DNA of 63,068 nt, counting the filler, from Craspedostauros australis (lineage: Eukaryota), in assembly GCA_030167865.1 (NCBI GenBank). It is 9 parts of 9 records of this genome, joined end to end, with 100 filler letters (N's around TTAATTAATTAA, not from the genome) between each part and the next. Parts side by side here need not be neighbours in the genome. Positions count along the whole stretch, not along the records: positions 39,850 to 52,351 come from JALAGF010005444.1; 8 more parts are not named here. One strand, written 5' to 3'. Position 1 is the stretch's first letter, and each line of letters opens with the position of its first letter. The position numbers were made by a program, and so were the translations under genes. Shown piece after piece: positions 1 through 63,068 of the stretch. Below the pieces are notes generated by a model. The model was not told where the DNA came from and searched no databases. It saw only the letters and a program-made list of their open reading frames with translations.

Positions 1-760
1 CTGCGACTCCGAAGAGAAACACCAAACGCTCACTCAGACGCCCAAAGGCAACAACCCCAATGGCACCTTAATTACTCCACACATTAATAGTCCCACACAA
101 GTCAATCAACCACAACACGAACAAATGCACACTTAATCAGCAAAACCAGCAGTTGCCAACAACACAGGAGTGGTGCTTCTCGGGTTTGTGAGTTGCTTCG
201 CTCTCCGCACTCCAACACTGGTTGCCCCGGTCATGCTATTCAGTCCAAGCCGCTGTAGCGTACGTGTTTCATTTCAGCTTATTTTCCGACCTATGGTAAT
301 TTTTATTTTTTACCGTTGCTCCCAGAGAGTGATGATGTCTGCTGATGCGATGGTTTGCCTCTGCCGAGCCATTTTTCTCGCTTTGTTGATGAATTGTGTT
401 GAGCCGTAATTACCGCAGATCCCAATTTGTTATTATTGTTTGTTATAATTACCCTTAACTACCTAAAGATACGTTTCAACGTTTGTTGACATTTTGTGAG
501 ACAGAACGCAGGTTCATGCGGATGGCTTGTCGTACCATCCGCAGGCAAAGACAGCAACATCGACCGCAACCCGAATTAGGTACGACTATGATACCATGCA
601 TACTCATACATCAGAGGCAACGTTCGTGAAAGACGAAAGAGACGGAAAGAGCGAGCGAGAGAGATAGACATAGAGAGCAATGGGAACGATGCGACTCCGT
701 TCCGATGCAGTGTTCCACGTGCATGAAAGGAAGATGAAGACATTCCTCACTTGCCGCAAG

Positions 761-2215
761 ATGATGGCTCGACCATCACTGACGTTGCTGACAACAGCCA
801 TCACAATGGTGATGGCAACGACCATGGCAATGGCATGCATCCCAATTGCGGAAGCTGCATTGGCGTCCGCGTACGCGTCAACATCAACATCAACTACGAC
901 GGCGGGGACGAGGGCGCACAGCGCAGCTTTCGTGTTTCAGTCTCACAGACGCACCTTTGGTCCAACTCATGATACTCGTGACGGTAGAAACCACTTGCCA
1001 CAGACAACTGCTCAGGGAAAAACGTACATCGGCACTCATCCGCATGCGTTCGATCCGCATCGATCTTTGCAAATTCTGCAGTCCAGTACGCAGAGCAGTG
1101 GCGACGACTTCGACGCAGCGCAACAACCACCCACGGTGCATCTATCCACGCACCAAGCCAACTATACCCTCACTCGTCCTGACGATGACTTGGAGTACCA
1201 ATACGAGTACAAATACAACAAACTGACAATCCAGCACAGCTCTCCGCAATCAGGCAGCCAACCTTCGTCGCGCAACGGCACTACCACCGGCGTCCTGCTC
1301 ATCCACCCCATCGGCGTCGGCATCGGCCGATGGTTCTACGATCGACTATTGCACTCCATTCAACAACATGTCACAGCAGCAAAGAGTACAGGCGTTGGCG
1401 CAAGTGACACCACCTTCTTCATTCCGGACCTGCTGGGAAGTGATAGCGCAAGCAACCCATCGAGCGACAGCAACGCACGTTATCCGCTCCTCAACATTTC
1501 CGACTGGACATCGCAGTTGGAATCGTTGTTGCACGAAAATGACGACGAGATCACGGATTGGTACATCGTTGCCAACGGTGGCTGTTCGCCCATCGCCTTG
1601 CAGTTGGCGGCAGCACGCAGCGCTTCGCCCAACATCATCCTTTCCTCTTTGCCCAGCCTCCCGTTCTTCCTCAATGCCACCGATCCGAAGCGCGTCGCGC
1701 GGTCCTACCGCATCCTGTGCGGACCGCTTGGACAGATGTTCTGGTGGTACGCGTGCCGACCATCTTTCATCGAGAACTTCTCCAAACGCAACCTGATTGC
1801 CAACGCCACCAAGCTGGGCGCCGATTGGATCGAGAACTGCGTGTCGTGCGGCAAGCAGAATCGAGGTCGATCCAAGTATGCCACGTTCGCCTTTTTGGCG
1901 GGCACTTTGCAAGATGGGTGCGTGGCATCATTGGCGCGGTTGCAGCAGCACGCATCGTCATCGGCCGTCATCCATACCATCCGCGGGTTGGATAAGCGTC
2001 CCAACGAAGCACGCAGCGTGTTTTGGAAGAAGCGCAAGAAGCCACAACCAACGCAGAAAACGTTTCGCGAATACATTGAAGGCGTTGGGCTGGCGGGCCG
2101 TGAAGAGTATGTGAATGGGCGGATCAGTTTGGCGTACGAAGATCCAGATGGATACGCAGCGGCGATCTTCGCATGCATGAATGATGGCGGCACTTCCGAT
2201 AGGACTATAGAGTGA
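761..2215 (+). CDS. Alpha/beta-hydrolase-fold protein with probable bipartite (signal + transit) plastid-targeting leader
   Basis: Long ORF (680..2215), likely ATG at 761. Hydrophobic leader ending ASA-Y or SAA-F, then an S/T-rich stretch. Motifs VLLIHPIGVGIGRWFYDRL and FIPDLLG are typical of alpha/beta hydrolases. The expected nucleophile elbow reads VANGGCS (non-canonical). Confidence 0.7.
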   Translation: MMARPSLTLLTTAITMVMATTMAMACIPIAEAALASAYASTSTSTTTAGTRAHSAAFVFQSHRRTFGPTHDTRDGRNHLPQTTAQGKTYIGTHPHAFDPHRSLQILQSSTQSSGDDFDAAQQPPTVHLSTHQANYTLTRPDDDLEYQYEYKYNKLTIQHSSPQSGSQPSSRNGTTTGVLLIHPIGVGIGRWFYDRLLHSIQQHVTAAKSTGVGASDTTFFIPDLLGSDSASNPSSDSNARYPLLNISDWTSQLESLLHENDDEITDWYIVANGGCSPIALQLAAARSASPNIILSSLPSLPFFLNATDPKRVARSYRILCGPLGQMFWWYACRPSFIENFSKRNLIANATKLGADWIENCVSCGKQNRGRSKYATFAFLAGTLQDGCVASLARLQQHASSSAVIHTIRGLDKRPNEARSVFWKKRKKPQPTQKTFREYIEGVGLAGREEYVNGRISLAYEDPDGYAAAIFACMNDGGTSDRTIE

Positions 2216-2325
2216 TATGATTTCATCCGAGTAACTGTAGCACGCTAAGTACTGTTGGTTAAAGAGAGTCAGCGAGATTATGGCTTTGAAGAGATGGATA
2301 ATCGGTTCTGCATGACAGCATCCAC

Positions 2326-3411
2326 TCAATGCTCCTTGAGCGGCACGACAAGAATGCGACATCGACGACCTATTGTCTCCGTGGAATCGCCTTCACTTTC
2401 CGAATTTGCTGTTCCTATGCATTGCGTCACCGATAGAACGAGGCTATCGCCGACGCCGATCTCGCGTTCCGCAACGGCACGATAACCTTGGACGATATTC
2501 TGCACTGCTTCTTCGACACTGCAATGCACGTGGGTGGATCGAGCCAGCGAAGGTGCCTCTCTCATCGTGCGAGTACGAACATCCTCCGAGTTCAGTGCCG
2601 ATGAAGCCGGTGAAGAAAATGTCTGATCAAGGATGGGTTGCAGCAGATGGCGTCCCGTACCACCTGTCGCAACAGCGACTTGCTCGTACGATCCGATGGC
2701 ATCGTAGCAGTAGGCAACGCCACCGCGGCCGTCGTTGCTCATACCAGACACAACGCAGAAGCTGTAGAATGGAAATCCACGTCGCAGGTAGAGGAACTGG
2801 CTCAGGAGGTTGGCTACTTGCCTCGCGTCATTCGACTTGGAATGGCCAAAGTAGGTCGCCGCAGTGAGTTCGCTTTGGATCGTGCTCTTGAGGGCCGTGC
2901 AATCCGTGCTGCAGCCAGTCGATGCTATCCACACGGGACATGGCTCGTGGACGTCGTGGGAAACGAAGTCTGCTTGTGTGTAGTCCTCAAACAGGCTCGA
3001 TGTCGAACCTGATGACGATGATATCTTCTCCTTGGATGCACTGTTGTTGGTGACATCCGATCTCGCACCATTCGACAGGATTTGCGATAGATCGGGCTGA
3101 TCATCCCCACCCTGCGGCATCCACATGCGATCGCTGATGCGCTGCCGTGACAGCAGCTGATATCCGCCCTCCCCGATCATGCGCGTATCCGTTGCAACGA
3201 TGGCGAAGTCTCTGCCTGCCACTGCGCACGCCAACCCACCATTGAGCTCGTACGGATCAAACTTCGCACGGCATTGTTGCACGAGCAACGCTAGCGCCAT
3301 CAGCACCACAAAAGAAGGCACCCGTGCGCATGCTGATGTCCTTGAATGGAGCGATCGCCGATGGGAGCGGGAACCTCTCGCAGACGATGATACTCGTGCT
3401 GGTGCTCTCAT
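2326..3411 (-). CDS. PSMB1: 20S proteasome subunit beta type-1/beta6-like, divergent, with N-terminal signal-peptide-like extension
   Basis: FDPYELNGGLACAVAGRDFAIVATDTR, LSQFLYLRRGFPFY, YDAIGSYE, LLQPILD and AEREIGVGD match the beta6/Pre7 consensus. First ATG at 3411 (3441 is GTG). Confidence 0.88.
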   Translation of the reverse strand: MRAPARVSSSARGSRSHRRSLHSRTSACARVPSFVVLMALALLVQQCRAKFDPYELNGGLACAVAGRDFAIVATDTRMIGEGGYQLLSRQRISDRMWMPQGGDDQPDLSQILSNGARSDVTNNSASKEKISSSSGSTSSLFEDYTQADFVSHDVHEPCPVWIASTGCSTDCTALKSTIQSELTAATYFGHSKSNDARQVANLLSQFLYLRRGFPFYSFCVVSGMSNDGRGGVAYCYDAIGSYEQVAVATGGTGRHLLQPILDQTFSSPASSALNSEDVRTRTMREAPSLARSTHVHCSVEEAVQNIVQGYRAVAEREIGVGDSLVLSVTQCIGTANSESEGDSTETIGRRCRILVVPLKEH

Positions 3412-3894
3412 CGTTCTTGTCTTCGTACAATAGCTGCGCACGACTATTGGTAGTATACAATATAATGTTATATACTATTATAGAATATATAATAGATCGT
3501 AGGTAAGCAATCATGTCCATCTCCATGTTCTTTGGAGTGCTCGTGTTGCGGTTCCAGCACGACATTCCTTCTGTGCTGCGCTTTTGTTGTTGGTTTCGGA
3601 TCTCGTTTTCAAGTCGGCATTTGTGGGACTCAAAGAAGCTACGAGTCACGAGCTATTTGTGCCATGTCCTCCTCCTTCCGACGACCGGCGACGTTCCACA
3701 CAACAATGGTCTCCTTCACTCCACTGCGCCCCTTCGATCTACTACTACTGAAGTAGAAGGGACGCATCATCACAACTCCACCAAACAGGAGCAACGGCGA
3801 TACGTGGGATACTCGCGGCAACGTCGGCAGTGTGCCTCTTCGGACGGCTCGAGTGCCATGTCATCATAATCTGCACCTGCACCATCTCAGAACG

Positions 3895-4929
3895 ATGACA
3901 CCGACGGAAGCAACAGCAGCAGCAACATCAGCACGGAGAGCAACGCCTGCCCTCATGTCGATGACGCCATCAAGGATGCCCAAAGGCAGCAGCCGGTCGA
4001 ATGCCACTTTGATGCTGGGGATCGTGATCATTCTGCTGCAACTGATTCAACACATGCGCACTCTACCTGAATGGACGCGCAGGGACGGGTGTGCGCAGGA
4101 CAGTCAGATGGCGAACCTCATGGGAAGCCAAACTCGTGCAGAGGCAGATCAAACGCAGAGGAGACGGTACACGGGCCTCGCCATCACAGCATCGCTCAAT
4201 CACAAGAGGGACGACTTCAACCTCAATATCAAACGCAAGATGAAGTTCGAATTCATCGGATCATGGTACGATTCGCTGCACCAATTCCCCGACATGAAGG
4301 GCGTCATCATCAACACCATGTTCAACGCGAAGGCGCAGAGCAAGCTCACCACAGACCAGGTCAACTTCGTCAATGTGAATCTGCAAAGCGCGTTGCACAG
4401 CAAATGCGCCAATCGATCGTTGAACGACCAGCGATTCTTCTTCATTGAGAACTACCTGCAGAGACGGCTCGCCCCCAATGCGACGCAGGATGAGCCACTC
4501 GATTACATCCTCCTGACCGACGGACAGGACGTCTCCTTCTTCCGCAACCCGTTCGAGTACATGCGAGTGATGGATGAGACGACCGGCGGCGATCCGCACT
4601 TGTTCGTCGGCAGCGAGTTCTTTGTTGCCGAGGAAGGCATGCAATGGCAAAATAAGAATTGGATGGAATGTTTCGACATGCCATACACGTACCAGCTGTT
4701 CTTGAATGCCGGCATCATCGGCGGCCATGTTTCCGTCGTGTTGCCACTCATTCAGGAAATGAATCGTTGGATGTTGCCGGCGCCTGTTCCAGTCTGTGAT
4801 CAAGCCGCGTTGCAGCTCGTGGCCATGACTGCGCACGCGGATAGGATCATCACGGGGTATCCGCTGCACACGCGGTTCAAGGAATATCAACCGCAGAACG
4901 AATCGAGGGCGTACATTCAGCACAAGTGA
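3895..4929 (+). CDS. Type II membrane glycosyltransferase-like protein (GT-A/PLOD-GT-like), paralogue 1
   Basis: N-terminal TM anchor (TLMLGIVIILLQLIQ), then YILLTDGQDV, FVGSE, FLNAGIIGG and CDQ motifs resembling the PLOD/LH3 glycosyltransferase domain. ATG at 3895. Confidence 0.65.
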   Translation: MTPTEATAAATSARRATPALMSMTPSRMPKGSSRSNATLMLGIVIILLQLIQHMRTLPEWTRRDGCAQDSQMANLMGSQTRAEADQTQRRRYTGLAITASLNHKRDDFNLNIKRKMKFEFIGSWYDSLHQFPDMKGVIINTMFNAKAQSKLTTDQVNFVNVNLQSALHSKCANRSLNDQRFFFIENYLQRRLAPNATQDEPLDYILLTDGQDVSFFRNPFEYMRVMDETTGGDPHLFVGSEFFVAEEGMQWQNKNWMECFDMPYTYQLFLNAGIIGGHVSVVLPLIQEMNRWMLPAPVPVCDQAALQLVAMTAHADRIITGYPLHTRFKEYQPQNESRAYIQHK

Positions 4930-5967
4930 GGAGGAGAGGACGCATGGGCAGCGCGAGAAGGGGGAATGTACCGTTGGGGCACGGTATCCATGGTCATGAG
5001 TCTAACATCATGGCAAACTGTATGAAGTATTGAATACAACAACGAGCTGGTCGGTGTGGTTGATCTGCATGGTCTAACGGAATACTTGCATCATGGAATA
5101 GTGTTCTTAGGAAGATTTGGAGCACGTACGCCATGTGACACAATCGAGATGTTGTGGTAGGTCCGACGTACGACGTAGGACTTACAAGTATGCCTGCGAA
5201 GACTAGTTTCAGAGGTTGGTAGCTTCTCTTGCGATGTCGGGATTGGCTGTTGTCCCTCGCAAAATGTCCAGAATGACTGAAATGGCCGGCGCAACACAAA
5301 GACAACATTGAAAAATTTAGCGACGCAAGGAAACACAACAACTGTTCCTCGGGAGGCACGGTAATTTAGTTGAAAGCGCGTTGAGACGACCTACGCAAGA
5401 ATCCATCCAGTCCGGTCCCGTTCACAAACCACGGTTCACTCGAATGCGTCGAACGATGACACTTGGGAATTAGTCGATGTGGTCGTCCGCACACGGAGTG
5501 GAGTTTCAACAAAATTACCGTGTCTTGTTGTAGAGAAAATTAGCGTACTCTGCTCAAGATAGCAGTACATGGAAATGGTTGATGTGTTTCCTTTCGTGGC
5601 TAAATTATTTTTTCATTGTTGTCTTCGTGATGCGCCGCCGATTGCAGTCATCCAATCATCATGTCAGGCACCAAAATGACCCCCTGGTCAGTGAATTGTT
5701 CCGACAAAAAACAACAACGCTGGACCCAGGAGAACCAATGCACAAAGCACAACACTCATCACCTCCAAGGACCACCCTTCTCCGTCTCATGGCATTGCAC
5801 TGTCCTCGATGCAGGTTCCAAACACACACAGCACCATACGGTAGAATAGAACAAACAGATCCCTCCGCACAGAACTATTCTAGGATATCATATTACTATA
5901 TATCATATTCTATAATATTATAATACGTAATACGACGATAGAAGAACAGAAAGACGCAGAATCCAAG

Positions 5968-7047
5968 ATGGCCAGGAAACAGCGAAGAGTCACCACTGCT
6001 CGCAACTCCACTTCATCAACGTCGCCATCGCCTTCGTCCCAATGTGGCAACCGACAGAACTACGGCATGATGATGGTTCTCGTCGCGATCATCACCCTTC
6101 AGATCATCCAGCAGCTGGGACAGCAGTCTGCTGGGATGATAGCAAGCGCATGCGTGAAGGACACGCCGATGTCGGATGGGGTTGGAGCTGTGAACTCAGC
6201 CGCACAGGCGGCAAGTCCTGCGAACGCTGCAACCGCGGCCATCGGAAAGCCCGATGCGACGCTGGCACGAGACGAAAGACACGGCGGCCTTGCCATCGTA
6301 TCATCCTTCAATCACCTGAAGGACAAGCACAACATGGCTCCAAAGCGGCGGCAGAAGTTCGAGTACATCCAGTCATGGTACGAGTCTCTGCACAAATTCC
6401 CAGACATCAAAGGCATCGTCTTCAACACCATGTACGATTCCGACTTCCAGAAAGAAAAGACCACAGATCAGGTCAAGTTCATCGACGTGGATCTGACCAG
6501 CGCAACATCTCTCAAATGCGCCCAGAAATCGTTGAATGACCAACGATTCTTCCACATCGAAGAGTACCTGACGGAACGGCTCCAAGGAAACTCGACGCAC
6601 CATGACGACGAGCCGCTCGATTACGTTTTGCTGACCGACGGGCAAGACATCACCTTCCTTCGAAATCCATTCGAATACATGAGGGCGACAGACCAGCTGA
6701 TCGGAGGCAAGCCCAATTTGTTTGTCGGAAGCGAGTTCGAGATCATCGACAGAGGCATCGAGTGGCAGAATGGAAAATGGCAGGTATGTTTCGGCATGGA
6801 ATTCAAACAAAGGCGGTTTCTGAATGCCGGCATCATCGGTGGACACGTTTCCGTCCTGATGCCATTTCTGAGAGCAATGAACAGTCGCATCCTGTCATCG
6901 CCCAACCCGTTCTGCGATCAGGCGTCGCTGCAGCTCGTCACCATGGAAATGTTCGCCGACAGGATCATCACGGGGTTCCCGCTGCACACGGTGTTCAAAG
7001 GCGAACAAGGAGAGAATGAATCAACTGCGTACATCAAGCACAAATAA
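5968..7047 (+). CDS. Type II membrane glycosyltransferase-like protein, paralogue 2 (tandem duplicate)
   Basis: Colinear with the 3895..4929 protein (SLNDQRFF, LLTDGQD, LNAGIIGGHVS, CDQ, YI.HK-stop). The stem region differs. Confidence 0.65.
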   Translation: MARKQRRVTTARNSTSSTSPSPSSQCGNRQNYGMMMVLVAIITLQIIQQLGQQSAGMIASACVKDTPMSDGVGAVNSAAQAASPANAATAAIGKPDATLARDERHGGLAIVSSFNHLKDKHNMAPKRRQKFEYIQSWYESLHKFPDIKGIVFNTMYDSDFQKEKTTDQVKFIDVDLTSATSLKCAQKSLNDQRFFHIEEYLTERLQGNSTHHDDEPLDYVLLTDGQDITFLRNPFEYMRATDQLIGGKPNLFVGSEFEIIDRGIEWQNGKWQVCFGMEFKQRRFLNAGIIGGHVSVLMPFLRAMNSRILSSPNPFCDQASLQLVTMEMFADRIITGFPLHTVFKGEQGENESTAYIKHK

Positions 7048-7582
7048 ATAATGGCGATGGCGACGAATGATGGTGTGGAATACGACCAGAGAAATGTCGG
7101 CATTGTTTCATAGAGTTGGATGAGAGACAGCACAGGTGCGATCACAGCATGTGTTGGTCCTACTATGGCACGAGTGTTGCAAGGAGGAGGATATCGATTG
7201 TTAGTCGTAAAATCACAGCACGGGAGAGCAGGTTGTCTTGTCGCATGAGCACACATCCGAGCTTGGGACTTGAGAGAGCAACCGATTCGTGTCCACAACA
7301 GTTTGCCACACAGCCGGTGTGACGGCCAGACTGAAACGAGCTCGTTTGAAATCGTGGATTGATAGTATCTGCCGCAGCTCCCCATTCACAATCCAAAACG
7401 AAGAATCCATCGCCACACATTTCTGCGCGTGTCCACAACTCTGAGTTCGGATGCAACACGGCATTGTTGTTGCGATCAAGTGTCATCGATCAAGCACATA
7501 TTCTATTAGTAACATTATTATCTATCGACTCGTACAACCAACTCGTCGAAGAGATCAGCAAAAGTACTGTGCTCGATTACAA

Positions 7583-9478
7583 ATGAACTATACGTACATT
7601 GCCTTCTTCCTGGCCTACATCGCATTGACGCTGCGCTCTGTCCACGAGGCAGCAAAGCCAGGATCATTGTGCGGAAAGCATGCAGGAGCGCCGTGCTTTC
7701 GTCCTCTCCTGAAGGAAGGCGACGCTGTCTCCATGGTTATTTCCGCCCAGTTGCCAATCCAATCCAATGCGACGGCGTCACAGCAGCTCAGGTTCACTCC
7801 GATCTGTCAATTCGACCTCACAGTCCCAAAGCTGAGATGGCACTACGGAAGCATGCAAGGAAATGAGACAAGCCTTCCTGGTCTCGGTTCCAGTGCGAAT
7901 GCAGACATGAATATGAATACAAATACGAATGCAACTGCGAATACGAATACGAATATGAATACAAATGCAACTGCGAATACGAATACGAATGCAACTGCGA
8001 GTGGCAGCAATCCAAGCCCCACCAGCATCCAGTGCAACGTCAGCATCCCGGATGCCATCCGTCGGCGATCTTCCAATGACCAATCGACCATGAAGCCATG
8101 GATGACGAGAATAACATTTCGATTGGATGATGGAACGGTCCTCAATCAAATCGCGTTTGATCTCACCAAGATCACAGAACGCAAGTCCAGTGCCGGGATG
8201 CTCGGAGGCAATCCCACCCACGTCGATATGATCCCATACCTCAAGTACGGCCGGGAATGGATTCACGTCCGGTGGGTTGCCGAATACCGACCGTACGGGT
8301 CGTACCATCGCAACGACGGCATCGCGTTGCAAATGTCCAACGCCACCACGTACCGACCTGCCGTTTACATCGATGAAAAGGCCGTGCGGCATTCCACAAT
8401 GATCGAAATTGGCGAATCGGGAGACGGCAAGCCGCCCATACCACTGCGCATCCGCCTCACCGCAATCTCGCCACAGCTAGACTCGATCAACATCCAAATC
8501 ATCGAAGCGCTGCGGATGATGGAATCAATGCTGGGGGCGACCTCGGAATTGGATGAGATTCGATACTTCTTGTCGGACGATAAGCTGTATCGGTTCTTCA
8601 TCACGCAGGTCATCTCCTACGTCCATCTGTGGTTGGACTACGTCGCCTTTCGGGACGAAGTCCAATTCTACCGTGGCAAACGGTCCATGAAGGGCGTTTC
8701 GGTTTCCTCCGTGGTTTCCAAATTCGTGTGCTCCTTCATCATCTTCCTGTACTTGCTCGATGGCGGCGGGACGAGCTGGTTGGTCCTTGTCAGCATCGGA
8801 AGTTCGTGTCTGGCGGAGGGCTGGAAGGTGCAAAAGGTGCTGCAACCACGCTTCCAGTGGCGCTGGCCGTGGCTTCAAACCAAGCCATGGGTGAACTCCA
8901 AAGAAGACGGCGACATCTTCGATCGCATCGCCGTCCTGAACTTGGCCATGGCCTTTTACCCCGCTGTCATTGGCTGGGCGATATATTCGTACCAGGAGCA
9001 CGACTACAAGTCCTGGTGGTCCTGGCTCATCAGCAACCTCGCCAATGCGGTGTACACCTTCGGTTTCATCTCCATGTGCCCGCAGCTGTACGTCAACTAT
9101 CGTCTCAAGAGCGTGGCACATCTGCCATGGAAGGTGTTCGTTTACAAGATGTTCAACACCTTCGTCGACGACGCCTTCGCCTTCCTCATCGACATGCCGT
9201 GGAAGCATCGGTTGATGACATTGCGCGATGACGTGGTGTTCCTGCTCTTGCTGGTGCAGGTTTACCTGTACCGTGTCGACAAGACGAGAACGAATGAATA
9301 CGGGTACGCCTACGAAGGGGAGGAGAAGCAGGAGCAAGAGCGGGGCAAAGCATTAGCAGGACAAGCAGCAGCAAGTACAGCTGCAAAGACGGAAGTACAG
9401 GCAGAAACAACACCGTGGGCGTCGCTGCAAGTGGATAATCCAACAACGACGGAGAACAAGAAGAAGAAGGACGATTAA
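7583..9478 (+). CDS. CLPTM1: CLPTM1/CLPTM1L-family multipass membrane protein (lipid scramblase family)
   Basis: The C-terminal stretch FGFISMCPQLYVNYRLKSVAHLPWKVFVYKMFNTFVDDAFAFLIDMPWKHRLMTLRDDVVFL..YLYRVDKTRTNEYG is the CLPTM1 signature. ATG at 7583. Confidence 0.92.
   Translation: MNYTYIAFFLAYIALTLRSVHEAAKPGSLCGKHAGAPCFRPLLKEGDAVSMVISAQLPIQSNATASQQLRFTPICQFDLTVPKLRWHYGSMQGNETSLPGLGSSANADMNMNTNTNATANTNTNMNTNATANTNTNATASGSNPSPTSIQCNVSIPDAIRRRSSNDQSTMKPWMTRITFRLDDGTVLNQIAFDLTKITERKSSAGMLGGNPTHVDMIPYLKYGREWIHVRWVAEYRPYGSYHRNDGIALQMSNATTYRPAVYIDEKAVRHSTMIEIGESGDGKPPIPLRIRLTAISPQLDSINIQIIEALRMMESMLGATSELDEIRYFLSDDKLYRFFITQVISYVHLWLDYVAFRDEVQFYRGKRSMKGVSVSSVVSKFVCSFIIFLYLLDGGGTSWLVLVSIGSSCLAEGWKVQKVLQPRFQWRWPWLQTKPWVNSKEDGDIFDRIAVLNLAMAFYPAVIGWAIYSYQEHDYKSWWSWLISNLANAVYTFGFISMCPQLYVNYRLKSVAHLPWKVFVYKMFNTFVDDAFAFLIDMPWKHRLMTLRDDVVFLLLLVQVYLYRVDKTRTNEYGYAYEGEEKQEQERGKALAGQAAASTAAKTEVQAETTPWASLQVDNPTTTENKKKKDD
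7895..8000 (+). repeat. In-frame low-complexity tandem repeat (GAATAC/GCAACT units) encoding an N/T/A/M tract in CLPTM1
   Basis: Repeated gaatac/gaatgcaactgc units translating to NMNTNTNATANTNT... Confidence 0.85.
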
Positions 9479-9842
9479 TGCTGCTTTATTGGAGTTCAGG
9501 GTGCGCGTGTGCGGATGAGTTTAGCGCAACTGAAAGTGTCGCCTTAATCGTAAAATAGAGTAGAGCAGAGTGTACTGTCGTCGCATTTGTGTGCGGGCAG
9601 AGCGACATGGATGCATCACAGTACTACACAGTCCTCGCACCGCGAGTAGCATGACCAATAACAACAGCTGATGAGTCGGGATAGACCTCTCGATCCATGC
9701 TCCGCTTCTTCCATTTCATTCCATTCCGGTACCATGTATCCGTACTCGAGTACTGATAGAGCGCCGATGGTACAATATCATTCGACTCCGTCCAGACATA
9801 CCATTCTCCGTCCAAAGCGGCCGCTTGCTTGCTCATCGCCCT

Positions 9843-12119
9843 CTATCTTCCTGGCGGTGGCGCACGCTGCAGCTTGTCCTTCTGATGCTTCAGCAGCTGA
9901 TTGAGCATGTTCCCCGAATCCTTGCGGTACGTGTCACGTGATCCAGGCGGGACGCTCATGCGATATTGCAGTTCTTCCGTCGTCAAGCTTTCCGACAGCT
10001 CGAGCAGAGTGCCCAGGACGGTGGAGATGTGATTGGGCGCCACCTTATCTGGGCGCATGGTGAAGTAGTACCATTCTCCGGTTTCCGGATCGAATCCCAC
10101 CTCGGCGATGCGTGCCTTGGGGGCTTGGAAATGGTCGGCTTCCAACCGAAAGCGTTCGCCCTTGGGCAAGGATACGTAGCGCGTCATGTCGACCATGGAC
10201 CCTTCGTCTCCCACGACGCCCACGCGCAACGTGTCTTCAGCGTGGTGATGCAACAACGGCATGAGCTCTACGTCGATCGTAACCGTGTCGAGGTATTTCC
10301 ATTTGAGGAGGTGATGATCCGTGCCGCAGATGTAGGGCAAGTTTGGCTGGAAGATGATGCCATCCGTGAGGTGATTGTGCACGTTGCCCTTGCGGAAGGA
10401 TCTGAGTCCCTTCTCCTCGATGACATTTTCAAGCAGCGCGGAGATTTGCGTTCGCGTGACGAAGTTCTTGCGCACCAGCGGCAGCGGTATCTTTGGATCC
10501 ATCACGGCAGAATCCGCGAACATATCTCGTTTTGCCGTCGGCGTGCGGAAGGATGCCTGCCGCAGATGCGCCAGACGTTGCTTGAATGGGAGCTGGAGGA
10601 TGGGCGTTGTGCAGTTGAGGCAGAGCACGTCGAAGACGATGAAGATCGGACGTGGCGGGACCTTGTGCTTTGGATTGCCTCGGAACATGACGACTTCACC
10701 GTCCAGGACCGTGCCGGGTTGGATGAGGGGGATGACGGATGCCATGGGTTCCTCGCCCTTGACCGGCTTCGTCTGCTTGCCGCGCATGGCGCGATCGACC
10801 AGGACCACCGTCTTGCCAGTGAAGACCATGAAATGACGCACGCCGTCGGTCTTCTCGCTGAGGTAGTAGCCGTCGGAGGGCGCGTTCTGGATCTCCTCTA
10901 TGTTGTGACGGGAGAAGCTGACGGGCATGCAGCCACCGAACTTCATGTTGGTGAGCGACGGGGACGGCATTTCATCTGGCGTGGCGATGGGACTGCGGAA
11001 GTGTCCGTTGCCACCAGCGTCCATGAACTTCTTGAGGGCGCCGCATGTCGCCAACGCCAACTGCGTGGCCTTCTTGTCTGAATGGTCCACGAGATACTCC
11101 TCGACGTCCACCGTGTCCTCCATGGGATTGATCTGCTGCAGGATCCACCATAGCTGCAGGGCGTAGCTCTTGGTGAGGTTGGCGATCTTGTTTGGATCCG
11201 TCTCGTTGACGAGGTTGAGCATGGCCCAGGGTCTGAGTTCGTACTCGAGTTCGTAGGCCACGGCCTTGTTCTGGGGGTTGTCCTTGGGCACCGTGGTGAC
11301 CTCAGTGACGTCGATCTGCCAAGCCATGTTCTTGTCCTTGCGGTAGTACGAGCGCCTGCGCTTGATGCGCTGCTGGGTCCAGCCGTTGGGGACGGAGCGG
11401 ACGTTTGGATCCACCTGTATTTCTGAGGCCAGGCTGATGCGCAGGTCGTACTTGGCGGCCGGCAGGGTCCAGTCGACGCCCAGGAGCTTCTCCTTGTACT
11501 CCATGGTGCCCGGTCTGGGCAGGGCCTTTGCCTGCGACGCATCCACGAGGCCGGGCACGGAGATGCGTCGCTCTCCCGAGAATCCGCTGAAGACGGTCTC
11601 GATGAGCTCCGCCTCATGCAGCTCGTTGCGGATCTTGGGCACGTCGCTGGGCTTCTTGACGACGACGCTGAGCGCGGTGGAGATGGGGGAGACCTGGCTG
11701 AGGCCGGCCATGGTCCAATGCACGTGATGCGAGCGGGAGATGCCGGACGACATGCTGTGGCGCATGTTGGTGCAGTCGAAGGCCTGCACGATGCCGCTGT
11801 GTCCTGCGACGTGCTTGGCTCCGGAGGGCGCCACGCGGCGCTGGTTGAGGTTGAGGACGCCCAGACGGCCTTCGATCTCGCAGAAGGGCTTTTGGATGGG
11901 GAACGCCTTGTCGCCCTTCTCTGCGTACTTGCGAGCCGACGTGCGTGCCTGCGTGAGGAGGATGCGCAAGCCCTCGCCCGGGTTGGGAATGGGCTTGGAC
12001 AGGAAGGGATTGGCGTTGGCCGCGCTCGCACGAGCACGTGATTGCGTCGCCATCTTGGCATCCGTCTTGGACTTTTTGCTCAGCAGCCCTCCCAGGGCGC
12101 CGCCACCGCGTTTCGACAT
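9843..12119 (-). CDS. Bifunctional mRNA capping enzyme: CYTH/TTM (Cet1-type) RNA triphosphatase fused to guanylyltransferase + OB domain
   Basis: N half has the tunnel-metalloenzyme strands EIEGRLG, YDLRISLASE, RIKRRRSY, WQIDVTEV, YELEYEL. C half has GTase motifs FGGCMPVSF, EKTDGVR (motif I), TVLDGE (III), FIVFD (IIIa), DGIIF (IV), LLKWK (V), RPDK..PN (VI). ATG (MSKR) at 12119. Confidence 0.92.
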   Translation of the reverse strand: MSKRGGGALGGLLSKKSKTDAKMATQSRARASAANANPFLSKPIPNPGEGLRILLTQARTSARKYAEKGDKAFPIQKPFCEIEGRLGVLNLNQRRVAPSGAKHVAGHSGIVQAFDCTNMRHSMSSGISRSHHVHWTMAGLSQVSPISTALSVVVKKPSDVPKIRNELHEAELIETVFSGFSGERRISVPGLVDASQAKALPRPGTMEYKEKLLGVDWTLPAAKYDLRISLASEIQVDPNVRSVPNGWTQQRIKRRRSYYRKDKNMAWQIDVTEVTTVPKDNPQNKAVAYELEYELRPWAMLNLVNETDPNKIANLTKSYALQLWWILQQINPMEDTVDVEEYLVDHSDKKATQLALATCGALKKFMDAGGNGHFRSPIATPDEMPSPSLTNMKFGGCMPVSFSRHNIEEIQNAPSDGYYLSEKTDGVRHFMVFTGKTVVLVDRAMRGKQTKPVKGEEPMASVIPLIQPGTVLDGEVVMFRGNPKHKVPPRPIFIVFDVLCLNCTTPILQLPFKQRLAHLRQASFRTPTAKRDMFADSAVMDPKIPLPLVRKNFVTRTQISALLENVIEEKGLRSFRKGNVHNHLTDGIIFQPNLPYICGTDHHLLKWKYLDTVTIDVELMPLLHHHAEDTLRVGVVGDEGSMVDMTRYVSLPKGERFRLEADHFQAPKARIAEVGFDPETGEWYYFTMRPDKVAPNHISTVLGTLLELSESLTTEELQYRMSVPPGSRDTYRKDSGNMLNQLLKHQKDKLQRAPPPGR

Positions 12120-12619
12120 TGTGTTGTGTGTTGTGTGTGGTAGGGTATGGGTATGGGTATGGATACGAGTATGGATACGAGTATGGGTAGAGTAGAGTAG
12201 GATGTGGTGGGGATGAATTGGATGGTTGTGCACATGCACAAATATAGAATAATAGAATACGAGTAGAATAGAATACTATTATTGATGGGCAGGTGTGGGC
12301 TCTTTGAGGAATATTACTACTGCTGCGACCTCCCAGAGTGTGCGGGAGATTGGTTGTCTCTGTTGGTTGGAGACGGAAGATCTCGCGAACGTGAGAGAAG
12401 GAGGGAGCGAAGTTCTGTTTCGCGAAAGATAGCAACGTTGTTGACTCGTTCGATTCGTGCGGCGGAGGTCGTCCAAAACAAAAACACAGACTCCGGCCAT
12501 AATCCATCATTAGAACCATCTGCATACCTCATCACATCATAGTCGTACACATCATAGTAGTACACAGCATACGCCTACGTTTCGATAAAATCAAAGACAC
12601 AGCAAAGAAGGAAGATGGC

Positions 12620-14322
12620 ATGATGACAACTAACGAAGGGGACAAGCAGAATGACAAGGATGACGATACAGCAAATGCAACATCACATGGATCTGCCAAG
12701 ACAGATGACGAAAGCAAGCAAGAGAAGGACAATCTAGCGGAGAAGAAGGCAGAAGCCGGCGACGGTGACAAGGATGAAAGCAATGAAAAAGGCGACGAAT
12801 CGACGCCATCATCGTCACCAATGGAAGAAGAAGAAGAAGAAGAGAAGCAAGCTACCACCAGAGCATCGGAACAAACGAACAGAGACAAGCCCGAAGCCTC
12901 GAACAGGACAGCTGTGGACGATGGCGAAGCCACAACGAAAGAAGGCAAAGCACGAGATGCAGCTGAGAAGACCACAACAGCATCGACGGCGATGACGGCA
13001 GCGACGACGGCAGCCGATGGGAATAAAGATGAAGATGATGGCATCAAGACGGAACCCAAAGGCCCATACGAGAAACTGCGATGGACGATTGTGGAGAATG
13101 ATGGCACCCCGCGCAACCTCATCAAGCTGGTGGCATTGAAGACCCTCTTCTCACGCCAGCTGCCCAAGATGCCTCGCACCTACATCGCTCGTCTGGTCTT
13201 TGATCGACGCCACACTTCATTGGCGATCCTCAGCGACGATCCATCGCTCAAGGGTACGGACGACGAGGTCATCGGGGCGATTTGCTTCCGTGCCTTCAAC
13301 GAGATGCGGTTCGCGGAGATTGCATTCTGCGCAGTCAATGCTTCGCATCAGGTCAAGGTACGTGGTCATTTCGGTCCTCGTCGTTGCTACTTGCATTGCT
13401 GTTCATTGTGCCTACTGCCGCCCTCACACTTAAAGGACGCGTCGGTGCACCAACAGCCAATGAAATGCTCACGGCACCTCATTCATTCCCTGACTCACTC
13501 ACGACATGCATCTCTCAATGCTTGCACCATGCACCTACGTATGCGCAGGGATATGGAACCAAGCTGATGAACTTGCTGAAGAACGAAGCCATCGTTCGTG
13601 GCATCGAGTACTTCATCACGTACGCGGACAACTACGCCATTGGGTACTTCAAGAAGCAGGGCTTCACCAAGGCAATCGCCATGCCCAAGAGCCGGTACAC
13701 GGGCCTCATCAAGGACTACGACGGCGGCACGATGATGGAATGCTACGTGCATCCGTCCATCGATTACACCCGCGTGCCGGAAATGATCGCGGCGCAACGC
13801 AAATTCATCATCGATCGCATTCGACTGCGCGCCAATTCGCACAAGGTGTACCCGCCGCTTCCCAAGGACTTCCAACCGCGCTTGGACGGATCGTCCCGCG
13901 GCAACGAATCCGCCGCGCTCGCCATGGCGATCCCCGGCATGGCGGAGGCCGGTTGGACCCTGCAGGATCTGGTCTCATCGACAGGCCAAGGCAAGGAGGC
14001 CGATCGGGCCAAGAATGCGCTGAAGAGCGAGCTGCTGGCGGTGATCCGCAAGATCGACGAGCAGCAATTCGCGTGGCCCTTCCGGCAGCCCGTCGATACG
14101 ACGGAGGTGAAGGATTACCTGGAGGTAGTGAAAACTCCCATGGACCTGTCGACGATCGAAAAGATGATCCGCAAAGGCGACCACTACAAGTCCAAGCAGA
14201 TGCTGTACGCCGATCTGATGCTGATGGTGAACAACTGCAAGCTGTACAACGACGAGAAGAGCACCTACGTGTCCTGCGCGATGAGTTTGGAGAAGTTCAT
14301 CATGCCCTTATCCTTGAAGTAG
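12620..14322 (+). CDS. GCN5: Histone acetyltransferase GCN5 (GNAT + bromodomain); exons 12620-13357 and 13549-14322
   Basis: Motifs FSRQLPKMPRTYIARLVFD and FAEIAFCAV. Removing GT..AG intron 13358-13548 restores QVKGYGT. Also TYADNYAIGYFKKQGF, IKDYDGGTMMEC and a C-terminal bromodomain (AWPFRQPVD..DY..VVKTPMDL..NCKLYN). Confidence 0.96.
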
Positions 14323-15221
14323 TGCTTGGCGGTGGCGGTGGCGGTGGCCGATTGGGTTGAATGGTGTTGGTGTTGGTGTTGGCGATGGTGATGTTGATGA
14401 TCGCATCCAGTCGCGCAGAATCTACAAACAAATGAGTAGTCGGAGAGTACTAAGAAGCGAGTGATAGTAGTCGTACGATACCAAGGGAATAATACGGATA
14501 CTAATACGATTAGATTAGAGTAGAGTAGAGTAGAGCAGGGTAGCGTAGTGTAGCCGCGCTCAACGATTGTCCACATCTCAATTTTCTGGACAGCACCGCG
14601 TGGCGAAGAACAGCAACTGGGCACATCGCGCACCTCGCGCGCACCGTGGAGGAAAGGCATTGGACATGTGTGGTAACGCCAAAGCTGCCGAACAGCCGAA
14701 CTGGCGAATGACAAAAAGATTTGGCTCACAGCCACCAAAGACAACGCAACAAGAGCCGCCCGCGTGCGTCTGTCCGTGTTGACGCAACAACAGTTTTCAA
14801 ACGAGCACGTGGCGACGTACCTGTACGACTGCCAGTACAAGCCACAAGAAGTGGAGGTACCCACAGTACCACCAAAGACACACAACACACGCAACAGACA
14901 AACGATCACACCACAACTCTCCTTCCGGCTCATCCCACTCGCATCCTTCCACCTTTGGACACCCAGATACGCAGATACGCAGATACGCAGATACAAGACA
15001 TATTATATAATATTAGTAGAATATAATATAGTAGAAGCCACTGGGAGACGAGAGGGAGGCGATCTCTCCACTGGCAACCCAGGCTCATCCCGATCCATCG
15101 CATCCATCCTCTGAGTTGGCACATTCATTTTCTCCCTCCACAGTCTCACCAATTCTTCGCTGCTCTTCATCCAGCTTCATTTCTACTCGCAGACAGCCAT
15201 CACCACACAGCACAGCACAAC

Positions 15222-17913
15222 ATGGTGATCACCAAAGAGACAACGAGGAGAATGGCGCGCCTGCTGAGTGCCCCAACAGACCGAAGAGCGCATTCCATTT
15301 GGTCAGCCTTCGCCTCTCATCATTCGCCGTTGGCGTCACCACCACAGAACACCAGCAATCCCATGGCGCTGTCCCAGGGTCGATCATGCAAACAATACAT
15401 GCAGGTTCACAGAATGCAGCGTCCCCGCGTGGCCGCGAGATCCATGTCCGCAGAACCCTCAGAGTCATCCGACGCTGCCGCAAAGAATGAGGACCGAACG
15501 AGATTCATGGATTCGGTCGTCACCAAAGAAGATGTGCAACAGGAAGCGAAGAAACAGGGTCGATTGTCTGATGTGAGTTCCTTGTCAGCCACCCCATTCG
15601 CTGTTGGCTCTGATCCTTATGTTTGCATTGTTCACACTTCGAGTTCACACTTCGAGTTCACACTCCAAGTTGCGCAGGAGAAGAATGATCCGTCATTTGC
15701 CTTCGAGGAGCATGGTGCGCAAATGACAACGACAACAACGACAACAACAAAAAGAAATGAGGGAAAGAAAGGAAGAAAAGTCATGGCTGCCGTGGAGCAT
15801 TGTCCTCATGGAACTGATGCCAACTGCATTCTAATCGGCAGCATACTCCATGACTTTGCATCAACATGAGACTCTTGTCGCTGCACGGAATCGTTCCATC
15901 CCTCACATCATTCATTGCATTCCGCAAATACCTTCATTGTCATTGCATCAACACGCAACGCATCACATTCAACACTCACCAACGCAATGAAACGTAACAC
16001 AACGTACCCACACGCAACAACCTGGACAGGTCCGGATTTCGGATGTCCTCAAAGCAAAGCATGAATTCAGGTGGGTCGATCCTGTGGTGCAGCGGGATGC
16101 CACCCTCCAAGAAGTCATTCCCACCGTCATCGATGGCGGCTTGTCGGGCATGATGGTCGTGGAAGAGTCAGCGGAGATCACCCAGGGAGCGCTCGAGCCA
16201 CCCAGGAAATCACGCAAGGTCGTGGGATTGCTCACATCACGTGACCTCCTGCGGATCCTCGCATCCGGAATCAAGGACGGTGAAAACCTCAATCACATCT
16301 TCTCGACCCCCGTCTCCTCCCTCATGACGCCCATATCGCAGGTCGTCTACGGCAGACCGGAGGAAACTATCGGCGTTTGCAGAACCATCATGGCGAAGCT
16401 CGGTATCAAATGCCTCCCCATCCTCAGCAAGAAGGGCGAGGTCGAGGGTCTCATCACGGCGCGGGACATGTCCGACTACGGTCTCAGCGCCACCGACAAG
16501 GGAGGCAAGAAATCATACCTCCGCAATGTCTCCGAGCGCGTTGGTCTCTCCAGCAACACCAGCATGGCAGATCCGCCGACCTACCTTCAGGCGCATCTGG
16601 GCATGGAGCAATCACCCCTCTTCGTCAATATGGCCGTCCACGAATTGCCGCATCCATTCAAGTCCAATGATGGTGTCGGCGCCAATCGTCGCGGTAAGTT
16701 CGTCGTCTCCAGTTCCGGCTGTTTTGTGTTCATTTACTACTATTGCACGTCTTATGCAATTGATACAACAGCGTGCCTATTTCCATCGACGCACATCTCT
16801 TAGTTTGCACCCAGCCATGTCCATCCTCACACACCATGCCCATCATCATTCACATACATGCACGATCCAACCGATTATGATCCTTTTTTTGCAGACTTCG
16901 GCCCCAACGAGCACACCGACGACGCAGAATTTTCAGAGGATGCAAATTTCATCACCACCGTGCGGCTGCCGGACGAGAAGGACGGGACGCTGCGTGAAAT
17001 GACGTACTGCGGCGTTGCGGACGGAGTGGGAAGCTGGAGAGAGTACGACGTGGATCCCAGAGAATTCTCTCACAGGCTCATGGAGGAATGCGCCAGCATC
17101 GTCGAGGAGGCAAGTCCGGATCACACCACCTCTGCCACCACCGACCGGAGGCTGGGGAGGGTCGTCGCACCGTCGCAGGTCCTTGCACAGGCCTACGAGC
17201 GGGTCAAGGCGGCAAACGTCATTGGCTCCAGCACCGCTTGCGTCGCCCTCTTCGACAACACCCGCCATCAGCTGCACTTCTCCAACCTCGGCGATTCCGG
17301 CATCATCGTGCTGCGACACATCGATTCGGACGTCGCCGGAGCGCTCAAACGCGACAAGCGAACGCCGCGCACGGAACGCAAAACGGATCTCCGCGTCGCC
17401 TTCGTCTCCCAGCAGCAGCTCCGATCCTTCAATCATCCCTACCAGCTCGGATGGACCGGCAAGGAAATCGGTGAAGACGAGGACACCAGCTTCCGGTCGG
17501 CCAAGGAGTCGTGCAACAGCTCCATCCACGTCCGAAGAGGCGACATCATCATCATGGCGACGGACGGACTGTTCGACAACATCGACACGGATGACATTGC
17601 GACGATCGCCCTCGAATGGGAGCAGCAGAATGGCTTCATCCGCGGTGGCGACGTTGCGGCGCGTCAACGACGATGGCAGATGGGCAATTCCCTCACAGTG
17701 CTGTCGTCCGAACGGATAGACGATTTGGCGCAGAGGCTCTCGCAACGTGCCAGGGAGAACAGCCTCGACACCAGCATCGATTCGCCCTTTGCCATCCTCG
17801 CCAAGGAGAATGACATCATGTGGAGTGGCGGTATGCCCGATGATTGCACCGTCATTGCGATGCACGTGGTGGGACGCTCTGCGAAGGATCTCATGGACAA
17901 GGATCACCAGTAG
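15222..17913 (+). CDS. CBS-domain pair fused to PTC7-type PP2C phosphatase; exons 15222-15572, 16030-16693, 16895-17913
   Basis: Introns 15573-16029 (GTGAGT..CAG, phase 0) and 16694-16894 (GTAAGT..TTTGCAG, phase 1) join three ORFs in frame. CBS motifs VVGLLTSRDLL and IKCLPIL..VEGLITARD. PTC7 motifs LPHPFK, EDANF, GVADGVGSW, GSSTAC, NLGDSG, FNHPYQLG, MATDGLFDN, GGMPDDCTV. R/S-rich N-terminus. Confidence 0.88.
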
Positions 17914-18199
17914 CACACACGCGGTTTCTTTCGGTCTGAATTATTGTATTCTACGTTGCTGAACTCATTGAGTTCATTGAGCGACTGATTGCCTCCCGAG
18001 TTAGAGTGCTTCACTGCCGCAGCATACCAATACGATCTGAGAATATTGAATCTCCCCACAACATAAAGGAGCATTCGACTATTATACTCCACGGTATTAG
18101 CACTTCTATTTCCAGACATGCTCGTGCACACACATACGCTTGTAGAAGTACTCATAGCTGCCGCTTCCCTGATCGACGAGCCACACTGTGCATTCACTT

Positions 18200-21100
18200 T
18201 CAATCCAACGACATCACAGGAATCTTCCCCTTGTCCAGCATTTGCTTCAACGCCGGAAAGTTGTGTTTGTCCATTCCCCGACCGAATGTCAACACCATCG
18301 ATCGCCCATTGTGCTGGCTGAGGATCCGGAGGACGGTGTGCAACGTCGCATGCTGCATGATCTCGTGCTGGATGGCCACAATTTGATCCCCATACTTGAG
18401 GACACCCGATTGATGACACTTCCCACCCGGGAGGATTTCCGTAACGAAGACGCAAAAGTCACCTTTTTGCGACAATCGCAACCCTGCTGGCATGGTGGTT
18501 GCGATCGAGAAGTATCCGCTGTCGGCGCATGCTTGCGAGTTGTTAGCCGGCGTGGATTCGCGTATGGTGGGCGCTGCGCGTTGCGGTGATTGCACGAGAC
18601 CAGAGCTTTCAACGGCAGACGTCATGAGACTTCTCAGATGGTTGCTATCAGGTATCCACCCACGAAAGACCACGAGGTGAACGCTGGTGCGTCGATTGTC
18701 TTTGTGGTACGAGTTCAAGAGACGGAAAAAGCCTGCTGAAGTGCAGGCTCCAAGGATCCTGTCATGAACTCTGATGAGGGTGTCCCCAACTTGGAGTATT
18801 TCGTACCTGCTCAAACTCAAGCTCAAACTTGCATTACCATTTTCAACTGATGGCAGCGCAGCAATCGTCAGTCCGAAGAAGTTCCCATTGTTCTTCACCT
18901 TGAATCCATATGGTACAGGCAATGTGATGTCGACGGCAATGAAACCAACCGTCGTGTGGCCAGAGATATTGGAACGAGGGGTTCGGGGTTCGCCGCTGCC
19001 ATCTCTCCTTGAGCGACCTTCATGCACTACCATCTCTGTTCGGGCGACTCCCGCTCCTTGCGTGCGCTGGGGTTCCACACGATATTGCTGCATTTGAGGT
19101 GATTGCGGATTGGAAGGACTTGCTGATGGCTCGTCGTCCATGATTTCAATGACTTCAGGCTCTCTTCGTCGGTGGCTCGCACCTGCATTTGTGGGTGCAG
19201 AGTTGTGTCTGTTCCTTGGCACTGGCGTTGTTGGAACAACTGCCTGTGACGTCGATTGGAACTGTGAGAGGTTCCTGGCGTTGCGCATCGCGTATTGGGC
19301 CGCCTTCTGCTGCATCAAGACGTGTCTGTCGAGTGTTCTGGATCGGCGCTTAAAGGTGAACCTCGCGAATGGATCCTGAAGCGAGTCGAGGTAGATTTTC
19401 AATTGCGGCAACGAGAGCACGGTGGTGTCAACTGCGTTCACACCCACCAGTATATCGAGCGGCCTGAGCTGACCAGTCTGCCCCGCGAATCCTGCAGGAT
19501 CGATATCATGGACGTAGATCCCAACCTCTGGATGGGGGAAGAACTTGAATGTAACTCCGATTGGTAGCCAGATCCAGAGGGCAAACTTAACCGTCGCACC
19601 AGTCAACGTCGTTTGTGCCTGCGTCTGCGTCTGCATCTGCGCCTGTATCCGGGATTTCTGCGACCGCTGCTGGGGTGTGAGGATGGAATGCGCCTCCTTG
19701 TATCGATTAGCCGATACGGCTGCTGCAGTGTATTTTGCATAATCTGCGGCCGTTTTGTTTTTCTTCCTGGTTGGTGGACTAGCCGATACGGCTGCTGCAG
19801 TGTCTTTTGCGTAATCTGCGGCAGTTTTGTTTTTCTTCCTGGTTGGTGCGTCGAACTCCTTCGGAGGTTTGACGATTTCCGTGTGGATCACTCCTTTGCG
19901 TGCCACACCCTCCAGCTCCGTCACCAAGCTTTCTGCGCCCCCTTGTGTCACCTCCCTGGGTGATCGCATCAATTCTGGAAATCCCCGTTCCAGCGCTCGT
20001 CGAACATAGCTCGCGCATTCCTTCGCTTCCAATTCATACAACTCCGACGTCGTTCGTTGCACTCGGATGAATACGCGCTTTGGTTGCATCCGGCGGTTAC
20101 GAAGAATGTTTTGGATCAACATTTCCTGTTCGAACAAAGACGACAGCTCGGCATAGGTGATCCGATGAGATGATACAAGTCTGCGGAATCTGCGGTTCCC
20201 TTCATGATTGTGACTGCAGAACTCACAATCAGTCACAACGTGGTTGTTGTCGAGTTTGAGCTCCGCCACGTGGTTGCAATGGGTCTTTCGTGGTTTGAAA
20301 GTGCCTGCATGAGAAAGCGGAAGGAGAAGGAAGGGTTGCGACACAATCCAGGAAGACGGTTGTGAGATGAAGTTGAAGATGCGTCACGCAAAACAAATGC
20401 AGATTGTCGCAAATTTGGAGACCTCAACGTGCAGTATACTCGTTTTTGTAGGGCAGTGGAAATCTCACCTGGAACTTCCAGCTTATATAATCCCTGTTCT
20501 GTCTGTGGCATATGCGTGATCTGTATCATCTCGTCGAGGGTTATTGACCTGTACGCGTCCGCGCTGAAATCGATGGCCACCCCACGTTGATACATGTCAT
20601 CAATCTCCTTGGAGCGGGGACGCTTCGACAAGGACCTCCTCCGTGATTCATTGCTCTTCCCCTCGCTGCTTCGTCTTTTCCGGCTGCTGCTGTTTGTTGT
20701 TGCGGATGTTGTTGCGGATGTTGAGGACGAAGACACCGGCGCAAAAACTTCTTCGAAATACGCAATCCAAAAGGCGAAGACAGCAGAAATGGTCTGGAGC
20801 GAGCTTTCGTCTTCTGCCCAGGGATGCAGCATTGTTTGTGACGCCTTTTGCTTTTGCAGATTGCCAGCATGAGAGCATTCCCGCAGGTGCGAGAGGAGGT
20901 TGGAAGCAATGTTACTGACCCGTTGCGCTTCTCCCAATCTGTCCGTGTGGGGTATCGAAAGCAAGTGGTGTCTGTGCTTCGATTTGCAACGTGTGCATTG
21001 AATGGAGACGAACAAGTGCGCACCGCTGGAATCATCATCCAATCGCATCGGCCTGTCTGTGCTTGGTATCCATCGTTGCGATTCGTTCGTGACGACAACG

Positions 21101-21468
21101 TCGAGGTTCTGGAGGAACAGCTCCAACGCAATCGACTCCATGCGATCGTCATGCGGCAGGTCGACACATCGGATGGTGAGCTGTCCACCCCTCCGATTCA
21201 GCTTGTGGATGAGTTGCAATGCTTGAAACCATTCCCGCGAGGTGGATTCCTCCCAATGGTCAAAGTCTTTCTTCGATAGCGTGCAGGAAGAGACAGCAGG
21301 CAGAGATCGCTTGCTGCCAGCATGCCTTTGCCGCGCTTCTGTCCACAACTCGTTTGCACTGTATTGCCCGTTTGAATTGGCAAGCCAAGATTCCTGCATG
21401 TAGTTGAGCCATCCTGAGTTCAGAAGGCGCTGGGCAGCCAATTGACTGTGGTTGCGTTGCGCATCCAT
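18200..21468 (-). CDS. Multidomain protein: Cys/His module, DUF6824-like domain and three PDZ-like domains; exons 21468-20469 and 20304-18200
   Basis: Minus-strand intron 20305-20468 (GTGAG..GCAG, phase 1) fuses the two ORFs in frame (EVPG-TFKP). NHEGNRRFRRLVSSHRITY resembles DUF6824. PDZ-like segments GIYVHDIDPAGFAGQTGQLRPLDILVGVN, ILQVGDTLIRVH and VFVTEILPGGKCHQSGVLKYGDQIVAI. Confidence 0.72.
19708..19848 (-). repeat. 72-bp in-frame tandem duplication (PTRKKNKTAADYAK.TAAAVSA x2)
   Basis: tagccgatacggctgctgcagtg occurs at 19708 and 19780. Confidence 0.9.
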
Positions 21469-33221: not shown

Positions 33222-36200
33222 TCTCGACGACGCCGACGCTCTCCAAACCAACATGAGCCTCACCACCGGCAAGATGGACTTCTCTCTGGACTTCGATGCC
33301 TTCCTCGGCATTGTGCGTCGTTCCGCGCAACGCAACGACTTGCGCAACCCGCGCAACAAGACGAAGCGCAGGATCAACAACACCAACAAGGACAAGGATC
33401 AAGGCGGAGACAACGCCAACAAGAACAAGACCGGAACCCACCGCATCCCGGATGACGAATGGAAGAAGATGACCTGGCCTCAGAAGAAAGCGCACATGGA
33501 GGCGCGTGGCCAATGGGACCCTTCCAAGAACAAGAGCAAGAACAAGTCCCAGCGTCAGGCCAACAAGACCGCTGGCACTGACAAGACCTCATCGGGATCC
33601 TCTTCTGGGGAGACCGGTACCAAGACAAGCGCTGCCCCCGGTGACGCTATCAAGCGTATGCTGGCGAACACACAGACCAGCAAGAATGAAGAGATCACAG
33701 TCGATGGTAAGGTCTACCGCGCTGTGAACATCACCGAAGTTCGCTACAGCTTCAACAAGGCAACCACCAACATGTCTGGTTCCCTAATTGACAGTGGTGC
33801 GAACGGAGGCCTCGCTGGAGAAGATGTCGTGGTCCTGGACAGGACCGGACACACAGCGGATATCAACGGGATCGGTGATACCACGATTGTCAACCTCGAC
33901 ATCGGCACGGTGGCTGGCCTCGTCATGTCGACTGAAGGACCCATCATCGCGAAGTTCTACCAGTATGCCATCCATGGGAAAGGCAAGACAATCCATTCCT
34001 CCAACCAACTCGGAGCGTTTGGGTTGGATGTGAACGAGCGTCCAAGCAGCCTACCAGGTGGTCGCCAAACCATCATCGTGCCAGACGGACACATCATCCC
34101 TCTTGCAATCCGACAAGGTCTGTCGTACATGGACATGCGTCCGCCCACAGCCAAAGAGATGGACACCTATCCGCACGTTGACTTCACGGCGGATGAGGTT
34201 TGGGATCCATCCGCACTCGATCAAGAAACCCTGACGGCGGAACAGTCACTCGATGAATTTTCTGAGGAAACTTTCGAATCTCAGGACGCCCTTAAGGTTT
34301 CCAAGACCAAGAAAATCGGTGAGATGACAACACCGGTTACCATCCAACGCACGCCAATCGACTACGAGGCGCTCCGCCCGCGGTTTGGTTGGATCCCCGC
34401 CCTACGCATCCGAGACACACTCCGCTGTACCTCCCAATGGTACCGCTCCTCCGAGCGTTTTGCGATGCGAAAGCATTTCAAGACAAGATTCCCAGCAGCC
34501 AACGTCAATCGTCTCCACGAGACCGTGGCGATGGACACGCTCTTTTCCGATACACCAGCACACGACGATGGTGTTCCGGGACATGGTGGGTGCACCATGA
34601 TTCAGATCTACGTTGCTGTGGACTCTCGCTTCACTGCTGGATTCCCAATGGCATCAGAGAAGCAGGTCTCCAGCACCTTTCAGGAGTTCATTCGGCGCCA
34701 TGGAGCTCCGGATCTGTTGATGTCAGACAATGCGAAAGCAGAGATCGGGTTCAAGATGCAAGACATCCTCCGGCAATACGCCATTGCTGACCACCAAAGT
34801 GAGCCTGAGCATCAGCACCAGAACGCCGCTGAGAGACGCATCCAGGACATCAAGCGGATGACCAACGGTGTCATGGACCGAACGGGCACCCCTGCTCGCT
34901 TCTGGTTGATCTGCACGATGTATGTCATCGTCCTCTTCAATCACCTGGCACAACGAACGGCGGGCAACGTCACGCCAATGCAGGCCGCCTACGGGCATCG
35001 TCCTGATGTGAGCAAGTTCATGTGCTACCACTGGTGGCAGCCAGTGTACTACCGAGTCGAGAAGCCTGGCTTCCCCAGCCAGTCTCGCGAGCGAAAGGGG
35101 CGCTGGGCGGGACCGTGTCTCCACAAGGGAGATGATCTGACGTACTGGGTGCTCGACGACGAGACGCAACAGCTCCTCCCGCGATCTGCTATCCGCGCTG
35201 CCGATCTCCCACCCGAGTCCAACCTTCGTGCCGACTTCCCCATGCCCGACGCTGGGGAGGATGACGGCTTGGCCGAGATCCCGTCCGCTGATGGGGAGCT
35301 CCAAGACGACTCTTTCATCGAGTCCACTGCCGACCCGGTCGTCCATTCCCTCTCGGACGCCGTTCTTTTCGCTTCTGACGGAGCCGACAATCGAGCGACG
35401 GACGGGGGAATCGTCAAGGTNCCGCACTTCACACCTGAGGAACTGATCGGAAAGACCTTCGTGTATGATCGTGATGGCGAGCAAGTCAAAGCAGAAGTCA
35501 TCCAACGCGTGAACGATGCTGATGCTGCAAACCACCAACGCATCAAGATGCTCCTTTCCATCGACGACGGAGCTGTTAACGACCTCATCTCGTATGTGGA
35601 ACTGTCCGATCTTATCGAACAACAGACCAACAGCAGCACCAATGGAGAAGACGCCAAGTGGGGATTCCACAGCATCACAGGACATGAAGGACCCCTGGTG
35701 CCAACCTCCAACCGATACAAAGGATCCAAATACAACTTGATCATCCAATGGGATGATGGATCTTTGACCACAGAACCGCTCTCGCTGATGATCCAAGANN
35801 NNNNNNNNNNNNNNNNNNNNNNNNNNNNNNNNNNNNNNNNNCTCGAACAGCCAGGGTGGAAGCGTCTCAAGAAGACTGCTGAACGGCAAGGACGCATGAA
35901 ACGGCAAGCACACATTGCCAAGACCAAGTCCAAACGACACACCAACACACCCATCTACCAATTCGGTGTACAGGTGCCACGCAACCACCAAGAAGCCATG
36001 CGCCTGGATGCCAAGAATGGCAACAACAACTGGGCAAAGGCAGAGAAAACAGAGATGGAGCAACTCTTTGGCTACGGTNNNNNNNNNNNNNNNNNNNNNN
36101 NNNNNNNNNNNNNNNNNNNNNNNNNNNNATCCAATGGGATGATGGATCTTTGACCACAGAACCGCTCTCGCTGATGATCCAAGACGATCCTGTGTCGTGC

Positions 36201-36722
36201 GCTGTCTACGGATGCAAGCATGACCTCCTCGAACAGCCAGGGTGGAAGCGTCTCAAGAAGACTGCTGAACGGCAAGGACGCATGAAACGGCAAGCACACA
36301 TTGCCAAGACCAAGTCCAAACGACACACCAACACACCCATCTACCAATTCGGTGTACAGGTGCCACGCAACCACCAAGAAGCCATGCGCCTGGATGCCAA
36401 GAATGGCAACAACAACTGGGCAAAGGCAGAGAAAACAGAGATGGAGCAACTCTTTGGCTACGGTACCTTCAAGTCGCTCGGAAAGACGACCGAAGTGCCA
36501 GATGGATACCAAAAGATCCGACTCCAATGGGTGTACGCAGTCAAGCATGACTTGCGTCACAAGGCCCGGTGTGTTGCAGGTGGACATCTGACCGATCCAT
36601 GCAGCGACACATCCTACGCTGGTGTCGTGAGCCTTCAGTCCCTTCGCATCGCACTACTCGCTGGTGAAGCCAATGGTCTACAGACCATGGTAGGCGACAT
36701 CGGAAACGCTTACCTCGAGGCG
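33222..36722 (+). mobile_element. Ty1/copia (CoDi-like) LTR retrotransposon gag-pol fragment: gag end, protease, integrase, chromo-like module, start of RT
   Basis: Protease SLIDSGANGGLAG. Integrase VAMDTLF / LMSDNA / QNAAERRIQDIK. RT WVYAVKHDLRHKARCVAGGH and DIGNAYL. PR-IN-RT order is copia-type. Confidence 0.93.
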
Positions 36723-36822
36723 NNNNNNNNNNNNNNNNNNNNNNNNNNNNNNNNNNNNNNNNNNNNTTAATTAATTAANNNNNNNNNNNNNNNNNNNNNN
36801 NNNNNNNNNNNNNNNNNNNNNN

Positions 36823-38396
36823 TGGTTCCATGGTCACACTGCCATCCTCCCATTGTACCTTTACGTTGTAGGAGGAGCCGTTGTATTTGCTGTGACTGGA
36901 GTGGAACGGACCTTCATGACCGGTGATGGCTTTGAAAACGCACATCTCCCCGTCGCCAATCTCCTGTTCGTGCTGCTGTTCGATGATGTCAGCTAGATCC
37001 GTATACGCGATGAGCTCTTCAGTGTCGTCGTCGCCGTATGCGATGAGCATCTTGATATTGTCATGGTTGGCTGCGTCTCCGTCCTTGATCNTGCGGATCA
37101 CTCGAGCTCTCCACTTGAGTCCATCCTGTTGGTGGAGGAAGGTCAATCCGAGCAACTCATCAGGACTGAATTTGGGGACTTTGACTACACCAGAATCTGA
37201 TTCTCCATGTGATGTGGCTACCAGGTCAGACAGTGCATGCACAACGGGTCGTCTAGGTTTAGGTGTGCTGTCACTGTCGAAATCATCTGGATTTCCGTTT
37301 TCGCTAGCTTCGTCATCCACGTTACCATCCTCCCCAGAAGCAGGCAGGGGGTAGTCAGCCCGTAGGTTTCGCGCGTCATCGGACACACGTCGGATGCTGG
37401 AGCGTGGCAACAGCCGTTGCGTTGCATCATCAAGTACCCAGAACGTCAGTTCGTCACCCTTGTGCTCGCACGGTCCAGCCCAGCGTCCACGCCGTTCTTG
37501 CGTGGTGCCCGGGAAGGCAGCGTTCCCGACCTTGTAGTACACTGGCTCCCACCAGTGGAAGCTGAGGTACTTGCTGACATCAGGGCGCTGGCCTGTGGCG
37601 GCTTGGATGGGCGTGATGTGGCCAGCCGTGGACTGCGACAGGTGGTTGAGCAGTCCCACGACGTACAAGGTGCAGATGAGCCAGAACCTGGCAGGGNNNN
37701 NNNNNNNNNNNNNNNNNNNNNNNNNNNNNNNNNNNNNNNNNNNNNNGCTTTAGGTGTGCTGTCACTGTCGAAATCTTCTGGATTTTCGGTTTCGCTAGCT
37801 TCGTCACCCACGTTACCATCCTCCCCAGAACCAGGCAGGGGGTAGTCCGCCCGAAGGTTTCGCGCGTCATCAGACACACGTCGGATGCTCGAGCGTGGCA
37901 ACAGCCGTTGCGTTGCTTCATCTAGTACCCAGAACGTCAGTTCATCACCCTTGTGTTCGCACGGTCCAGCCCAGCGTCCACGCCGTTCTTGTGTGGTGCC
38001 AGGGAAGGCAGCATTCCCAACCTTGTAGTACACCGGCTCCCACCAGTGGAAGCTGAGGTACTTGCTCACGTCGGGACGTTGGCCAGTGGCGGCTTGGATG
38101 GGTGTGATGTGACCGGCCGTGGACTGTGACAGGTGGTTGAGCAGTCCCACGACGTACAAGGTGCAGACGAGCCAGAACCTGGCAGGGGTGCCAGTTCGGT
38201 CCATGATGCCGTTGGTGGTGCGCTTGATATCCTGGATGCGTCGCTCGACAGGATTCTGATGTTGGTGGTGTGGTTCGGACTGGTGGTCTGCGATGCAGTA
38301 CTGCCGGAGGACGTCCTTCATCCTGCCTCCGATCTGCGCCGTGGCGTTGTCGGACATCAACACGTCCATGGCACCATGCTCCCGAATGAAGTCCTG
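36823..38396 (-). mobile_element. Copia (CoDi-like) integrase fragments, a related subfamily; two overlapping variants either side of a gap
   Basis: LMSDNA, HQNPVERRIQDIK, GRWAGPCEHKGD and ITGHEGP..YNVKVQWEDGSVTMEP. Confidence 0.9.
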
Positions 38397-38496
38397 NNNN
38401 NNNNNNNNNNNNNNNNNNNNNNNNNNNNNNNNNNNNNNNNTTAATTAATTAANNNNNNNNNNNNNNNNNNNNNNNNNNNNNNNNNNNNNNNNNNNN

Positions 38497-39749
38497 TTCC
38501 AAGATGTTGCCACCATCTATCAATGATCGTTGCTGGCGACAATGGTTTCAGAGCAGTGCAACAGATCCATAACAGTTGGCGATCGCTCGATTTGTTGGGG
38601 CGTGACACTGTATCACTTCTTGCACATCAACATGCACACAACATTTGATTGAGACATGAACACTTTGATCGCACACATTCTGATCATCCCCCTCCCAACA
38701 TCTCCGCAACACGAACAACATCAACATGAGGATCACTCTCGGAGCCAAGGTCNNNNNNNNNNNNNNNNNNNNNNNNNNNNNNNNNNNNNNNNNNNNNNNN
38801 NNNNNNNNNNNNNNNNNNNNNNNNNNNNNNNNNNNNNNNNNNNNNNNNNNNGTCCATTGGGAATCCTTGGGTGTCGTATGCCAACACAGTTCCCAAACCC
38901 TCATTCGCCTGGAAGGCAATGAAAGTCCACTTCCCGACACCAAGGTCAAAGAATACATTCAAACCATCTTCGTTGGAAAAGGAGTTGCAGTGTTGGATGC
39001 TTTTGCAAAGAGCCACAGATTCCTCCCGCCACCAGAGGCGATCACTGGACCGGCGGATGCACCTGCAGTCAGCCANNNNNNNNNNNNNNNNNNNNNNNNN
39101 NNNNNNNNNNNNNNNNNNNNNNNNNNNNNNNNNNNNNNNNNNNNNNNNNNNNNNNNNNNNNNNNNNNNNNNNNNNNNNNNNNNNNNNNNNNGCAACATTC
39201 TCCCGAGCAACAATCCGGCTGCAACTTCTCTACCACTGAACTCTCCTCCCATCAACATTCACCTGACCAACGTTCTGGCCACAACTTCCCAACCAACAAA
39301 CTCTTTGCACACGCCCCCAACCAACAAAGTCAGTATTGACAGCGGATCCGAAGAGCCGGAGGATGACGCATCTATGGATTGCAACATTGACAAGAACTTT
39401 GACAACGACGTGTTGAATTATGCGATTGAGATGGAGGAACAAANCCTCCACTATGAACCACATCANGCAGAGAAGGCNANACTNATCTCCNACAACACCT
39501 CCATCAGCATGGGATCTNNAGCCNANNTAATGACATGGAAGGTTGTACCAGATGACCACATTGGCAGCCCCAAAGATGGATCTTCACGGGAGTGGGTGGG
39601 GGTTGCAAACTTTGACTTCACCAACCTAACCGTCGCGGGCAGGGGCAGGGACAGCAGGTACCAATGTATCAACATGCTGCATCTCCTACAGCACATGTGG
39701 CCTGGCAACTGGAAGGCCCAGGTTGACAAGCTCAATCAAAGGATCATCA
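38497..39749 (+). pseudogene. Degenerate DNA-transposase-like fragment (possibly piggyBac-like N-terminal part)
   Basis: An acidic low-complexity region followed by LLQHMWPGNWKAQVDKLNQRI, reminiscent of the start of the PGBD-type core. Low-quality sequence. Confidence 0.3.
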
Positions 39750-39849
39750 NNNNNNNNNNNNNNNNNNNNNNNNNNNNNNNNNNNNNNNNNNNNTTAATTA
39801 ATTAANNNNNNNNNNNNNNNNNNNNNNNNNNNNNNNNNNNNNNNNNNNN

Positions 39850-40015
39850 GAAAGTACCATCACTTCGATGAAAGTACCACCAGTTCGATGAAAGTACCAC
39901 CTGTTCGATGAAAGTACCACCAGTTCGATGAAACTACGACCAGTTCGATGAAACTAAGACCAGTTCGATGAAAGTACCAATAGTCCGACAAAGGTCCTAC
40001 GAGTCCGATGAAAGC
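39850..40015 (+). repeat. 20-bp tandem array (core TTCGATGAAAGTA), about 8 units, decaying rightwards
   Basis: aaagtaccac-cagttcgatg with period 20. Confidence 0.95.
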
Positions 40016-41038
40016 GGACACTCTGCAACGCACGCCACAACGGTTCAAGAAACCAACTCGTGTCCAAACAGCCGTTCTGTTGCAACAAGACCCAATGACA
40101 ACAACAAGAGCCCGAAACCCCGTGCCAATCTGTGTCGCTCCACATCACAGAGGAAGAACTCAGCAATCAGCCAACCAATTGGCACACCAACATTCACCAA
40201 AAAGAGGAAGCAAAGGCAGCAGGGAATTTGGAGTGTTCCAGACAGAATTTCAGTGCAGTGGAAAGAGCGCAGCCTGCGGCGTGGGATAATGGTGAACGTG
40301 TGACGATCGGCAGACGCGACGGGTGTGCATTGTGTGTGCACTCTGACTGTCTCAGCAGACGCAGCGGGCAGGAGAATTTGCCGCCGCTCCGTCCGTCATC
40401 AGACCGTCGACCAACGCGGAAATTCACGAACCACCCAATTTCCACCAACCAGTTTATTTTGTGCTCCATCGCGACTCAAAACGTCGAAATGTCCACGCGA
40501 CATTCCATGGACACGGAGATTTCGCATCGACCTCCAAGGCTAGTGTATAAATGTAGACCACCTGTTTCACACAGGAAAAGTACAAGCCACATCATACATG
40601 TTTATCATACTTGTAGCATTGTGACATTAACAAGTTCCTATCAACGCACATTGTCAAATGAAGGGATAAATGCCTACTTCAGTTGTAGATATGTGCATCA
40701 TCCATCTGTTTGCTCCAATTCTGTACATCGTGGATCGTATNCTGACTAAACNTNCATAGGAAAGGATAAAATATTACACTTTAACAAGAATAGTGCATCC
40801 CAAGCATTCCAATGGGTATACTGCCAGCTAGCAAGTGTATTTATCCATCTGGAAGAGATACTGATATCCAAATCTATGAACCTCGTCATACTCAGTGCAA
40901 CGCTCGACGCTGCACAATCTTCTGCATGTCTACGCATTCCTCAGGCCATATTGTGAAATCCGACTGGCGGCACCACTCCAATCACACTCCAATGAGTATG
41001 GCCATTGAGTTTGAAGTCCTTGATTTGCCTGGAAGGGA

Positions 41039-41820
41039 TGTTGGCAAGTTCCGCACACGGATGGCCTTGGCATTGCTGACGATGGTGTTGGTTGTTGCAA
41101 TACTCTCGTTAGTTCATTCCGTTGCTACTCCGATACTCTTGGTGTCTCTTCGATGCTCTTGAAATCTCTTGTCTACCCGATGCTCTCAGTGGTTCGTCTG
41201 TCTGACTATGAGCTGGCACGTGAGATGCTCTCTTGCTGTTACTCATATTCTCTCTCTATGCTGATATTGCATGTTAGTACCATGCATGATAGCGTGTATT
41301 CGACACAATCTTGATCTTCCTCCTTCTACTAGTCCACTACTTCACATGTAGTAGTCAGTGCCATGCATTCTCTGCACCTTGCACCTTTCACGATCACCAT
41401 GATACTTCAATCATAAGATTCCTACCTTCTGTTCTGATTCCGAACCAGCTGTCAGTTCGAATGGCATGGACTTTGGAGTCAACGTCAGTCATCGTCATTC
41501 TATGGATGTGCTGATTCCATATTCCATTGATGATGCTGTAGGAGTATCAGGTTGGTGTCATTTGAGGTTTAGTTGGGAAGCATACCAATCCAGCATCGAT
41601 ATCATAGGTTTCTGGATGAGTGGGTAGATCGAACATCTGATACTCTCAGATTTCCTGTCTCACGTCTGTCCGACGTTGGGCACAAAAGTGGCGTGCATAA
41701 TTTTGGTTCGTGATTCACACAACCGTTGATGGCCAATGATGCAAATGTCAATGCTGCTCAGCGCGCACGGGGTGAGAGAACAATGAGTGAGCGATGCACA
41801 TACACATATACATCCCAACA
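41039..41820. mobile_element. Solo LTR (family A, diverged, opposite orientation) with 6-bp TSD AAGGGA
   Basis: TGTTGG...CCAACA termini; AAGGGA at 41033-41038 and 41821-41826; internal reverse-complement similarity to 25855-26656. Confidence 0.88.
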
Positions 41821-43537
41821 AAGGGATCTAATTCTACTGATGCTGATATCCTGCAGTACTGAAACATACGCATCATGCTGCTCAGAGTCCTGAGCAGATG
41901 TGCATATAAAATGTCAATCATATTCAATGTAGCACCTTGGCGCGTCCAAACGCACTCCATGGAGGGCAGTCATGGAGTTTGAAGCTGCACACCTGCTAGC
42001 AAGGTGCATCAACATGCCCTCAGGTGAACCTCATGTTACGACGCTGCTGAGTGCTGCTTGATATCAGAATCAGTAGAATTAGATCTCTTCCAAATGGACC
42101 AAGAGCTTCAAACTCCACGGCCATAGCCATTGAAGTCTACTTGGAGTGTTCAGCAGTCGCATGTCTCAAGGCAGCCAACCAAAGGCATAAATGTGTGGAA
42201 TACTGCTCAAGGCGATGCCTACTGTAGAGATGCGTCCCAGGCAGTACTGCGTGAAACAGCATCTGTAAGAATGGATCCCATACAGATGGACCTTGCATTT
42301 CCACCACCATTTGCGTACTCTTTAGATTGCATGCGGAGTGACTGAAGTGCTTGTGTGGAGTATATTTGGTGTTGTCTATGCACATATGCTCAGAACACTG
42401 TACAACGTGAGGCGTATCTATCAGCCCCACGTGATATGAGCATCCATGAAATTGGATCCCTTCCTGACGGATCTAGGGGCTTCCAACTCCATGCCCGTAT
42501 TCTGTGATGTATGGTTGGAGTGGTTGTAGCGTTGGATCAGAATACAATGGACAGTTCCTATGCGCAAATATCCAAATCACTGCCCAGTGCGACATGTACT
42601 GTTTTGTACTGCGTGATATCAGCATCTGTAGAATTAGATCCCTTCCAAATGGAGCTAAGACTTCAAACTCCATGACTGTACTCTTTGGAGCGTGTTTGGA
42701 GCTAGGCAGTTGATCATATCTCTCAAAACAGCCTGCTAAATGCATAGATATGCGTAATGCAGTACAGAGTCAAGCGTACCGCACAGTATGCCGAGGTTCA
42801 TAGATTTGGATACCAGGATTCCTTCCAGATGGATCCAGATACTTGGAAACCACCTCCATATCCATTGAAGCACTTTCACTATGACGAGGTTGGTAGAATT
42901 GCAGACGTTGGATCTTTCATATGAAGGTTTGGTCAAAACCCTGCATACCGCACAGAGTCGCCGTGCGGTATCATGTGATTTGATTGCGTACAATGTGCAA
43001 CATCTTCTAGATGGATCCAGTCACTCGCAAGCTGGTAGTATAACCATTGGAATGATCTCAATGTTCTGATCTTGTTTAGATGGAATATGTTTATGCTTTT
43101 CAATGAAGACTTGGTCAGAATACAATCCACAACGCACAGAATTGGAGCAAACAGGTGAATGATGCACATATCTACAACTATAGTAGGCATTCATTCCTAT
43201 CATTAGATGATGTATGTTCATATGTACTGGTTAATGTTGCCAGCATGACAAACATGTATGATGTGGCTAGTACTTTTCCTGTGTGACACAGGTGGTCTAC
43301 ATTTATATTCTTGCCTTGGAGGTCGATGTGAAATCTCTGTGTCCATGAGATGTCACTCACACGTTTTGTGCAACTGAGTTCTGTGAAAATCGACTGGTTG
43401 GTGGAATTCGGGACTTCAAAAGGGCTGGTTCGTGGATTTCCTCGTGAACCAACAGAATAACACGACTCACAGCTTCGCACAAAATTGGTTGGTGGCGTTT
43501 CGACGAAAGTATGCACGCGCCAATGATGGTCGCAACC

Positions 43538-43697
43538 ATTCGATGAAAGTAACACAGGCTCGATGAAAGTAATGTCACTTCGATGAAAGTAGTGTCACTT
43601 CGATGAAAGTAACACCACTTCGATGAAAGTAACACCACTTCGATGAAAGTAACAGGACTTCGATGAAAGTAACAACACTTCGATGAAAGTAACAATA
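43538..43697 (+). repeat. 20-bp tandem array (CGATGAAAGTA core), 8 units
   Basis: cgatgaaagta at 43541, 43561 ... 43681, with a degenerate copy at 43501. Confidence 0.95.
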
Positions 43698-43732
43698 CTA
43701 CGCGTAACGTCTATAACGTCTATTTAACGTCG

Positions 43733-44650
43733 TGACGCACAGGCTTGGTGTCCCCGTCCGGCTCATTGGGGTTTGACGTGGTTGTGAATGGGACCGGACT
43801 GATTGGAGTCTTGCGCGCGTGGTCTCCGCGAACTTTCGGCGAAATTCCCGTGTCTTGCAGTCATGCGTTTCTCTCTTGGTCTCCTGACACCATTTCTTAC
43901 GATTGGTGTCAAGCTTGATGTCCTTTCTGAATTGTTCTAGTCCGTGAGTGGCANGTGTTTCGGTTCTCCTGATGGGGTGNTCACAGACCTGCTGGTCATC
44001 GATGTTTCTCCTGTGACGTCGTTGTTTGGATTTTCTTGTTAGAGGAGGACAGGCTTGTTTTCTTGTCAAGACTGAGATCAGTCACGTTCGTCTTGAGTCA
44101 TGGGTGTGATCAACAAGACTCAAAGGTGTGATCAACAGGAGTTGATTTCAGTCGTGATTGATAATTTTGGGAGGTGCGGCAATCANNNNNNNNNNNNNNN
44201 NNNNNNNNNNNNNNNNNNNNNNNNNNNNNNNNNNNTGCATCTCATCATGCATATCATCATCTACATTCATGCGGTACGATTCCACAGTCATGCGTTTCTC
44301 TCTTGGTCTCCTGACACCATTTCTTACGATTGGTGTCAAGCTTGATGTCCTTTCTGAATTGTTCTAGTCCGTGAGTGGCACGTGTTTCGGTTCTCCTGAT
44401 GGGGTGATCACAGACCTGCTGGTCATCGATGTTTCTCCTGTGACGTCGTTGTTTGGATTTTCTTGTTAGAGGAGGACAGGCTTGTTTTCTTGNNNNNNNN
44501 NNNNNNNNNNNNNNNNNNNNNNNNNNNNNNNNNNNNTCAACAAGACTCAAAGGTGTGATCAACAGGAGTTGATTTCAGTCGTGATTGATAATTTTGGGAG
44601 GTGCGGCAATCATGGGTATCTTGACAAAGTCGTGCCCCCGATTCCTGACA
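43733..44650. mobile_element. LTR-like repeat (family B) truncating the RT of the adjacent copia element; internally duplicated by assembly gaps
   Basis: Ends ...gattcctgaCA at 44650, the same terminal motif as 56730 (...gattcctaaCA). The RT ORF loses similarity exactly there. Left boundary uncertain. Confidence 0.55.
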
Positions 44651-47600
44651 GGTACATGTCTGCAGTATCCTGGTTCAGTTTGGTTGGATTGTCTTCGTTC
44701 ACGGTGAAGAGGTGGTCCGCGGCGGGTGATGTTGCCTTTCCGTGCATATCGGCGGGCACTCCTTTGAGGATGCCATCGATGTAGTCACCCATGTTGATCT
44801 TCACTTTGTTGGGAGTGCTGTAATCCAATTGCATCCCAAGGTAGTCGTGTACTTTCCCTCTTTTGATTGTCAGTGGGCTGTGCTGCCCGTATGCGTGGTT
44901 GAGCATGCTGATGACGGAGTTGACGGCTGAGCTGTCTTTGTGGGATATTTTGAGGTCATCCACATGCCACACTACCGTGCACTGGTCCCCATTGATGTCC
45001 TTGTTCGCCACACACCAGTCATATGGATTGATCACAAACCCGTCGTTGATCAACGTGGTCGTGAGATCCTTCCACCATTGGAGGGCGGCCTTGAGTGTCC
45101 CATACAATGCCTTGGTGAGTTGCACGTAGATTGATGATTGTCCTTTCTTCTTTCGCACATATTCATCGTACACATCAGGTGCGATCTTTGCGAGCAGCTC
45201 TGCCATTCGTCCTTCGATCAGGACATGCACGACTTCTCCCTCGTCGAAAGTGGTTTGCAGGAAGGCGCCTGGCACATCCACTGTGGCCACATCACGGTTT
45301 TCGTGTGCGTCAATTGTGCATGTGAGCATGAGCCCGAGGAGGGAGACAGTCGGTGAACTCGTCTCTTCCTTCGTCATGTAGAGGCGTTGTTTCCGTCCGT
45401 CTGCGCAGCCACGTCCTTTGATGAGTCCAGTGCGCTTTTCCTTCAGATACATCAGGTACCGGAGCGATTGCGTTCTTTCCTCCTTTGACAGTTGGTGCCA
45501 GTGCTTCGGTTCAAAGCCTTCCATGTCATGCACTTGTTTCAGCTCTTTGCTGATTGCGTGCTCGCCCCGCTCGCGGAACAGTTTCAGTCCCTGTTTCCAG
45601 TTCATCTGTTCCGTCAGAAACACACAGGCGTGATTGGTGTCATGTGACTCGTTGCTATTTTCAGTAGAGAGTTCAGTCATGGTGACATGCGCCTCGTCTC
45701 TACCTACATGATGCAGCCGGTGATAGTCGACTCTCAGCTTGCGTCGTGGTCTGCCTGTTGGTGGCTCCACTGAATCCGCATCCTCATCCGACGGTGCCTC
45801 TTGTTGTTCCTCTTCTGTCATAACTTCGAGGATCGGTTCAAGGACATTGCCTTCGTTGGCATCACTGTCTTCGTCTGATGGGTGCGTGCTGTCGCCATCA
45901 TCATCCGATTCGTCGCTTTCAACTGCATCGGTGTCATGATTGTCGTCGCCGTCATCGGTATCATCATCATTGGTGTTGTCATCGTCGTCAGAGTCGTCAT
46001 CGGAATCATCGTCTGAATCATCCGCATCCAGCGATTCCTCGCTTGCATCGGACTCGTCGTCTGGGTCGTAGTCGTCGTCGTTTGCATCGTCGTCACCGGG
46101 GTCGGCGGTGATGGACACGATATCGTTGTCGTTACTGTCTGTGAATACAATCTCCTTGTTGCCTCTGGAGTGTTTGGCCATTGCGTGCACTTGATCGATG
46201 ACATCCTCCGGCATGGGCAGCGTGGTCCAGCTTCGACGGTGCAGTCTGCGCCCTGTGGATAGACTGAAGAATAGGTATCCGCCTTGATCATTCCCTGACG
46301 GTCGAAGTGCCAATGCGCCCACTGTCCTGGGCAGCATCGAATTGTCATGTTGTTCGTGCGTTTGCACGTAGGAGCCAAACTCGATCTTGCAGTGACTTGC
46401 AAAGTTCAGTTTCCGTCCCACCACGATCTCGGACGGGCTCATGCGCTTGGATATGCCATCTTGGTGTGGGAACATGTTGTTCCAGTACACGGAGTGGTAT
46501 ACCATTTCGATGATGAGCGCTGGAGGGTAGTGCTTGAACGGCATTGCATGGTACGTGCTGCGCGTTCTCTCTTTGATTGTTCGGATGTATCGTTCGATTG
46601 CCGGCACGTGCTCATCTCTGGAGGTGACGTTAATTGCAACTCCTGATGCTGCGAGGCTTCCTCTGATGGATGCAAACTGGTTGTCAGTCAGTATCATGTC
46701 CACCTTGAATCCGCGCTGCTTGTACAGTTTCACAACTTCGCGGAGTTGCTGTGTGATCACTTTGTCTGACTCGCTGTTGAGTTTCGTCACTGTCCCGAAC
46801 TTGATGTGTTGAGAGATGGTAACGAGGAATGGAATTCGGTTCACCTTCATGATGTCAGCTGATAGGGTCACCTGCTGGTACTCTTTCATGATGTAGGCTG
46901 GTAGGCTGGTGATTGATGGAGCGACCACAGGCGACGGTTTGCGAGTAGTCTTGCCCTTCAGTGACCCGACATCCGGCCCGAAGATGATCTCTGCGTTGCG
47001 AATATCTTTGGTGGTGACAGGACAGTTTGGGATCATGTTGTTCCGTACATACCGAATGTAGTTGCGTGTTGTTGGTCGACCAATACGCTGTTGCACAGAA
47101 CGAGCTAGCTGAGCGCGAGAGTAGTCAATAGATGAGAATCTAGACTTGTTATCGGCTACGGTATTGACGAGAGCGTTTCCGTGGATGGTTGCTGTGTCCA
47201 GATAGTAGAGGCCGTTGTTGGATTCACGGAAGACTTGGGTGGTTCCATCTGGTTTGTGTACGACGAACTGGTTGGTGTCGCTACTGTCGTACGTGACGCG
47301 GAACATGGACTTCACCTTGCTCAGCGACAGGATGTTTGCCACTCCTTTGGGGTGATACCACACAAGGCCATAGCCGGGCAGGGTGCCTTTTTGGTTGGTC
47401 ACTGCTGTACCCGCGTTGCAGTGGATGGTTAGTGTGTTCTGGACAGTGTGAATGTCGCGAAGTAGGTGATGGTTGGAGAACACATCAACTGTAGATTGGT
47501 TGTCGAGAAGCACCCACCTGTTGGGGATGGGTGTGGATGTTTGGTTGAATGCGTGGTCGGTGGTTTGGTTGGTGTCCGTCTGCAGGAACACAAACTCGTT

Positions 47601-49078
47601 GCCGTCGTACTCGTAGTCGTCGTCGGCGTACGTGGTGGTGGCATTCACGAGGACCGTTCCGTTCTCATGGAACTTTGCATAGCACTCCGCGGTGGCGTGG
47701 TTTGTCCTCCCACATCGCTCACACTTCTCTGCGTCAGCCTTGGCCTGCGAGTTGACGAATGCCATCCCCATGTTGTGTGGTGTGCGAGAGCCAGCCACGT
47801 TTCTTGGGTCATGCGACCAGTGGTTGAGGAGCATCAGCGCCGTCGCCATGTTGGTGGGGTAGCTGTCGTTTCCGACGAGGAATTCATTGTGGAGGTGCTC
47901 GAGCAGCCCTCCAAACCTGGTGATGTCCGCACCAAGAACGAACGCAGTGGCCATGTATCTTCGGCGTGAGTCGTCCTTGATTTCCTGGAGGCGTGCTGTG
48001 CCAACGGGTGAGACGTCTGCTGGGGTCATCAGCCATAGCATGATTCCGCGGTTTTCGGTGATTCCGGTTTGCAGCGTGTCATTCACATCGGCGATGGCTG
48101 TGAAGGTCTCGTAGTAGTCCTGGACGCTTTGTCGTTTGCCTTGTCGGGTGTTGATGAATGCCTTCTGCATCTCATGCATGGCAACGATGGGGTGTTTATG
48201 AGTGTTGTAGCTGAACGTGATGTTCTTGATCAGCATGATGAGCTGAATCAGGTTCATTTCTCTCTTGACTGCTGCATACTCGCTTTCCTCCTGTAGACGG
48301 GCGCGCATGGCATCAGTGCATTGGCCCCACACGACGGAGTACAGCTTCTGCATGTCGTCTTCGAGCTTCTCCTTTCTGTCCTCGAACTTGCTGTACTGTT
48401 TCTTCCATTTCTCCCTTTGGATGGTGGATGGTGGATGCAGTGGGTGGGTAGTCAGCTGGTTCTGCAATGGTTGGTGTTTCGAGGGTCTCCACAGCGTGTG
48501 CCACTTTGGGTCCGTAGGTGACGCCAGCAAAGACTTGGATGGCATCGATGGTCTGCTTGAAGTCCTCCGCTTGCTTGGTCCGGGAGGTCACGCAGTCGAA
48601 GATCATTCCCTTGAGCTCGGGGCAGGCGCCCTCGAACTTGGGTGCTTTGGCGAATGGGGGCGCCCCTTGTTGTTGTTGTTGTTGTTGTTGCCTTTGCCGC
48701 CTTCGGGCTTGGTCGGTTTGGTCTTGATGTCGGTGCTCATCGTTACGATGAAGCGCAATCCAGTTTAAAATATGTTGAAGCAATGGCTCCTGCACCGGCC
48801 TCTACCCGGCAATGAACCGAAGGGCAAACCAGATGAGGAGCAATGAGATTGTTGTTGTGGTGTAATCAGATATTTTAAACTGGATTTATGGCTGCTTGTT
48901 GCCGATCTCCAGCTTGTTGCCGATGATCGGCTTGTTGTCGTTTTTCTTGTGTTTGCTTGCTTGGTGTTGGTGGTGGCTGCCAGCCGTTGATTTGCATCGA
49001 CGAATGACGTCATTGGCATTTCCTGGTTTCTTTGGTTTCGCGCCATCTGTCGTCACAATTTGGGCATCTGCTCCAACA
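44651..49078 (-). mobile_element. Ty1/copia (CoDi-like) retrotransposon: 5' LTR 49078-48773, gag-pol from ATG 48740 (two gag frameshifts), RNase H and 3' LTR missing
   Basis: Gag KFEGACPELKG and LYSVVWGQCT, knuckle CERCGRTNHATAEC. PR WVLLDNQST. IN SADIM / LTDNQF / IERYIRTIKER, then an acidic linker. RT KGRGCADGRKQR, DVPGAFL, KALYG, WHVDDL. LTR termini TGTTG...CAACA. Confidence 0.93.
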
Positions 49079-49591
49079 GCATCGGGATTGTATGCGCTGC
49101 ATTTGGCGGCCGCCTCCAATTCTCGATTGTTGCGAACGGGGCTTGTCGATACCAACAAAGATGATCAGGAACGTCTGGATTGTGTCAAGATGCTTCTGCA
49201 GAGCGGATCCCCCATCAAGATGAGGGACGGCAACAAGCAGAGCGTGTTGCACTGCGCCGCCCGAGCCGGGCACACCGCGATCGTGGAGTACGTGATGCAG
49301 GAACGCATGCACAACGAGGACGCGAATCCAAGCGATCATTACTTCAATTGCTTCGATCGCTGGTACAGAACGCCTGCGCATTGGGCCGTGCTGAATGGCC
49401 ATGCGGAGTCCTTGGCCGTCCTGCTGCAGCACGGCTGTCACCCCGATCCGCCGAAACCCAAGGTGAACAGGAAATCCAGCGCCGCCGTCGAAAGTCCGAT
49501 GGAGATGTGCGAACGTATCCATGGCGATGATTCCAAAGTCGGACGTCGCATGATGGATCTGTTGATGAAAACCCAGCGCGGAATGGATTGA
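49079..49591 (+). pseudogene. 3' part of an ankyrin-repeat gene, 5'-truncated by the retrotransposon LTR
   Basis: GLYALHLAAA, QSVLHCAARAGH and RTPAHWAVLNGHAESLAVLLQHG. Coding-like sequence begins at the LTR boundary. Confidence 0.7.
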
Positions 49592-49637
49592 TGTGGACTG
49601 ATGTGGATTGATGTGGGCTGATGTGGATTGATGTGGA
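49584..49637 (+). repeat. 10-bp tandem repeat (TGGATTGATG-like) x5
   Basis: tggattgatg tggactgatg tggattgatg tgggctgatg tggattgatg. Confidence 0.9.
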
Positions 49638-49653
49638 CAGAGCAAAGGTATTA

Positions 49654-51190
49654 CCTTCCACCTCACTCACTCGGCAAACCGATAGCACTAGTTGTAGAGT
49701 TTTTGCCGTGTTCCTTGTCAGATTGACTCGTGTTTGGATGATCNNNNNNNNNNNNNNNNNNNNNNNNNNNNNNNNNNNNNNNNNNNNNNNNNNNNNNNNN
49801 NNNNNNNNNNNNNNNNNNNNNNNNNNNNNNNNNNNNNNNNNNNNNNNNNNNNNNNNNNNNNNNNNNNNNNNNNNNNNNNNNNNNNNGGAATTCTGTTGTG
49901 ATTTCCCACACCCCAACAGCAAGAAAAGACCGTCACCAAGAAAAGAAACACAACAACACGACAATGGGGAAACAAAACAAGACACTGCGAGAACCGCCAA
50001 ATGTCATGGACGGCATTGCATCAACCACCAGTCCAATGCCAGATCCAAGCACATCAACGGAACCGCCATAGAAATTTTGGTGGATGGGCAAGAGGGAGCT
50101 ATCATAGCGGTTCATTTGAATCAGCGATAGTGAAAAGAGCGAAATGTGCAAAAATGCGTCAAAAATGCATGTTGGGTACGGGCTGTGTGTAGACGATACA
50201 AGCCATTTAAACAACCAAGGATGGGCAAGATGCATCAAGGGGATCAAGATGAAGGGTAATACGAAGTTTGAGGCTGAAAGAACGCCTGGAGGGTGTCGAT
50301 GGAGGGGAACAAGTGGAGTGCAGGAGTTTTTGGGGTGGTGACAAAGCACCCATCACGTGGCTTTGCTGGTGTGGTGGCGCACGTGAACATCCGCCACATC
50401 GCCAACCCACCCATACAAGATGTGTTCATTATCAAGTCAAGAATGGGGTTCAAGAAGTGGGGATCGATTACATTGAGTGGAAGAGGTTGGAACCAACCAA
50501 ATGCTGCAGTCGCATTTTTCGATACGAAGAAAAACTGACGATGGCATCAGCGTCGGGATGGATTAAAAACTGGAGATCCATCTTGAGGCGTTGTGGAATG
50601 CATCAGCGTGTAATCAGTGAATCAGGGATCGAGGGAGGCTGTGTGGGGGGAACAGAGATGGTTGTGAGCGGGAGATATGATCGGATGAAGCAGCTGCCTT
50701 TGGACCGTCCTTCATTTTCAAAAATGTTGGATTTCAGAAATGGGCTGCCAATGTGCATTGAACGGAGATCTGACGGTGCATGCTTGGCAGGGATGGATAC
50801 ATATGAGGTATATGGAGACAATGAGACGCGCAGGTGGCCGAAACGAGATGGTTATGGGCATCATCTTGGATGGCAAAGTGATGGCACCATGGTCCCATCC
50901 AGAATTTTGCGCCACACACAATCCCACGTTGACAACAAAAATGATGCTAAATTTGAAGTCAATTTAAATTTAAGTTCAATATTCTTATTTGCAGGCAACG
51001 ATTTGTTCACATGGTACACTTATTTTTAATTATGAATGATGTGGTGTTGCGATATAGCATCATAAGCGTTTATTGGGATGGATTGCAATTTTGCTCTAGA
51101 CTGGGCTACGCAACACGACTAATCCCACGCTGGAGGGCAAAAAACTCTACAACTAGTGCTATCGCTTTGCCGAGTGAGTGAGGTGGAAGG
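49654..51190 (+). mobile_element. TIR DNA transposon (about 55-bp TIRs, TA on both flanks) with decayed transposase-like interior
   Basis: 49654-49707 is the reverse complement of 51136-51190, with one mismatch and one homopolymer indel. TA at 49652-49653 and 51191-51192. Confidence 0.85.
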
Positions 51191-51725
51191 TACGCACGCT
51201 TGTTCCTGCAAATGGAATGCGCCGAGGGTGGTCGTGTTTCGCGATGGCCCACAGAGATCAAGAACGAATGTTCGAATTGTTGACATCATTAGTCGAACGA
51301 GTCAACGCTGCGAAGACAATCAGAAGCGTTGGGAAAAAGAGAAGCACGAGGAACACAGCAGACTTCGTGAGGTCAATAAATCCTTCGAGACAACACAGGA
51401 TCAGACACGCACGCCACGGCACAAAGATCGACGCGTCGTCAACAAGGAGGAAAGATCGACACGATGCAGATTGCGTTCTCAACGATGACAGCAGAGAGAG
51501 GCAGCGAAGGCAATGATGATGGCAATGGTGATGGCAATGGTGATGACCATGACCATGACGCCCACAATCGAAAAGAGAAGCACAAGATAGCCTCCAAGTA
51601 CTCTGCACCTCATACCGACACCCACACTCACACATCATCATACTCGTAGTTCATAAGCAAGACCACAAGCAATAAGAATAGCAACAGCAATAGGAATAAC
51701 AATAGATATAGCAGCAACAGCGACC

Positions 51726-52351
51726 ATGACGACCGAAAGCCCTGCCACTGACGCCACCACTGCGGAGGCCACCCCAGCAACTGCTCCAGCAGAAGCAGCA
51801 GAGACAAAGACAGACCTGTCTGCCGCAATCTACTCACCTGATGACATCGAGGAGATCCTCGTCTACGCCATGCCCGGATCGCAGTTCACCGCCAAGGTCC
51901 TGGCGGCCTTCGATGCCTGCAAGATCCCCCACACCTGCTTCTTCGTCAGCCCGCAGAAGGCCAAGCGCGCGAAGGAGATCCCCAGCGGCGGAACCTTGGT
52001 CCCAGAGATCAAGATCACGCTCAAGACCACGGACGAGGCCAAGGACAAAGCCAAGGACGAAGCCAAGGACGAGGACAGCACCATCCTCCTCAAGGACAGC
52101 GAGCACATCCTGGAGTGGTTCAACGAGCACTACAAGATGGCAGACGCCGACACCCTGGGCTTCTTCCCAACGCCCGAAGCGAGCGTCGCGTCCATTCGCG
52201 CCTCCAACGGCCTCCTCGCTGGCTCCGTCTACTTTTACAACTGGGTCTACAATGACGGCTACGAGCGCAGCATGAAGGTCTCCGTGCGCCGCTTCCTCTC
52301 CATCCCGGAATGGATCCCCGCCTTCGTCACGTCCGCTCCGCTCGATATGCT
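51726..52351 (+). CDS. GST-N/thioredoxin-like fold protein (glutathione S-transferase superfamily), partial at 3' end
   Basis: VYAMPGSQFTAKVLAAF...IPH, cis-Pro-like LVPEI and LKDSEHILEWF; strong GC3 bias. Confidence 0.72.
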
Positions 52352-54034
52352 NNNNNNNNNNNNNNNNNNNNNNNNNNNNNNNNNNNNNNNNNNNNTTAAT
52401 TAATTAANNNNNNNNNNNNNNNNNNNNNNNNNNNNNNNNNNNNNNNNNNNNGCCTGGGGATTGTGGAGCAATTTTTCAAATGTACAAGACCATGAACAGC
52501 GACAACCAACAGCAGAGCAGTGTGATGACCAGCCCATCTCGTTTTCCTCTCCAACCTTCAANNNNNNNNNNNNNNNNNNNNNNNNNNNNNNNNNNNNNNN
52601 NAAGCTTTACAACCACCAAATCAACTCAAAACACATTCTCAATCGTCTCATCTACGTTCGTGGTCACACTACGTTTAACCGCGCTGACGTTGGCAGTTTC
52701 ACTTCCCCTTTTTGACCTGCCAAAGTCCGACACTGGAAGGCAAAGCCGGACACAACCGGACTTCATTTGCCCTCTATTCTCGCTGTGTCCCACCCTGGTG
52801 CTCGAAATTCAACTTGGCGCGAAACTGTCGACTCCGACGATCAAAACACCCTTTTTCTCCTCTTCCTCCTTTCCATTCACAAACCATTGCCTGACTCTAT
52901 TGAGAGGACAATTGTAATAGATCCCAAACGTTATGGCTTATCACTTGTTAGCTGTTGTTGGCTGTAGAGGCTTGATTGGCAAGCGGTCCGAACGTGAGTC
53001 TTCTGTTCCACAAGTAGTCAATTGAGAATACTGGTAGATGGTGAAGAAACGTGCGGATTATGAGTGTTATTGCTATTGATCTTCTCCATGGGGTGGATCT
53101 CCAACATTGCCCTAAAGGATCTGTTGTATGGGTCGTGTAGCTTGAGTGCTGCAGATGGGGTCCGTTCACCGAGTTGGTTGCGAGGTGATGGACGCTGGCG
53201 TGGGTTCCGTGGGTTGTCATCCTTGCCGTGTTGGCTTGTATTCGTGCGTTGGTGCTTTGGCGATGTGATGGGATCCATGACTTGGTTATCGGAACCCTTC
53301 AACATGTCTGACACAGGTCGCCAAAGATCTACTGTTGGAAGGCTCCGCGCACGGAAAATCGGTAGTAGTCACACTCTTTGTCGAAAGTGTTTCTGTTACT
53401 GTTACTGTTGTTGCAATTGTTTGTTGATGAGCGAGCATGGGGAATGAAATGATCAAGATGATCTCTTGATCCATCTCTTCCTTGCTCTCATTGCTTGGTG
53501 CAATCCTCTTGCACCTCCATGCACATTGCTCTCATGTTGCTCGTTGATGTTGACTTGATCATCAACGTTGTCGTCTCTCTCTCGTTGTCTCGTCGTTGTT
53601 CCGTTCTCGGGTTTTGTTGAATCGGATGATTGATCGAATCTGATGGAATGTTTAAAACATATTTCATTCCTGTAGACCTGGTAGGTAAGGTCTTGATGTG
53701 ACGTCACGTGTGGTGGATACTGTGGTATCCGCTGGTATCGCGGTATCCTGGCGTCGTAGTATCGCAGTGTCTTCGTGGTACAGCGATGGTATCGCTGTGA
53801 CGTCATAGTTTTGTGTCGTGATTTCGCCACCAAATAATCTAGATGGCGGCAAGCAAGTGTGACTGATGCATACACATCCGAGTACACACATTCCGACAAT
53901 CTACTTCAACGATCTGGATCAGTTCCCAAATGTGGGTTCGGATGAGCTCGGCAAACGATCGAATGGACTGCTGTCGACTCGAATGGTTCGTAGTGTCCTC
54001 CACCAAGGTAGATACTAGTTTAGCTCTATTATCA

Positions 54035-55917
54035 CGAGGGCGACATCTGTCTCTTCCTCCATGCCGTCGGTCGCCACGTTTTGCGGCCTCAGCTTCTCGC
54101 ATCGCTGCTTTCAACTTGAAGCAGTCGAGGATCTTGTGCCCCTTCTTACCGCAGTACTTGCAGTTTCCGTTGAACTTGTTCTTGACAGGAGTGTCGCCTT
54201 TCTTGTTGTTCTTCTTCAAGGCCTTGCCGTTTTTGTTCTTTGGGGGAGAGGGGCAGCCCGCCTTCTTGTGTCCATAGGCACCGCAGTTGCGGCAGTACCC
54301 TTTGAAACTGCCGGTGGCAGTGAGAGCCATTTCCTCTTTGGTGTTGCTCTCACGGCAGTTACTGCCTTGCTTGATGTGACGTGCGTCGTAGGTGGCACTC
54401 ACTGCTTCACGGATGTCCTCGATTGACATCGTGTCTTCGATGACGAGATGTACATGTGAGTATATGTCGAGATGTACGTGTATATGTGCTTCGTTCACCC
54501 GTTATTCTCTCATACGCACTTGGACGGTACAACTACATTCGTGTCGATAGTATGCTGTGATTCGTCAAAATCACAGTGGAAATGGAACATACGAAAATGA
54601 GCAGAATTTCTGGAGGAAATTTGCAATCGACAATTTCTGAGAGAATTAGAAACATCGTCCGTCCATCCATCAATGGAGACGTATGGTACCAAGAGAATCT
54701 CGAGGTACTTCCCAACTAAACTTCAGATGACAATATCATCTGACAGACTGCTGCATCACCAATGGAACGTGACATCTGGAGAGCAGAAGGACGCCTACTG
54801 ACGTCAACAGGATGTCATCGTGTCACCACGTCGACATCTGTCTCCAGGTCAGAGAAGAGTTGAAGATCCGATGGACGAACGACATCGAGATCATGGATAC
54901 GAGAGGTGAAGTTCAAATGGTAAGTACTCATGGAGTAGGAGCCAGTAGTGAACGAACAAAGTATCGAATGTGGAGTACGCATCGAACACGGAGTATCGCG
55001 TAGCACGAGCACACGATATTGAGAGAGAGAGAGAGAGCGAGAATACGAGGAGCAGCAAGAGAGCATCTTGCACACCAACTCATAGTCGGAGACTGAATCT
55101 ATGAAACAGATCAACGCGCCGAGAGCATCGGGCAAGAGAACGGGCGTACACCGAGAGGATCGGAGTAGCCAAGTAATGAAATAGCAAACGAACGACTATC
55201 AACCAACACCATCTTCCACGATTGTAGACTTCCAATCACGGAACTTGCCAACACTTCGATGCCAGTGAACTTGAGCCTGATGAGCGTCACATCCATCTTG
55301 TAGTCCCTTGCGAGGGCGTTGAGAACGAGCATGTTGTACTGCATCATGTTCAAGTCGATCCCGGCATGGGAGAGGCGTCTGCGAAACACTTCCATCTCGG
55401 TGAGGAACGTGTCCGGGTGTTCTCCCTTCTTCATGCGCATCCCGTTGAGCTGCGCCAACAACTTTGCCTTCATAGGCGCAGTGCGCTGCTCGTAGATACG
55501 CTCAAGAGCCTTCCATGCCTTACGTGGGTCTCCTCCCTTGTAAGCGCTGCACTTGCATCCCAACACAGCCATGAAGGCAACATTGCCTTTGGTGGTCTCA
55601 TGGCTGATAGCCATGGTCAGTTCTTCAAACGCGTACTTCGCCAATGCCTTCTTGTACTCAGCCTCCTCTTTGAGAGTCATGTCACTCGGTTTCTTGTCTT
55701 TGGCCTCCTTCTTCTTGCCTTCCACGAGGAGGGCAGCAGAGGAGGGGACAAACGGTTCTTCCTTCACAATCACGTCACCCATGTCCTTGAGATACAAGTC
55801 CCCGTAGCCCTTGCGGTTGGCGCAGGCCAGGAACTTCGCACTCCAAGCTTTCCAGCTGGACCGCTTGCTGTCGAACATGATCATGTAACAATCAGTCTTA
55901 CCTAGGAAGGATGTCAT
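54035..55917 (-). mobile_element. Copia gag (two CCHC knuckles) split by a solo LTR; frameshifted and truncated at the gag end
   Basis: SWKAWSAKFLA, AWKALERIY, HPDTFLTEME, CRNCGAYGHKKAGC and CKYCGKKGHKILDC. Removing the insert restores FTGIEDTMSIE. Confidence 0.88.
54441..55253. mobile_element. Solo LTR (family A) with 6-bp TSD CTTCGA, nested in gag
   Basis: TG...CCAACA termini; CTTCGA at 54435-54440 and 55254-55259. Confidence 0.92.
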
Positions 55918-55997
55918 GGTGATGATGGTGATAGGATGTTTGTTGCTGTGCTGATGATGGTAGAAACGTAGGATTTCAATCGTAGCGTTTCGAAACG

Positions 55998-56730
55998 TGT
56001 TGGAAATCTGGGGTTATTGTTAGTACTGTAATCTAATCTGCTATTAGAAACTGTACCGTTTTAGAACTGTGAGCACAATCTCACTTTCTCTTCCGATTTC
56101 ATTTTTCGTAGTAGGCATCTGCTGCGGTGGCAACTCGGGGCGTCCTGTTGTTCTTAGGTGCTTCTTTTCCCCATTCATCATGATCTGTTCTTGCTTCCTT
56201 ATCTTGGCATCATTGTTGCTTGCCTCTGCATCGTCGTAGCTGTCTACGCTCGCATGGTAGGGATCTGCAGTCCTGGGCACTCGCCTATCTTATGTTTCCA
56301 TTGTTGATCTAATGACACCATCGTCCCACGATCGATGTCAACCTTGGTGATGTTCCAAACCTGCGGATGTTCTTGTCCGCAGGAGGGGCGCGTGCTGTCC
56401 TCTGAAGGGGGTACGTCACTTGCCCATTGACCTGCTGTTCTGATCGACGTCGTCGTCTGCATGGTTGCCATGGTTGGTTTGGTATCGGGACCTCCTGATC
56501 CGCCATAGGCGTCGTTCTTACATTACCAGAGGACAGACTACCCTCCTCGTGGCAGTACAGGTATCAATCATGTCCGTGTCCTTAGTCATAGTCATAATGA
56601 CATGGTATTCAAAGATGTGACGAATAGTCTCCGAATATGTGACGAATAATGTTCAATGTTGTGGCGAATAATGTTGGGAGGTGCGGCAATCATTGGTATT
56701 CCGACAAAGTCGCACCCTCGATTCCTAACA
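55998..56730 (-). mobile_element. Probable 5' LTR of the gag-bearing element
   Basis: TGTT...AACA termini, 80 bp upstream of the gag ATG. Its outer end matches the family B terminal motif. Confidence 0.6.
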
Positions 56731-57406
56731 CAAGTTTGCAGCGCAACTGGAGATTGACATGGGTTGACTTTTGACAGACAAGGCAAGCTCATAAAACGGA
56801 GAAGGAAGAATCACCAACCTACAAACCCGGGATAACAGAACAACTAACTTAGTGAACCAATTGTAGCCCCACCCGGTCTACATGAGTAACANNNNNNNNN
56901 NNNNNNNNNNNNNNNNNNNNNNNNNNNNNNNNNNNNNNNNNNNNNNNATTTGTGATGAGTGAGGCGGTACTGGCTGTCTCGCCAATCGCAAAAGCCCGCA
57001 CTGTGATACGTAAGCTCGATCCAAGTCGGCATGCGGCAACCGGCATCATCTTTCCGTTCAGCAAACGAACGCGACCACGGTTCCGATGCAATGTCAGCAC
57101 AACGATGGTACTACCAGTACGGCGTCGTCGGCGGCGGAGGGAACGAGAAACCGCCACAGAGCGTTCATCATTGATGTGGCACAGAGAACGGATTCGCAGA
57201 ACCATGTCTGTTGGAAGTAGCTATGGCAATGGTTGGGGAGAGCAGAGTGCTCTGTGGAGAGAGTTAGTGATTTTACAGTGAATTTCTCACTCTCCATTGC
57301 TGCGCCCACTGATCCGACTGCAATCCTCACATCTCAATCTCCTGACCGAGCAGCTCTCTACTTCTTAACTCCATGGTGAATGATGTCGTGATTGCGTCGT
57401 GCGGTC

Positions 57407-58645
57407 TCAAGCTGTATCTGAATGGACCATCTCCTGGGAGGTTTGCGTTTGTCCTCCACCCAGCGATTGCTCCGAGTTCATGAGGAGATGCTGAGGTCCG
57501 TGTTCAGCCAGCTTTGCTTTGTCCGCGGTTGCTGCCGTCTTGGTTGCCATCATGACAGCACAATTTTGGTGCAACACTCCGCTGACGTACGACTGTCCCA
57601 AACTCAGATGGGAGAATACGCCGCAGTGACTATTGATCGAACATTCATCGACGACGCATCCATCCGCGAAGGTGACGTAGGTCGGCTCGTAGAGGCGAAA
57701 GCCGAAGTACAGCAATCGACCTTCCACGGTGACCCCGCGAAAGCGGAGAACGCTGTTGATCATCGGTGTTCCCCAGAGCATGGGATACAGCGACCAAATA
57801 TGGACTGAGTAAGTGAACGATTGGTAGACCATGTACAGCGGCAAGCACCATGGCGTCGTTCGCTCATTGCTTCCCGCGAACGTCATCAATATGTGGACAC
57901 GCAAGAGCATGGTCCACACGATGGTCTGGATGATGACCGATAACACTACCAGTGGGACTGCCTCGAATGATGTCTGTGGCTTGACGACATTCATCCATAG
58001 CTCAAAGGCTGGGATGAAGCTGATTGCCGCAACGAGCAGCGTGACAGCGTACAGCAATGTGCTTGCCACAATGATCCCGGTCAGTTTCAAATCTGATCTG
58101 CTCTCGTTGCGCGGATCGGGCTTTGGATAAATGACGCTCTCCGTGATGTGTGTCTGCGGCGAGACCAAAGCGTTGCGGACTGTCACACCCGGCGCGCAGG
58201 TCGTCAGCATCCCGATGCTGCTGTCCTCGATCGTGACTCTCTTGTATTCGTCGTTTTCCTCGATGTGGAAGGTGACGACGGATACGAACGATCGTCGGAT
58301 GGTGATGAGGTCGACTCCGGACGGATCGAAGCTGTCCCTGAAGATCTTTGATCGCAGATCGATGTCCAATCCATGAGCCATGTGGATCAGGTTCCAAATG
58401 ATCGAATTGGTGGTCAGTCCGTCGAGCATCATGCATGCTCGGTCGAAGTGATAATCGCATGCCCAGTCTGCAAATTCACTCCAGATACCGGTCCTCGCTT
58501 GGCCCGGTCTCTTCTTGCCGATCATCACCCACTTGAGTATGATGCTGGATATCACTAGCAGCACTGATGACAGACCAATGGATACAACCCAATATTGCAG
58601 TTTGGAGTATCTCCAGTCTCGGAGGTCATCGCGGACCAAGATATC
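57407..58645 (-). CDS. C-terminal membrane/left-handed-beta-helix region of a Pls/PosA-type NRPS-like protein, partial (5' part beyond scaffold end)
   Basis: TM pairs alternate with hexapeptide-like segments: ILKWVMIGKKRPG..IWS, VDLITIRRSFV, VTIEDSSIG...PGVTVRNALV, LWGTPMINSVLRFRGVTVEG..EPTYVTFADGCVV..INSH. Confidence 0.68.
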   Translation of the reverse strand, partial: DILVRDDLRDWRYSKLQYWVVSIGLSSVLLVISSIILKWVMIGKKRPGQARTGIWSEFADWACDYHFDRACMMLDGLTTNSIIWNLIHMAHGLDIDLRSKIFRDSFDPSGVDLITIRRSFVSVVTFHIEENDEYKRVTIEDSSIGMLTTCAPGVTVRNALVSPQTHITESVIYPKPDPRNESRSDLKLTGIIVASTLLYAVTLLVAAISFIPAFELWMNVVKPQTSFEAVPLVVLSVIIQTIVWTMLLRVHILMTFAGSNERTTPWCLPLYMVYQSFTYSVHIWSLYPMLWGTPMINSVLRFRGVTVEGRLLYFGFRLYEPTYVTFADGCVVDECSINSHCGVFSHLSLGQSYVSGVLHQNCAVMMATKTAATADKAKLAEHGPQHLLMNSEQSLGGGQTQTSQEMVHSDTA

Positions 58646-58746
58646 GNNNNNNNNNNNNNNNNNNNNNNNNNNNNNNNNNNNNNNNNNNNNTTAATTAATT
58701 AANNNNNNNNNNNNNNNNNNNNNNNNNNNNNNNNNNNNNNNNNNNN

Positions 58747-61700
58747 CGGAGCGAGAGGTCCTTCGTGGCCGATGATGCCTTGGAATCCCCATACTCCGTC
58801 TTCGTCGTCTTCGTTGCGTTCGAGCTGCTGCTCGATGATGTCGGACAGCTGGACGTAGGAGATGAGTTCGTTGGTGGCTCCATCGTCGAAGGCGAGCAAC
58901 ATCTTGATTCGCTGGTGGTTCGCAGCATCTGCATCGTTGACGCGTTGGATGACTTCGGCCTTGACTCTCTGTCCGTCGCGGTCGTACAGGAAGGTCTTGC
59001 CGATGAGATCCTCTGGTGTGAATCGAGGGATGGAGACTCTTGCCATGTCCGCCGTTCCAGGATCGGACTCCGCAGAAGCGAAAAGAACGGCGTCTCCGAG
59101 GGAATGTACAACTGGTTGCATTCCTTCAGGCACTGGGACGTCGTCGTCAAGCTCCCCATCATCAGGTGGGTTCGTGTCCGAGACGTCTTCCTCCCCAACG
59201 TCGGCCAGGGGAAAGTCGACACGCAGGTTGCGGGAGCCGTGTTCGTCGGCGGCACGGATCGAGGATCGAGGATCGAGGGAGGAGTTGTTGGGTGTCATCG
59301 TCCAACACCCAGAAGGTCAGTTCGTCACCCTTGTGGAGGCAGGGTCCGGCCCACCTCCCCTTTCGTTCCTTGGACTGGCTGGGAAAGCCAGGTTTCTCAA
59401 CGCGGTAGTATACCGGCTGCCACCATCGGTAGGCAAGGAACTTGCTCACATCGGGACGGTGTCCGTAGGCTGCCTGCATCGGCGTGACGTTACCTACCGT
59501 GCGCTGAGCCAAGTGGTTGAATAGCACAATGACATACATGGTGCAGATGAGCCAGAAGCGAGCAGGTGTGCCCGTCCTATCCATGATGCCGTTTGTCATG
59601 CGCTTGATGTCTTGGATACGCCTCTCTGCGGCGTTCTGGTGCTGGTACTCCGGCTCGCTCTGATGGTCAGCGATGGAGTACTGTCGGAGGATGTCTTGCA
59701 CCTTGAATCCGATCTCGGATTTCGCGTTATCNNNNNNNNNNNNNNNNNNNNNNNNNNNNNNNNNNNNNNNNNNNNNNNNNNGAAAAGAACGGCGTCTCCA
59801 AGGGAATGGACAACTGGTTGCATTCCATCAGGCACTGGGACGTCGTCTTCAAGCTCCCCATCATCAGGTGGGTTCGTTTCCGAGCCGTCTTCCTCCCCAA
59901 CGTCGGCCAGGGGAAAGTCAACACGCAGGTTGCGGGAGCCGTGTTCGTCGGCTGCACGGATCGAGGATCGTGGGAGGAGCTGTTGGGTGTCATCGTCCAA
60001 CACCCAGAAGGTCAGTTCGTCACCCTTGTGGAGGCAGGGTCCGGCCCATCTCCCCTTTCGCTCCNNNNNNNNNNNNNNNNNNNNNNNNNNNNNNNNNNNN
60101 NNNNNNNNNNNNNNNNNNNNNNNNNNNNNNNNNNNNNNTGCTCACATCGGGACGGTGTCCGTAGGCTGCCTGCATCAGTGTGACGTTACCTGCTGTGCGT
60201 TGAGCCAAGTGGTTGAAGAGCACAATGACATACATGGTGCATATGAGCCAGAAGCGAGCAGGTGTGCCCGTCCTGTCCATGATGCCGTTCGTCATACGCT
60301 TGATGTCTTGGATACGCCTCTCTGCGGCGTTCTGGTGCTGGTGCTCCGGCTCGCTCTGATGATCAGCGATGGAGTACTGTCGGAGGATGTCTTGTACCTT
60401 GAATCCGATCTCGGATTTCGCGTTATCGGACATCAGGAGGTCAGGAGCTCCATGACGCCGGATGAAGTCTTGGAGAGTGGAAGCGACTTGCTTCTCTGAT
60501 GTCATGGGGAATCCTGCGGTGAAGCGAGAATCCACGGCCACATATACTTGCATCATCGTGCTGCCACCATGGCCTGGCACACCATCGTCGTGTGCAGGTG
60601 TGTCAGAGAACAACGTGTCCATGGCAACGGTCTCATGGAGTCTGTCCACGTTCGCGGCAGGGAATCTGGTCTTGAAGTGCTTCCTCATTGTGAACCGCTC
60701 TGAGGTGCGGTACCATTGGGACGTGCACTTGAGAGTGTCTTGGACTCTTCTGGCCGGGATCCATCCGAAGTACGGGCGGAGGGCCTCATAGTCGATCTTC
60801 GGCTTCACGCGAGCGATAGCTCCCTGCTGTGGGGCACCGGTCTCACTGGTGAACACTTCGATGGAGTCCGGTGAGTGGACGCCGTCGTCTGGGGCACCAT
60901 CGGAGATCTCGTCCAGCAAAGTGAACTCGTGGTCGAGAGTGGATGGGTCCCACTCTTCGTCTGCAGTGAAATCCACGTGAGGGTACGTGTCAATCTCCTT
61001 GCGTGTGGGAGGTCTCATGTCCATGTAGGACAGGCCCTGTCTGATAGAGAGAGGGATCACATGCCCATCAGGCACGATGATTGTCTGTCTCCCTCCGGGG
61101 AGTTCGCGAGGACGCTCGTTGACATCGAGACCGAAGGCACCGAGCTGATTCGTCGAGTGAATCGTCTTGCCCTTTCCATAGAGGGCGTATTGGTGGAACT
61201 TCGCGATGATAGGTCCCTCGGTGGACATGACGAGTCCAGCGACCGTTCCGATGTCCAGATTGACGATTGCGGTGTCTCCAATTCCGCTGATGTCGGCGGT
61301 ATGGTTGGTACGGCTGATGATAGTCACATCATCGCCTGCCAATCATCCATTCGCACCGCTGTCGATCAGGGAACCGGACTTCGCAACATTGGTCTTGTTG
61401 AAGCTGTATTGCAGGACTGTGGCCTGCACAGCACGGTAGATCTTGCCCTGGATGGTGACTTCGTCGGAAGTGTTGGTGTTGGTCGTGGCATTGGCCAACA
61501 TGCGCTTGATGGCATCGCCAGGAAGGTTGTCAGAACCGGCGTTGCCGGAGGTTGAGGTGGACTTGGTTTGCCCACCACCCCCATTGCCAGTGGTGGATGT
61601 CTTGTTGGCCTGTCTGTTCGATGCATCCCTGGTGTACTTGGGGTCCCAAGTACCCTTGGACTGCATGTGGGCCTTCTTCTGATCCCAGGTCATTTGTTTC

Positions 61701-62868
61701 CATTCGTTGTCTGGGATTCGCTTGTTTGTGCTCTTGTTCTTGGATTGGTTGGTCTTGTTCTCGTTGTTGCTTGTGTCCTTGCTTGTGTTGTTGACCCTAC
61801 GCTTGGTCTTGTTGCGTGGGACGCGCAGGTCGTTATGTTGTGCGGATCTGCGCACAACACCAAGGAAGGCATCAAAGTCCAGCCTGAAGTCGGTCTTTCC
61901 TGTCGCCAATGCCAAGTTGCTCTGGAGAGCATTGGCGTCGTCAAGGGAACGGAAGAGGTCAGCATCAGGGGTGATGGCCTCCTTGAGCCACTGGAGCTTC
62001 CAGTCCTCAGAGACAGGTGCATCCTGAATCTCTTCAAGGTCGTTGATCTTGCTGAGCCAGCTGTTCACGAAGGCTTCGCGGCTGCCGTTCCAGGAGTGGT
62101 TCAGCTTGAGGTTCCGGATCTCCTCTTGGATCAGCTGAGCCTTGTTGNNNNNNNNNNNNNNNNNNNNNNNNNNNNNNNNNNNNNNNNNNNNNNNNNNNNN
62201 NNNNNNNNNNNNNNNNNNNNNNNNNNNNNNNNNNNNNNNNNNNNNNNNNNNNNNNNNNNNNNNNNNNNNNNNNNNNNNNNNNNNNNNNNNNNNNNTCGGG
62301 AGGTACTCGGTGTCCACGACGTTCTTCACACCGTGCGCTGCAGCGGTGGCTCGGAGACGTCGGTCGAAGACCATGAACTAGTCATCGCTCTTCAGGATCG
62401 GATAGTCGCTGAGGTTCCGTTTGATGCCCTTGTCGAAGGCAGCGGCTCCATCAGAGACAGGTTCAGGTGGTGGTGGTGGTGTCACCATGGACGACATGGT
62501 GGGTNNNNNNNNNNNNNNNNNNNNNNNNNNNNNNNNNNNNNNNNNNNNNNNNNNNNNNNNNNNNNNNNNNNNNNNNNNNNNNNNNNNNNNNNNNNNNNNN
62601 NNNNNNNNNNNNNNNNNNNNNNNNNNNNNNNNNNNNNNNNNNNNNNNNNNNNNNNNNNNNNNNNNNNNNNNNNNNNNNNNNNNNNNNNNNNNNNNNNNNN
62701 NNNNNNNNNNNNNNNNNNNNNNNNNNNNNNNNNNNNNNNNNNNNNNNNNNNNNNNNNNNNNNNNNNNNNNNNNNNNNNNNNNNNNNNNNNNNNNNNNNAG
62801 TCGTCGGAGATACCCACGGCCTTGAGGACGTGGTTCAGGATGGTGATGGGGTCGGTGGGTTCTGTCAT
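58747..62868 (-). mobile_element. Ty1/copia (CoDi-like) gag-pol fragment, same family as 33222..36722, with nonsense mutations
   Basis: Gag start MTEPTDPITILNHVL at 62868; SLIDSGANG*LAG (TGA at 61343-61345); integrase VAMDTLF / LMSDNA / AAERRIQ; TAG near 62380. Confidence 0.92.
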
Positions 62869-62870
62869 CT

Positions 62871-62970
62871 TGTTCGGTTCGTTACGGAGAAGCGGATACG
62901 CTGTGCTCGGTATGTTCGTTTGTTCGGTTCGTCACGGAGAAGCGGATACGCTGTGCTCGGTGTATTCGTG
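62871..62970. repeat. 50-bp tandem duplication in the retrotransposon leader upstream of gag
   Basis: tgttcggttcgt.acggagaagcggatacgctgtgctcggt at 62871 and 62921. Confidence 0.9.
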
Positions 62971-63068
62971 TGCGCTGCCTTGGAAGGCTCTTGTTGTTGT
63001 TCGGTTCCTGCTTCACGTCGTCACGTGATGCAGTTGGTTCGTTGCTGATGGGATCAGCTCGGTGGGTT

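Follow-up and report, generated by a model that had tools for sequence, protein, structure and literature searches.

A Ty1/copia Lineage with Diatom Relatives Whose Primer-Binding Site Complements Its Own LTR and That Is Predicted to Self-Prime

Self-priming retrotransposons and the Craspedostauros element

To our knowledge, self-primed reverse transcription has been proved experimentally for Tf1 only, and it is predicted for the Tf1/sushi group and one plant Copia lineage. In Tf1, the first 11 bases anneal to the primer-binding site (PBS), and RNase H cleavage separates base 11 from base 12 (reviewed in PMC7175516). The plant lineage is Ty1/copia TAR (including Houba and Osr-1), for which self-priming is predicted from an operational signature, namely a stretch of 10 bp or more in the 5′ LTR that complements a site starting 0–5 bp past the LTR (as set out in PMC6317226). 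The fungal Copia element GalEa is described as having a conserved 9-bp palindrome whose pairing starts at the last A of the 5′ LTR and whose partner lies just downstream, in the internal region; the authors of that study report having seen no complement to the palindrome in the LTR (U5) (PMC5445492). The Copia groups of diatoms, CoDi1–CoDi7, are about 5.2–8 kb long with TG/CA LTRs of 153–844 bp and are reported from diatoms and ocean metagenomes (PMC2806351). The main text of that study (Maumus et al., 2009) contains no mention of PBS, tRNA, TSS, or initiator.

The window (the whole stretch of DNA analyzed, 63,068 nucleotides from Craspedostauros australis) contains a Ty1/copia element on its minus strand, with a gag zinc knuckle, then an integrase fold, and then RVT_2 (profile and fold searches; Table 1). 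Like Tf1 and Tf2 of Schizosaccharomyces pombe (Tf1/sushi, Ty3/gypsy), it has a PBS-like site that adjoins the 5′ LTR and complements RNA derived from that LTR. As in Tf1, the transcript would start with the complement, the RNA between the two sites is predicted to fold, and no tRNA would be needed. Unlike Tf1, the lineage belongs to Ty1/copia, with integrase before RVT_2, and its duplex spans 14–17 nt rather than 11, with arms that are 87% A+T and with the last LTR base included in 27 of 34 elements; its self-priming is predicted from sequence, whereas that of Tf1 is established experimentally.

The plant TAR elements, as described, belong to the same superfamily and carry the same signature, which was found here over 17 nt in the window and over 14–17 nt in 36 loci of relatives; for either group, the mechanism is a prediction. 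The two differ in lineage and host range. Relatives of the window element that carry names are from diatoms, and most relatives come from environmental assemblies. With this plant prediction (PMC6317226), a self-priming Copia element of the kind proposed in the initial annotation is not without precedent. GalEa, from its published description, is likewise a Copia element without a tRNA PBS and with pairing at the LTR end, but here the partner is inside the LTR, 34–126 nt upstream, the arm sequences are not conserved across families, and the GalEa type of hairpin is absent. The relatives share the size range of the published CoDi groups, and some come from named diatoms. No prior report of self-priming in a diatom or CoDi-type Copia clade was found in the main text of the papers searched; self-priming appears to be undescribed for the diatom-type Copia lineage, though it is predicted in another Copia lineage.

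The window copy and its inverted repeat

Table 1. Positions of the element's features along the window
Feature	Position	Strand	Details
5′ LTR	48773..49078	-	306 nt, TGTTGG...TTCAACA; termini by homology to the clade's LTR start and end
Candidate self-primer segment (arm 1), AATCCAGTTTAAAATAT	48870..48886	-	LTR positions 193–209; RNA 5′ end predicted within 0–2 nt
Spacer between arms	48774..48869	-	96 nt; probably U5 with the remainder of R; forms a stem by itself
Putative primer-binding site (arm 2), ATATTTTAAACTGGATT	48757..48773	-	Base 1 is the last LTR base; ends 16 nt short of the gag ATG
gag-pol coding region	44652..48740	-	ATG at 48740; frameshifts near 48655–48666 and 48416–48432 (translations against the family consensus)
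gag CCHC zinc knuckle, CERCGRTNHATAEC	47649..47726	-	Pfam zf-CCHC_5, E 2.3e-5, 24.4 bits (curated threshold 27, not reached)
Integrase catalytic core (RNase H-like fold), upstream of RT	46476..46898	-	AlphaFold2 and Foldseek
Copia-type reverse transcriptase, RVT_2	44760..45488	-	Pfam PF07727, E 1.3e-14, 54.9 bits (cut-off 31.6); residues 1034–1276 of P0001

The window copy is dead. It carries two gag frameshifts, RNase H is missing, and no 3′ LTR is present in the window, where a search for a second LTR by repeat search, blastn, and blastn-short returned none; the direct-repeat families there are runs of N or 20-nt tandem repeats. As an incomplete copy, it does not display the full set of two LTRs, target-site duplication, and RNase H. 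The downstream limit of the coding region, after the reverse transcriptase, is the end of homology to relatives, and many locus matches stop at query residue 1312. The window includes 2,808 N in many gaps, and close to the 3′ side of the element, blocks are duplicated around gaps.

The CX2CX4HX4C pattern of the zinc knuckle can be read directly in the translation of gag. Sequence searches of the integrase region were negative: Pfam rve gave no match even at E up to 5, and a search of the PDB gave 0 matches with the single sequence and zinc-knuckle matches only with the full-length profile. An AlphaFold2 model of 46158–47180 (residues 470–810) had a mean pLDDT of 70.5, with the core above 80. 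Its best Foldseek matches were the integrases of HIV-1, RSV, and BIV (E 1e-7, probability 1.00, TM 0.72 to core domains). Judged by this model and the profile match, integrase is encoded before reverse transcriptase, as in the Ty1/copia order gag-PR-INT-RT-RH. The RVT_2 match and the upstream integrase fold agree with the initial annotation in assigning the element to Copia.

Since the window holds a single LTR copy, the boundaries of that LTR rest on homology. By homology to relatives, locus L066 among them, the start lies at the TGTTGG at position 49078. L066 has two 100% identical 282-nt LTRs (TGTTGG...TTCAACA) with a 5-bp target duplication, GGCGC, on their flanks; its PBS begins at the base right after this independently defined LTR, and its arm 1 starts 188 nt into the LTR, a placement matched by that of arm 1 in the window copy. 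Other relatives also fix the LTR end: in L053, a repeat block stops where arm 2 begins, and L047 and L048 are 3′ LTRs with ...CAACA ends. The terminal motif TTCAACA (CAACA) is nearly invariant among relatives, and a PPT together with TGTTG, the conserved LTR start of the clade, is present in 30 of 80 loci. Homology to the four loci with independently fixed ends bears out the LTR end at 48773 that had been proposed from the window alone.

On the minus strand, 48886–48870 is the exact 17-nt reverse complement of 48773–48757, with a 96-nt loop, which confirms the perfect 16–17-nt complement initially reported between the LTR and the PBS-like site. Read across the junction, the strand runs ...GCTTCAACA, then TATTTTAAACTGGATT, then GCG..., and reaches the start codon of gag at 48740. 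A48773, with which the LTR ends, has T48870 as its partner, and T48772, which comes next, has A48871. When 48740–49200 was compared with the whole window by blastn-short, the match between the arms was the sole significant non-self match (E 0.001), and the next-best matches covered 11–17 nt with mismatches (E 0.35 or worse). The 171-nt RNA was predicted to fold with its arms paired, whether by MFE or by centroid (−52.4 kcal/mol, z −4.3); none of 200 shuffles folded as well. The spacer folded alone gave a loop MFE of −27.2 kcal/mol (z −1.9).

Conservation and covariation of the arms among relatives

Relatives were sampled as 80 metagenome loci with 30–55% amino-acid identity to the window element. 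Relatives that carry names are diatom proteins (Skeletonema, Fistulifera, and Fragilaria), and the majority of relatives come from environmental assemblies. Complementarity between the LTR and the site past it, which the initial annotation had proposed to look for in related copies, was kept in 39 of 40 evaluable loci. It was perfect over 14–17 nt in 36 of these and contained one mismatch or bulge in three (L020, L062, and L080); in L005, L008, and L015, which are among the 36, the contigs are permuted and the two arms lie at opposite ends. L072 begins in a junction-like way, with no complement within its 317 nt of LTR. Many loci were assembled in circularly permuted form, from molecules that could be of any type, and are uninformative on RNA ends. 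Terminal direct repeats of ∼100–200 nt in nine 5.1–6.0-kb contigs were considered as transcript R regions and rejected, as they lie mostly in coding sequence and reflect circularly permuted assembly. Poly(A) or poly(T) contig ends occur only in L065 and L072, and neither is informative on RNA 3′ ends.

A scan for perfect inverted repeats of at least 13 nt with loops of 20–200 nt was run on 336,123 nt in element sense (the 80 loci and the window element). It returned 41 repeats, against a shuffle mean of 0.65 (range 0–3; 20 runs with local composition preserved). In 34 of the 41 (33 loci and the window), the 3′ arm comes directly after ...CAAC, ...AACA, or ...CAATA, that is, after the LTR end. 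These 34 elements were chosen for having the repeat, so that their self-match is true by construction; the bias is addressed by the non-self, shuffle, and slide controls below and by the 39 of 40 count. Across the elements, the spacer between arms is 34–126 nt. The next ATG lies 1–58 nt past arm 2 in 33 of 34 elements, and there is therefore no room for another PBS. In a tree of the integrase region, the trait was found on both sides of the midpoint root. The window element is best explained as a member of a large lineage that probably has no tRNA primer site and whose named relatives are diatom proteins.

The arms vary together. Among the 34 elements there are 32 distinct arm pairs, each matching its own partner, and every one of the 14 pair positions shows two to four Watson-Crick pair types. 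PBSs differ between elements at a median of 8 of 14 positions. Each matches its own LTR over 14–17 nt, whereas the longest non-self match was at most 11 nt in 1104 of 1122 comparisons, and the 18 exceptions are all between close relatives, which form four groups. Among the elements compared, at least 28 primer-PBS pairs are incompatible with one another. Alignment of 27 primer-to-PBS segments with MAFFT brought the 3′ arms into register but not the 5′ arms, and a 16-row subset was used in consequence; four of its rows (L048, L013, L028, and L019) are off register at the 5′ arm and were scored as unpaired. In this subset, both sides change in 12 of 15 pairs, and the covariation score was 0.459 against 0.149 for shuffles, none of 500 reaching the observed score; slid partners paired in 39–53% of cells, against 89% for true partners. 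This is the compensatory change between PBS and LTR segment that the initial annotation had suggested seeking. The A+T content of the arms (87%) raises chance pairing, and slid controls still paired in 39–55% of cells. Within ten related pairs of elements, the arms are 63–100% identical and the loop 36–81%, with the arms conserved at least as well as the loop in all ten, and arm 1 and arm 2 differ by equal counts in each. Because the arms vary yet fit their own partners, a shared tRNA primer is ruled out on this comparison; the variable PBS pattern argues strongly against a single tRNA or a small tRNA set.

A candidate transcription start coincides with the edge of the LTR arm. TCAH(+1)W has been proposed as an Inr-like element of diatoms (as reported in PMC4686930). 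Of the 34 elements, 21 have its +1 on the first base of the arm and five on the second (26 in total), against a background of 38 of 7233 positions (0.5%), and the complementarity never reaches upstream of this predicted TSS at the arm edge. The position of the motif at the 5′ edge of the LTR arm in these 26 elements predicts that the arm is the 5′ end of the transcript, as it is in Tf1. The window copy is one of the 8 of 34 elements without TCAHW; the CATA before its arm is a weak match to CAY(+1)A, for which +1 would be 48888.

Alternative explanations and a proposed priming cycle

An A+T-rich stretch of a gapped draft assembly could produce such a match by chance or by misassembly, and the N-filled gaps (2,808 N) and duplicated blocks near the element's 3′ side are what one would cite for it. 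The 17-nt perfect match is, however, unique in the window, the geometry recurs in independent contigs of other assemblies, and 41 repeats were seen where shuffles gave 0.65; we consider an artefact extremely improbable. In the half-tRNA-primed Copia elements (copia, Osser, Bryco, and Bianca), the PBS complements the anticodon-arm half of tRNA-Met or tRNA-Ile, and a match of that kind to the variable, A+T-rich PBSs of this lineage is unlikely. In the window, AATCCAG-TTTAAAA could mimic what we take to be the 5′ stem and loop of the tRNA-Leu(UAA) anticodon arm. A half-tRNA-Leu(UAA) reading of the window PBS was dropped on the comparative evidence of PBS variability. More generally, a host tRNA or tRNA half might bind the site past the LTR, as in Drosophila copia, Osser, and Bianca, and leave the LTR complement incidental. 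Half-tRNA priming is reported as common in Ty1/copia (PMC6317226), and the comparison with tRNAs covered the one in the window, a tRNA-Val. That tRNA-Val gave no match to the PBS region by blastn-short, the 17-nt complement in the window is 3 nt longer than the hypothetical anticodon arm allows, and the PBSs of relatives, 87% A+T and different at a median of 8 of 14 positions, each fit their own LTR over 14–17 nt. Taken with this evidence, a host tRNA primer is very improbable.

The inverted repeat might instead be a structural RNA or DNA hairpin that serves packaging, dimerization, gag translation, or the control of transcription or polyadenylation, with priming achieved otherwise. GalEa offers a parallel, as it is described as having a conserved hairpin in place of a PBS, with no mechanism assigned (PMC5445492), and the spacer folds too, with a loop z below −2 in 10 of 34 elements. 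Against a purely structural role, the 3′ arm invariably falls exactly where a PBS would, its first base being the last of the LTR or the one after it, the 1–58 nt before gag leave no alternative PBS, and the 5′ edge of pairing coincides with a predicted TSS. Moreover, a structural helix should tolerate G-U pairs and mismatches, whereas 37 elements have uninterrupted Watson-Crick runs of 14–17 nt, as would be expected if each cycle copies one arm from the other. We therefore regard a hairpin without a priming role as unlikely. Self-priming could also take another geometry, in which arm 1 lies in U3, upstream of the TSS, and the PBS pairs with, and draws its primer from, the copy of U3 close to the 3′ terminus of its own or a co-packaged RNA. 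Every LTR element carries U3 at the 3′ end of its RNA, and TCAHW is missing at the arm edge in the window copy and seven other elements, both of which suit this geometry. The Inr-like motif on arm base 1 or 2 in the other 26, at a background of 0.5% per position, speaks for a start at the arm itself, and complementarity that never runs upstream of the Inr point is what is expected if the RNA and the copied primer end there; pairing with U3 is accordingly a quite improbable variant.

Tf1-type self-priming from the element's own RNA end, rather than from a host tRNA, is in our judgment the probable reading for the Copia lineage of the window element. Transcription would begin inside the LTR at the initiator-like TCA|H(+1)W. 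The leading 14–17 nt of the transcript (48886–48870 in the window, 17 nt) would then fold back over the 34–126-nt spacer and pair with the site whose first base is the final one of the LTR (48773–48757). Cleavage at the 3′ terminus of this paired 5′ segment, presumably by the element's RNase H as in Tf1, would yield the primer, which reverse transcriptase would extend through U5 and R. Later, the plus strand would copy the primer itself, so that every cycle would renew the PBS from the primer sequence; perfect Watson-Crick duplexes and the joint drift of primer and PBS would follow from this renewal. The anatomy, its conservation, the covariation, and the lack of space for a second PBS are observed, whereas the transcription start, the cleavage, and the priming itself are predictions; the comparative evidence favors the self-priming proposed in the initial annotation.

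Carried further, the reading would be that an abundant, diatom-associated Copia lineage has given up tRNA primers, that the first 14–17 nt from the initiator +1 serve as the primer, that the pair is free to drift, and that each family keeps a private priming code; we hold the odds on this wider proposal to be even. The dozens of covarying primer-PBS pairs would form a natural mutational series on what RNase H cleavage recognizes. Model diatoms can be transformed. Copia elements are reported to be transcriptionally active in them (PMC2806351), and for these two reasons the inheritance of arm changes by the PBS should be directly testable. If true, the lineage would escape PBS annotation based on tRNAs and any silencing aimed at tRNA-type PBSs, and LTR-element finders that require a tRNA-type PBS will mis-score such elements in diatom genomes. 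It would also bear on whether self-primers evade control based on tRNA fragments, a question raised in PMC7472051, and on the idea, put forward in PMC3601003, that the ancestor of LTR elements was hairpin-primed. Self-priming in this lineage would either have arisen independently for a third time, after Tf1/sushi and plant TAR, or be ancestral to LTR elements. Its presence in a second, deeply branching lineage of Copia that is widespread across aquatic metagenomes would mean that self-priming is no fungal or vertebrate oddity.

Paired arms at the LTR end of the window element

On the minus strand, the junction between the LTR and the internal region of the Copia element reads, in order, ...CCATTGCTTCAACA, TATTTTAAACTGGATT, GCGCTTCATCGTAACG and ATG. 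The initial annotation had described a perfect complement between an LTR segment and the site at the LTR end, and this was confirmed: AATCCAGTTTAAAATAT (arm 1) is the exact reverse complement of ATATTTTAAACTGGATT (arm 2, the putative primer-binding site, PBS) over 17 nt, with 96 nt between the arms. A48773, the final base of the proposed LTR, pairs with T48870, and T48772, the first base beyond it, pairs with A48871. When positions 48740-49200 were compared with the full 63-kb window (blastn-short), the arm match was the sole significant non-self match (E 0.001); the only tRNA gene in the window gave no match. In the predicted RNA fold of 48900-48730 (-52.4 kcal/mol, z -4.3), both arms are paired in the minimum free energy and centroid structures, and none of 200 shuffles reached this stability. 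Repeat and blastn/blastn-short searches of the whole window revealed no second LTR copy, and the LTR boundaries consequently rest on homology to relatives. The LTR termini of L066 (a complete metagenomic relative) and the CAACA end place the LTR end at 48773, the position proposed from the sequence.

Features of the window
Feature	Position	Strand	Remark
CLPTM1-family ORF	7445-9478	+	host gene
Fused mRNA capping enzyme ORF	9843-12275	-	host gene; triphosphatase + guanylyltransferase
tRNA-Val(CAC)	22792-22865	+	host gene
20-nt tandem repeat arrays	39810-40074; 43485-43749		3.6 kb apart; unit read on minus strand like GTTACTTTCATCGAAGTNNT
Duplicated block	43858-44065; 44285-44492		99% identical; spacing 427 nt
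Duplicated block	44110-44185; 44537-44612		100% identical; spacing 427 nt
Copia ORF	44610-48545	-	1311 codons; RVT_2 near C-terminus, CCHC knuckle near N-terminus
Arm 2	48773-48757	-
Arm 1	48886-48870	-
LTR	49078-48773	-	306 nt
Ankyrin-repeat coding segment	49169-49450	+	Ank_2, E 5e-15; about 90 nt outside LTR start
49-nt inverted repeat	49652-49700; 51144-51192		98% identity; upstream of Copia element

Coding region and setting of the window copy

The Copia ORF carries a reverse transcriptase domain (RVT_2, E 1e-14). Pfam rve had no match, up to E 5, in the ~340 residues between gag and RT of the element protein (P0001), and is also absent from the precomputed domains of 120 relatives. An AlphaFold2 model of residues 470-810, built with 27 homologues, had a mean pLDDT of 70.5 (core above 80), and Foldseek matched it to retroviral integrase catalytic cores (E 1e-7; TM 0.72 to HIV-1 core domains). 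The model indicates that the integrase of this clade, missed by Pfam rve, folds as a retroviral-type integrase core, giving the order gag, integrase, RT, which is that of Ty1/copia.

The window copy is dead. Judged against the family consensus, gag starts at ATG 48740, and its frame is lost near 48655-48666 and regained near 48416-48432. Family homology ends at residue 1312 (nt 44652), ahead of RNase H; beyond lie unrelated sequence, assembly gaps and duplicated blocks. The two duplicated blocks (43858-44612), whose copies lie on either side of N gaps, stand directly past this break point. They look as if the draft assembly had left an overlap unmerged or had duplicated a haplotype; RNase H and the 3' LTR may therefore have been lost in assembly rather than by biological deletion. 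The copy is a truncated relic in which the signature happens to survive intact.

The ankyrin open frame, on the opposite strand, extends into the LTR down to 48866, and the insertion site of the Copia element may lie within an ankyrin-repeat gene or a short way upstream of it. As the host genes confirm, the context is eukaryotic and nuclear. The scaffold of the window has gaps at many sites (23456-62798), which add up to 2,808 N in runs of 1-294; recurrent 44N-TTAATTAATTAA-44N linkers are artificial six-frame stop spacers.

Arm pairing across relatives

Of 6105 candidates, 800 were protein relatives at E <= 0.001 (best identity 46%). The few that carry names belong to diatoms (Skeletonema, Fistulifera and Fragilaria). 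One (P0091) bears a Marinobacter MAG label in NCBI, and the presence of this eukaryotic Copia polyprotein among bacterial contigs most likely reflects binning contamination. Metagenome contigs were scanned with an alignment of 40 protein relatives, which confirmed 437 relatives; the best 80 loci were kept (L001-L080; best-segment identity to the query 30-55%).

L066 is a complete insertion, with two 100% identical 282-nt LTRs (TGTTGG...TTCAACA) inside a 5-bp duplication, GGCGC, and its PBS begins at the base directly past the LTR. The CAACA end is nearly invariant among relatives, and a polypurine tract/LTR-start motif, RGAGYGT(G/C)TTG, was found in 30 of these best 80 of 437 loci. The LTR end was set independently of the inverted repeat in four loci: L066; L053, where a 92%-identical repeat block stops where arm 2 starts; and L047 and L048, 3' LTRs with terminal ...CAACA. 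In this clade (e.g., L004, L007, L013, L019 and L053), the pol frame stays open across the polypurine tract and on into the LTR, and the conserved DNA ...AGGAGTG/TGTTGG (slash at the LTR start) codes for the conserved polyprotein C-terminus, consensus ...RSVL. Many contigs of 5.1-6.4 kb are permuted, with terminal overlaps of 100-585 nt, often within coding sequence; L001, L003, L007, L013, L024, L027, L029, L037 and L051 are circular permutations with one LTR plus the internal region. Such permutation is expected where an assembler merges the two LTRs, or the R of an RNA, and contig ends are therefore uninformative on element or RNA ends.

The sense strands of the 80 loci and the window element (336,123 nt) were surveyed for perfect inverted repeats of at least 13 nt with loops of 20-200 nt. 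There were 41, as against 0-3 (mean 0.65) in 20 local-composition shuffles. In 34 (33 loci and the window), the 3' arm lies directly past an LTR end of ...CAAC, ...AACA or ...CAATA, with arms of 14-17 nt and loops of 34-126 nt. The other seven are in L006 (at 2407), L028 (at 2079), L052 (a 64-nt palindrome) and L057 (four). Perfect palindromes of 64, 56 and 33 nt in L052 (3507-3702) and L057 (3323-3620) probably arose as hairpin-type artefacts of assembly or belong to rearranged copies. In L005, L008 and L015 the contig is circularly permuted, and the pair is divided between its two ends; in L020, L062 and L080 the pair has one mismatch or a one-base bulge. L072 has a junction-like start and no complement in the 317 nt of LTR that its contig covers; the pairing is present in the other 39 of the 40 evaluable loci. 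L041 and L047 are 3' or solo LTRs followed by unrelated sequence, with an arm-1-like segment and, as expected, no PBS; L043 stops within the LTR shortly past arm 1; and in L010, L042, L049, L069 and L078 a PBS-like sequence stands at the contig start or close behind it, so that arm 1 is off the contig. The other 32 loci were set aside as short of the junction (gag N-terminus absent or <190 nt upstream), sorted by these criteria rather than individually.

Compensatory covariation among relatives, which the initial annotation had named as a check, was found. The 34 elements were selected for having the repeat, and a 14-17 nt complement in their own LTR is true by construction. They contain 32 distinct arm pairs, and every one of the first 14 positions shows two to four Watson-Crick pair types. 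A+T makes up 87% of the arms, and a median of 8 of 14 positions differ between PBSs. When each PBS was compared with the 250-nt upstream regions of the other elements, no complement exceeded 11 nt in 1104 of the 1122 ordered pairs. The remaining 18 are confined to four sets of close relatives ({L006, L007, L074, L077}, {L009, L018}, {L024, L027} and {L058, L073}), leaving ~28 mutually incompatible arm pairs. Sliding the partner by 1-3 nt reduced pairing from 100% to 39-55%. In a MAFFT alignment of 16 elements, in which four rows mis-registered at the 5' arm were counted against the structure, 89% of cells were paired and both sides had changed in 12 of 15 pairs; the covariation score was 0.459 versus 0.149 for shuffles (0/500 equalled it) and 0.057-0.147 for slid versions. 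Across ten related element pairs, arm identity was 63-100%, compared with 36-81% in the loop and 49-61% in U3; the arms were no less conserved than the loop in all ten, and differences in arm 1 always equalled those in arm 2 in number. On a midpoint-rooted integrase-region tree of the 72 rows (out of 81) whose coverage reached 60%, the trait occurs on either side of the root, and short-loop elements (34-54 nt) form their own clades.

Probable self-priming and predicted transcription start

The 3' arm occupies the exact PBS position. In 33 of the 34 elements the next ATG comes 1-58 nt past arm 2 (the exception is L014, with 705 nt), too close for another PBS to fit between them, and the variety of PBS sequences excludes a tRNA primer common to the family. 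By analogy with tRNA-primed elements and Tf1, the plus strand would copy the primer and thereby rewrite the PBS every cycle; the observed features, uninterrupted Watson-Crick duplexes and a stop of pairing at the predicted +1, would be expected from such copying. A conserved CTCA directly precedes arm 1 (positions -4 to -1: C in 22, T in 24, C in 24 and A in 27 of 34 elements). Kadono et al. (PMC4686930) propose TCAH(+1)W as the diatom initiator-like motif; it places +1 at the first arm base in 21 of 34 elements and at the second in 5, against a background of 38 hits among the 7233 positions of the 250-nt upstream regions. Pairing never reaches upstream of the motif-marked edge in the 34 elements, and an arm edge at the predicted +1 is, by analogy, the Tf1 arrangement. 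The window copy has CATA rather than CTCA, which fits the older CAY(+1)A rule only weakly and would put +1 at 48888; the start near 48886 predicted in the initial annotation is plausible from the sequence. Its self-priming interpretation gains strong comparative support from the near-universal pairing and the covariation, and self-priming is likely to be the function of the paired arms.

Self-priming is experimentally established for Tf1 and predicted for Tf1/sushi relatives, all of which are Ty3/gypsy elements. For the plant Ty1/copia TAR lineage, it is already predicted (PMC6317226), with an earlier proposal for Houba and Osr-1; the criterion there, complementarity of 10 bp or more between the 5' LTR and a site that begins 0-5 bp past it, describes the window element, with 17 bp. 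Fungal GalEa Copia elements also lack a PBS and have a conserved local palindrome and hairpin in its place, for which the authors report no LTR complement (PMC5445492); the arrangement differs from that of the window element, whose complement lies inside the LTR. The main text of the paper defining the diatom CoDi groups does not discuss primer sites (PMC2806351). Searches of the full text of papers gave no earlier account of diatom elements that prime themselves. The diatom-type Copia lineage would be a new and well-populated addition to the self-priming elements already known or predicted and not a new kind.
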